DNA of 64,000 nt, taken from contig NW_002060963.1 in assembly GCF_000150275.1 (NCBI RefSeq), positions 653,262 to 717,261 of the forward strand. Direction: 5' to 3'. The translations under genes and the position numbers were made by a program. Positions 1 through 64,000 of the stretch are shown piece by piece; the stretch's first letter is position 1; the number at the start of each line of letters is the position of its first letter. This DNA comes from Trichoplax adhaerens (taxonomy: Eukaryota > Animalia > Placozoa). The notes under the pieces were generated by a model. It had not been told where the DNA came from. It was given only the letters and a program-made list of their open reading frames with translations, and made no database searches.

Positions 1-884
1 GAAGCCACTACGAATAGTTAGTTTAATCTAATACTTTATTGTATAGCTGTAATCCAAGTTGCATATTGCCACGTAATTAATTAACTACCGATTACTTAAC
101 TATGATCCTGCTACTATGAATTTACTTCCCCAAAATCACAAATCCTCTCCAGTATAGACAACCTCACTCGACTTAAGCAAAACAGTAAAGTTGCAACCCT
201 TCTGGTAACTATCGATTCCATTCTAGGCTTAAAATAAAACAGTTACCTGTGAATAGCACGCTTACTAGGTGTACTGAAATTCTAAAGTTAGACCGCATAA
301 GTTGGAATTTAGCAATGAGTGAGGATCATTCCACTACGTTTAAATTCTTCGTATTTCGTAGGACTCATTATTTCATTAATAGCTAATACTGAAGACTTGT
401 AGATGGTTACCAGATAATTTATTAAATAGTACCATATTAAATGAAAGCAAATTAAAAACAAGAATTAAAATTAATGAATTTAAGCTGAAACTGAAACAGT
501 ATCACTTAACCTATTCAATCAAGTGTAATACCGCTAATCACCAACACTTCAAAGCAACATTCGGATAAAGTAAAATATCACGCTAGGTATGAAGACATTA
601 TCAGATACGAACATAGTATAGGAGAGGACATGACAGACAACAAAAATATCTTAAGAAAGATACCTTGACTCAATTAAATCAGACCGCAATTAAAAAGATA
701 CTGAGAGCGAACTAACTTAGCTACTGCTACTATGGCTTTTACGGCCGGATAAACACATTTGTGACCAGCACTTGATTACGTACGTACAGGCGATAGAAAT
801 TCTCATCAAGCTAATTAAACCATACTAAAAGTTAACATCAGCGGTAATCATTAATGTTGAGCAACTACACAAATAACAAACACG

Positions 885-3800
885 TTAAGGAGTAAAGCTA
901 AGAGATTTTGATGCAGCTTGAACGTGGAAGACAACAATCGCAACTTGTTGCTCTACTTCACCCCAATTACCATTAGTTTGAGCCATGAAAAATGAATCGG
1001 TAATACCGGGAAATTTAGCTCCTCCATAAGTATTGAACATACTTGGAGCGAAAAGGATGTGTTTCTTAAGAGGTCGGCCTGGTAATCCAGCTGGATTAAT
1101 GAAAGTTTTGTCCAGTTGCATTAATCTATTATTGACGCGTCTCCTAAGCCAAGGTCTACAAAATATACGCAATGTTTACATTGTTTAAGCTGAACGTTTT
1201 ACATTTTAAAAGTACTGAGAAATTAATTCGGTGAAATCAATACAGAAATCCATTATTGTATTTTACGTTTAAACTTACTGGTCTTCCCTTATCGTCTTAA
1301 TAAAGTTAGAGAATGTATTAGCTGCAACGGTGAAATTATTGATTGCAGATCTCAAGTTATCTACATTTAAAGACACGCAAAAAAGTGATTTCTACGGTTA
1401 TTAGATGGCAAAAACACCAAGTTGTATTTCGAAGCTAAATCACCATGGATATATAATGTCAATTATAAATTATTACCTAGCTTGATGTTACGTGCGTTTA
1501 AGTTGGCTTCGTACGCACTAGCTAACTGGTTAAAATAAAGTGTTAAGGTTTTAGCATATTCAGTCACACTCATACGAAGGATTGGATCGTCAGCTTGAGC
1601 TAAAGCCAAATTGCAACAAACTCGGGCTCCAGCTAAATGGTATTTAAAGTCAGGATCGATAGTCTTCTTTAGGTAATCGTAAGTATCATAAATAGTATGA
1701 TAGGCTGGATAGGAAGAAACTGGGTAGTAACCCTGCATTTAAAGACGAAAAAGACAAGAAATAAAATTTTGATATAGCGAAGACAATATCTGAATGCAAT
1801 GTGATTATAACTTCGACTTACGCTATCGAAGTCGTAGCTAAAATCTACAGATGACACTCCGATTCGTTGCATAAATGGTGCATAATCACTTCCAGCTCCC
1901 AAGCTTCCAACGCTTTAGCATAAAGAGAAGTAGTTAGTTTCCATTCCTCATTTGTATACAATACCAAGCTATAAAGACTAGATCAATGATAGCATCCGAT
2001 GAAACTATGTTTATATTCAATACTTACTATGGTTGTGATTTATCAGCTGAAGGTTTACGTTGCAACCATGTATCATACAAAGATTTAGTTGGATCATCTG
2101 GATCAGGAGTCTATTTTGGCAGCAGAAGTTGAATATGGCGGGATGGTCAACATACATTTAACAATAACATACGCTCTACTTGAATATATTAATGTTATCT
2201 TGGCAACTATATCAATACTTATACAGTACCATTTTAGCAGCATCATAAAGAACTTGTTTCATAATTGGACTTGCTGCGGCATACAAAGTGAAATTACCTA
2301 TAATACAACAAAACAGGTTATAAAGATTGCAGGCCTTTCTATCGAAAATCCTTTATTCTATTCCTAGTCACTTTACCTTGAGCAGCTATGTCAGTGTTGG
2401 CGTACGATACAGCATTTCGTACCAATAGTTTTTCATTCTCCTGTTTAATATAATAAGTGGATAATTTTTATAAACCGTTAATAATAATAAGCATACTTAA
2501 GAAAGTTTTTAGCATGTATTAGAACCGCAGCAATACATTCTTTCTACAGCGATGGCTATTATTGGTTTTTTTTTAACGTTATATAACTATATGATATTAT
2601 CTAATTCACCTCGACCCATTCCGTAGAACCAATCAAACCGTATTCCTCAGCACCCCAGCTGCAGAATTTCATTGTCCTTCTAGGGCGCCATCCTGATCAT
2701 TTACGCAAGAAGATAACAGAAGTTATGTAAGTATTTAGCCTTGGAAGAAATTTTAATTTATACAATGAAATAACGCATCACTAATACCGACCTGTCTTCT
2801 GCATGACGGTGGTGATAGCACGTGAAATTTCTAGCATGTTTGAGCCACCACTTGAAGCGTCAACAGCACCAAATATCCAGCTATCACGGTGGTTACCAAC
2901 AAGTACATAGTGATCAGGATCGAATCTTCCGTTGATAGTACCAATAACATTGTAAGCATCCAAGGCTTCAATTTTGTTGTGAACCTCTAAATGCGCTTTC
3001 CTTTTGTGATCAAGTAGAAAGAAAAATTACTTTAATAAATGTTCAGCATGTTCTTTTGCTACAAAAAAAAGCTAAAAAAACTAACACTAACGCTAACCCT
3101 AACTATTCTAGTGATATCACTGTTTGTAAGGTAAGCCTTCTGGTACGTGTTAGAGTTAGCAAGAAACATACTAGTACTGTACAACATGGCGATGGATATT
3201 CAACCGCCAATAGATCGTCCAATAAATTACAGCACGTATTACCAGAAACTTTTAAAAGAATTTCTCTTAAAAGTATCTGGTATAGTAACACTATGAAGCG
3301 TATCAAATCTTGAGCATGTTTCTTGGAATGTAAAAAAGCGACATAAAGACACATACCATCCAGATCTAGAACCAGTAAATGCTCCTCCAAATTTGTACGT
3401 GGTATTGGCGAGTTGTCCTCTCCATTCCGCTGGAACTTCATTTCCACTCATAGCTTGTAACAAAGGTGCGGCATCGGAGGCACTCAATGGTTGGACAGGG
3501 ATATTTGGTAGAACGTTGGTAAGATTTTCAATAGGATATCGGTATGCACTATCTGCAATCAGTTAAGAAGTTAGAAAGGAATTCTCGATCGTTCGAATAT
3601 CTCAACTAAAACCACTGCTAAATCTAGCATTGTTAGGTCTTTACCAATAGAAGGATAGCCAGGTGTCTGTGGATCACCATCACCCAAGAACAAAGTGCCT
3701 CGTTGTACGCCAGTTTCTGGTAGAAACCATCCATCAGGATATTTCTTATAACCAGGTGGGGCATAATCAGCGGGATCAGAGTATAAAATCAATCCTTTGC

Positions 3801-4238
3801 AGTTGAATCTTTCCGCAATCCTAGCCTACCATTGGGTATAGACACATAGCAGAGCTGAATTACTATACAATCATCCGGTAAGAACAACTATTCTATGATC
3901 CGTGAGGAATTTTTAGAAATCAATGTCGTCGTAATCTTATATGAAAAATTTACCTTATCTCCTCTGAAGATCTTGCCGTAACGGGCGATAGCAATTCTGT
4001 TTTTACATGTCAATTTAAAATCATTTTCTAGTTTAACAAAATCTTCTTGGCGGGCATAGTTGACGTAGATCAATTCTCCATCAACGGTTGCTTCTTTAGC
4101 ATAAGCGTTAAATGGTAAAACGATATTTGGATCGTTTTCATCTGGATGCAGAACTTTCTCTTTGATCGTAGCTTGATATTGGAATATATTGGAGCTATCT
4201 ATGTACGTGCAAAATTAAGGTTGGAGATGTTTTAATTG

Positions 4239-4272
<34 letters not shown>

Positions 4273-7200
4273 GTATATATTAAAATAATCGGGGAATATA
4301 GTAGAATCTGCTCTTTATCAATTAATTTTCTTCTATCGTCGATTGTTACCTTTCAATCCAACTTTGGTTAATACATCCGTTCGAGGCCTTGAAAGAAGAA
4401 CTTTGTATTTGACAAGTTCAACTTTATCAAGTCCGTAAGATTCCCATTGGTTTTTAAAGTAATTAGCAAGCTCTAATTGGCGAGGACTTGCAGCGATATG
4501 GGGTTTAGCTGACAGAAACCTGATTGAATAAAGTACAATTTAGTTACTTTATGAACTTCAACATTGAGATATGATTATAATTAAGATTGTAACGCCTACT
4601 ATATATAATTATAACATGATAGTTAGCAGGAGTGAAATTCTTACTAGAAGAAATTCAACTACAGTAACTAAGCGGCATTAATGCATGAATTAACAACATA
4701 GTGTACCATAAACTTAGGCAACTTTACTCTTGAGCATGTATATTTTAACTTAACTTCATGGTACAATCATGAAAACTACATAATGATGAAAATACGATCG
4801 GAAATTTATGATGATAAACGACTTGAAAGTGTTCTTTTAGTTGTTTATAATGCCATTCTGATCATTTAGGATTTCAAGTGCGACTGCAGAGACTTTTCCT
4901 TCTGTCACACAAGTCTCAGAAGTTACTGTGGTAACTGTAAATAGTTTCCACTAAATTAGATTGTCAAGGATCAACAAACGATGTTGAATAAATAATTATA
5001 ATTATTTAATTATTAGCATCAATTCATTAAACATGCCATGATTTGCACCAATCCAGGTTAAGTTTCTTTATTTATATCATTGTACTGGTATTATTCTGAT
5101 ATTAACGTTTACGTCGTTGGAAGTAAATAACTTTATGTAAAATAATGGATAAAAGTGATCTCCTATCTTCTTATCCCTTGCAATACTCAATACTGTAATA
5201 AGGACTCTTCCGAGTAAAAGAGAGCAAGCAGACTTAAAATGCTATGACATACGTTATCAGGAATATTGAATAATTGAAAAGATTAGTTTGAAAGTAGTGC
5301 GCTCCTGTTGGACGTACTTCCTTCAGGAATTGTCAGCGTGTGACTGCAGTTTTTTTATTATTTTCTAAAAACGCCATGTCGGAAGTTATCAGAAATGGGC
5401 AGGAGTAATTACTGTAGATTATAATAGTCACTTACTCCTGTCTACTTCCATCAGGCTAAGACACCATGCAAGACATTATCAGAAAGCGAAGTGATAAAAG
5501 AGCTAAATACGGTAGTTAGCGAATTGCGTTATACTTTCTTCAGGCATTGAAAACCTACTGTTTTAACGCCATGACAGACGTTATGGGGAATGCAGCGTGA
5601 TTACGTGAAGTTGAAAACTAGAGATCAGTTTTAACTCGTTTTAACCGTACAGGGGGTCATGCATAACATGTTTTAGTGCTAAACTCATTAGAGTAGAACA
5701 CCCCTGTAATTTCCTCCAGGCATCGAAAACATGTGACTGCACTTCATTTTATAATAGAGTATGATGTAACCGGTAATTCTTTTCTTGTTGAAGTCTCCAG
5801 GCAATTTACTCCAATACTGCGATGGTTTAAAAAAGAATAACTCATATTGACAAAGATGCTGTTGACTGCCGTACAACTACATTACTTAATCTACTGTGTC
5901 AATAGAGAATGGTTAGTACATTATGATCTGAATGACTAAGTCATTATGCTGCCACATCTAAGCAAAAGTACTGTACAGTGTAGGTAGTGAATTCATTAGG
6001 CGCTAGTTGAAGAACTCCAAATCTTCAAGCTTGACATTGATATATACTACGTATAATAACGGACAGTCTACTCGTGTAATGTAATATATTCAACGAGTTC
6101 ATTAGTTCAAGGTTCACATTTATACCCAGAATCAACAATACTGGTAGTAGTCCAAAACATGCTTGTTTTGTCCATTTTGTAAATGATCAATAAATCACTA
6201 GCGTATTTAAGCCGTCTACTGACTGGTCGGAGTATTGGGTGCATTCTAAAATTATCATGTTTACACAGACACCTATGGCTAGTGGCACAACTACCAGGGA
6301 CACTTTTAAAAAAAAAAATAAACCAATTTTGCCGAGATTCTTGCTAATACACGCCATACGAGAGCACCATCAACTTTCAAACCATGTCCTTATTAGCGTG
6401 GATAGCACCCTAGTACTGTAATCAAGCTGGCCATTGACGCATTGTTTACGTAGCTATTTAAGACAAATTTGACACGCCATCTTCATGGCTTGTGTGTACA
6501 TAAAGTTTGCATATGAATATTTCATAATTTACACAGGATAGAAAGTACAAAGTACTTCTGTATATTGTGGCATGCCGACATAGCATCATTTCACCAGACT
6601 ATAGCCATTGTTCATAGTGGCTATTGTACAATATCTTTTTGATTTTCTCTTTTCGATGTCGATTATAATAGCAACAGTAACATTTCCCATCGTTTCGGCC
6701 TGGACTGATGGTCAATACTATAAGGCGTTGCATGGCTACAATGGAGGCAACATGACAATACAAATACTGCGTATCTACTTTTGTAATCGAATGTCTGGAT
6801 TGTTGAATGTCACTAGCAATCATGAGAGGAAAAATTGGATGGGAAGGCTTTTCCTTCTGTTTTATAGTATGAGTTTAGTTCTACATCGCTAGAAAGAAAT
6901 CTAGTGGTCCATCCTTGAGTACAGGTGGACCAAAACATTGGACAGAACAACAATAACGTTGGCATAGAAATAACCCACTGGACACAACAATTAAATAAAA
7001 CATGTTTTTTTTTTTTCAGTACTTGCTACATAAAAAGTGGCATCTTCCTTTCCCAGTCACGGATATTTTTATCCAATTTTAGTAGTTGTATTGGCAATTT
7101 ACTTTGCGACCCTGCCCATATCATGCTGGGTCTTTGCATTTTTGAATCCAACCTAGCGAGAAATAGCTGCATCTAATGTCATCATGTAGATGGCTGATGT

Positions 7201-8940
7201 ACTGTACGTACTGCATTTTATGTAAACAATCTATCCGTGGATATCGTTTTCGTGACGCACTGGACCAGTTTACCTTTCGGGTGGATATTAGGCAATGGAC
7301 ATCAAACTTTGCGCCCAAGAAATATACTGTACTGGACTATGCCTTTTTTTGTGTGTGGGTGCTTTTCGTCCCGTATGTGTTGTAGCGGAGTGGGGATACA
7401 AAATACCTGTGGTACTTTATAATGTTCACATAACTTTGTTGATTTGTACGTTTACTCAGTCAAGAAAAATGAAGTACTTTACAAGTAAACATTTTCGCAA
7501 CAACAGTTAAAAGGCTAGTTGAATAACCACAGCCGTTATGGACGAAACGATAAAAATGATAAGATATACCCTAAAGGTGATGATTCAAAAAATACAGATA
7601 GCTACGCCAGCCAACTGGTGATGAATATTGTAGTACCAATTCGCGGCTTCTTTTTTTAATTGCATGCAATTTAACAACACCGATTTAGAATGTTCATAGT
7701 GAGGCAAGAAAAAAATAGACACTGGCAGAGAAATATGAAATACAGCAATGTAAGAAATTCAAGGATAGATTATGTGACGCGTAAATCATTACTGCAAATA
7801 GCGATTGGATAAAATCTTATATAAAGCTTTTAAAGTACTCGACTGGCTACGAACTGTCCAGTTTTAAAAATGTTGCGCGATTTGAGTCAAGAATGATGGC
7901 AAAGCACAGCTACCTAATTAATGCGTGATCACTTCAAACATTGACTCATACAGAACTAAGCAATTTTATTAGTATTATCATTTTAAATAGCAGTAATGAA
8001 CTGTAAAGTGACCGAGTTGAATCACATCGCAAAGCAAAACAACTATGCTTTCCTGCCTCCGCAACTCGCTGCAAATCTGATGATATCTTCTGATTGATTA
8101 GAAAAGCCTATTGCATATTATTTTTGCTCTGTAACGTTTGGATGGTATGCACAGCAGCATGCATTAAGCATATTGGTCCCGCTGAAGCAGAGGCGGCTAG
8201 CAACGTCGCTCCCCCACCCGATTGTGTAAGCAAGCGTGCATTCTCAATCTGTCCAATTTTATACCCGCCGAGTTCAAGCTGCAATTTTACAGCTGAGACT
8301 AGTAGTATTGACTTGACTTCATATTGTAAGTATGCATTCAGAATGGCATTATTGTTGTTTTTTTCCAATTTAGCTAAGACACAATTTGTACAAGTTATTC
8401 TTATTTATCTATTGCAAAGCTCCGCATTTTTGATCAAGTTAACTTACTCTATTACAATACGAGTGTATACTTTCTAGCACAAAGGCAATAAAAATGTGAA
8501 TAAGCCTGATGATTCTAATTCATGCATTATTGATCAATTAATTGATAGAAGAAAAAAAAAATAGCCCAACTCAATTGTCATGCAGCCATGATTGCATCGA
8601 CTGGAAGACGTTGCAAACTATCAGGGTGTTTTTACAGTGATGGAGGATAGTTGAATATTCATTGTCGCTTGGTTTTTACTTACTTGATATGCTTGTCGAT
8701 GTTTGCCGTTTTCATCTCATCAATAACTTGTTTGTGCATTTCATCCAAATTGGTAACAGGAGCATTGGTCGGAGCAGCAGTGGACATTGCGGTGCCACCA
8801 GTGTTATGAGGTGTTTGTCCTCTACCGATAGCCCATCCAATTAAGCCACCAACAACACCAACCACGACAACAAGTATAACTAAGATGATTCGTCTGGTGG
8901 TGAAGATACTACCATTAGGTGAGCGCAGTTTTGGTTCCAT
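885..8940 (-). CDS. Type II membrane M28B zinc peptidase (glutamate carboxypeptidase II / NAALADase family), about 14 exons
   Basis: Exon 1 (8684-8940) encodes a short tail plus TM anchor ([21 protein letters not shown]). Further in-frame GT-AG exons at 4350-4519, 3954-4198, 3645-3825, 3357-3552, 2792-3000, 2610-2692, 2377-2440, 2230-2297, 2028-2110, ~1822-1912, ~1477-1732, ~1279-1361, 885-~1156. Family motifs: [87 protein letters not shown]. Orthology to FOLH1, NAALAD2 or NAALADL1 cannot be resolved by eye. Confidence 0.93.
4243..4270. repeat. (TA)n microsatellite in intron 2 of the peptidase gene
   Basis: Uninterrupted run of TA dinucleotides. Confidence 0.9.
5238..5805. repeat. Degenerate tandem repeat (4-5 units of about 90-130 bp) in intron 1 of the peptidase gene
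   Basis: Recurrent box CCATGnCnGACGTTATCAG(G/A)AAT near 5241, 5372, 5462 and 5568, and a second box TACTT(C/T)CTTCAGG(C/A) near 5316, 5442, 5532 and 5708. Confidence 0.55.
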
Positions 8941-9181
8941 TTTGCTTTTCAGATCTGCTGATACCAAGAATTTTCGGCACTTTACACGATCTCCAGCCAA
9001 CCGGATCAATGCACTTGCAATCGATCTTGGCAAACTACGTTAACCTGCAATCCCAACAAGCTTTATAAACTGTTGTTGCGCGATCGATACTACAGTACAC
9101 TCCAGCACCTGTAGCACATTGCACTGTATGTTACTGTAGTGTACTCTATCTGTGCTACAGTGTACAGTACGTCAATAGCTA

Positions 9182-10153
9182 ATGATGGTACTGTACGTAC
9201 GTGATGATTTGTGGTTAGCGATCGGTCAACTGGAACTGATTGGCACTTAATGTTTTTTTGGGGGCGATTTTACTGCATTATTTATTGAGTTATGTTGTTT
9301 CTTTTAAATTTCTTATACAAACCATCCATGATTGGTACCAGTCGCTGAAATGATGGTACTGTGCAGGATGCACTGTACCGTCCGTACGTACGTGATTATT
9401 TGTTATTAGCGATTCGTCGATCGGTCTACTGAAACTGATTGGCACTTGATGTTTTTTTGGGCGATTTTACTGCATTATTTATTGAGTTATGTTGTTTCTT
9501 TTAAATTTCTTATACAAACCATCCATGATTGGTACCAGTCGCTGAAATGATGGTACTGTACAGTATGTACTGTAAGTACGTGATTATTTGTTATTAGCGA
9601 TTCCGTCGATCGGTCTACTGGAACTGATTGGCACTTGATGTTTTTATGGGGGGGATTTGACTGCATTATTGAGTTATTTTGTTTCTTTCAAATTTCTTGT
9701 ACAAACCATCCATGGTTGGTACGAGTAAAACAGTACAGCACGTGTGATCTGTAAAGTGTATGGCGTAGTCTAGACCCCGCTAATGTATGAAAAGTGCTTC
9801 ACTTTTCACTTGGCACTTGATGTTTTGGGGGGGGGGATTTTACTGCATTATTGAGTTATGTTGTTTCTTTCAAATTTCTTATACAAACCATCCATGATTG
9901 GTACCAGTCGCTGAAATGATGGTACTGTACAGGATGTACTGTAAGTACGTGATTATTTGTTATTAGCGATTCCGTCGATCGGTCTACTGGAACTGATTGG
10001 CACTTGATGTTTTTGGGGGGATTTTACTGCATTATTGAGTTTCTTAAACAAACCATCAATCATTGGTACGAGTAGAACAGTACAGCACGTGTGATTTGTT
10101 AAGTGTATGGCGTAGTCTAGACTCCGCTACTGTATGAAAAGTGCTTCACTTTT
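9182..10153. repeat. Tandem repeat of ~170-200 bp units with a ~370 bp higher-order duplication, upstream of the peptidase gene
   Basis: Unit TGATGGTACTGT...CTGATTGGCACTTGATG...CAAACCATCCATGATTGGTAC starts near 9182, 9351, 9548 and 9918, with a partial copy at 9810. Segment ~9439-9806 is repeated at ~9810-10153. Confidence 0.92.
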
Positions 10154-11952
10154 GATACAACTGGCGGGTCTTGGGTACACTTACTCCTTGACTCATTAGG
10201 CATTACAGTATTGTAGTTGGGGCTTTGCGATCATGCAAAATGATCAACTTCAGATGTCTCCAGATCGGGATATAAAAAAGTACTAATGAAGACCCCCCGG
10301 TCTACAGTTACAGCTGTCACCATGACTATAGCGTAGAAATAGTTTTTTAAAGGGATCAGTTTATTTATATTTTTTAGGGAGGTGGATTTTCCACTGTCGA
10401 AATAAGTGATGTCGTGTAGTGAAAGTATGATCTTAAATATACAATGCATACAACATCAGTAAATATGTTATGTTTACTTTGAACATGATGTCATACCGTA
10501 GAAATGTCAAGCCATCGCCTTGAAAATACAACCTTTTCTAAGATGACCTTGCACAGTAAACGCGACATCGCTGCCATGAAATTTTTCATGAAATAATTAG
10601 CCGATCCATTTGCAAATCAATCATTACTATACTGTATACTTATAATAAGTATTACCTCAGTACCAATAGTAAGTGCAAGCGCGCTGTTTCACTTCTTACT
10701 ATCATTCATATTTTTAAAGTATGCAATTACTGTATTTACAATTAAAGGCTCTACGGTAGCGCCTAAAAATACGTGCCTAGAATACGTACTGCTTACCGCA
10801 ACAGAAATTTGACTCCAATTGGAGTCTACAAATTAATGATTGTCTTCATCTCCCAATGGATAGGAGGAAAAAACCATCGCCGCAACTGATACTTTGTATG
10901 CGTACTGTGTACATATACTGAGTGCTCAGAGTAATTAGGCGTATACTAGCAATTGTAGTAGGTGATCATCATCAGAAAGGATAAAATCAATATTTAAGCA
11001 CTTTAAAAAAAGGTTTGACGCTAATAAATTGAGTTGGTCCCTTACTAAATGCAGGAATACGTTTTAAGATTTAAAGTTGAAAAAGTAACGAATTTACAAC
11101 GTCTAGCAGTGTAATTAATTTCATAATTTAAACTAACTAATTCTATTATGCACTGTAATAAGTGTAAACATTACTCTACTTAGGGTACTACCTAAATTAA
11201 AAGTACATAACAGACTCTTGTGACATGCTCATTTCTTGACATAAATGGGATCTAAATTTTTTAATGACATACACGTATACTGCATACATACAGTACTTAC
11301 AGTCTAAAGATTAGAGATTAAATAAGAAGCTGGAATAATGCATTCTGTAAGTGAATAAATAAAAAAATCTTGAATTTCAATGTAAACTGAATTACTGTAT
11401 TTTTATTACTCTGCAGTTGGTCAACATTTTATGGACATTCTTTCTACCCATTTCTTACTAAACGAGTACAAAGGTTTATATTACCGAAATTACTACTAGT
11501 CAACACGAAAACTTTAATTTACCCAAAGAACTTCTATCTCTTACAATGAATGAGACATGGATCTACATCAGAATCATCATAGACTTAAGCGAGTGCTAGC
11601 AGCTCAATCTGACTAATTACTCAAGATCATCAAGGAGCTATAGCGAGAAACATCAGGAGTAAACAATACGTAACTTTTTCGAAAACGCTACGACAGTTCG
11701 CTACAGTTATACAAGTAATTTATTTAATTAATCCCTTGTCAAACGGTATCAATCTCGCTACGTACAGATGATAAATTGAAAAGACTAAAATGATACTAAC
11801 AACATCATTTGATAATTTTACTACTACACCAACTTGTCTTCAGCGTATATTACAAAAATAAGAAAAGCGCTATCAATATTATCAACTATATGCGACCACA
11901 TAAATTCAATTAAAAATCTAAGTATACATATAAAAGAAAATAGCTCACGCAG

Positions 11953-12184
11953 NNNNNNNNNNNNNNNNNNNNNNNNNNNNNNNNNNNNNNNNNNNNNNNN
12001 NNNNNNNNNNNNNNNNNNNNNNNNNNNNNNNNNNNNNNNNNNNNNNNNNNNNNNNNNNNNNNNNNNNNNNNNNNNNNNNNNNNNNNNNNNNNNNNNNNNN
12101 NNNNNNNNNNNNNNNNNNNNNNNNNNNNNNNNNNNNNNNNNNNNNNNNNNNNNNNNNNNNNNNNNNNNNNNNNNNNNNNNNNNN
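11953..12184. other. Assembly gap (N run) covering the DLST stop codon region
   Basis: Run of N; the DLST last exon reads into it (...FLRKVKSAI). Confidence 0.99.
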
Positions 12185-15100
12185 GATTGCTGATTTGACC
12201 TTGCGCAGGAATAGCACTGCTTCTCTACCGTCCACTAGTCGATGATCGTATGTTAAAGCAATATACATCATTGGACGTATTTCAACCTATGGAAGATATT
12301 TAATAATGCATTATACATCAAGTAATTATTGATTAGGTGCTAGTCTTATTGCATGCTACTAAACTTTTAGACTAAATGTGCAAATTGTAGTTAGAATACA
12401 GGACAACTGTTGTTATTCTTATTGAAATTCATTACAGCTTAATTCATGAAAGGTCTGCTAGAGCAGCAATTAAATGTTCTCAGAAAGGAATATCCACATT
12501 AACGATATCATTATACTGCAATTTTGTCTAGATAACTGAGATTACTATCAAGAAAAATATTACCTTTCCTTTAACTGCAATTGGTCTATCAAATACTCCA
12601 TGCATGCCTAATATTGCAGACTGTGGAGGATTTATAATAGGTGTACCAAATAAAGATCCAAAAACACCACCATTCGAAATAGTAAAGGTTCCCCCTTCCA
12701 TATCTTCAACAGTGATGTTGTTATGTCTTGCCTGAAACAATCGATTAAAGTTAACGATCTGATGCATAATAATAGCATAGCGTGCATGCATTTACATATA
12801 TGATTAGCGCTAAACCTTTTCTGCCAGAGTGGCTACATTTTTTTCAATGTCACCATAGTTCATAGTCTCGACATTTCTAAGAACAGGAACAACCAACCCT
12901 TTAGGCGTGGCTACGGCAATACTAATATCAACATAGTCCCGATATATGATCTCTTTTCCGTCAATAACAGCATTGATTACAGGCTGATCACGTAAAGCAA
13001 ACGCGGACGCCTTAATGAATGGTGACATAAAACTAAGTTTGGCTCCATGCTTTTTGAGAAAGCTTTCCTTATAAGCATTTCTCATCTCTATTACATTACT
13101 GTATATTTAAAACATTGAAGAAAAAGTAACATTAATATCCATGCATAAAATCTATCAATTTCTTTAAAAATCGAAATATCTTATTATAACAATCTTGTAA
13201 CACCTCATATCAACTTCATTAAATGTTGTGAGCATAGCACAGGTATTTTGTGCCGCCTTCAGGCGTTCGGCAATCCTTAATCGCATGCGTGACATTTTAA
13301 CCTACAAGTATTTCGATATATCAGCTTTTCCTCAAAATAGATAATTTTACAGAAAGGCATTTACTCGTCTCTCTGATCGCACACCGCTCGGCATTGGCTC
13401 TATAGGCTGTGGCACTGCAGCAGCTATGGGCCTCTTCTGGCTTACGGGTGGAATTGGCGTCGCAGATATTGGACTTTCAGGAATGTTAGGAACTTCATTG
13501 AAGGAACATTAAATTAGTTCGCTAGGTTTGACATACTAGGCATTCAATACAGTTTGCAAACAAACCTGGTGGTGGTGCACTAGGAATTTCAGCAGCTATA
13601 ACATGTAAATAGTGCGAGAGAAGTTATTGTCATCGCTAGCAGTAATAATACGTATACAATGAAAGAACTGTGAAAGTCATGGTGGTGTAAAAATTGCTAT
13701 AGTTTTACCTTGAGCTGGCGGGGATTCTGCGTTCGGTGGCACTTCCTTCGTTTCTGCTGTTGCTGGGGATGGCGAAGGGGCTTTTGTTTCCGTAGATTGT
13801 GAACCTGACTCGCTGCCTGCTATCAAATTTAGAGGAAGTAATAATTAATTCTATCAGAATAGGTATACAGAAGCCATTCGGTATCACAATAGGAAGCAGC
13901 CTACTAACCAGCAACTTTAAATTTCGCAATATTTTGACTTTGAGTTACTTTTTCACCATCCGGAATAAGGAATTCCTCGATTACTCCAGATTCAGGTGCA
14001 AGCACTGCCATAGTTGTCTGAAGATTATCAAGTATGAAATGTAATTATTTTATAACGAATTTCTTATTAAATATCATATAATCGCACAGCCAAGATGATT
14101 CTGTTCTTGTTACAAGCATGTTCACGTTAGCTAAAATAAATAGAAAGTACATTGCCTCACCTTATCAGTTTCTATTTCACCTATAGTGTCATTCTCTTCA
14201 ACAGTATCACCCACCTCTATTGAAATCAATGATAAGAATATATCAATGCTGTATATGTAGTACATATGAATGCAGCGACATAAGCGTATCTATAATACAC
14301 CATAGTATGTAACCTTATGGTATGTATTTCGTATATACCATAAATATGCCTTATAAACTAATTCTAGTGTTATTATAGAAGATTTCACAAAACCTAAAAC
14401 CCTTTGAGCATGCCCGATAGTTGCCAAATATAAATAATGTTATAACATACCTTTGAGCCAACGAATATCTCCTTCGCTAATAGATTCTGGAAACGTAGGG
14501 GCTTGAATGGTAATTACATTATCAACTTCAAGACGCAAGTAAAATGTGTTAGTAATGACAGCAATGCAAAATACGAATTATATAGCAAGCTTAAATAAAT
14601 CATCACAAACTGATCATTTTACCATCATAAACATGATAACATCAGCATCAAATTTCAGTTAATCATAAATTAACGCTATCGTAAAGAAATACTTACGATA
14701 AAATGTGGATATATGTAGTTGCTTCTCATGCCAATGAGATAAAGTCGGCGCGTACTTTCGACTACGTATCCAAAAGGATGAGATTAAATCGAATACACAA
14801 TATTTACCAGAATTTTGAGCTATCATAAGTATATCAATAACTTACATAATCGCATTCGATTGGGTACCAATGCTGCGCTTATTTACTATAGTGATAAATT
14901 AAAAAGGAACTAATATGATCTTCCGTCACAGTCACAAGAGATGTATATTAAATTAGTAGCAGTGGCTACTCATGACAAAGTAAACAATCATACGAACAAG
15001 GAAGGATCTGTAATTACGCCTGTTGTGTAATAATTTTGTACCTTTTAAGTACGGTAACTTAAAATTAATTCATGTGTTGTACATTTATGAGCTATGATGA

Positions 15101-17098
15101 GACTGCGGCTATAGTGGTGTGCCATACTTTACGCTAGCAGAACGAAAGTTCATGGTATTTCAGCAACTTATAATTCATTTTTTTTAAAGAATATTTAGGG
15201 TTAAAATATTGTGACGCAAAATATTAGTAATAAGAAAGAAAAAAATCACTAATATATCAACTTATGGACATCCATTACATGAATTAATGACGTTTATCAT
15301 GTTATACAGTATAGTAGAATAATTGTAAATCTCAAGAGAGTGCAGCACTACCTAGCATGAAGAAGCTCCTTCACTAGTTCGGTAATTACAAAACAAACGT
15401 TAATTACGCTATTGTAGTACCGTACATAAACTAAAGTTATATCATACAAAGAGTTATGCATGTTACAGCTCTTGATCGGATCTATAGACTACAGCTATTA
15501 GGTGCCTTACAACATAAATTGTTGCAGCTGAGCATGCACTATCATCGACGGCATAGTATAACATGATTGAGTCCGCTAACTCAAATATCTTGCATTATAA
15601 TACCTGCTGCAAAGGTATTCACCGATTAGCAAATTTATTTAGCAAGCAAGATGTACTGTACCGTAGACGTTGTGTCACAGCACGGTTTAAATCATTTTTT
15701 CTCTTGTGCTGTATACAGTACACGTACCGGAACACATAAATAACATTATTACAACAGAATATACAATAGGTAAGACAGGATTTCATCCAAAAAAAAAGAA
15801 CGGTCTATCGGAAACGTGAGCGAAATGAAAACACGACAATAATTAATATGTGGTAGTTATCCAGAAATAAGATGACACAGAGTACTGTGCAAGGTCGCTT
15901 TATAATCTCTCTTTGCATGTGTTAATGGGGATATGGCAGAATTTATCATGGTGGAGGAAATGATTTGGCATTCCACTTGACCGTAGAATAATATCATTTT
16001 TTGCCCTTATTATCAGCCTTCAATAGAGAAGTTTATGCAAGGTCCACGCTATTGGCAGGCAGATAGTAAGATTATGGTTAACACTACGGCCATGGATGGA
16101 CACTACCATAAAATGAAGAGTAGACTTGACGCAATAAATGAATGCGGACACTGTATCAGATACACTACAGGATCATTCTAGAGACGCGCACAGTATTGAT
16201 GTCATTATAACCTCAACAAGCAAGACCACATCGTGAAGATATCTGACTTCATTTCTATCAGTATAGTATTGCAATATCATTGAGAATTGGCAATTATCAC
16301 TATAGACAGTAATGACAATCCCAATTTTATCATTGTAGAAAGTTAAATATGGTTAAAGTACCACAGATGCCTTACCTAAAGTAGTGGACTTGGTAATCCA
16401 TTTACTTCCAGCCTGCAATAAATAAATAGCAATAAGCCATTAGCCAAACAGCATTGAACAAATTCAATTGATTGAATATCAACATGATCAAGTTTGACTA
16501 CTTGTTCTGTTTGGATGTGCAGCCTATCCAGGCAATGACAATTTATTGCACAATCCAATCATGATAAATCGACTGCAGACATTCACTAGGATGATAACGA
16601 TGACTGAATAATGAGGTCATCAAAGAAGACTGTCATTCAGAGTGTAAGCACTTTAACATTTTTTTTTTTTTTGACTTTCAAGGTAATCATTGATTTTATA
16701 ACGACTTGCTACTGGATAGAATATCATTGCTAAAACAGAAATACTCTGGTAAAGTGATTCAAATCAAGGAAATGCCAGTCGCAATGTCAAGACAAAGCAA
16801 CATGGCAACATTGACTTGTTATCAATGCATGACCTTTTGACATGTGTATCGTATGGAATAGAGTACTTAGTCGATGTACGGGCAGAGCATACGATATCCG
16901 ATTTTTGTATTGTGAGGCATACTATGATCATTTGTGGTATAGCCTATGACTATTATAAGCTAACAAAAAATGGTTGACAAGAAGCTATATCCTCTAACAT
17001 ATTAAAAGAGAGTTTACCCAACTTACAATTGACGCTATTGGAGTAAACGACGATGGTTTGCTTAACTTATTACACAGTTGATGTCGAAGGGAGAGCAT
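12185..17098 (-). CDS. DLST: Dihydrolipoamide S-succinyltransferase (2-oxoglutarate dehydrogenase E2), mitochondrial; 3' end truncated by gap
   Basis: Exon 1 (17027-17098) [24 protein letters not shown] looks like a transit peptide; small exons follow near 16375-16411, 14846-14885 and 14697-14761. Lipoyl domain [14 protein letters not shown]...EIETDK; Pro/Ala linker; catalytic domain [103 protein letters not shown]. Confidence 0.95.
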
Positions 17099-17929
17099 CT
17101 TGGCTACGACAGCTTTGCACGAAATTCTATCGGCGCAATGTGATCTTGCTATTCATTGAGACGGCGCATAATACAGACGTTTTCACCCTATTCAATCTGA
17201 TGTGGCGCAGAAGGCAGAATGCGCGGCTTAGCCATGACTGTAGTCTGTCGATGAGGTGTTTTTGACCTCGATCGATTTACCGTACTGTACCGTACCGTAC
17301 CGCCCGGACCATGCGTTACTGCGCATGCCTGGGACCAGAGTACAGGAACTGTACTGAACTGAAAGGGAATGCTTCGATCTACTGGATACTGGATAGTAGA
17401 CTTGTACGGTAAACTGGTGGTGTTGAAGGTCTCGATTACACGCTAAAAAAGTGCCAGTACACCGGCTCCAAGTGGGTGTATTACTAGTACTACACAAAAT
17501 TGATAGTGATATGACCACAAAGCACAAGGAAAACAAAAGATTGTGCAAATAGCGCTGGCGGTTTCAAAGTAAACCCGAGCTGGCGTACGGTATCTCACGT
17601 GGAGCAACTACTGCTGTGCGCTACAGTGTGCACTGTGCAGTAAATCATAAAAAGGCAACAAGTCTGTTTCGAACATTGTTAGTCTTACTCACTGGACTAC
17701 AGTAAGTCTGCCAGTGTACTGTACTTAGGAGAGGCAAGAAGAAACTGAAAATTTTCACTTACAGTACAATTGATAGATACTGTCATATAAAGCAAAGTAA
17801 AATCATAGGAAGACATTTTATTGGTACAGTACATCGTATCACGTTCTACAGTATACGGTCTACTCTACTGCATACTGTAGGTTCGACTTTGACTTCCGTA
17901 CGGTACAGTATGGCATTCACTGATACTAG

Positions 17930-19012
17930 CAGTCTAGCACTAATTCCACTCACACTCAGTCACCAAGGGATTACTCACCCAGTCAGTCGGTACTGACATG
18001 GGACTACTAGACTACAGTACAGTGTACAGTGTGGACAGTGGAGCACATTCTTTACAGATGTCTAGCACTACTTGTACGCACGCTCAGCCACCAGGGACTG
18101 CTCACCCAGTCAGTCAGTACTGACGTGGGACTACTAGACTACAGTACATACAGTGTACTGTACTGTACAGTGTGGACAGTTGTCTAGCACTACTTCTACG
18201 CACGCTCAGGCACCAGGGAATGCTCACCCAGTCAGTCAGTACTGACGTGAGACTACTAGACTACAGTACATACAGTGTACAGTGTGGACAGTGGAGCACA
18301 TTATTGACAGATGTCTAGCACTACTTGTACGCACGCTCAGCCACCAGGGACTGCTTACTCACTATTGACAGATGTCTAGCACTACTTGTACGCACGCTCA
18401 GCCACCAGGGACTACTTACTGTGTACAGTACTGTACAGTGTACAGTGTGGACAGTGGAGCACATTATTGACAGATGTCTAGCACTACTTCTACACACGCT
18501 CAGCCACCAGGGACTACTTACTGTGTACACTGTACAGTACAGTGTACAGTTTGGACAGTGGAGCACATTATTGACAGATGCCTAGCACTACTTCTACGCA
18601 CGCTCAGCCACCAGGGACTACTCACCCAGTCAGTCAGTACTGACGTGGGACTACAGTACTGTACAGTACTGTACTGTACAGTCAGTGTACAGTACAGTAC
18701 AGTGTGGACAGTGGAGCAAATTCTTTACAGATGTCTAGCACTACTTGTACGCACGCTCAGCCACCAGGGACTACTCACCCAGTCAGTCAGTACTGATGTG
18801 AGACTACAGTACAGTGTGGACAGTGGAGCACATTCTTTACAGATGTCTAGCACTACTTGTACGCACGCTCAGCCACCAGGGACTACTCACCCAGTCACGA
18901 CTGACGTGTGAGAGGACACACGACACACACAGTGGAGCATATTATTCACTGATGTCTAGCTGTGACTAGCACTCATCCTACATTCCTACGCACGCTCAGT
19001 CACCAAGGACTA
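17930..19012. repeat. Modular minisatellite between the divergent DLST and BAZ1A genes
   Basis: Core AGATGTCTAGCACTACTT(G/C)TACGCACGCTCAGCCACCAGGGACT near 18057, 18182, 18309, 18370, 18472, 18576, 18729 and 18841, with degenerate flanking copies near 17930 and 18950. Linkers are built from CCCAGTCAGTCAGTACTGAC, (TACAG/TACTG)n and GTGGACAGTGGAGCACATT modules. Confidence 0.95.
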
Positions 19013-19915
19013 CTCCACAATTTTTACCCAGTTCAGTACTGAGTACACACTACCCAGTAACACTAGAGACCCTCTACAGTACGATAGAGGGTCTCTAAAG
19101 TCTGTTGAAGTAACACCCTTACTAACACGTGCACACTGCACAGTACTGCACTCAGTATAGTCACTAGTACAGTGTACAGTACAATGTTCTGCACTGAACT
19201 GAACTGATTTCTGCACCCTATTGTGCAGTACTACGGTAGGAACAAAAGCCCTACAGTAAAGCCTATTGCAGTGCAGTACACTGTATACACTGTACTGTAC
19301 AGTGTACAGTAGGGCTTTCCCTATGACTCACTCTACTGTACACTGTACAGTGTACAGTACGTTAAATGTTACAGCACTGGACTGTTTTATGGACAGCTAA
19401 AATGCTGTGTATTGTGTAAGAAACGTGTCCACTTGGGTGTGGTTCGTAATAGTGTGAGCCAAACGACTTTTCACTACGTAGTGGACAGCTATTTTCCACA
19501 TTGCACACTGCCTGTACAGTGTATTGTACAGTACCGTGCACTCCAAATTACAGTACTAGGAGTACTGTACACTGTACTGTCCTAGTCAATGGCAGTGTGT
19601 ACAATAAGGTGATAACTTGGCACTGTAGAACTTACACTCACTCCGCACTTGGTGTGAGTCTCGCCAATATTGCAAAGCAAAACCACTACTGACAGTTCAC
19701 TGTGGCAACTGGCAACTTTCTTGCAAGTGTGCGAGCGCGCCAAATCACTTTATTTTGAAAAGTAGCACAATTTGGAGCCATTCGTTGATATTCATCGATA
19801 ACTTCAGCGTAATTGAAGACTAGTTGACTTTGCCTGATCAAATCCAAACGATTTGTGCTTGAGGTGTTGTACCCATTAGGAGAAAAGTGACCGCTTGCGC
19901 CAAGAGTGGACGAAG

Positions 19916-22900
19916 ATGCCGTTGTTAAGACGTACTCAGTTTATACCAAATCAACCACCCGACGATCTACGACGGACTGAAGAAGTTTTTCGATGCCGCT
20001 ATACCAATGAATTATTTCGCAGTTATGAGTAAGTAGCTCCATGATCATGGCTGCCAATAGTATCATCAAGATACTGTTGGCTAATGGCCAATGCTGTTAT
20101 TCCATGTTGCTTTCATGATAACTTGTATATTCATTCATTACTCCAAGCTTCATTAAAATTAAAATATAGAAAATAGCGGGCAAAAATTTCACCATGACAC
20201 TAGTCATACTTGCTCACCATATCCTATACTGTCATACTCTTTCAAGAGTGCAGTTTGGCACCAGTAGCCCAGACTGTATCATGGCATTGTCTATCATCTC
20301 CTTTCTTTGTTTATTACAAGACAAAATGCCGTGAGTAATATTTTATGAATGCAGAGAAATCGTCATTATACTCAATGCAAGGCTAATTTCACCATGTGAT
20401 ACGGTTAGAATGCCAACATGCTCTACTGTAGAGTAGGAAGAAAACTTGGAAGCTTTTTCAATCGCAATCATGTTGATAGAAACATTGCCGGTTCAGTGGG
20501 GGCCCCTGTCACAAGGCCGGCCATAACTCGTTGACTGCAAGGATGGATGACGAGTAGGCCAAATGCTTTGAAACTAAATACATCATATTTTCTTCTTCTC
20601 TTGTTGCTCGTTCTACGGCTACTACCAAAGTACTATGACTTGATCATAGATTAGGAGTTGTGTACCGTGCCACTGTATTGTCTTCCATCCTTATTGACAA
20701 TCTTGTGAATCTAGTATTGTACTGAGAATGGACAACTTTGAAAAGAATGTTGAATACGAACAAGCCCGTACAGTCGACGTCATGTTAACTCTCTAGTTTT
20801 CTGCCATGATTCACAAGATACTTTTATTACTCAATGGAAAGCTAGCTATGTTAGGGCTACAGATAATGCCGATCTAGTTAGGAATGATGATGGATGTTGA
20901 TCGTCGATAGGATTACAACACTTGACTGACGTGATGATTCTTACTCGTATTTGTAATCGATTACCTGTCATTCAACTACTCTACTATACACTGTAGTATC
21001 CAATTTCAAGAAGGAGAAGACGATAAAATTTCAATACATATAAATCCCCTTTCTGATGCACAGACAATATTGATTCCAAGGCGTAGGAGAATCCACCGGA
21101 TTGAAACTGAAACTTTGTCAATTTTTTACAATGTTAATCAACTGTGAGACTATGTAATACGGGTTTGCTTCACAATTTATTATGAATGATAACCGCACCG
21201 TTGGATAAACTCGGCACTAAAGTTGAATCAAGCTAGAAATAGATCGATTCTTGTTGAATATTTGATTAACATATCCCTTAATTAAACTAAATACTACTAA
21301 AATTGGATCTTAAAATCCGATATGATCATGAAAAATAAATGCTGACATGATCAAAATCCCAATTGCCGTCATTCCATTACAAGACTGTGTATTAATCACA
21401 CACAATAGTACTATTACTGTACATACATTATTAACTAACTAAGGAATACTGAAGTGTGCTTCTATATTTGACGTATCACGTAATGCAGTACTATACTGTA
21501 TATTGTTGTGTATATTACAGTATATATGCGTATATGCTCTTTTTTATTATACTTCATACAGTACAATAATAATCAAAAAAGAGGATCGGTTAATCAGCTT
21601 CAATGAACGAGAATGACTTATCACGGATAAAATAGGTACTAAATTCATTAGTTAAACTGATGGAAGTAATTTATCCTACAACACGTAGTGACAAATGCAG
21701 CGCTGTATGAGTGTACTCTCCTGCTTGATTGATATAATATAATATATAATTACTGTTGAATAAATGTATAAGGTAATCACTTAATATTATACCATTCGAC
21801 CATCAATTCTGAACCGGAGTCAAATCATGAATTATCTGCATACCGGTTAGCTAGCCATTCGATGAAATTAGCACATCTGTGAATTAAATTATAATGAGTA
21901 TGCTATGCATTGATAGTTTGGTAATCCTGGTAGACCTATAGTAGACCTTGCGATATCATAACACTGCACAGTCCACAATATTCCGTCTGCTGTCGACAAT
22001 ACACCTACAGTACCATAAGAGAGGAAATCTTATCACATCTCCAAACACTACAACGATATACGTACGTAACCCTCCCTAATAGTTGTGTACTGCATTATGT
22101 TACGGCATACATAGTTCAGCCAGGAGTGCCACAACAATAATTACAGTGCGTCTGCATGGAGCTTATTGAATTGCTAGATAGGCTTCATTTTTGATCCTAT
22201 TTTTGGATTGGGAATGGCAATATCTTACAATATTATTGCTACGCTTGAGCTATTATCATTATCTTTAATGTCGCTGATTTATTATTATTTATTAATTATA
22301 ATGATGATTATGATAAAATCATACGGTTTATACAAGATGCTTTTAGATACTGTACTAACAGAAATGGATCGGCATTCTTTGCATTATAGAGCCTATTTCA
22401 ATCGAACCATTTTATGCAATAGTATGGTATGGACATGTGAATACACAGGTCGCTCTAATTTAACTTACAAAGAAGCTCTCAAATCGGAGGAAGCTGCTCG
22501 TGCGAATTTAGACTCGTTTCCAGAGGTATTACAACGCCAGATACTGCTCTTGATCGGTAATATCAAGCGAAGCCGTACAACAGAATTGATCGATGAAATT
22601 TTAATACGTATTCGAGATTGCTATTTCCCTGGAGAAGTTGTAGAAATTACTCGTAATGACGACAAGTAAGTTCAAGATCCTAATATCGTATTTAACCTAG
22701 TAAAAGTGGTATTTTCTAGAGTGCAATTTCATCAATATTTCGCTATGACCGCACAAAGTTTTAACTAAATCATCCATCCTTCACGTTATCGAAAGTCCCA
22801 TTATTGTTCCCAAGGTTTACCTATTTCTTGCGTTCCTTTCAATATCATATTTACTGATTATCATGGTGACTATTCATCAGCGGTTGTCACCAACTCTGCG

Positions 22901-25900
22901 TCTGTTATGCGAATGTTTGTGTAATTGTAGTATTATCATGAACGGTGTTTGGTAACCCAACATTACAGTAATTCCCAACCTGGTTTAATTTCTGTTCTTT
23001 CGAGATATTAACTAATGTTGTTGTTAGCAGTAATTTCACAAAGTGATAAGCGATAATTTTGCATATTTTTGAAAATGTTTCAGCTACACAATCGACACTA
23101 CGTCATATAGCACTTTAATTACTTCCCTAAGATCTTTACTATGAAAATTGTATGGTTTAGTTGTCACTTGATTTAGAATAGAATCTTGTGATAAAAACAA
23201 TCTGAAAATATTAATAACACTTATATTGTTACCCTTCGTGTCTTTGTTAGAGTTTTAGGTGAAATTGTTAACGCTATCCCTCCGGACGATTTATCGATAG
23301 CCAAGAAGGGCCTGTCATTTGTTGAAAGCCAAGGCCCTTCCGATAACAACAGCGTAGAACGTACACCAAATGGGAAAAGTAGGCGAGATTCTGTCACAGT
23401 CATTAATTTAGTTACTGATGACGTACCAAAAAGCTCTTCCAATAATAATCATGACGACAATGAAAAGAATAAGGCAAAAACAGCGATTACTGAACGAAAT
23501 GCTCGCTATATATATGAAATTCGATTAACTGCTGATGATATTGTCATGACCAGTAATGCCTCTGCTATTAGGTAAGTTTCGAAATTTTACCTCAATGTCT
23601 TTACGAAAGCAAGCAAATCTTTACATTACCATGTACTATTTATGAACTGTAAACAGTTCAAGTATTTATTTTATGAAAAATGATTGATGATTACTGTTTG
23701 ATATGTATTTAGCCGCAAGAAAGGCGTCTTAACAAAGGATAAACTGAGGCACTTTGTAAAATTTGCATGTCGAAGAACATCAGAAAAGCATCCGTATTAC
23801 GTGAAAGTCAGTGCAATATTGAAAAAATTAACCATCTCGTCTCATTGAACATATACTTGTGTTATACATAGTATACACTAATATCCATTTCATTCGTTTA
23901 TTTACCCAGAATGAATTTATCAAAAAATTCAATTTACCGGAAAGTTTCAAAGAAAAACGCAAGCTAGTCTCTTCTGTGGGGAAGAGACAGTCACTCACGC
24001 CAACAATATCGAAAAATTCTCCGTTTTCATCTACTTCTAATCTGGGAGATAAGGCCTCGAAGAAAAAGGTTAGCATTTACATTCTTACCTCATTACTACT
24101 GAGCTCGTATTTCTTTTGTAATATTCCTGTAGGAACTAACGTATGAGATCTTATCTGATTATGCCGTTAAAAGAATGTTTGTTGTCTTTCATTCTCTAGA
24201 GAGATGGTAAGGAACCGAAGAGTAAAAAGAAACTAAATTTAAATAAGCAATCTCCGGCTATGAGTAAGAGTGAACTAAAAGCCTTAAAAAAACAACGTAA
24301 AGAAGAAGAAAAAAAACGATTGGCAGAAGATAAGGCAAGAAGAAAGTTAGAAATGGAAGAGGAAAGGAAAAAACGAAAACAGATGGCAGAAGAAGCGAAA
24401 CTAGAACGAAAACTGGAAAAAAAACGAGTTCGTTTCAATTTGTTGTATTGGACACTAGGGATAACTACATTAAAACGTGGCATGCCCTTTTAGTTATAGT
24501 AACGCTTTAAAAACTAATGCATGGAGGTGGCAATAGTCTGTAATGTGCAATGGAATGTTTTTATGTTATCCATAGGAAAGGGACCGTCTTCGTAAAGAAA
24601 AGCAGTTGCAAGCTCAAAGAATGGAAGAATGGAGTAGACCACGCGACGATCTGGAACTCGATGATTTACAGGTTTTAAGAAACTTATGATAGAGGATGAA
24701 AATTTACAACAACGCTAAACTTGAATTATATTCTGTTTGTAGATCTTGCCTACACCATGTAGTGCTACAAAAGTAATTGATAATTTCTTATTCGGAAAAG
24801 CTGTAATGGTGTTAGAGTTCTTAAATAGCTTCGATGAAGTCTTTTCAGCAAGTGAATCTTTACCGATGCCGATAACTTTTGGTATGTTTATTTTATATCT
24901 TAAACGTTGAAATATTGATTCTGTAACAAAACGATTGATTTTTGTTGGTATGCAGAGAATCTAGAAAAGGCCCTTTGTAGTTCTGAGGTAGATGGATTAT
25001 TTAGTGATTTAGTTCAGTTTTTATTGGGTGATTTGGTCAAAGAATATCAAGAAGAGGAAGAAGAAAAAGAAGAAGAAATTAAGCTAGATGGCATACAAAA
25101 AGTTGTTTCACCCCCTGGAGAAAAAGAAGACATTGATGGTGTTGACGCCGCAGGTAAGGCTGGTATATTGGTATATGTGTAACTGCTAATTCCATATTCT
25201 GTATTATTTAAGAGAAAGATAACCATTAATGAGGCTGTCATTGTTCAGGTACTTCAAATCAAGCGCCAATCGATGGAAGTATTGGATATGCTTGGTCCCG
25301 TCTGACACAAGGAATACCCTTCCGAGAGATTAAATTCGATTGTTATACTTGTCCTGAATTGCTTCGGCTACACTTGTTATCAAGTTGTAGAATCGCTATG
25401 GGTGATGCTCGTTACCGATGGCAACGAAGAGGAGGATATATGACGACTGATGATCCCGGTATACTTTATAGTCATTGTCGTAATTTCAATTTTAATCATA
25501 TGCTTTATGTAGCATGTTACATCATTCTTACAGTGTTATATGTTATCATTTGACCTTAAAATATTACAGCTGCTGAACTAGTTCGAAAGAATCCTGAGTT
25601 ACTAAGCAAGTTGACAGTAGGAAATTTATATGATCTCGAACCTCGACATAAATTAGAAATCCTAGAAGTCCTATGCGGTCAACTATTGACGTTAGTCTCT
25701 ACCAGAGATTATCTTGACGAGTGTACGTTAAAATATCGCGAATTAAAGCACAAATTAAAGGAAGACCAATGGGCCGAACAGCGGCAAGCTAGAAAAGAAG
25801 CTGCCAAGCAGAGGAAAAGGGCAGAATCTAAATTGAAAACTAATTTAGAAAAGACGGATGGTAACCAAAGTGAAAAAGAAGAAACTCAGTATGATAATTT

Positions 25901-27830
25901 TACCTTTTGTTACAGTGTTACTTTTATTAAAAGATATTTAACATTTTATGGTCGATGTACTGAGTTGACTATAGGCGACATTTATATCCATATTCTAGCT
26001 CTGATGATGCTGACGTTCCATGCAAGAAGAGTAACGATGAAGATGAAGAAAATGGGATGTCTGACGAAGAAAGTAATACTTCTGAAGATGAAGAAGACCA
26101 GGAAGAAAGAAAGGAAAGAATAAAAGAAACAATGCAAGAAATTGCTGATATAACTTCCATCATCAATCTTAGACCTTTAGGTCGAGATAGAAGCTTTAGA
26201 CGTTATTGGGTCTTCAAAACCTTTCCAGGACTAGTAGTAGAAGACGATGAAAGAGAAAATGGTATCTTGAAAATATACGTAATTTTATTTATGTTTCTAA
26301 ATTGTATTATATGTATTAGCGTTTCATTAAAGTGAATGCGTACAAGATTCCTTTACATTCACTACTATTGACATCTGCTATAGAACTGTACTGTATAATA
26401 AATATAATTTGTAAAATTTTTTATAGATACTGTAAGAGTTGACGAGGTTATTCGAAAGGCAGAAAATATTCAAGCTGCAGAAATAACTGAAACGATTGAA
26501 ACTGATAGTAAAATGGAAGCTGTAAAGAGAGAACCCGGAATTCTCGATAATGACAGCAGCGAATTAAAAGTGGGCAGTGATAATAACCCTCCTATTGTTG
26601 GAGATCATGAAATGGTAGTAAAGAATGACAATTCACAGTCAGAAACTGCATCATCTATGATAAATATATCTATAGATCCTTACTATGAAAACGGTAAAAG
26701 ACTTTATTGGTCATACTACAAGACCGTGAAAGATCTTGATAATTTGATTAACGCACTGAATTCACGAGGTCACCGCGAGCGAGCATTAAAGAAAGTTTTA
26801 CAGCGTGAATATGTATCCTTACAAAATTCTTTACAGTTATCCAGTGAAAGTAAGACTTGTACAGAAAATAAAAAATCCCGTTTATCACACGTTCAAGAAG
26901 AGAATGTTGATGCTGAAAGTTTTATGTTGGATGCATTACGAGAAGAAGTGTTAGATTTAGAGTGTCGTTTATGGGAAGGTGGTTTAGGTGGAATTGACGG
27001 TGAATGGCGTGATGATTGGCGAGAAAAGATAGAAGAGTTGGAGATTTCAGATATGATGAAACAAAGTGCTAATGGCGATGACAGTATAGCAAATGGATGC
27101 AGTGATAGCGGAATTCAACCCGATAAACCTCTTAATACTTCAGGAAATAGAGTGAATCATGGAGCAGCCAACAGTATTTCATCTAATACTGGCTTAGGCT
27201 CATCAGAAAATATCAACATGAATCCAATTGTTAAACAATTCGCTGAAAGTTTATTGCAAATAGAAGCCAGTATACAACGAAAATACCTTAAGTCACCGCT
27301 TGGAATGGATCCGAAAAAAGTTAAAAAAGAAGATACTCGAAATGATGATAACAGCGATCGTGATAGCTCTGAGGAAGATCGAAACGTGCCTCGTAAAACT
27401 AATTTAGAAAGATGGCAAGAATCCTTGTCTTTGACTACTAACTTGTCGCAAATTTTTATATATTTGGCGACTTTAGACAAGTCTGTTGTTTGGAGTAAAT
27501 CGATTTTGAACGCCAGATGCCGAATATGTAGGCGTAAGGGTGATGCAGAATTAATGCTGTTATGTGACGAATGCGATCGAGGACACCATACGTACTGTTT
27601 ACGTCCACCATTGAACTCCATCCCTGCCGGAAATTGGTATTGTCCTGATTGCAAACCTCGCAAGCAGGTGCGAAAGCAAAGATCTACTAAAGCAAAGAAT
27701 GTTTCTTATCACGAAAGTGAAAGCGAAGATGAAGTAGAGAGTGAAGACAATGAAGAAGATGACGAAGAGGATGAAAGTGAAGAAGAAGAGGAAGAAGAAG
27801 AAGAAGAGGAAGAAGAAGAAGAAGTGGAAG

Positions 27831-27862
<32 letters not shown>

Positions 27863-28626
27863 GTAGAAGAATTAGATGAAGAAGATGAAAGTGAAGAATC
27901 AAGTGACGAATATCAGGAATCACAGGATGATGATAAAGACCTGTCAATCAGAGTTAATAAGAGTAATAAAAGAAATCTACGTAGTCGCAGTAAGATTGAA
28001 TCTCAAAGAAAACGAACGAGACGCTCGGGCAGTGTTTCATCGTCAAATTCTTCGAATCAGCGATACAATTTCCGAAGAAAAAAAGAAAAGGAAAACCAGA
28101 ATCCGGTGCTCCGTGCTGGAGCCAAAAGATCAGCATCATTTTCTGAAGGTAGTAGACTTAGTACTGAATTAAAAAAGTGCCATGAATTAATTAAAGATTT
28201 AGAAGAGCATCGAGACAGTTGGCCATTTTTGCAACCTGTAGATAAGAATAAGGTTAGTATCATTGTAAACAACGATTATTGCTGTAGCAATATGAAGTAT
28301 ATTATAGTATGATATATTGATACAGCATTGATTTAATATATCAGGTGCCAGACTATTACGAAATTGTTAAGAATCCGATGGACTTTCAAACTATCAAGAA
28401 AAAGCTTAGTAGCATACGCTACAAAGACCCTCGAGAGTTTGCTACTGACGTTCGTTTAGTATTTATAAATTGTGCTGAATATAATAATCCACGATCTAGA
28501 GAGGCACGAGCTGGAAATAGATTATCTATGTTTTATGAGACTAAGTTAAGTAAACTTGGATTAGATAAAGCTTACACGCCTGACGAATACTATAAATCTA
28601 CAAGTAAACGTAAGCGAAAGTACTAG
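19916..28626 (+). CDS. BAZ1A: Bromodomain adjacent to zinc finger domain 1A (ACF1), ISWI chromatin-remodelling subunit
   Basis: Exon 1 MPLLRRTQFIPNQPPDDLRRTEEVFRCRYTNELFRSYE spliced to AYFNRTILCNSMVWTCEYTGRSNLTYKEALKSE (WAC domain). DDT domain (FGKAVMVLEFLNSF), WHIM motifs (LGRDRSFRRYWVF; LINALNSRGHRERAL), PHD finger (CRICRRKGDAELMLLCDECDRGHHTYCLRPPL...WYCPDC), bromodomain (SWPFLQPVD...PDYYEIVKNPMDF...FINCAEYN), stop at 28624-28626. Confidence 0.95.
27716..27935 (+). repeat. Coding (GAA/GAG/GAT)n tract encoding a poly-Glu/Asp acidic region of BAZ1A
   Basis: Long GAA-rich trinucleotide run in frame between the PHD finger and the bromodomain. Confidence 0.9.
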
Positions 28627-30568
28627 ATAGGTGTCCCTTATTGATATTACATTGGACGTTTATTTGATTTGACGGAAGTGATCATCGATTAGTTCTAGCT
28701 ATTCACGAACACAGTCAGTAATATTTCATCCGGTGCCTGTATAATGTAATTTAAGACGGCGTTCTGTCAATTTTAATATACGGTATTACCGCTATTACAG
28801 AATTCACTTGCCGTTTTCTTTCATAATATTATGTTAGTAAGGCCCTAAATCAAAATTTGATAAATTTTGTGCAAACTTACAAGGAGCGGTTCGTAAAAAA
28901 GCTTGTATGCTATGTAAACCATTTCAAAGGAAAGTATAATCTGTAAATAACATTTCTTATCTACCGTAATTTGTTTAACATCAGGCTTGTTGTGACAATG
29001 TAATTTTTGGTCAACATCTACTTTTATTGCTGATGATTACTTTGATGAGTAAGAGCTATTCTAGTATTACAAATCGTACATATCGGGATGTATACCGTTA
29101 CCAATAGCCTGATGTTTTGTAGTCCATATTGTCTCTGTTATTTTAATTAAGCTGTTACGATGGAAGAAAATTTGTATCAATTTAAAGTATTCAATAGTAT
29201 CTTTACTATTCAACGTATCAAAAATAAGTTTGATATAAAGATAATGGAGATGATACGATGCTCTTATGGAAATCACTCAATTAGATGGATTTTAACATGC
29301 TGCGAGTCTATGCAGTTAATGAAATTTATAATACGATCTTCTGAGTATTTGTATATTGTAATTATATATTGTTTATGTTAAATTTCTTCCATATGTATTA
29401 TTTCCGAAGTTGATTTTAATCATTGAAAGTATCTTAAATTATAATTCTCATTTGTTTGGCGCAACTTGTGAGCGATTTTTTTCGGGTCAAGTCCAGGAAG
29501 TATCATATATTACCGTTTATCATCAATGTTGTACTACGACAATGCATTCATGTACACTTGCGTTATGGTTACGGTAATAGATCTCTTTCATTAATCTTTG
29601 TATAATATATGCAATGAAAGCTTCATTAAAAGACAGCGTTGATATTATCTCTTTGAGAGGCAGCGACTAGTGTTCTTGAGAATGATTACTCCATTGACGG
29701 ATAAAAATTCCTATATCTATAAATTAAGGTACTTGTATCGACTTCAATACTTTGACCTTATGTCCTGCCTAGAAATGCCGGATTAGATGTTACATGTTAC
29801 GTAAGATCATAGAAACCTGATAGCCTTTCATAATGATGTATCAAATGTACTTGGAAAGGAGCAATGTTGTTTACATGCAGGGTTTGACTTGATATAAATG
29901 ACTACCACGTATAAGAGCACAGACAACTTGTCTGATAGTAGCTTTGGTTGATAAAAATTACCGTGGCATTTATGGGCGAGCATGTACTGTAATCTTATGA
30001 GACAACAAGGTACAGTGATTCGACAATGTCGATATTCTCGAATTACAGTTCTGGTTACAATTGAAAAACTTTCGATGTTTTATTAACCAAAATCGAATTA
30101 TTATTATATCTTAGTCATAATTAGCAACAGGTATAGAGCCTGTAAGATTTGTTGCATACCGATATATAATAGTCTGTCATGATTCTATAGCGATCAAAAG
30201 AACTGTTGTTATAACATACAGTAATAGGAAGAATGAGAGCTAACTCATAAAATTCTTATTTAAAAATTTGTTCGAAAGAATTCTGTAGTTAATATAACTT
30301 TAGCGAAGAAAATTCATTTAAATGGGAGATTTTTAGTGAAGAAACCTATAGATCAGCTCATTGTAAATAACAACGAACTACAAATGCACGGTATTGGTTG
30401 CAAAGTCCACTTAAACCGACCATAAATCTTTAATTTACTATACAGACGTGATCAATTCGTTACAGTACTTGCTGTGTAATATATAATAAATTTAAATATG
30501 TTTGTAAGTATCAGTCAATTAACATTTTCTAATCGGATAATTCTTATATTTAAATCATAGCACAATGA

Positions 30569-32245
30569 TCATCCTTTATTCATTCGATTACCCCATCCAC
30601 GTTTATGATTATCTTTCCAGTCGTCCCACTTTCTTGCCTTTTGAAGCGCCTCTTCATCATCACTATCTTCATTGTCTTCCTCTTCTTCATCGTTACCGCT
30701 CTTATTTGATTTCTTAGTTTGTAATGCTATAGTCCAAAATAAATTTACATGGCAAGTTAATATAAAAATATCTTTTTGACATAAAAATGTAAATCAAGGA
30801 CAAAAAGCGTCATTTTGTGCAATAACGTGTAGGCAACAAAGCCATGACAGCGGCGACAAACTGAAAGTATAGCACTACAAGATGCAAATATACACGCACT
30901 GTCAAGTCGCATATCATGAGTTTATTATATAGCTTTGATAAGACTTGTATAAATATCTACTTAAATAATTTAGCATCATCATGTTGCATGTTACTACCCC
31001 TTACATTTGTCATATTCTAAGACGACTTTCCCTTCACGTATTTCTTTTTCCAGATATTCTTCTGGACTCATGGTAGGGAGGCTAGGATAGCCAGCTCCAA
31101 ATACTTTATTCTTGATCATTTCACGTGTAATTACAATAGGTTTATTTGGTATTGGCCTTTTCTTATCCAAGTTTTCTATGTATTAAACAAAAATTTGAAT
31201 ACAATTTTTTGGTATACTCGCTAGAATTAGCAAATGTAAGTTGAAAGTCTGTTATACGAGTATTTACCGAAATAGTAATCTAGGCTATTTTACTGTATAA
31301 CCGACTATTGAAGAAAAATTTATCCTACTCTGTATTCAACATTGAAAATATTTAGCTGTTGTATATAATTTAAAGCTACTGATATTAGAAATATCTCTAA
31401 AAGTAAGTTAAAAAAAGTACGGCTGGAGGGATGACATTTGATCAACCACTGCAACATCATTCGAGCATACGAGTGTATACTCGTATGCTCGTATGACTGA
31501 GAAGACGGTTTATTCTACCTGTGATTGGATCTTTTCCGTCTTTCTTCATCTTAATCATGTGTTGTAATATTTTCATTTCTGATTGTATTGAGTCGAGTTG
31601 ATCTAAGCTCTTATTAATCCAGCTTTGAATTTGAAGAATTCTATGTTGACGTATAGTCTCTTCGTCTAACGGATATTTGTCTTGTTGCATTAATTTCTCG
31701 ATTATTTTCATTTTCTTCTCCTGTTCTTGAAGTTGTTGGTAACGCTCAATCTTTGCTTGTCGTGTCTTTGTATCTTTATTATATTGTGCCATGGCCAATT
31801 GCTTGCTATTGAGTTGGTCATCTGATGGTAATGGATCGTCTTTGTTGCTGTCTTGCATGTCATTTCCTTCATAAAGATTGTAATCTCGGCATAACTGTAA
31901 GTAACCATCAATGTGGGTTTTGGCATTGTGAATGGCTTGCAATCGATGATGGGGAAGGTTCGAATTTTGCAATTTAAGATTTAAATCGGCTAGTAAAGCA
32001 TTGACTATAAAATAACCTAATTGAACTGTTGTTACATCATCAATCACTTCATTCCTACTAAATAGTCCAAGCTGATTGATCACACCAGCCACCTTGTGTA
32101 AATCATTTATGCAATCGGCTACCATTTGTTGATACTCTGAGCTGCTACTGGATAAGCCCGTTGTTTCTATCTCCTGATGTAGCCGTGTTGCATTGGTATA
32201 AATTTCCACTAAATGTTGGCTATCGTCATTGCAATGAGCTGCCAT
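30569..32245 (-). CDS. IGBP1: Immunoglobulin-binding protein 1 / alpha4 / TAP42-like PP2A regulator, 3 exons
   Basis: Exons 31519-32245, ~31006-31175, 30569-~30726. Motifs LGLFSRNEVIDDVTT, RQAKIERY, KVFGAGYPSLPTMS, KARKWDDWKDNHKRGWGNRMNKG-stop are typical of the TAP42/alpha4 family. Confidence 0.93.
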
Positions 32246-33472
32246 GGCTGTCGCAATACTACTGCTGTCACCACCGTTTCAAAGATTTCACAAGAGTAGC
32301 CTAGCGTTTGTGCAAGATGTTGCAAATTAAAAGCAAAAAAAAGTCTTCTCAGCAACTTTTGCTTTCCAAGGCAACGAATAGTAATCGAAGCATAGTACGG
32401 TACGGACGGTACAGACGTTGTATAGCTGTCTTTTTATTTTCGTGGACCTCTGCTGTACACTGTACAGTGTACAGTACAAGTACACTTGTACACAATGTAC
32501 AGTACTGTAGACTCATGACTCTCGGACAGGCGGACTTCCCTTACCATATGAAGCCGTTACTATGGAAAAATGACTACTGCACTTAGTATGGATCTTCCAT
32601 GCTCTGTTTCTAAATCACTGGTACTAATTGAATTCGCGTTTAGGATCTTATGGAACTATTTTCAAGCAGAGCTTTGTAACAGATAATAAGATTTAAGATT
32701 TAATGGGATATCACTTCGTTTAGAAAACATCAGCCAATTCAAAATCGACCGTGTGCATACTAAAGTAGTGTCATAACGAAGTGTTTGGCACAATATTTGG
32801 AGGAGATGAGGCCTTCAAGGTCTGTCGTCTGTCCGCCCGAAAGTGACCAGTCTTGGTCTTCTTCTACAGTACAGTACTACCACTAGACCTGCAACTCCTT
32901 TATGGACTGATTTTTTTCTACATTAAGTAATATGACATTGCATTCCATTGCCTGTCACTAAGCTCTGCTTAGAAGCAGTCAATTTAGATCATCAATATTA
33001 TTCAAATTAATACCAGTGATTTCAAAAACAGACACGGAAAGATGTGTACTGACTGTGAGTAACTATTTTTCGGCATTTTCAGCTCTACCTGGTAGGAAAA
33101 GTCCGTCCATCCTGTAGTCACGACTCCAGTACAGTACATCGTTTCAAAGCCCAACTGCAGTAGTATGGTACTGTAATGAACAATGGCAACAGCGTTGATA
33201 CAGTACTAGTACACATTCACCGTCATAGTAATGGAGGATTTTTCCCTTCATGGCGAGCTTGGTCTGTACGTCTGTACCGTACGTACCGTACGTTCTTGGA
33301 AACAGAAAAGCCTGCATACAGTACAGTCGATGGCCTTCTATACTATAGGACTAGTGCTGGCAAGCAAGTTGGAAAGCGCTGCTCTTCTTTTGTCGACTCA
33401 TCTTGCTGTGGCAAAAAAGAAAGTCCTTTTCTCTTTTCTAGGGATCGAAGTTATTCAAAGTAGATAGCAAGG

Positions 33473-36428
33473 ATGAGCTCTATTGGTACAGGAGTAAGTT
33501 ATGTTCTTCTTGTATTGGAAAATATTGGAATGATTCAATTGATGGATACATTTTCTCAATTGCGCCATCTTATCAGTTGGTTTTATGAATCGTCGTCATA
33601 GTTTTAGCAGAAGTATGGAAGGCACAGTAAAGGGAGAGAGGGGCTCAGTAACGACGATGTTGAATATGGATACTGAAGAGGCGACGTCTATTTGAGTGTA
33701 GTATCATTCAATGGGTACATGCTATACAGTATAATCTAGCCTAGTTATATGTGTTAACCTTCGGATCGATCGATGTTTTACGTAACTTGCACAGCAATAT
33801 TCAACTTGTATTCGATATTGTGCAGTAGTTGAATTTCTACATCAAGAATGGTCACCCTGACATCATTTTTGTCATCAACGACCGCAGGAGTGATGGAGAA
33901 ATTTTATAGTTTATGGAGAGTTTGGTCCTACTTTAGCGGACATTGTAATTATTTCTAGCAATTAGTATACTTTATTCAATGGAGAGTAAACTAGTTTTAT
34001 TCCAGAATTCATGACATGTACAACATACGGGTAGTCGGTTAGTATTCACCATAAACTCAATCATATCGATTCATACAGCGTTTTATTAAATTGAAAATTT
34101 CTCTTCTATTACTTTCTTTGTAGCGCTGCTACTATAGACAAACTCATACTTATTGATACGCTTAAATCTTAAGCTATACTATATTCAAGTAGTCATATTC
34201 TTTCAAAATTCTGCAATACACATGTACTTGTCAAAAAGAGAAAGTCTTGAATGTAGTTTGGTAGTGCAGAATAATGATGTAAGCTTGGAGTACAACCTAC
34301 AATTTTATTCATTATGAGAACTTATTCATGAATTCTCAGTGGCAAGGTCTGCTGTAACTTGGCTGTATTATATATATACTGTCTCATCTTGACAACTAGA
34401 TTGTGGTCAAGCATAGTTGATGACAAAGTGTATACTGTACGGTACATACACATAGATCGCTGAATAGTGCTAGAATGCTATGATTTATCTTGATCATGAA
34501 GTTACTTAAGTATATTACGTCGTTATTCCACAAATTGCAGCTTTGAATTATTTGAAACCCTAAAGACCTATCTAAACCATGGATTGTAATTTTGCCACCG
34601 TTGTCTTTGTTACATCTTGTTACGTATTCAACATTGATAGTAGCCGTAATGATCATACTTGTTATTTTCAGTACGATCTTTCCGCTTCTCAATTCTCACC
34701 AGATGGCAGGGTATTTCAAGTTGAATACGCAGCTAAAGCAGTGGAAAGTAGCGGGTAATACTTTATATACTGTTTAAGGATACCGTAAAAATTATCGGTC
34801 GTATTATCTATGCTTACAATAATTTGGATTCCTATGCTAGGTCAATTATAGCGATTCGATGCAAAGACGGTGTCGTCATCGGTGTAGAAAAGATATTATC
34901 TTCCAGATTACACGAAAAATCCAGCAATCAAAAGATTTACAACGTTGATCGACATGTTGGGATGGTAAGTTATTTTCGTCGTGGATAAATGTTTATGAAT
35001 TAATTTTAACTCTTTCTGTACTCTATGGCGTTTACATGCCATAGTAGTATTGAACTCTTTTTTAAGTAATACACGCTTTACAGTGAAGTAAGTTCGGTTG
35101 TCATTTCTTATTTAGGGATTTGCAGGTATTCAAGCGGATGGTAGAAAGGTAAGGATTTAATTATCTTCTTAACTTGACTCTTTTTCTAAATGGTTTTTCA
35201 CTGTAATCATATTGATGCATTTATTGAAAAGGTTGTAAGTATCGCTCGTGATGAAGCTTCTGAGTATAGGCAAAATTATGGTTCAGATGTTCCCTTAAAG
35301 GTAGGTAACTTATGATGGTAGTATTATCCTGCTTTATAGCTGTAATGAACTATTTTTTAATTTTGCTATTAGCAATTGGTTAACCGAGTTGCAAGCTACA
35401 TCCACGCATACACGTTATATAGTTCTGTTCGTCCTTTTGGCGTTAGGTTAGTTAATTATCAACTGATAAGAGCGTTGTAACCATTGTGCTGACATTTCAA
35501 CAAATACGATATAATATTTTACATTTAGTGCCGTACTGGCATCGTATAGTGAAGCGTATGGCCCAGAACTGTATATGATCGAACCATCCGGATTATATTG
35601 GGTAAATTCCAAATTGGCGATCCTTACAGTAGCATTTTACGTTGATCCTATTGCCTTATTTACTATATACTTAATGCCTAAGTATGTAATCGCTATTTTA
35701 TCTTAGGGCTATCGTGCCTGTGCTGCAGGAAAAGCCAAGCAAGCAGTGAAAACGGAGCTAGAGAAAATTAAGGTACAACAATACTTGCATACATATTGTA
35801 GTACACTGATAAATTATATATCGCTTTCACGCCCTCGATTGATTGATTTTCTTATTGCCGTCAGCTATAATATTGACATTCTTTATTGAAGTCGATTCAC
35901 TGCACTAGTAATGATTCTATTTTATATCACCATCTATTTCATAGGCTAACGATATGACATGTGAAGAAATAGTTAAAGAAATAGCTAGAATGTATCCTGC
36001 AGTAAAATCAGAATTATGGTATTAAATTACATAATATATTGTTCTATAATATTGAACTTAACTTCATGTAGTATTTATGTTGTCCACGATGAAATTAAAG
36101 ACAAACTCTTTGAATTAGAGTTAAGTTGGGTATGCAAAGGTTTGTTAATTGCTAACTGCTTCATTTTTGACTGTTTGAAAGTGAGCATCAGCTAATTTTT
36201 TTATTCAAATTTGCTAGCTACTAACGGTGAACATCAGCTAGTACCTGCAGATATCGCTAGTGAGGCTATCAGGCTAGCTAAGGTAAGAAATATTGTGTTA
36301 ATATAATGCAATACTAAGTTTGCCAACGTTATTGGATAAACTATCTTTTGTTCTCTGTGATCAATAACTTTTAATTTTAAAAATATTTCCAGCATGCCAT
36401 GGAAGAGGATCTTGACGATGACGATTAA
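33473..36428 (+). CDS. PSMA3: Proteasome subunit alpha type-3 (alpha7)
   Basis: 7-codon first exon MSSIGTG spliced to [28 protein letters not shown]; then [78 protein letters not shown], and an acidic tail EEDLDDDD-stop. Confidence 0.96.
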
Positions 36429-37440
36429 TAACTAACTGATGACTATTAAATGCAATCAAACCGAGTTCGATAGTTCTATATTATATTGCATCTTTCATAT
36501 TAATAAGTGTAAAGATTTGTAATACCTAGCACATTGACATGTCTTAACCTTTGATTTCTGTACTATCATTTAAATGTATATGTGGCCTTTGAGTTCCATA
36601 AACGTTGGTATAAACTTGGAACGTCATATTGTATCTAACTGTTCATCTCGATCACTTTTGCGTATTTCCTCAGTTTCGAATAAATTATGTTTTTATGATA
36701 CCTGGTTCGTGTTTATTGTGGCCAACTCGCCATACATTGTCACCACTGCTGTCTCACTACTCCAAGCCTATGTACTGCCGACACAAGTGAATCATTTCAG
36801 TTTGTAGCCGGGCTTTATTTGCCTATCAAACATATTATGTGTGTATACGGGTATGCTATACAGCTACAGTACGATATTGCACGTCATCTGAAAGTGGAAA
36901 ATAAAATTAGATCTATAATATAATGCATAGTTATCAGCTACACGGTATGCTCTACCGTACTGTCATGATCGCCTATTTTTGGAATGCATTGGTGTAAAAG
37001 CAGTAATTTACAGTAAGCTCAAATACTATCAAAAGTAGCCTTTAGCGTATTAGATTACCCTTGCCTTACAAACTCATCTATATATATTACAGTATAACTA
37101 AATTAGTTGAAACCTAGACCATCGATTTACGGGACTTTTCTCTTCATAAACGAGACCAGTGTGGTCACGAATGAGCTACCACGGGGTAAAAAATAAACTA
37201 AAATTTTTCCACCATTTGCAATCTCTAGCTGTTACGTTGATTTTGTACAGTATGGCACACTCTTAATGCACGATTTCAATATTACCATGGACTACTACTA
37301 GAATGACCAGAAAATTGATCAGGCTGCTGCCCATTTTGGCTTGGTCACCTCAGTGTACATGGACACACTACAGTATATTGTACTGTGTCCTGGACTTCCG
37401 TACTGTACAGTACTGTATTTACCGCAGTACAGTACGTAGT

Positions 37441-37640
37441 ACAGTAGCTACAGTACTTGGTAGGCTAGTGCAGGAACAGACGCGTCAGAAGGTCATCTTT
37501 GTCATCTCCCATTTTCAAGACCGCCATTAGCCTGCAGTTTTTTTCTTCTATTCACTCTGCTCAAGGTTCCATTGAAAGCCAGCAAGATGATGGAAAGAAT
37601 AACTCATTCGTTAAAGAGCAAATGCTATAGACTGATATAA
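37441..37640 (+). pseudogene. Partial upstream duplicate of the ATG3 promoter/5'UTR and first ~11 codons (frameshifted)
   Basis: Closely matches ~37717-37940. Reads MMERITHSLKS, then an extra A shifts the frame to KCYRLI-stop; an A15 run follows at ~37650-37664. Confidence 0.85.
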
Positions 37641-37759
37641 AATTTGTCCAAAAAAAAAAAAAAATTTAATCTATCTGTTTGCACCAAAATCATAGAAATT
37701 AGCCCGTCCACATTGTACAGTAACTACAGTACTTGGTAGCCTAGTACAAGCCTAACCAC

Positions 37760-37783
37760 GTCACCTGACTCGGGTCACGTGAC
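37760..37783. promoter_or_regulatory. Tandem CLEAR/E-box motifs (putative TFEB/MITF sites) in the ATG3 promoter
   Basis: GTCACCTGAC at 37760-37769 and the perfect palindrome GTCACGTGAC at 37774-37783, about 110 bp upstream of the ATG3 start codon. Confidence 0.65.
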
Positions 37784-37892
37784 TCTTGTCAGAAGGCCAT
37801 CTTTGTCATCTTCTATTTTCAAGACCGCCATTAGCCTGCAGTTTTTTTTTCTTCTTTTCACTCTGCTCAAGGCTCCATTGAAAGTCAGCAAG

Positions 37893-40340
37893 ATGATGGA
37901 AAGAATGATTCATTCGTTAAAGAGCAATGCTCTAGCGACTGCACAATTCTTAACACCAGTACTCAAAGAGTCAAAATTTCGTGAGACGGGGGTGATCACT
38001 CCGGAAGAATTTGTTGCTGCTGGTGATTACCTTGTCCATCAATGTCCAACATGGCAATGGACATCGGGCGAAGAGAGTAAAATGAAGTCTTATTTACCGC
38101 GAGAAAAACAATTTCTAATTACACGTAATGTTCCATGTTACCGACGTTGTAAACACATGGAATATGTTGAAGAGAATGAAACTATAGTAGAAGAGGATAG
38201 TGAAATTGGTGGTTGGATCGATACACATCATAATGTCCAATTGGGCGATACGTTGGGAGCCACTGCAGCCAATGATGCTCCCCTTTCTGCCTTACAAGAT
38301 CAAATAGTCAATATATCGTTAGAGAATCGTAAAGGTATGTCAAAGGAATCTTATCCTTATACTCATTCACTCTTTACACGATCTTGAGCTGAACGGACTT
38401 TCGCCACCACTGTATTGCGTTGAATATGTTTGAATACAATTTTACCAAATGGATTCAGACGTGAATAAACGATGGATAGACGCGTATACAGTACAGTATT
38501 CGAGTTTTGTGCTATGCTGTTCTCCTTTCCATACGATAGTGTAGTAATAGTCCTATGGTTGAATTCTTTTACAATCAAAATAGGGTTGTCAGATGTACAG
38601 TTTACTGACGTAGACTCTACTAGATCTACTGGAGATAGATGTACGCGTATTTTGAATAGCGTGTGTTTCATTAATTTACACTATACTAACCAGTATAAGT
38701 CGACTAGGCTGATTGATCTACTGTACGGTAAGATAATAATAAAGCGATCGTAATTAGATCCTAATATGAATAAACAGACAAATTAAGATTGAATAATTGA
38801 TTTAGGCAAATTAGGTGAAGGACTTTAAGCGATATCTTACTATCACTATACACAAGAAAACTGCATTTTCACATTATTTAGGTATTTTCATTCATTAATA
38901 GCAATCCTTTAGTAGCAATGGATGATTGAGGACATTACAGCAAGCAGTTTAAAATACAAGGTTCGCTGTAAGACATACAAAAGAATATGCAACTAATCAG
39001 TAAACCTGTATGATTAATTATCGATCAGTACTTTAGATAGTAATTCAATTTAGCCCTGTTACTAGCGTCGATTAGTTAAAGCCGTACAATTTTTTCATTT
39101 GTAGTTCGCTAGTTAGTTGATACGCTAACTTACCGATATTTGTAAAGCCTGCATCTTATGTAGATCCAAACTGGAGAATACGATCAAGTATCTAAAATGT
39201 AGCGAAATAGACACAAAGAAGATGTACGAATAGAATATTGATGAGATAAAATTAAAGATATAATGGATCAGCAGTATCCTTGATAAACGAGCGAGCGTAA
39301 TTAACAGATTTTAAAGACTCAATTACATTATGTAGGGTATGCATTGACGTTGTAAACGTGCAAGTTAACAACCACGAAATCTAAAAGTAGTAAGTAATCA
39401 ACATACGGACACATTAGCTTACACAAATACTTTCAGCACGTCGTTAGTGGCCCTTTATGAATCGCATTGGATAGATAGTAACGCTCCAATTTATTGTACT
39501 CTAAAATGAATTCGTTTATTGTTGCTATGATCGGCCGTATTGGACATGCATAATTGTGATATTACTTGATGTATGTACTGCTGATGAGGAAATATTCTAC
39601 TTAATCGTAATATCTTATAATCAAAATTATCTTAGAATTTAATATACAGTAGAGCAGATCTCAAATCAAGTACCATGTTGAGTACAATGATTGTCTGATA
39701 CTAATACCTCAGCTACTAGATTCAAGGACTTAAATAGTAGTTGGCCGCATATAAAACAAGCCTATTCCAATTTTTCTTAGATGTCAGCCGTGATGGACCT
39801 GATGGAAATACAAATAATGACGATGGTGATGATGATGATGATGATGAAGAAGCGGAAGATATGGAAGCTTTCGAAGAGAGCGGATTGTTAGATGATGATA
39901 ATGCTACTTTGGTCACTAAAGATTCTACAGAGTTAAACGCTAGCGCCATTGATGGTGCTGCAGCGGATGGAGGTATTTTACAAACGCGAACTTACGATTT
40001 GCATATAACCTACGATAAATATTATCAGACACCACGTTTGTGGTTGTTTGGTTACGATGAGCATCGTCAACCATTGAAGGTAGAAGAAATGTATGAAGAT
40101 TTTAGTCAAGATCACGCCAAAAAAACCATTACCATGGAAAGTCATCCTCATCTACTGAATTCTACAATGGCATCTGTACACCCTTGTCGTCATGCTGAGG
40201 TTATGAAAAAAATTATACAAACAGTGCAAGATGGTGGCCATGAACTCGGTGTTCATGTGTATCTAGTTATATTTTTGAAATTTGTTCAAGCTGTTATTCC
40301 TACCATCGAATATGATTATACTCGGCAATTTACTATGTAG
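37893..40340 (+). CDS. ATG3: Autophagy E2-like conjugating enzyme ATG3, 2 exons (37893-38335, 39781-40340)
   Basis: [48 protein letters not shown], acidic flexible region, [26 protein letters not shown], catalytic [30 protein letters not shown]. Confidence 0.97.
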
Positions 40341-40895
40341 ATGGTCAGGATGTTTGATAGCACCCCGATAATTTTCTTAAAATAGGACTGGCAGACCAAG
40401 ATACAATTGCAACTGCTTGCTGCTTGCTACGTCATTTGATGCTTCGTGATTATTCAGAAATACGTGCATGATTTTTACAGTAGTATTAATAAACAATTTC
40501 AAGTATCAATAAGATAAACAATAGTACGGAATGATGTGTAGTAGCGATAGTACGTCATTGTGTGAGTATTATGGATCCAGTATTGATATTATATATATAT
40601 TATATACATTATAGAGAATATATTTAAAAGTTGATGGCTTAACTGATATTAATGATATGACTCGGAGAATTGAAGTATTGCATAACTGCTCACTATCTTA
40701 CAAATTGGTAAAATTATGGCAATCTTTAACCCCTTACTATTGACCTCAGAAGTTGAATCAGCTCACAATGTAATATGTAGGACTTCTCTATGTTTTGCTT
40801 TTAGACAGCTTATAATGATAACCGAAAACAATGATCTAGTATGCATATCTGTTGTCGTTTGTACCATTCTTTTATTGTGCGCAGCGGATTTGGTG

Positions 40896-43037
40896 TTAAA
40901 TTCTCGTTTCTTGAGATAGCATTTTGTCCTTGTGCATAATGATCACCTGTACATATAAATATTAATGCTATACAGTCAATAAATCCTAGTAAGAGACTTG
41001 CGTTATTTTACCCGCATTTCTTTACTATTCTAAACTACCGTTTACTTTCACGAATGATTCATCGTGCGACCGGTTTGTTAATCTTTAAATCAGCTAAAGA
41101 TTTGTAGTGATATTGTACCGTTACCCGGTGGTATACAGTAATACCTATTTTTCAACCTTTAGCCATATCAGTAAATTAGAAAGTATAATAAGATATATAG
41201 ATTTTATGAAAAATTTCTGATGTGCAAGTGTATTGGATATATACTGTAAGGTATGAAGAAAATATTACTTCATATAGACTGATATCACGTTATTCACATC
41301 TTTAATTTGAGGATATGTAATAGATACATTATTCAGAAATGGATAGTATCATCAATATAACTCTAAACTAGCTAGCAAGTGATTGTTCCTGTAAAAATTT
41401 ATATATAGTTCTTTATAGTCTGTAATTCGTTCGACAACATTTCTTACTTTACTTTTTGCGGATACTACCGTAAATTAATAGTCACTGTAGTCAATTACTA
41501 CACTCATATTACTGAATATGCCTTTGGAAAATAATTTCTTGCAGCCTGTACAATGTTATTTACAGCTGTATCTAATAAATTCATTAATAAACAATCTTAT
41601 TATTGATCCACATTGCATGAGCTCTACGGACTACCGCCACTTAACGTTTAGTAATTCCTGGACAGATAGATATTTATTACAGTGTAGCATAGGTAGTGGT
41701 TAATTTTATTAATATTCTGTGCAACTATTTTATATGCTACGATTATTCTTATGAATTAGTGCATTAACCACAAATAATAACCTCCTCAGTTTACAGCTCA
41801 CGAAAATCTTCCACAAAAAAGTATCAGCTATGATAATGCTATCAAAAATAGTAATTAACTCGCCACGTACGTCCTATTTATGCGGTAGGAATCAACGCTA
41901 CGTGCATGGTACTGTATAATATCTTAAAACATTTTTTCAGCAGTATTGCCTCCTACATGTATGTTGGTAGTGTATTATAGGAGTCTAGCTATGAAATACG
42001 ACAATTATTCATCATATTATGCAAAATAAATATAAATGACCCATTCCGCAGTAGCACTACACATAGTGTTCTTCAATAAAATGAAGGTGTGCTCTTTTAA
42101 TACGAATGATAATCGTAATCGCAACGCATGGAATAACCGTATGTATCGACGATATTGCAAAAATTGCAGTCAGCCTAATGGTAACCTATCTGCACTTATA
42201 TAACATGATCCAATTAGCAATGAAAGAGCTATAAGCTGGACCGTAGCAATTTCTATCTCACAATCATAAAACTATTCCTTTATTTACAGACCTATACAAG
42301 TACACTACGATACAATAATATATGAAATCCCATCTCGAACTAATACTTGTACTTGTATTTGCGAGACATAAAATATAGATGCAAATATTGCCAACATCGG
42401 AAATATGAAATTAAAATTATGACTAAATTAGTAGCTATCAACATTGATGTCGCAATGATCAAATTAGGCAATGATGGAAGGATAGTGTGATTATTTCGTA
42501 ACGTAAATCTGCGGGTAGATATAACTGGGTAATATATAAACGCAATCAGTTGAAAGCTGATAACTTTTATAGTTGTAGCCGACACAACATGATACTCTCG
42601 ATGAAAGCAGTCACTGCATTTTATAGATGAAGTAATATTACAAAATTCTCATAAAGATTATTGAAACTCTACCTGAATTTCCTTACTGTTGAAGTGACCA
42701 TCATTACAGGCAATAACTTACAAAAGTGTTTTCGGTGGCAAATAGCACAAAGTAAATAAGAGGCAATCTCTGATGATTCCCTAATTGCTTATTGATGCTA
42801 AACGCAGTAAAGTAAATGTTTATAGACTGATCATTATGGCAATAAAGTTATGTAATTATAGATCGAAATCAGTTTTATACATCCATCTTTTATATATCCG
42901 TTGCCAATCACTTCCGGTTTACAGTTAGAAATACAACGTGTGAAAATCACATTCCATACACTATTGCAGTGATCTACAACGACGATGGTAGCGAGCAACA
43001 TTATCCATTGCCGAATAGTCAAATTTTGCAATAGCAT
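40896..43037 (-). CDS. Candidate small secreted Cys-containing protein (~83 aa), hypothetical
   Basis: Putative exons 42881-43037, 42673-42716 and 40896-40946 join in frame at GT-AG sites: MLLQNLTIRQWIMLLATIVVVDHCNS VWNVIFTRCISNCKPEVIGNGYIKDG FIACNDGHFNSKEIQ VIIMHKDKMLSQETRI. Hydrophobic N-terminus resembles a signal peptide; no recognisable family; last exon uncertain. Confidence 0.3.
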
Positions 43038-44313
43038 ATACCTGGCAAGCTATGCCTGGCGGATTAATTAGTCATCGCAGCATGCACTTTAAAGCGTTGC
43101 ACCCTCTACATTATATGACTTAACATCGCAATTAGTAACAAAAGACAATTAAGTCAAAGAAATCAACGGACTGAATAAATAAATAATAGAGTAACTTTGC
43201 CATCAAATACAGTTCCATTTACTCCTCGCTGCACAGTAATAAGCCAAAAACAAACTATCAGAAGGTAGTTTTAGTCTATAGGGTCGTGATGACCTTTCCC
43301 ATAACAGTATACTTTACGCTCGATTAAGTAGCGGATTGAAAAGTGATGGATCTGATTTAAGGGAGTATGGCTAAACTCTATTTGACTACGGAAGGGAAAA
43401 TACTATGCTAAAGGAGGATAAAACAATGCGCAAGCATTTTAATGTAAATCTTTTCTGGCAATAATCCTTCAGTTATAGTAGGGCATCATGTTATTATTAT
43501 AAAGACAATAAATAATCAATATCATTGTTTGCACATATTGTCAATAATAGAAAAAAAATGGGAAAAGGTGAAGAAAAGTGCTATACTTAATAGTATTTGA
43601 GTTTGTAATAATATCATAGATTCCATCGTAATTAGACTTAATCGGCCCACTAACTGATCATTGTCAAATCATTTCAGAAGCGACATTTCTCCTTGAATGT
43701 AATTTTCAAATTTTACTCTAAAATCTCATTGGTAAAGCTCATTTTTTTCTTTACATATTTTAATTAATTCGATGTAGAGACATAAGTAACGTCCAATTGT
43801 TTGCTAGCATTGTTTATTCTCCAGGATTCTCTTATTCATTTTTCTTTTGCCTCGATAATCTTTAAGTTAGCGTGTATAAATGAGCGTACATTAAGACAAT
43901 CGCAAAGGCACTTGATATTTTGGGATTGGATGTAAAGAATTCCATGACTGCATGTCTGAAATTGCTAAGGTAAAAACTACCTGTTGAACATTAGGATTAA
44001 GAAAATGTTATAGCTTTGTCGTCGTAATTTACTTCTATTAAGATCACAGACCGTTCATATCATAACATTTAATGGAAGAGCTAGAATATTTTGTCATAAA
44101 TTACGTGGATTACAATCATTAAAATGACGCAACGATTATCGTATCATGCTAATGTGAATAATATCATCCAGTGTAGATATTAAGATGGCGAAATGAAGAT
44201 AAAACTAATTGTCTTTGCTCACCAAGCACTTGGTTTTTGAATTTAAAGCTCAAGCTTAGCGAGAATAATTTAATTCTTTTCTTCCTACAGAAATTAAACG
44301 CGAAAAAATTCTG

Positions 44314-47300
44314 ATGGACGGTCAAATGACGACGATTTCATTACCCGGAAAAGGGAAAGATGAAATAATTGAAGCAACCAAGGGTATCAGTAGTAAGGTA
44401 CGGATAGCTTAGGAAGCTTAATATGAGCTATAAGGGTAAAAGAAATTAACTAAAACTAATGACTAGAACGAGAATACTCTTTTTTGCCTGCAGAATGAAT
44501 CATAGTAGTCCTTTAATAATCCTACCGTTGAATTGCCTTCTGGCAAATTCTATAGAATTATTTAAACATAGCTAAGGCTGAATTGTAATGTAGGATAAGG
44601 TTTTCATTTTTTCCTCCAATATATTATGACAATTTCTATTAATAAATCCCTCAGGAATGAATTACTTTCAAAACCACTACGGACTATTTAAGAATTCTAC
44701 TTCACGTTCATTTCGATAGTACTACCAAGAAATATGTGATAGCCCTTTTAAAAGGACATATATTAGGGTAGCCATAGATCAGAAATATATGGTATCTAGA
44801 AATTAAAATTAGATCAATACGCGTATGATAATTTCTATTAATAAATCCCATTGGAAAAAATTATCTTCAAAACGATGATAGAGTATTAAGCCCAAATAGA
44901 AAATTATCTACCGCTATTTTGCTTTACCGAATTGTAAATATAGTTAGTAAAGAATATTGAGTTTACTTCATTCTAGAATTCCCAATAAATACAACAAATT
45001 GCATGTACAATTCAAAACCAGTGATTTATTGTCTCAATTAACGAATTATTTTTGCTCATAAAATATCTTTAAAACTTTTGTAATCATTAAACAGCGCTAA
45101 GCCGTACTTATATCAACGAAGTTATTTCACAGTGTTGCCGAGCTACGGTAAAACTTAATAAAATTTCTGTAAGGAAGTGATAGGCATATCCGTTCTCCCA
45201 CCATACACGTGATTTAACGCATTAGTAGGTAATTAAGGATGTGCCGTATTGTCCAATAATTTTCTTTCCAGAAGATTCTCATCAAACTTTACGATTACTG
45301 AACAAAGTTATGTTCTGGTAATGCCCTTCTAGTTGCTTTATTTAAACCCTACGCAATTTACTGTGAGTAAATTTGTTTAGTAGACAACTTGCTTCCAAAA
45401 GTGCCTTTTCGAAAACTTATCGACTATCGTACCTCACAAGGCTTGAATTTCACAAATCAGCAAGAATGAGATAAATTTGGATGAAAATATATTGTCATCT
45501 ACGGAATCTGTTCAAATTGAAGCATAGCAAAACTCTAACCTATGGGCTATTTCCTGTTTGGTCAAAATATAACGTTACAATATGATATTATGCATTTGAT
45601 TATCATTTTCATATGAAATAGGATTAAAAAAAATTTTTGAATTTCTTCCCCAGAACAGTAAACACGATTCGATATTTCTATACGTTATTATGAAATAATG
45701 ATAACTACGTGCATTAACCGAATCGTTTCTTCGTCTCTTATAGTTATGTCGGAATGAAAACAGTTCAGCTAATTATCCTTTTGTGGTAGTACTATTATAG
45801 CTACTTTTTAACGTAGTTTTTTTATCATCTCAATATACAAAGTTACCGTAGTCATGATAATATTTCAATGATAATATAATCATACATTAGGTCGATGGAT
45901 CAACGAGATCCTGAAAAGAATTACCGAATTACATATATCATCATAAACCGTGTAATACATAATTGTTACTTAGCTTTCTCTGATATGGAGATTACAATAT
46001 TTTAGCGACAAGCTGAACTATGTTCCAAATATTGTGAGATGAAGCCAATATCCTCAGACCATTTCGCATTCGTTCACAATGGATGTATCCTTTCACCTGA
46101 TGATCAATTAGCGACGGGGAAAGTAGCTTATCGTGCGGAATTTTTCTCATTCGATTTTGATGGACTACTCCGATTTGATCAACAAGCCTTTAACTATGTT
46201 TATCAACAAGTAAGTGATATATTTTAACGTATCGAATAACCGTTACTTGGAATATTATGAATCATAAAGCAATGGGTATCTAATCTGTATTTATTTTAAG
46301 GCTATTCACTTGCTATAACGTTTGGCTATTATAGTAATTTATTCATTCATTTCTTCATGATTGATATCTTAGTGTTTACAAGATATTGAAGATAAAAATA
46401 TCAAATTGCAGTGTAATCAAGCCGCTACTTTGTCTGTCTTAACTTGGTTATTAAAAAATTTAGAGAAAGGCCTTGTACTAAACGAAATTAAGGATTTCGA
46501 TATCAGGTGCGACCACAAATCACAACTACATCGTCTATATTTAAGAATTTTCACCTATAGGTTATAATGTGAATATCTAGTGCAGCGCCAAAATAGGTCA
46601 TTTTTTTAGGTTAAATTGGAAGATTGTACAGTACTATATTGTATAATCGTCATTCTAGAGACAGGTGCATATAGTGGTTGGCAGGTAAACTTATTCATGT
46701 AGTATTAATGCAGCTAACAAGAAATTATAATCCTCATCATAAACTTAAGACATTTCATCACAAAATGCCTGCCGCCTTTACGGAAAGTAAAAAGAAGTAC
46801 TCTAGACCTTTAACTATTCTTTTTCCATGTGCTAATCTCACTGAATAGTTAACATCATCTAGAGGGTATTCATAGTAGTTATTTTAAATCTTAATAATAT
46901 ATGACTTATTTTATCATTAATACTATAAGCACCGTCTAAAATATACTTATTAATTGTATATTTACGTTGTTTCATCGCAATAATCATACATAATCTCTTA
47001 ACCTGTAATTAAAAATTAGAAATAATTAATAGATAAAATCGATTGACTATGCGGCTAAATTCCCTTACCTTTTCGATCCCAGATGGAACGATCTAAAACT
47101 ATTTCGCTGTTGCAAGACTTGCTTATTCCGTCGAATACTTGCAGGACGAAAGAAATCACGTTGTCCAGTTCTAGGACAACTTGTAAAAGAAGGCATTGCA
47201 AAGATTGATCATGAAATTATCAATTATTATAACAGAAAAAAAAATCTCTATGCTAGTATGGATAAACAAGAAAAATCAATTAAATCTTCTTTAGTCTCTC

Positions 47301-50300
47301 CTGAAGAAATTATCTGCCAAGGAGATAATATATCAATACAGACTAGTGAAGATGTATCGACATCTAATTTATCCGTTACTCAAATAGTGCAACATAACAT
47401 ATTAGAATTTCTATTCACACTTAAAGAATTTCAATATAAAGTGTTTTCGGCATTCGAGGTAAGATATTTCTTTCACCTCCATAATACCCAAGATGTAGTA
47501 TAAGTATTATGCAATCTACAGCATAAAAAGCAGTCAGAGATTAGCTCTGGGTATCGGTCTGCCTTTCTTCTAAATGTTTAAAATATCATCTCAAATAGAA
47601 AATGGTATGAAAGCTTTATCAATTATTCTTAATTAAATTGCAGTTAAATTCGCCTTAATTATACAGTTAACCTCATCAGTAATTGATTAGCTAAGAGGTT
47701 AATGTCTTCAGTAAATTTTAGCTACAAAATTACATTAGACCCGTTTAAAAATTGAAAATCCTTTGTACTAGTAGCTGCTGATATATATGTTATTAAGTTG
47801 ATGGTTTAAAATTGACAGTTTCGAATTGTAGATAATTATTTTAAATAACAATTCGTTAACATCCACGATATCAGATCAAATTATAATCATAGACTAGAGA
47901 ATTATACTAAGCCTTTATAATATATATAAATTCTCACTAGGAGGGAAAGAAAGTGTACGAGATTGCAGTTTCATGTCAAGGCCTCGTAAGTGAACTTATT
48001 ATTACTATGAACACAGCCACTGTATAAGTAGCAGTAAGCACCCTAGCTATGCCAGTAGAAAGGATACAGAAATTACTACGATTTTCTCTAAATGGCTTTT
48101 AACTCTAAATAAAGTCAGGTTTTCGATTTTATTAATTCGGCGCAATAAGAAGTTCCTTCATAACATTGCAATTTAACTATCAGCCTTCATGTCCTTAGTA
48201 TCATTTTTACGTGTACTGTACGATCAGAATTATCCGAAGGATACTAACAGCATTGTCAGATAAAATAAACTTACCAAATTTTAAAATCTTAAATCTCCGA
48301 GTAATATCCTTAGCTAACGAAATTTATACCTTTTTCCATGATTTTTGCGTGAATGATAACGTACCGCACTTGTGAATAATTTGAATCTATAAATAATGTC
48401 ATCAGACAAACTGAACTTACCTATTTAATATTTCAATAGCGGAATTCTGTGCCAATTTGATAAGTTTCATGACTTGTTTATCATTTTTATTCGTGTAATA
48501 TTATCCGGATAGTTTGATGGATATTTGTGGTATTTTTAGATAAATCGAATCGATAAAATTTAATACCTTAGCAGCGGCTTCTATAGCTGCGGTGTAAATA
48601 TTATAATTAACTACTTTATTCAGAAGAGCTATTTATTTGAATTCTTATGCTTCCACAACCATTTTTCTACAGGTATTTAAAATGTCTACCAGCAATAATG
48701 AGGAAGAAAAATTATTTTCTATTGAAGATATAATTTCAATCCAAGTCCAGAATCATGTTATTCAAGTTGAAGTCAATCAAATAGATAATTGCAACATTAC
48801 CAGTTCAATGGACAAATATCTCGAGAAAGAGCTCGGTTATACTGCTTCATATACCTATAAATGGGTAAGTCAATCGTAATTGTAGTAACGTATTCCATTT
48901 AATTATTTTACAGAGAATAATTTTCCCAAATAAAACCAACCTACAATAGTTTGCACTTTCCAAAATATCAAGACGCTATCTTTTAGTAGATTCATTACAT
49001 TGCAATTTCTATATTAGATATTACGCAACAATAGCATGATAATTAATCACATCGTTAACGGCAGTAAAATAATCGCTCTGGATATTACCTCATCCTGTAG
49101 CGCTCTACTCTGAATCAGCTTGTATCTACGCAACTTAACTTTCGCTACCTTAAAATTATTTATGGATCTATGATATTTTTAAGGCCTTTCAATTATGTAC
49201 GTTAGATTGCTGTTATGTAGCATCAATAATGTGCCTTATATACACTTTAAAGTATATTTATATCAATTCATAAATAAAGCAGTATCTTGTTAGTTAGATT
49301 TTTAAGGGTATCCGGGAGTGAATCAGATTGTTTCTTAACAATTTCTCGTGGAAAAACAAACTACAGTACATGTTGTGGCATGTTATTTTATGCTAAAATA
49401 TGTACTAACGTAAGATTTTTCAGCGTTTAATAATATTTTGCTAATTCAATACTATTGTAATAAGTACGATTGCAAGTTTGATGCTTAGTGCTTTATAATA
49501 ATCGAGATTATAATAGTAAAATCCTTAATACTATTTTTATTTAACAGGCATGTCAGAACGAAATGAAAGCTAAATCTTTCTCAAACGTTCTTAAAGGCTA
49601 TTACAGATTGTTAGTAAATCGAAACACTAATTTATCAGGAGGTAAAGGGTTTAGAGACTGTAATCTGGAGTATTTTTTAATTATGCCAGATTCACGATAG
49701 AAATGTTTATTTTATTTAACAGATGTGAATTCTACATGTTCTGAATATAGATTTGTTGTAAACTATACCTGCTAGTTTATCAGTAATATATATACATCAG
49801 TAATAATGCCTGATGAGACCATTAATTTAGGAACATCTAAAATTACCGCCACAAAAGGCAGATTTTGATTAAATAACATTGTAAGCCAGATCATTATCTT
49901 TTGCAGGTAAACAAGAAATAGCAGTAGATTTAGAAAATGAGCTAAAAGGTGTTCTTCATGGGCCATTACGGTTAGTAGAGATTTAGATCGCAGTATATAA
50001 ACAGATTTTAGCGTAGGCTATTTTTTTAGCTATATTCACTTTCAGACGAGCAGGGTAAAAGATAAGCAGCAAGCAGATATACTCATGTAAAGTTCCTTGA
50101 ATAATATACAGACTTAATATGCTATAAAGTCAGAATATTTAGCTCTAAACTAATCATTAAGAGTCTCCCTCCATAATGTATATCAATCGAAAATATTCGT
50201 TTATAGGATTAATCTAGATGCTAAAATTCTACCATTTTGAATAGCTGTTCTAAGAAAGCATTATTAGACCGCGTTAATCAATATCACGCTATTTTTCTAT

Positions 50301-53300
50301 CAATGATAGATGTTCCATTGCATTGGCCACTATTATGTCTGTTCTACCAAATCACGGGTATTATCTAATTCAAAAGGATACAGAATCTTTTGAATTTGTT
50401 AATATCATAAATTATCATCAAGAAAAAAACCAGTACCAGAGTTTTAGAATTATGTTAAAGAATATACGAGATGAGAACGACTCAAATTCAAACGAAATTT
50501 CACTTCAAGACATCAAAGACTACATAGAAGCAAAATTAAATAAGGTACGTAGCTAAAGGCGTAAATATTAGTTATGTAACTGTATAATAAGTAAACTATT
50601 GGCAGTTTGCTCAAATGGCCACCTAATTATAGCCTAATGTTGAATTCTATTGCAAATCTGCTATAATAAAAGACTTTATTCAGATCTTTCGTTCGCAAAA
50701 TGTGAATTGTTAACCAATGCTTTACTATTTAGAGAGGCTACCTAGGATTTAAAAAGCCAATTGTGGTGAAATCTACAGGTAGATAAATTTCACAAATTCG
50801 TAGTTTTCTTTGATCTGATGGAATATATTTGAAATATGAACGTTATGACAAGGAGATATACGAGTTAGTCAGGTGCTGGTTAACGTATTTAAATAATGAA
50901 TATTTGCAAATTTACCTTTATGATAACTATATGATTTGGATATTTTATAAATTAAGCGAGAACTTTTAGGCCTTAATCATTTAAGTTAGGTTTATCTATA
51001 TGATGTACATACAGGTGCATGTTACAGGTACTTACAGGTGGATGTTAAGTGATGAAAATTAGATATAAATTTCCATCAGAAGTGATCTATAACAAGTTTT
51101 TTAAAGTAGCTCAGTGACTAATCCTGATATTCAAATTAAAGAATTAAGCTATGTAACTAATGATATGAAATTGAATCCTTTCCAAGCTGAGTGCAAGACT
51201 TGTATTTCCTATTAGTAACGAATTTTAGTAATGCATTAGTGAAAGAATTAGTATACGAAAAGATATAACTAAATATTAACTAAAAGGCGATATCAGATCA
51301 AAATCAGTACTGGCATAAATATATTCGATATAGCTGCTTCAAAACCTACTGTAGATCAATCTTAAGGAATGACAACTTATTACTTGAACATAATTTTGCT
51401 AAAATTTGCAAAGTTTCATTTCATATTAACATACCAGTTAATTTTATACATAGTTTAATGTTGTATGGACATAAATACTTTCAGGAAAATTACCTCGATT
51501 AGCCACTGTTCATTCGAGAGATGTTACCTTCAGTTATCCATGGACCATAAAAGGCCTATCCGCACACTATAAGCTCGTCAATCCAGTTCATAAGGATTCA
51601 AATACTGTAATAAAATATAATATTTATAATAATTACATTGAAACTTTATCCGATATTTAAAATTAATTAATATCATGATATGCTATGTATTCAATAATGT
51701 GTTAGTATTTGAGATCTTATATGAACAATTAATTATTTTAAAAGTCTATCGCTCATTCCTATTATGGTATGTGGACCTCATCTGGACTTTATCATATGGC
51801 TCCAAATACACCCATTTTAGTTAAAAAAATTAAACACTACCGTTGGCTCAATATCAAAGAGGTAGGATACACATAGTTGTACCTAAGTAATTCTTAATTT
51901 ATTGACTTAAATATAAGGCTGTTTTAAGATCAGTTTTGAAATCTTTACAATCAATATAGACGTTATACGGGTTTAAGTAAATCTTGTGGCTAAGACAGTT
52001 TCAATATCTATAAGCAGAGGGAAAAATGGAATCAGTTAATTACTAAACACTACTATAATTCTTTTTCAGGGTGTATTCACATTAAGTCATCCAAATATAC
52101 TTACAATGCTTGCACTTGGCGAAGTTTGTGATGATCAAATAACTCTAATATATGAACAACCTTCATTAGGATCACTGGCTGTCTTTCTAAAAGAACACAC
52201 GTAAGAATTACGAATTAGTTGGCTAATATTAAGTTAACTCGTAGACGGGTTAATTCTAGTAGATTGCTATCGTATTTACATTGTAGAAATTATATTTCAA
52301 AATAGTGCCGGATTTTTAGTTCGCAGTCGTTAACTATCGCACAAATTTAAAATCTTTATCATGAAATAGAAATATCCATACAACACGACTCATTGACTAT
52401 AGTTACCAGATCGCCCTAGCAATGGAATACATTGAATCTAAGGTTTATTACTTGCACCTCGCTATGAAATGTAGGCTACGAGTTTTTCAATTTTGGTAAT
52501 TTATGATAATTTGGAATTGCTTTGAATATTCAACCAGGGATATGTCCACGGTTGCCTTTGTGCACATAATATTTATATGAAGACAGCTGATCATATTGTT
52601 TTAAGTGAAATTGGCCTCCAATATGCGACTCAGAAGGCCAATAAAAAGAGTTCAAACGAGTATATCAACTATATTGATCCCAGAACAGAATATCATTATG
52701 ATTATCAATATAAAAGCGAATTGTAAGAGACTTTGCGTTATTAAAATGATAAGTTACGGAAGTCTTGTGTTATAAGATTTGCGACAGCCAAACTGATACT
52801 TTTTTGTACACGCATGCATGCTACGTCTTAGCAACACTCATTATATCGTGTCTTCCATATTATAATAAATAGTATAGATTGGTGGTCTCCAGAACTACTT
52901 ACTAGTAGTGATGTGCTCTTTAATCATAAAACTGATGTTTGGAGTTTTGGTATTACAATTTGGCAAGTATTTAATAATGGAAATAGGCCATTCAACAATT
53001 TAAATCATGGCATGGTAAGTATGATATTACAAAATATTGCTAACTTGTTCCTATATTCTCATCATTACTTTTGTTTACCATTATTTCTATATTTAATGTT
53101 AGAAAATTTCTATGATCAAAGAAGGCATTTGGTTGGATAATACCAAGTATGTATAGACGAGTTATTATTACTACGTAGTAAAATTATTATTTATGCTATT
53201 ATGGGAAAATTAAACGAAAATTGACGGAGTGAATATTAATAAACTTACACCTATAAAGCTTATCGCAATTTATACTGTAATATGGAACAATTCATTCTTT

Positions 53301-56300
53301 CACATATCTATGATATATAGATTTCCATCACTTGACATTACCTATTTAATGTTCAAGCAATGCTGCCATTATGATGCAAATGTAAGATGTACTTACACGC
53401 TTAGCATTGAATATCTATTAGAAATATTGTGACCATGTCAAAGGATATTATCTACGTTATTTTTATATCTTAACCATTGACTTTCCATAGAGACGACCGA
53501 AGTTCCGAAAAATCGTCGAAGAACTGAAACAGATAAAAAAAAATCAAGGCAAGGAGTTTAAACAAATAACAATAACAAGCTTTCCAAATAGTGAAGAAAG
53601 CATGGTCATCGATAGTAAAAGACTCGATGATATGTTTACTGAGACAAATTCTAATAAAAGTGATCAGGTAAATGGTAATTTGGTGCTAGAATTTAGAATT
53701 AAAAATTCGGTGCTGCCCTCTTTTTAAAGCTACTTCTTAAATTAGGGTAATTATGGCAGAGTTATGCCTTATGATCTCTCAGCAAGTAAACAAGTGGTAA
53801 ATATTAATATATCATGTCTTCTCATCATCGTCTAATATTATATTTTAAGCCGTAAATCTCATTTATACCAACTGTATGTTTTCACTTTATCAACTCTAAA
53901 TTGCCAACTATGTACTCTTAAAATCGATAGAACTAGCGACTCAGATCGAGACGTGATATCAGTGCTAACCTTGCATTGATGTACGATATTGTTTTTGAAT
54001 TATATGCCGTACTTCATAGCAAACGCAAATACTGCACTAGCTGTTCATTAGAAGGATTACATAAAGAATGAGATATTATACTTTCCTTTTCCATTTCTTC
54101 ATAACATAAAATTAAAATAACCAGCGAGTGCATTACACTAAATCCACGTATAAATGTTATCTAGTATCAATTCTAAAAGATTAGTAATGAGTATTACTTT
54201 CTCCTGTTCTAAATACATTTAAGCTTTAAGTACAGCGCTTTGAAACGTACCATAGTTAAATGTAAATTAATAAGTTCATATCTAGCTTTTCACAACGAAA
54301 TGAAATTAGATCATAAATCCTTAAATTTTAACGGAATGAGTAGATTCTTCACGAATATTTGCACATAAAATACATATCAGAGTTCTAGTGAATTCCCTTG
54401 GCATCTGTACTTCTTTAATATACTGTAGATTGAATATTGCCCCTGATCAAATAATTAGTTATTTATAATCATGCTATGTAACATTAAGGTATTCATTTCA
54501 TGTAACTATTAATTTACATTGCATGTTGTACTGTTGAAGTAAGCTATATTTCAATATTCTAAAATGTCATAGGCAATTAAATGCCATTTGAATAGAAGCG
54601 ATAAAGGTGGCTTATGTTTATATTCGGAGTACCGTATACTGAAAGATTTAGACTGCCAATTTATTATAAAACCTCTTGGATATGGAGTATTAGGTCAGAG
54701 TAACAGATTTAGATCATTCTATATTTATGTACTCTTGAAATTAAAATGATGACTAATGTTGGCCAATGATTTCTAATCGATATAGGTAAACGAAGTTATA
54801 TGGTCTTGCCCTATTACCCCGCAAAAGATTTGTTTAAGTATCTTCAGAATCGAAATGCCAAAGTTGGCGATTCTTCGTCGGTTAGTGCTTGTATTAGTGT
54901 TAATATCGAGTGTAAATATCATCGGACCACACATAGAGGAGCATGATAAATCAGTTTGCACTTGTTTAATATCATCATATTTATTTATTGGTATCTCATC
55001 ATTAAAGTATATTTATTATTTTCCGATAAAAAGTGTAATGTAGGACAACTGTATAAGTTTGCGAAGCAGATTGCAGATGCCCTGGATTATTTGGTAAGTA
55101 GAAGAGCTAGACACTAAGTACTTTTATGTTAGAACTTGATACAATACAGTATGTGCCTAAATTAACTACTGTATTCGCTGCTTCTAAATCAATTGATATC
55201 CTGCTAATCAATTTATTACGAACAATTATAAGTTTGAATCTGATACAAATTAAAACATTCTCTAAGTAAGGACTATGTATTTAATCTTAAAATATAATAA
55301 CTATGCATCTTTAAATCATTGAACAATTTCTTTATTTTTTTAGTTTAATTATAATGATATGTAAAAAATGACGCTTTACATTCACTCATGTAAAAATATT
55401 TTATCCTTAATGATGGTAATGACATTTTAATAGCATAATAAATGGATAGTCCATCGCGATATTAGAACTCCTAATATTTTAGTGGATGGTGCTGGGCATG
55501 GAGTTAAGTTAGCAGATTTTGGAATAGCTGAGTACGTTACTCCAATGCTCAATAATGGATGTCACCATAAATGTGTGAACCAATTGGCTGGTTTACAGTT
55601 GCCGAAATCCAGGTAATATAGAAGTTGAAGTAGTTTAAATATATCTATAAAATTGAATACTCATGTTTCCTGTAGACTGCTTAATAATGTAAGATAAATT
55701 AATATATATGACTTTTTGCTATGGCATATGGGTATTCTAGTACTTATCTTAATTAAAATTTTTAAGGTACTTAGATGATACTAATTAAAATTGATCAATT
55801 ACTTATTTTGACCATTGTAAACGTCTTGTCTGAAATGTACGTGAGAAGTTACCCTCCTGAAGCCGTCACTAAGCGAAATAGGTAAAACAATTGTTGTTCT
55901 GGTTACTATAAGATTATAGCTTTCTAAATGCTAATGAATACCATCAAGTATACTTTGCAGTTAATTCTACACTTGATATTACATCAGTAAGAGTTAAAAT
56001 TGCATATTTTAGTAGTATCTAACGCTTATTCATCTAAGAGTGTAATGCTAATCAACAAAACTAGCATATACGCTTATCTATTCTTAAGTCAAACATCTAA
56101 TTCGCAGTCAAAATCACATTAATGGACTATTGAGTAACTCTATTAAATTAAATATACGCGTATTTCTGACTGCTTTAAGCGCTTTTTCCAATGGTAAATA
56201 ATTTTATAATTCTAACTTCACAACAATTACTACTAACACTGCAGTATATAAAAATCATTCTATTCAGTGATGCAGTGCCAAGACATTTTTGGTATATTAT

Positions 56301-57491
56301 ACTATTGTAGTGCAGCCTCAAATATAGCTTAGATTACTATTATAAGACTGTACGAGAATAACTTAACTTGTAAGCTAGAGTGTAAGATTGTATAAGAGTC
56401 TATTTGTAGAAGATGTTTACAGTACGTATTGTAGCGAATCTATTAAGATGTTTATATAAAGATCTGAGATATACAGTAAATAGATTTGCGCTAAGTATGT
56501 TAGTACTGTAAGTATTGTATTGTAATGCTTTAAAATAGATGCGCGAATTATGAATAGATTGCGCGATAGTAAATTTAGATCTGATCTTGCGACTTAATGG
56601 GCAAGATAAGATTTGTTACAGTAAAAGCATTCTGTAACTAATCGTATATAAATCGTGAATTTTGCTGTAATAAGTAGATTGTCAGATAGTCAGATAGTCC
56701 TTGGTAGTTAGACGAACCTAACTTCTGCAATAAAGTGAAATTTGCAAGAAACTGTAATTCTTGATTTATTGTTTTGAAGATCACTTTATCACAACTATAT
56801 ACGTATATTTGCTTCTAGGCCTTATTAATCGATTCATGTTTAGAATATTAATTCAGTACTTATGTGAAATTGCAATTAATACTCGTAGCAGCTAAATTTT
56901 AGATAAATTGCAATGATATTGTGCCTTTTGGTATTCCACAACAAAGGCTTCTGCATCGTCGCTTTGAACTATGTATATCATCAAATGATTTAATTATGGT
57001 TCGATAATTTCAGATACGCAGAAACTTGGTATGGATTTCCAGCTGAAGTATGGAGTTTCGGGATCGTTATGTGGGAGATTTTTACGTATGCCGAAATAGC
57101 AGCCTCGCGGCTAGCGGTAGGTATTCCAATAAATTCATATATAAAATAGTCTACTTTATATATCTAATAATGAATCGATAAAAATAGTGTTCTATTCTAT
57201 CCGTTGATTTTTTCTTATTTCAGAATAATGCATTTTTTAAAATGTCCGTTTCGTGTGAAATCTTCATAGTAACATTACTGTTATGCTATTGATCTTTTTG
57301 AACCCTTTTAGAATAAGGCTGAAGGAATTTCTGCCGACTTACTTTTAAGCAGAGGACCGAGTAATAATCCTGAGTTCCAGCTGGCTATCAATTTAATACG
57401 CGGTTGTTTAAAGGAAAATCCAGACACTCGAATTAATATCCGTCAAATACTATCAAAATTAGATCAGAGATGCAACACAATAATTTATTAG
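44314..57491 (+). CDS. Divergent Janus kinase (JAK)-like protein: FERM + SH2-like + pseudokinase + kinase
   Basis: Frame-consistent GT-AG exons. FERM: 46006-46209 (HFAFVHNG...VAYRAEFF...AFNYVYQQ), ~46373-46506, ~47083-47458, 47941-47985, 48673-48864, 49548-49641 (AKSFSNVLKGYYRLLV), 49907-49970 (VLHGPL). SH2-like: 50310-50544 (GYYLIQKDTESF). Pseudokinase ~51745-53520 (ILVKK, LSHPNIL, YQIALAMEYIE, VHGCLCAHNI, LSEIG, WWSPE, TDVWSFGITIWQVF, RRPKF). Kinase 53746-57491 (GNYGRV, VAIK, KQIADALDYL, VHRDIRTPNILV, VKLADFG, YPPE, EVWSFGIVMWEIFTY). The start at 44314 and the exons before 46006 are uncertain. Confidence 0.85.
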
Positions 57492-58944
57492 AATATACTT
57501 TTCATCATTTCACTACCATAGATGTAATGTACAGCAATTAGTTTCATACCAATGGGAATGTAGGATAGAAAATTTTTACGTTATGATTACAAATCGTCCA
57601 CGAGTGCCGAAATTGTCAGCAATGCGGCACATAATTTTTCTTAATTACGATACTCACTTCAAAACTCCACTGGTCTTGTATCAAAACCGCTGTCTATTCT
57701 ATAATATGCAATTTGAAAGAATCAGATTATGATTCTCTTAACATAGCATCTGCATTAAACTTTATTAAAACAGCATATCAGTATAGTTTAAAGCTCATTC
57801 TAGTTCTGTTTAAATTAAGATTATATAGTTCATTTTTCACCAATAATAACTATCTAATATCCACATTCTTCATTTTGATTGATTTTTCTTGTGGTTATCA
57901 TCTATTATCAATTAATTGGCTGTTTGCTAAGTACGATGATGAATTGCAAAGTTCTAGATCGCTAGTATGTTGTGCGTTGGACATATTTTACGTTCGAGCA
58001 GGATATATGGCGTATTCTAGTGTCATGCCAAGACAATTTCACCATTTACTACACTATCTTCTAGTGTGTAATATTTGCTAAACATGGTGCCGTGCAAGGT
58101 GATCAGATTCTGAATATCCTAAATACCAGTAATGATTTCCACAAAGTCGTTTATGCCAATTCTAGTTTATACTGTACACTATGCGAATGCAGTATTATAT
58201 TTTTCTTAAATGATATGAGCTCATCATTATAATTCTATACTGTAATAATTTTAAAGTGGCCTCTTGTAAAAATTAGTAGTATCGACAGTATGACTGATAT
58301 TATACCAATTTGTTGTAGGTACTATGACACGATGGTTTGTTATTGAACCATTTTGTATACCGGTCGTAAATTATGATTGAAATTAAGTAGTGTAATGATT
58401 GTAGCTTCTATATACCACAATATTTAAATAGGATGAAAATATTGTTCATTAAAAGGTTAATATTTACGTACGCACGTTGACCTCTAAGTATACGAAGTTA
58501 AAACTCTTAGAAATAAAATGTATTAATGATTCATGAATTACCGTAGTTGGTATAATTTAATTTTTTTATTTATAATTTTTTTAATGGTGCTTATGCATAT
58601 GCTTATTTTTGGAAAGCCTTTAAAATTTCACGAATGTTATCGAGTAACTGTTGTGTAGCTGTCGCAACATAGATTCCATAGAATGATTTATCAAGGAATG
58701 CATTTGCATACCGTCATCTATGACGCTTTATATATTTTTAATAGATAATTGCATAGTTTTACAATATTATCGATAAACTGATCATTAATATTTATATCGA
58801 TTTACCCTAAATTGATTGACTTTTTCAATAAAGTTTAGATTCAGTTATGTCGAAGCGACTAGTGGTGTTCCTGTTTCTCTTGATGATGATAGGAGATCGT
58901 CAGTATATAGAGTTGTATTATAGATTAATGTCACGGAGGACAAG

Positions 58945-59227
58945 CTGACAGTAGACGGATAGTGTGTAGTTGCCTATAATAGTTTAACTTTTCCTCGTTA
59001 CAAATTTCGTTTTTCAACGATGGGATCTAGTTTTATTCAATCTATCACTACCTGACAGTAGACAGATAGTGTGTAGTTGCTTATAATAGTTTAACTTTTC
59101 CTCGTTACAAATTTCGTCTGACATTAGACGGATAGTGTGTAGTTGCCCTATAATAGTTTAACTTTTCCTCGTTACAAATTTCGTTTTGTAATGATGGGAT
59201 ATAGTTTTGTTCAATCTATCACTACCT
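58945..59227. repeat. Local tandem triplication (~108, ~66 and ~110 bp units)
   Basis: CTGACA(G/T)TAGAC(G/A)GATAGTGTGTAGTTGC(C/T)TATAATAGTTTAACTTTTCCTCGTTACAAATTTCGT occurs three times; copies 1 and 3 also share GATGGGAT(C/A)TAGTTTT(A/G)TTCAATCTATCACTACCT. Confidence 0.92.
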
Positions 59228-62200
59228 ACAAAATCGTGCAAACTCTGCAGCATCTTCTTTCTGAATATTACCCATGTACTAAAGCAATTTAGGATGAGCA
59301 TTAATTGTCTGTTACTGCAGGCCAGTTCAAACAATTTAGCACTCTAGAAGGTAATAACATACAAGAACTACTTCACAGCACAACGTTCCACGGTGTGACT
59401 TTGCAATTCTTCAATATTGCATTGCATTGCATTTCATTCCCTTTCTAGTGCTTATAGGGCATACGATAATTTACTCAATATTGACTGCACATTTTCCCTC
59501 CTTATTATGCATCATTATTTGCTGTTCTACCTTTCACCTTGGTGCTTTCCTTTAGCTACATCGTTGAGAAAGTAACGAGCAATTGTTGTTGTAGACCCAT
59601 AGATATAAGAGTATTCCCACTTTATGAAGTACGAGTGGGATGAAGCCGTAGGTGATTACTTTGAAGGTTGTAACATTAAATGCGATGAATAAATATAGTA
59701 TTTTCAAGATATTGAACCAGTCCTATTACTTTTTGAATGGGCCTCGTGTTGATCGCCTTATTTTGCAGTCACATAGTAGAATAAGAAGAAAGTTATAATA
59801 GCGATGTAAAGTTAAGCCGTGTGGAAGGAATGGTAGGTTTGAAATCAGTCATGTAAAATAGTTTGAGAAAATGCTGGGATAGACCGTTCGATCGGGAAAT
59901 GCTAGCATAGCACAGTAAACTGACAGCAAGGCTAGCATCGGCCGTCGAGCCATATAAACCTAGCTTTGGCCAGTCAGTATATATGGCAATCCTAGGTTTG
60001 GCCTGTTATAGTCTTTTCCCATAACATCGATAATATCATCCAGCAACAGTAAATTATTCTGCTCACTGTTAACTATCGTTACAATATCGATACTTAGGAA
60101 GGATGGATGATTGCGCATAATACTTTCTTCATAGTATTGATGGCAAGAATTGTAACACGTTGATTAAGTTGCTGACTTAGGTTAACCTTGCAAATAATAC
60201 TCGGTAAGTTTTGTTGTTCTATCGATATTATCATGATAATAAGATGACAAACGGCTTCATTAATGGAGAATGTTGACGGTAATTTAGTATTATTATTTAT
60301 TCCAATATAATCGATACATTCAAGAAGATGTGCGGTTACTTTATAATATTATTTATATTATTTAAGGCAGTACCTTGAGTACTATTGGGGTCAATCGCTT
60401 AATGAGATGTAAATTAGTAATTCGATAGTATCACTGAAAATATCCTAACGCATTATTATTCTTATTATAACAGCATTGCATAATGCTGCAGCTTTGATAC
60501 TGATCTTATAAGTAAAACTGAATTACGGCATGCCTGTGACTGATAGCAATAAAAAAGTTTCAATAGTTGTTCAAAGTGATCGAGATGGAATCGATCTGCC
60601 TTCTAGTCTTACTTCAGTGGCCTATAGACGAATGTAGCCTAGCCTAAAATTGGATGTCTTAAATGGCGATAAAAGTTTATATGTAAAAGTGTGATACAAT
60701 GTTCAAACATGTCCGGTAGAATGAAATGTACATTCATTCATAAAATACAGTAGTTCAAGTTGATAATGCCACTTTCTGAGCATGAGGTAATATTTTCTTT
60801 GAAGATAGTCCAATAGGTTATCATATGCATCGAGCCTGTATACCGTATATTACCCCAAGAAACGATCACATTATTTCACGATCCTATGCTACAATATCTG
60901 TATTCATTTCTTTTCCGGATTATTTTGATGCATTTCTCAATCATATTTTGCAAAAATAAGTGCAAATCTATGTTCGAACACTACCTGTCCAATCCTTTTC
61001 CTTGATTGTGACTGTTCTATGCCTCTCATAATACCAGTTGAAACGAACATTACAACATGAAGATTAGTATGTCATTTTCGCATCTTAAACTAGAAGCCAA
61101 TGTACATAAAGTCTATCCAACACAGACAAAAACAACGGTTCAATACTGTTTAATTAAAATAAGACAAAAAGGTAGGCGTCAGAGGTCAAATTGTACAATA
61201 TTGGCGAAGGAGAAGGAGAAGAAAGATCCAATGTAGTATTTATATTTCCTAGTTGACACACAGCGAAATGGATCTTAGTACAGCGTCAGTTTCAAAGAGG
61301 TGTAAAAGGGATATAACGTTCCAAAGACGATGATGACTCTTTCAATCGTGTTCTTTGAACGCTATACTCTAGAATGGATTTGGCTCTCGCTTTTTTGATT
61401 GATTTTAGTTAGAACATACAGTTCATGATAGCGTGATCAATTCAATTTGGCATAGATGTAAGTAGAATTATCTTTATTGACTATGTTAATGATTCATTGA
61501 TAACTAAGTCAATAAATAGATACTGTAAGTGAATTACCCGGTCAACATCATTCATGTAAAACAATGTATTGCATCAACTACATTCATTAATTGACGTTGT
61601 ACAAATAAATGTTGACATCGTCTCTTAAATTGTATCCACGGAAAATAAACGCGGTGACATAATAAAAATAATCACATAATAACTTGGGCTGCTGTTAGCA
61701 TGAAGGCGGTACCGATGGCATTGGAGATTTCTTGTTCGGCTTTTCTATGGTAAATATTTTGTACAAATATTCTCATCACGCCGGGTTGATATCATGCAAT
61801 GGATTATTGATTTTTCCTGGTATAGAATGGAGTAGTTGCAATGCTTAAAAAGATTGATGACAGTTAGAATTGAATGTTTTATGTGGACTAGATTATCATT
61901 GAGAGTAAATTAAATTGATCCATCGCAGAGCTCCTTAGCGTGCTACAGATTGCATATGATTAGGGTGAGTATTTGGACTTTACATACAGTATTCTCGCTT
62001 ACCACTCTATCTTTAAGGATAAACAGTAGAATAAAGATGTGAAAAGATTTTAAACAGCGAGACTATAATTTAATTAGTATAGTATAAAAGGGTGCATAGC
62101 TTATTGATGACTATGCGTATAAACTGACGACTTGTAAATCGTATACAGGGCAGAGCAATTGGTGTCCTTATTCCGCCATAATAAAAGGTGGCGGCGTACC

Positions 62201-63590
62201 GATCCTTCAAGCGATTCGTCACCAAAGACTATATACAGGAGGGAGGATTAAATCTATTTAACTGTCAGGAAATGATTGATAAGTATAAAATGATTTACTG
62301 TAGGGATATTCTTTGTCATCGGGTTTAAGCAGTAACTTGGTCATCGAATGGTGATGGGCATCCACAATGATCGATAATATTCATTTGAATTTTGGATTGC
62401 AAAGTGTAAAATTCCCCCTAACCGACATGGCTTCAATCTTGATAAGTTAAAACAAGGCATCAGTAAATTGTAAATATCGAGTTGTTGTTCTTGATGCTTT
62501 TTTAATGTTTTGAATAGCGAGCCAATCCATGATCAACGTAATACTAGCCTAATGACAAATTGGAGTGATTAATACATGCTACGTATTCAAGACTGTTGGA
62601 TGAATTGGACAAATTGGATGATCAATCATTGTGCCGGTTTATCGAATTCTCCTGTAGTTTATTGATCAAGTAGAAAAAAAGATTGAAAGCCAGCTGCGTT
62701 GTGCCTTTGACCAGTGCTTCCTGGAGCGTAGCAAAATTGATATTGACCAATTTCATCGCCATTTTTTAGTCTCTCTCAGCTGTTTGGAAAAGTCAATGGA
62801 GAATCGTAAGAATGGAGGAGTGTAGTGTAACTTAGTATTGTGATTGTAGACTGTTAGCCATGTTTAGTATAATGTTGGGTAGATATTTATCCTAAGAGAT
62901 ATTTGGTAGCCATAACTATAGACTGTATTGCTATAGACTCTATGCTAGAGTACAGATGACTAAATACAGTAAGGCGTTGAGTTACTAATAAGGTTATCGG
63001 TAAACATAGAACTGTAAATCATATATTAGGATATGGTTAATGCATTGTACTGTACTTTGGCTGGTGTGAATAATGTCTACATAAATACTGTAGTCGTATC
63101 CATATCGGATTAATGATGGTCCGCAGTAGAATTGTGTTACTAAGAACAATTTACTATGTGTAAAATAAGGTAAAAGGTTGCCATGCGGATTGTAGCTGCG
63201 AATGCTACGAAAAGTATAAAAGCATGCAACTTTAGATTATTCTATTAGTTGGTTGTAGAAATCTTCAGTAGTAGTATTCGGCTAGAGTAGAGCTGTGTGT
63301 AGTTAATCTGAAGATTCAATAAAGCCCTTATTTTTCTAAAATTTGGAATTTGGTGATTGGTATCTATCACAAGGAGGCTACGAATGAAAAGTCCATCCTT
63401 TAACAAGTTAATTTTCCTAAATGGACTCGAAATATGCGTTAGCAAATTAAAGATAGCACTCTCTCTGCCTAATGTCATTGCAATTATAGCAGAATCACTA
63501 TCAACCGTAGAATAAAAGTGCTAGTAATACTCCCTATCAATACTGTTTTGATATCCATTCTTGACAGTAAAAAATACCATTTGGAAGAGA

Positions 63591-63726
63591 AGGATTGAGT
63601 TATGTGCGCTGATCAAAGCAATTCTCGACCATTAGACAAGCAGGATAGCGTTATCTGGAAGGGCAAATGTAATTCTCGACCATTCGACAAGCAGGATTGA
63701 GTTATCTGCGCTGGCAAATGCAATTG
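63591..63726. repeat. Short tandem repeat, ~51 bp period, about 2.7 copies
   Basis: AGGAT..GTTAT.TG...........AATTCTCGACCATT.GACAAGC repeated. Confidence 0.75.
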
Positions 63727-64000
63727 CCAACGCATGGAACCAGAAGGTTAAAGTGATCCAACAGCAAGGGGGAAGGGTAAGCTGCATGCCACCATGTTGA
63801 ATGGCCAGGCGTGTGTCCAGAATACTACAGTATGTAAACAAATGGTCAAGTGTAGAGCATAGCATACAGTCAAGTGAGCACTTGTAGCTGGACTAGAATG
63901 CTGACTTGAGTATGAATCAGCAGAGGGGCCATGGCCTAGGGCGATTGACACGCCTACCCCGGCTCGCCACTCTGACCCATGACATGGGCAAGCCATCCCC

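What the first reader, a model, noticed from the sequence alone, without database searches (positions are those of the whole stretch)
46006..57491. Hidden full-architecture Janus kinase (FERM-SH2-pseudokinase-kinase) in a probable placozoan
Seen: about 20 short exons join in one continuous frame and give, in order, a FERM domain ending in SFSNVLKGYYRL...HGPL (JAK2 from recall: SFVSLIDGYYRL...HGPI), a degenerate SH2, a kinase-fold domain lacking the catalytic Asp, and a second kinase domain with VAIK/HRD/DFG. Established: this four-domain order defines the JAK family. My recollection, which needs verifying, is that the original Trichoplax genome analysis called JAK/STAT incomplete for lack of a Janus kinase, and that pseudokinase-bearing JAKs are often treated as mainly bilaterian. 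Small exons and high divergence would explain a miss or split by gene predictors. If confirmed, a complete JAK-STAT module may exist in this lineage.
Basis: partly seen in the sequence, partly recalled or inferred. Interest (0 to 1): 0.92.

Follow-up and report, generated by a model that had tools for sequence, protein, structure and literature searches.

The report
Known Trichoplax JAK-like kinase gene
The stretch is a real, expressed 27-exon gene of the placozoan Trichoplax adhaerens. It encodes a very divergent Janus-kinase-like protein (FERM-like head, pseudokinase, kinase) that is already in public databases and is named JAK2 in the sister strain, so it is a correction to some reviews, not a new gene.

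Summary
It has 27 GT-AG exons and encodes 1125 aa.

Spliced RNA contigs from four studies carry every junction from the end of the FERM-like region through the pseudokinase into the HRD/DFG exon. So it is one transcript.

The gene is not hidden:
- The window encodes XP_002117218.1 (TRIADDRAFT_61274, T. adhaerens, 1069 aa) letter for letter.
- The 99%-identical RDD42551.1 of Trichoplax sp. H2 (1125 aa) is already named "Tyrosine-protein kinase JAK2".

Shown here:
- Two tandem kinase folds. The first has HGC for HRD and EIG for DFG. The second has VAIK, HRD and DFG.
- The best two-domain PDB matches are JAK1 and TYK2.
- The 16 nearest named clusters by language-model features are all JAK or Hopscotch clusters.
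- A separate FAK gene, STAT genes and a SOCS gene lie elsewhere in the genome.

Not shown:
- The FERM is only weakly detectable.
- The SH2 is not detectable by Pfam, by PDB sequence search or by a fragment fold search.
- The catalytic domain is atypical: HRDIRTPN loop, no tandem YY.
- I could obtain no JAK sequences, so no tree was built.

I put JAK homology at about 0.68.

The parts
44193..44232 (+). exon 1, start codon, aa 1-13 (start of the F1-like lobe)
   Evidence: exact mapping of P0001. Not checked with RNA here.
44291..44397 (+). exon 2, aa 14-49
   Evidence: exact mapping of P0001, GT-AG
46006..46209 (+). exon 3, aa 50-117 (F1-like to start of F2-like).
   Evidence: The weak Pfam FERM_M hit at aa 107-145 begins here.
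46373..46506 (+). exon 4, aa 118-162 (F2-like)
   Evidence: FERM_M 13.7 bits
47083..47458 (+). exon 5, aa 162-287 (F2-like, with a long helical insert)
   Evidence: 97% tblastn hit
47941..47985 (+). exon 6, aa 288-302
48673..48864 (+). exon 7, aa 303-366 (F3-like)
   Evidence: The RNA loose end before 49547 matches 48834-48863.
49548..49641 (+). exon 8, aa 367-398, holds SFSNVLKGYYRL (terminal helix of a FAK/JAK-type F3 lobe)
   Evidence: RNA joints. Local alignment to the end of the FAK FERM, P about 0.03-0.05.
49907..49970 (+). exon 9, aa 398-419, holds HGPL
   Evidence: RNA joints 49639>49905 and 49969>50309 in four runs
50310..50544 (+). exon 10, aa 419-497, the putative SH2-like module (fold not verified)
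   Evidence: RNA. 100% to P0001. No SH2 hit.
50733..50778 (+). exon 11, aa 498-513. Absent from the H1 RefSeq model, present in the H2 model.
   Evidence: RNA contigs, frame check, P0015
51485..51606 (+). exon 12, aa 513-553, linker and start of the pseudokinase. Absent from the H1 RefSeq model.
   Evidence: RNA joints 50775>51482 and 51606>51745
51745..51861 (+). exon 13, aa 554-592, pseudokinase N-lobe (beta3 Lys kept)
52070..52200 (+). exon 14, aa 593-636, pseudokinase
52370..52442 (+). exon 15, aa 636-660, pseudokinase helix before the catalytic loop
52538..52722 (+). exon 16, aa 661-722, pseudokinase catalytic loop VHGCLCAHN (no Asp), EIG for DFG, long Tyr-rich loop
52873..53014 (+). exon 17, aa 722-769, pseudokinase C-lobe (WWSPE, DVWSFG)
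   Evidence: PK_Tyr_Ser-Thr 44.3 bits
53103..53146 (+). exon 18, aa 770-784
53321..53381 (+). exon 19, aa 784-804
53491..53667 (+). exon 20, aa 805-863, end of the pseudokinase and linker between the two kinase folds
53746..53796 (+). exon 21, aa 864-880, Gly-rich loop of the catalytic domain
54573..54693 (+). exon 22, aa 881-921, VAIK Lys and helix C Glu
54786..54880 (+). exon 23, aa 921-952
55034..55093 (+). exon 24, aa 953-972
55434..55612 (+). exon 25, aa 973-1032, HRDIRTPN catalytic loop, DFG, activation loop with a single Tyr
   Evidence: RNA joint 55092>55433
57014..57116 (+). exon 26, aa 1032-1066, degenerate APE region and VWSFG
   Evidence: P0001 mapping. The H2 model is the same. 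Not checked with RNA here.
57312..57491 (+). exon 27, aa 1067-1125, plus the stop codon at 57489-57491
   Evidence: Not checked with RNA here.

Best explanation
This is the single-copy Trichoplax adhaerens gene TRIADDRAFT_61274. Its orthologue in Trichoplax sp. H2 is RDD42551.1, named 'JAK2'. It is a very divergent member of, or sister to, the Janus kinase family.

Shown: one 27-exon mRNA encodes an N-terminal region of about 395 aa with weak FERM signals, a module of about 100 aa of unverified fold, a tyrosine-kinase-like pseudokinase without the catalytic Asp, and a C-terminal kinase with all catalytic residues.

Inferred from how JAKs work:
- The N-terminal half tethers the protein to the membrane-proximal tail of a receptor.
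- The pseudokinase restrains the catalytic domain.
- Receptor clustering lets two molecules activate each other.
- The kinase then phosphorylates the receptor and the STAT proteins found elsewhere in this genome, with SOCS as feedback.

The atypical catalytic loop (HRDIRTPN), the degenerate P+1/APE segment and the lack of tandem activation-loop tyrosines suggest that regulation, and perhaps substrate choice, differ from bilaterian JAKs.
For: - One transcript: the GT..AG joints from 49639>49905 to 55092>55433 are seen in runs from four studies, and in X5 all listed ones carry one contig's depth figure, 440.9. The upstream exon 7 junction comes from a loose end.
- Exact 25-exon mapping of XP_002117218.1 onto the window. 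The 27-exon frame is open for 1125 aa.
- Pfam finds two kinase domains: PK_Tyr_Ser-Thr 251 bits, Pkinase 173 bits.
- The pseudokinase has HGC/EIG; the kinase has VAIK/HRD/DFG.
- PDB phmmer: full-length JAK1 (7t6f) scores E 5.5e-27 with one collinear stretch, aa 617-1063 against JAK1 663-1082. TYK2 JH2-JH1 (4oli) scores 8.6e-25. These are the best natural hits.
- The same output shows JAK1 JH2 with VHGNVCTKN and LSDPG, against VHGCLCAHN and LSEIG here.
- Whole-protein ESM-Atlas features: the first 16 named clusters are all JAK1, JAK2 or Hopscotch at 0.97-0.99, sharing 226-242 of 256 features. FAK appears only from rank 17, at 0.95.
- For the N-terminal 520 aa alone, all listed nearest families are FERM-type or related (0.78-0.85, a lead only).
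- Weak Pfam FERM_M hit at aa 107-145.
- The best local match of the N-terminal half to a FAK is the terminal helix of the FERM F3 lobe, at the matching position.
- It is not the FAK orthologue. A separate gene with FERM_C_FAK1 and Focal_AT hits lies at G000:C1408:3.968-3.972 Mb.
- No paralogue of the N-terminal half exists in the genome.
- Pathway partners are present. Two STAT_alpha+SH2 loci and one SH2+SOCS_box open frame were found.
- The public name JAK2 comes from an RNA-evidence-based MAKER annotation. The paper reports Swiss-Prot hits for 81.4% of models; that the name derives from such a hit is my inference (PMC6057997).
Against: - No JAK-specific Pfam model (FERM_F1, FERM_F2, Jak1_Phl, SH2_1) and no generic SH2 model hits the protein, even at E 10.
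- The collinear JAK1 alignment across GYYRL...HGP is not significant on its own (2.3 bits).
- A pLDDT-70 model of the putative SH2 exon matches no SH2 structure. Foldseek's best E is 0.72, and the best VIA Z is 4.7 with no SH2 among the 50 rows listed.
- Taken alone, the pseudokinase scores higher against EGFR, FAK, Fes and Eph than it appears to against JAK1 JH2, for which no separate score was obtained.
- The HRD-DFG exon of the catalytic domain finds mostly Ser/Thr kinases (GCN2, PKA, CDK7/11, RIPK1). Its top row is the EGFR tandem construct at only 13.1 bits per domain.
- There are no tandem activation-loop tyrosines.
- No phylogeny with JAK sequences could be made.
- The full-length AlphaFold model failed (pLDDT 28.5).
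Confidence: 0.68

Rival explanations
1. Convergent architecture. A FAK-type FERM head became joined to a duplicated tyrosine-kinase domain independently of bilaterian JAKs, as proposed for Monosiga UTK05mod. On this reading the protein works like a JAK but is not an orthologue.
For: - Each kinase domain alone is no closer to JAK than to other tyrosine kinases.
- JAK-specific Pfam FERM and SH2 models are silent.
- The GYYRL-type helix is shared with FAK.
- The literature records an independent FERM-SH2-dual-kinase protein in a choanoflagellate and a sponge JAK-like protein without a pseudokinase (PMC3670263).
Against: - The pseudokinase shares with JAK JH2 the Gly after the catalytic-loop His, the Cys in the LAARN position and the Ser before the degenerate DFG.
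- Domain sizes and spacing give a single collinear alignment to JAK1 across both kinase folds.
- Atlas neighbours are JAKs ahead of FAKs.
Confidence: 0.22
2. The N-terminal 520 aa are not a FERM-SH2 unit at all. The gene would then be a pseudokinase-kinase protein with a lineage-specific head, and the JAK resemblance is limited to the tandem kinase folds.
For: - No significant profile or structure hit for aa 1-520.
- The Atlas scores for this part are below 0.9, a level that shuffled proteins often reach.
Against: - All listed Atlas neighbours of this part are FERM-type or related families.
- FERM_M hits at the expected place.
- The FAK F3-helix match lies at the matching distance from the N-terminus.
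- Whole-protein neighbours carry SH2_1 and Jak1_Phl.
Confidence: 0.07
3. Two adjacent genes (a FERM gene and a dual-kinase gene) wrongly merged by gene prediction.
For: Exons 1-6 were not covered by the one read-laying run available here.
Against: - RNA contigs join exon 7/8 (F3-like) through every exon to exon 25 (HRD/DFG) in four studies.
- Two independent annotations agree.
- The frame is open throughout.
Confidence: 0.02

Closest known systems
Janus kinases (human JAK1/JAK2/JAK3/TYK2, Drosophila Hopscotch)
   Same: - Length: 1125 aa here, against about 1130-1190 aa.
- Domain order: FERM-like head, middle module, pseudokinase, kinase.
- The pseudokinase lacks the catalytic Asp, with a VHG..C..N catalytic loop and an LS[DE].G motif as in JAK1 JH2.
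- There is a GYYRL...HGP[IL] motif at the FERM/SH2 boundary.
- The nearest Atlas clusters are JAKs.
   Different: - JAK-type FERM and SH2 Pfam models do not hit.
- In the alignment to JAK1 the residue matching the SH2 phosphotyrosine Arg is Gln (YLIQKD), by my reading.
- The catalytic loop is HRDIRTPN, not HRDLAARN.
- The P+1/APE segment is degenerate (Trp replaced, Pro missing).
- The activation loop has one Tyr instead of tandem YY.
- There is a long Tyr-rich insert in the pseudokinase activation loop.
Ephydatia fluviatilis JAK-like kinase BAA81718.3 (as described in PMC3670263)
   Same: A non-bilaterian protein with FERM, SH2 and a JAK-related kinase.
   Different: The sponge protein is reported to lack the pseudokinase, and the Trichoplax protein has one. 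I did not compare the sequences because the sponge sequence could not be obtained.
Monosiga brevicollis UTK05mod (as described in PMC3670263)
   Same: FERM, SH2 and two kinase domains in one protein outside Bilateria.
   Different: Its kinase domain is reported to group with SYK, and its architecture may be coincidental. Not compared here.
Focal adhesion kinase (FAK)
   Same: A FERM head followed by a tyrosine-kinase domain. The best local match of the N-terminal half is to the terminal helix of the FAK F3 lobe. The pseudokinase's best hit in my local protein set is a FAK (65.8 bits).
   Different: This gene has no FAT domain, has two kinase folds and has an extra module after the FERM. Trichoplax has a separate FAK gene at G000:C1408:3.968-3.972 Mb.

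Membership tests
Janus kinase (JAK) family | N-terminal FERM domain of the JAK type (Pfam FERM_F1, FERM_F2, Jak1_Phl) | tested here: inconclusive
   - No JAK-specific model hits P0015, even at E 10.
- Jak1_Phl finds nothing in the genome.
- Only FERM_M hits, at 13.7 bits, E 0.082, aa 107-145.
- Atlas neighbours of aa 1-520 are all FERM-type or related families at 0.78-0.85.
- The FAK F3-helix match has P about 0.03-0.05.
Janus kinase (JAK) family | SH2-like domain between the FERM and the pseudokinase (Pfam SH2_1) | tested here: inconclusive
   - No SH2 or SH2_1 hit on the protein or its exons.
- The fragment model (pLDDT 70) finds no SH2 fold.
- The only hint is that the 36%-identical metagenome fragment P0002 gives SH2_1 at 13.3 bits, E 0.11.
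Janus kinase (JAK) family | Pseudokinase (JH2): a kinase fold without the catalytic Asp, N-terminal to the active kinase | tested here: met
   PK_Tyr_Ser-Thr covers aa 595-816. HGC replaces HRD and EIG replaces DFG. Gly and Cys in the catalytic loop are shared with JAK1 JH2.
Janus kinase (JAK) family | C-terminal catalytic tyrosine-kinase domain (JH1) with HRDLAARN-type loop and tandem activation-loop tyrosines | tested here: not met
   - Catalytic Lys, Glu, HRD Asp, Asn and DFG Asp are all present.
- But the loop is HRDIRTPN, APE is degenerate and there is a single Tyr.
- The HRD-DFG exon finds mostly Ser/Thr kinases.
- The whole domain is nearest to InsR-like, ALK and LTK tyrosine kinases in my local set.
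Janus kinase (JAK) family | All four modules in this order on one polypeptide | tested here: met
   RNA contigs, exact mapping of P0001 and the open 1125-aa frame.
Janus kinase (JAK) family | Both kinase domains group with JAK JH1 and JH2 in phylogeny | not tested
   No JAK sequence could be obtained; the word-index searches missed them. As a proxy, JAK1 and TYK2 are the best two-domain PDB hits, but each single domain is no closer to JAK than to other tyrosine kinases.
Janus kinase (JAK) family | Binds Box1/Box2 of cytokine receptors and phosphorylates STATs | not testable with these tools
   STAT and SOCS genes are present. No IL6Ra-bind or EpoR_lig-bind hit was found, but the exon-wise search is a weak test. 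CRLF3 is reported in this genome (PMC12026705).
Focal adhesion kinase (FAK) family | C-terminal FAT domain and a single kinase domain | tested here: not met
   No Focal_AT in this gene. The only Focal_AT hit is on another contig, next to a FERM_C_FAK1 hit.

The most novel reading that the evidence does not exclude
A true four-domain Janus kinase, pseudokinase included, already existed in the common ancestor of placozoans and bilaterians. In Trichoplax it works with the STAT genes and SOCS through a receptor that is not a classical cytokine receptor. The JAK-STAT-SOCS core would then predate both Bilateria and cytokine receptors, contrary to reviews that call the canonical JAK bilaterian-only or call Trichoplax JAK-less.
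Probability: 0.45. Interest if true: 0.6.

Novelty: already known. Interest (0 to 1): 0.33.

Why it matters
Reviews still state that Trichoplax lacks a Janus kinase (PMC4612594) and that a JAK with a pseudokinase is unique to Bilateria (PMC3670263). A 2026 survey of JAK-STAT evolution says placozoans remain to be included (PMC13203501). An earlier report of this scan also calls Trichoplax 'an animal without JAK kinase'.

The gene has been in GenBank since 2008 and has carried the name JAK2 in strain H2 since 2018. What this work adds:
- RNA proof that the FERM-like head and both kinase folds are one transcript.
- A corrected 27-exon model for the reference strain.
- A plain list of which JAK hallmarks are present and which are not.

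If orthology is confirmed, the pseudokinase-kinase tandem is older than Bilateria, and Trichoplax becomes a simple system for asking what a JAK does without classical cytokine receptors.

Tried and rejected
- Pfam on single exons: only kinase exons hit; FERM and SH2 exons were silent.
- PDB sequence searches with single exons and with a two-row profile of the SH2-like exon: nothing meaningful. The TYK2 rows are a chance match to JH2, not to the FERM.
- AlphaFold of the whole H2 protein with a three-row alignment: pLDDT 28.5. I judged it unusable and ran no fold search on it.
- AlphaFold of exon 10 plus P0002: pLDDT 70.3, but there was no SH2 match by Foldseek (best E 0.72) or by VIA-align wide (best Z 4.7). 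This neither shows nor excludes an SH2.
- Three word-index protein searches (whole protein, kinase half, SH2-exon profile): none returned a JAK, so no tree, no JAK FERM-SH2 profile and no deeper alignment could be built.
- I spent the one exhaustive representative search on an exon, before a full-length reference was in hand.
- Metagenome scan: one unrelated kinase locus, L008.
- Genome searches for STAT_bind, Jak1_Phl, IL6Ra-bind and EpoR_lig-bind found nothing. The true FAK FERM_C scores only 19.7 bits by this exon-wise method, so these blanks weigh little.
- The multi-kinase proteins P0018, P0021 and P0023 have no FERM and are not JAK-like.
- The window's own joined 27-exon translation was not sent to any search tool. 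Joined-protein searches used the public proteins P0001 and P0015 returned by tools. The joined model was used only inside scripts for mapping and local comparisons.
Full report
**What is there.** The region is AT-rich (about 30% G+C) eukaryotic DNA with many short open segments on the + strand. Translated exon by exon, Pfam recognises pieces of two separate kinase domains. The first lies at 52040-53137 and the second at 54950-57146. The upstream pieces give nothing.

An exhaustive search with the exon at 50278-50553 found a 1069-aa public protein, P0001, at 100% identity. P0001 is XP_002117218.1 / EDV20268.1, 'hypothetical protein TRIADDRAFT_61274 [Trichoplax adhaerens]', UniProt B3SAI7. Its 90% cluster also holds P0015 = RDD42551.1, 'Tyrosine-protein kinase JAK2 [Trichoplax sp. 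H2]', 1125 aa.

P0001 maps onto the window without a single mismatch, as 25 GT-AG exons from 44193 to 57488. The window is G000:C1394:653262-717261 of a 105.6-Mb, 1414-contig assembly.

**One transcript.** I laid contigs of four runs from four studies on 49500-55499. One run is on record as RNA; the other three are guessed RNA, and their spliced contigs bear that out. The contigs show GT..AG joints at every intron from 49639>49905 to 55092>55433. In run X5 every listed joint carries the depth figure of one contig (440.9).

The loose end before 49547 is the end of exon 7 (48834-48863, one mismatch). So the junction into the F3-like exon is also covered.

The RNA contains two in-frame exons, 50733-50778 and 51485-51606, that the 2008 H1 model skips and the H2 model includes. 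With them the window gives 27 exons and an open 1125-aa frame.

The H2 annotation was built by MAKER from RNA-seq evidence. The paper reports Swiss-Prot hits for 81.4% of its models, so I take the name JAK2 to be an automatic best hit (PMC6057997). Exons 1-6 and 26-27 were not checked with RNA here, because only one read-laying run was available.

**Domains.** Pfam on the whole protein gives only the two kinase domains.

An alignment with six tyrosine kinases shows the following:
- First domain: the beta3 Lys and a tyrosine-kinase-type WWSPE segment are kept. HGC replaces HRD and EIG replaces DFG. The region before the catalytic core is shortened, and there is a long Tyr-rich activation-loop insert.
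- Second domain: the Gly-rich loop, VAIK, the helix C Glu, HRD, Asn and DFG are all present. The catalytic loop is HRDIRTPN. The segment where tyrosine kinases have P-x-x-W-x-A-P-E is degenerate. The activation loop has a single Tyr.

The HRD-DFG exon alone finds mostly Ser/Thr kinases in the PDB. Its top row is the EGFR tandem construct, at only 13.1 bits per domain. The whole second domain is nearest to InsR-like, ALK and LTK tyrosine kinases among the proteins I held. The first domain is nearest to FAK, Fes and Eph.

**How JAK-like is it?**

For:
- Apart from an artificial EGFR tandem construct, the best PDB hits of the whole protein are full-length JAK1 (E 5.5e-27) and TYK2 JH2-JH1 (8.6e-25). 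One collinear stretch runs from the first kinase fold's C-lobe through the linker into the second.
- The same output shows that JAK1 JH2 has VHGNVCTKN and LSDPG where this protein has VHGCLCAHN and LSEIG. The shared derived features are Gly after the His, Cys in the LAARN position and Ser before the dead DFG.
- Whole-protein language-model features place it next to 16 JAK1, JAK2 or Hopscotch clusters at 0.97-0.99, ahead of FAK at 0.95.
- The N-terminal 520 aa alone are nearest to FERM-type and related families, but only at 0.78-0.85.
- FERM_M hits weakly at aa 107-145.
- The best local match between the N-terminal half and a lobster FAK is the terminal helix of the F3 lobe, at the matching position (hhalign P 0.033; 49 of 1000 shuffles reach the score).
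- A separate FAK gene exists elsewhere.
- There is no paralogue of the N-terminal half in the genome.

Against:
- No JAK-specific FERM or SH2 model hits, and no generic SH2 model does.
- The JAK1 alignment over GYYRL...HGP scores 2.3 bits.
- The only usable structure model is the putative SH2 exon with its one distant relative P0002 (pLDDT 70.3). It matches no SH2 structure.
- The full-length model failed.
- No JAK sequence could be fetched, so I made no tree.

**Pathway context.** The genome holds at least two STAT_alpha+SH2 loci and one open frame with SH2 followed by a SOCS box. Another report of this scan counts seven STAT genes. Exon-wise searches for classical cytokine-receptor families found nothing, but this is a weak test. 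CRLF3 is reported in this genome (PMC12026705).

**Literature.**
A 2015 review says Janus kinase is absent in placozoans, citing the genome paper (PMC4612594).
- Liongue & Ward 2013 say the canonical JAK with a pseudokinase is unique within Bilateria. They describe the sponge protein as lacking a pseudokinase and Monosiga UTK05mod as perhaps coincidental (PMC3670263).
- A 2024 review says Cnidaria and Placozoa lack only one functional unit of the pathway, citing a 2016 paper that I could not read (PMC11193209).
- A 2026 survey traces JAK to Porifera and says placozoans still have to be added (PMC13203501).
- No paper in the library names the accession numbers.

**Verdict.** The feature is real and expressed, and JAK is its closest known family. 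It is not hidden. It has been a single gene model since 2008 and has carried the name JAK2 in the sister strain since 2018.

What remains open is whether it is a true JAK orthologue (my estimate is about 0.68) or a convergent FERM-plus-dual-kinase protein (about 0.22). The atypical catalytic domain and the undetectable SH2 keep that question open.

The window's own joined translation was used only in scripts. All searches of a joined protein used the public proteins returned by the tools.

Noticed in passing
window 50733-50778 and 51485-51606: The RefSeq model XP_002117218.1 of the reference strain skips two RNA-supported in-frame exons (56 aa, the linker and start of the pseudokinase) that the H2 model RDD42551.1 includes.
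   Followed up: yes
window 54822 and 54850 (exon 23); also 52403, 52936, 53351: The RNA contigs differ from the reference at these places. At 54822 and 54850 this is seen in all four runs, partly in X4 and X6. The H2 protein differs from the H1 protein in exon 23. The public RNA runs may therefore carry H2-type alleles, or both alleles.
   Followed up: partly
L005 (ENA ERZ27263980 contig k141_851507, gene at 510-803), protein P0002: A 97-aa open frame on a 1.2-kb metagenome contig is 36-39% identical to the SH2-like exon 10 and gives a sub-threshold hit to the JAK-type SH2_1 model (13.3 bits). It may be an exon of a JAK-like gene in another, unidentified organism.
   Followed up: partly
G000:C1408:1913761-1995624: A cluster of at least five SH2-plus-tyrosine-kinase genes, seemingly without introns (open frames of 287-407 aa), lies within about 80 kb. 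Their kinase domains are the closest genomic relatives of the pseudokinase (26-30% identity).
   Followed up: no
G000:C1413:7551867-7552325 (+): An SH2 (40.9 bits) followed by a SOCS box (35.8 bits) in one 194-aa open frame: a canonical SOCS gene.
   Followed up: partly
L006 (G000:C1414:9843524-9846748) and L007 (G000:C1413:8994012-8997227): Two closely similar STAT-like loci. Each has a STAT_alpha hit with an SH2 hit 2-3 kb downstream on the same strand.
   Followed up: partly
G000:C1408:3968304-3972424 (+): The likely FAK orthologue: a weak FERM_C_FAK1 hit and a clear Focal_AT hit 4 kb apart. The true FERM_C reaches only 19.7 bits in the exon-wise genome search. This shows how insensitive that search is for split genes.
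   Followed up: no
window 49966-50338, 53780-54148, 54200-54442, 55086-55434: Low-depth unspliced contigs lie over introns in the same runs. They are pre-mRNA or DNA carry-over and do not affect the spliced model.
   Followed up: no
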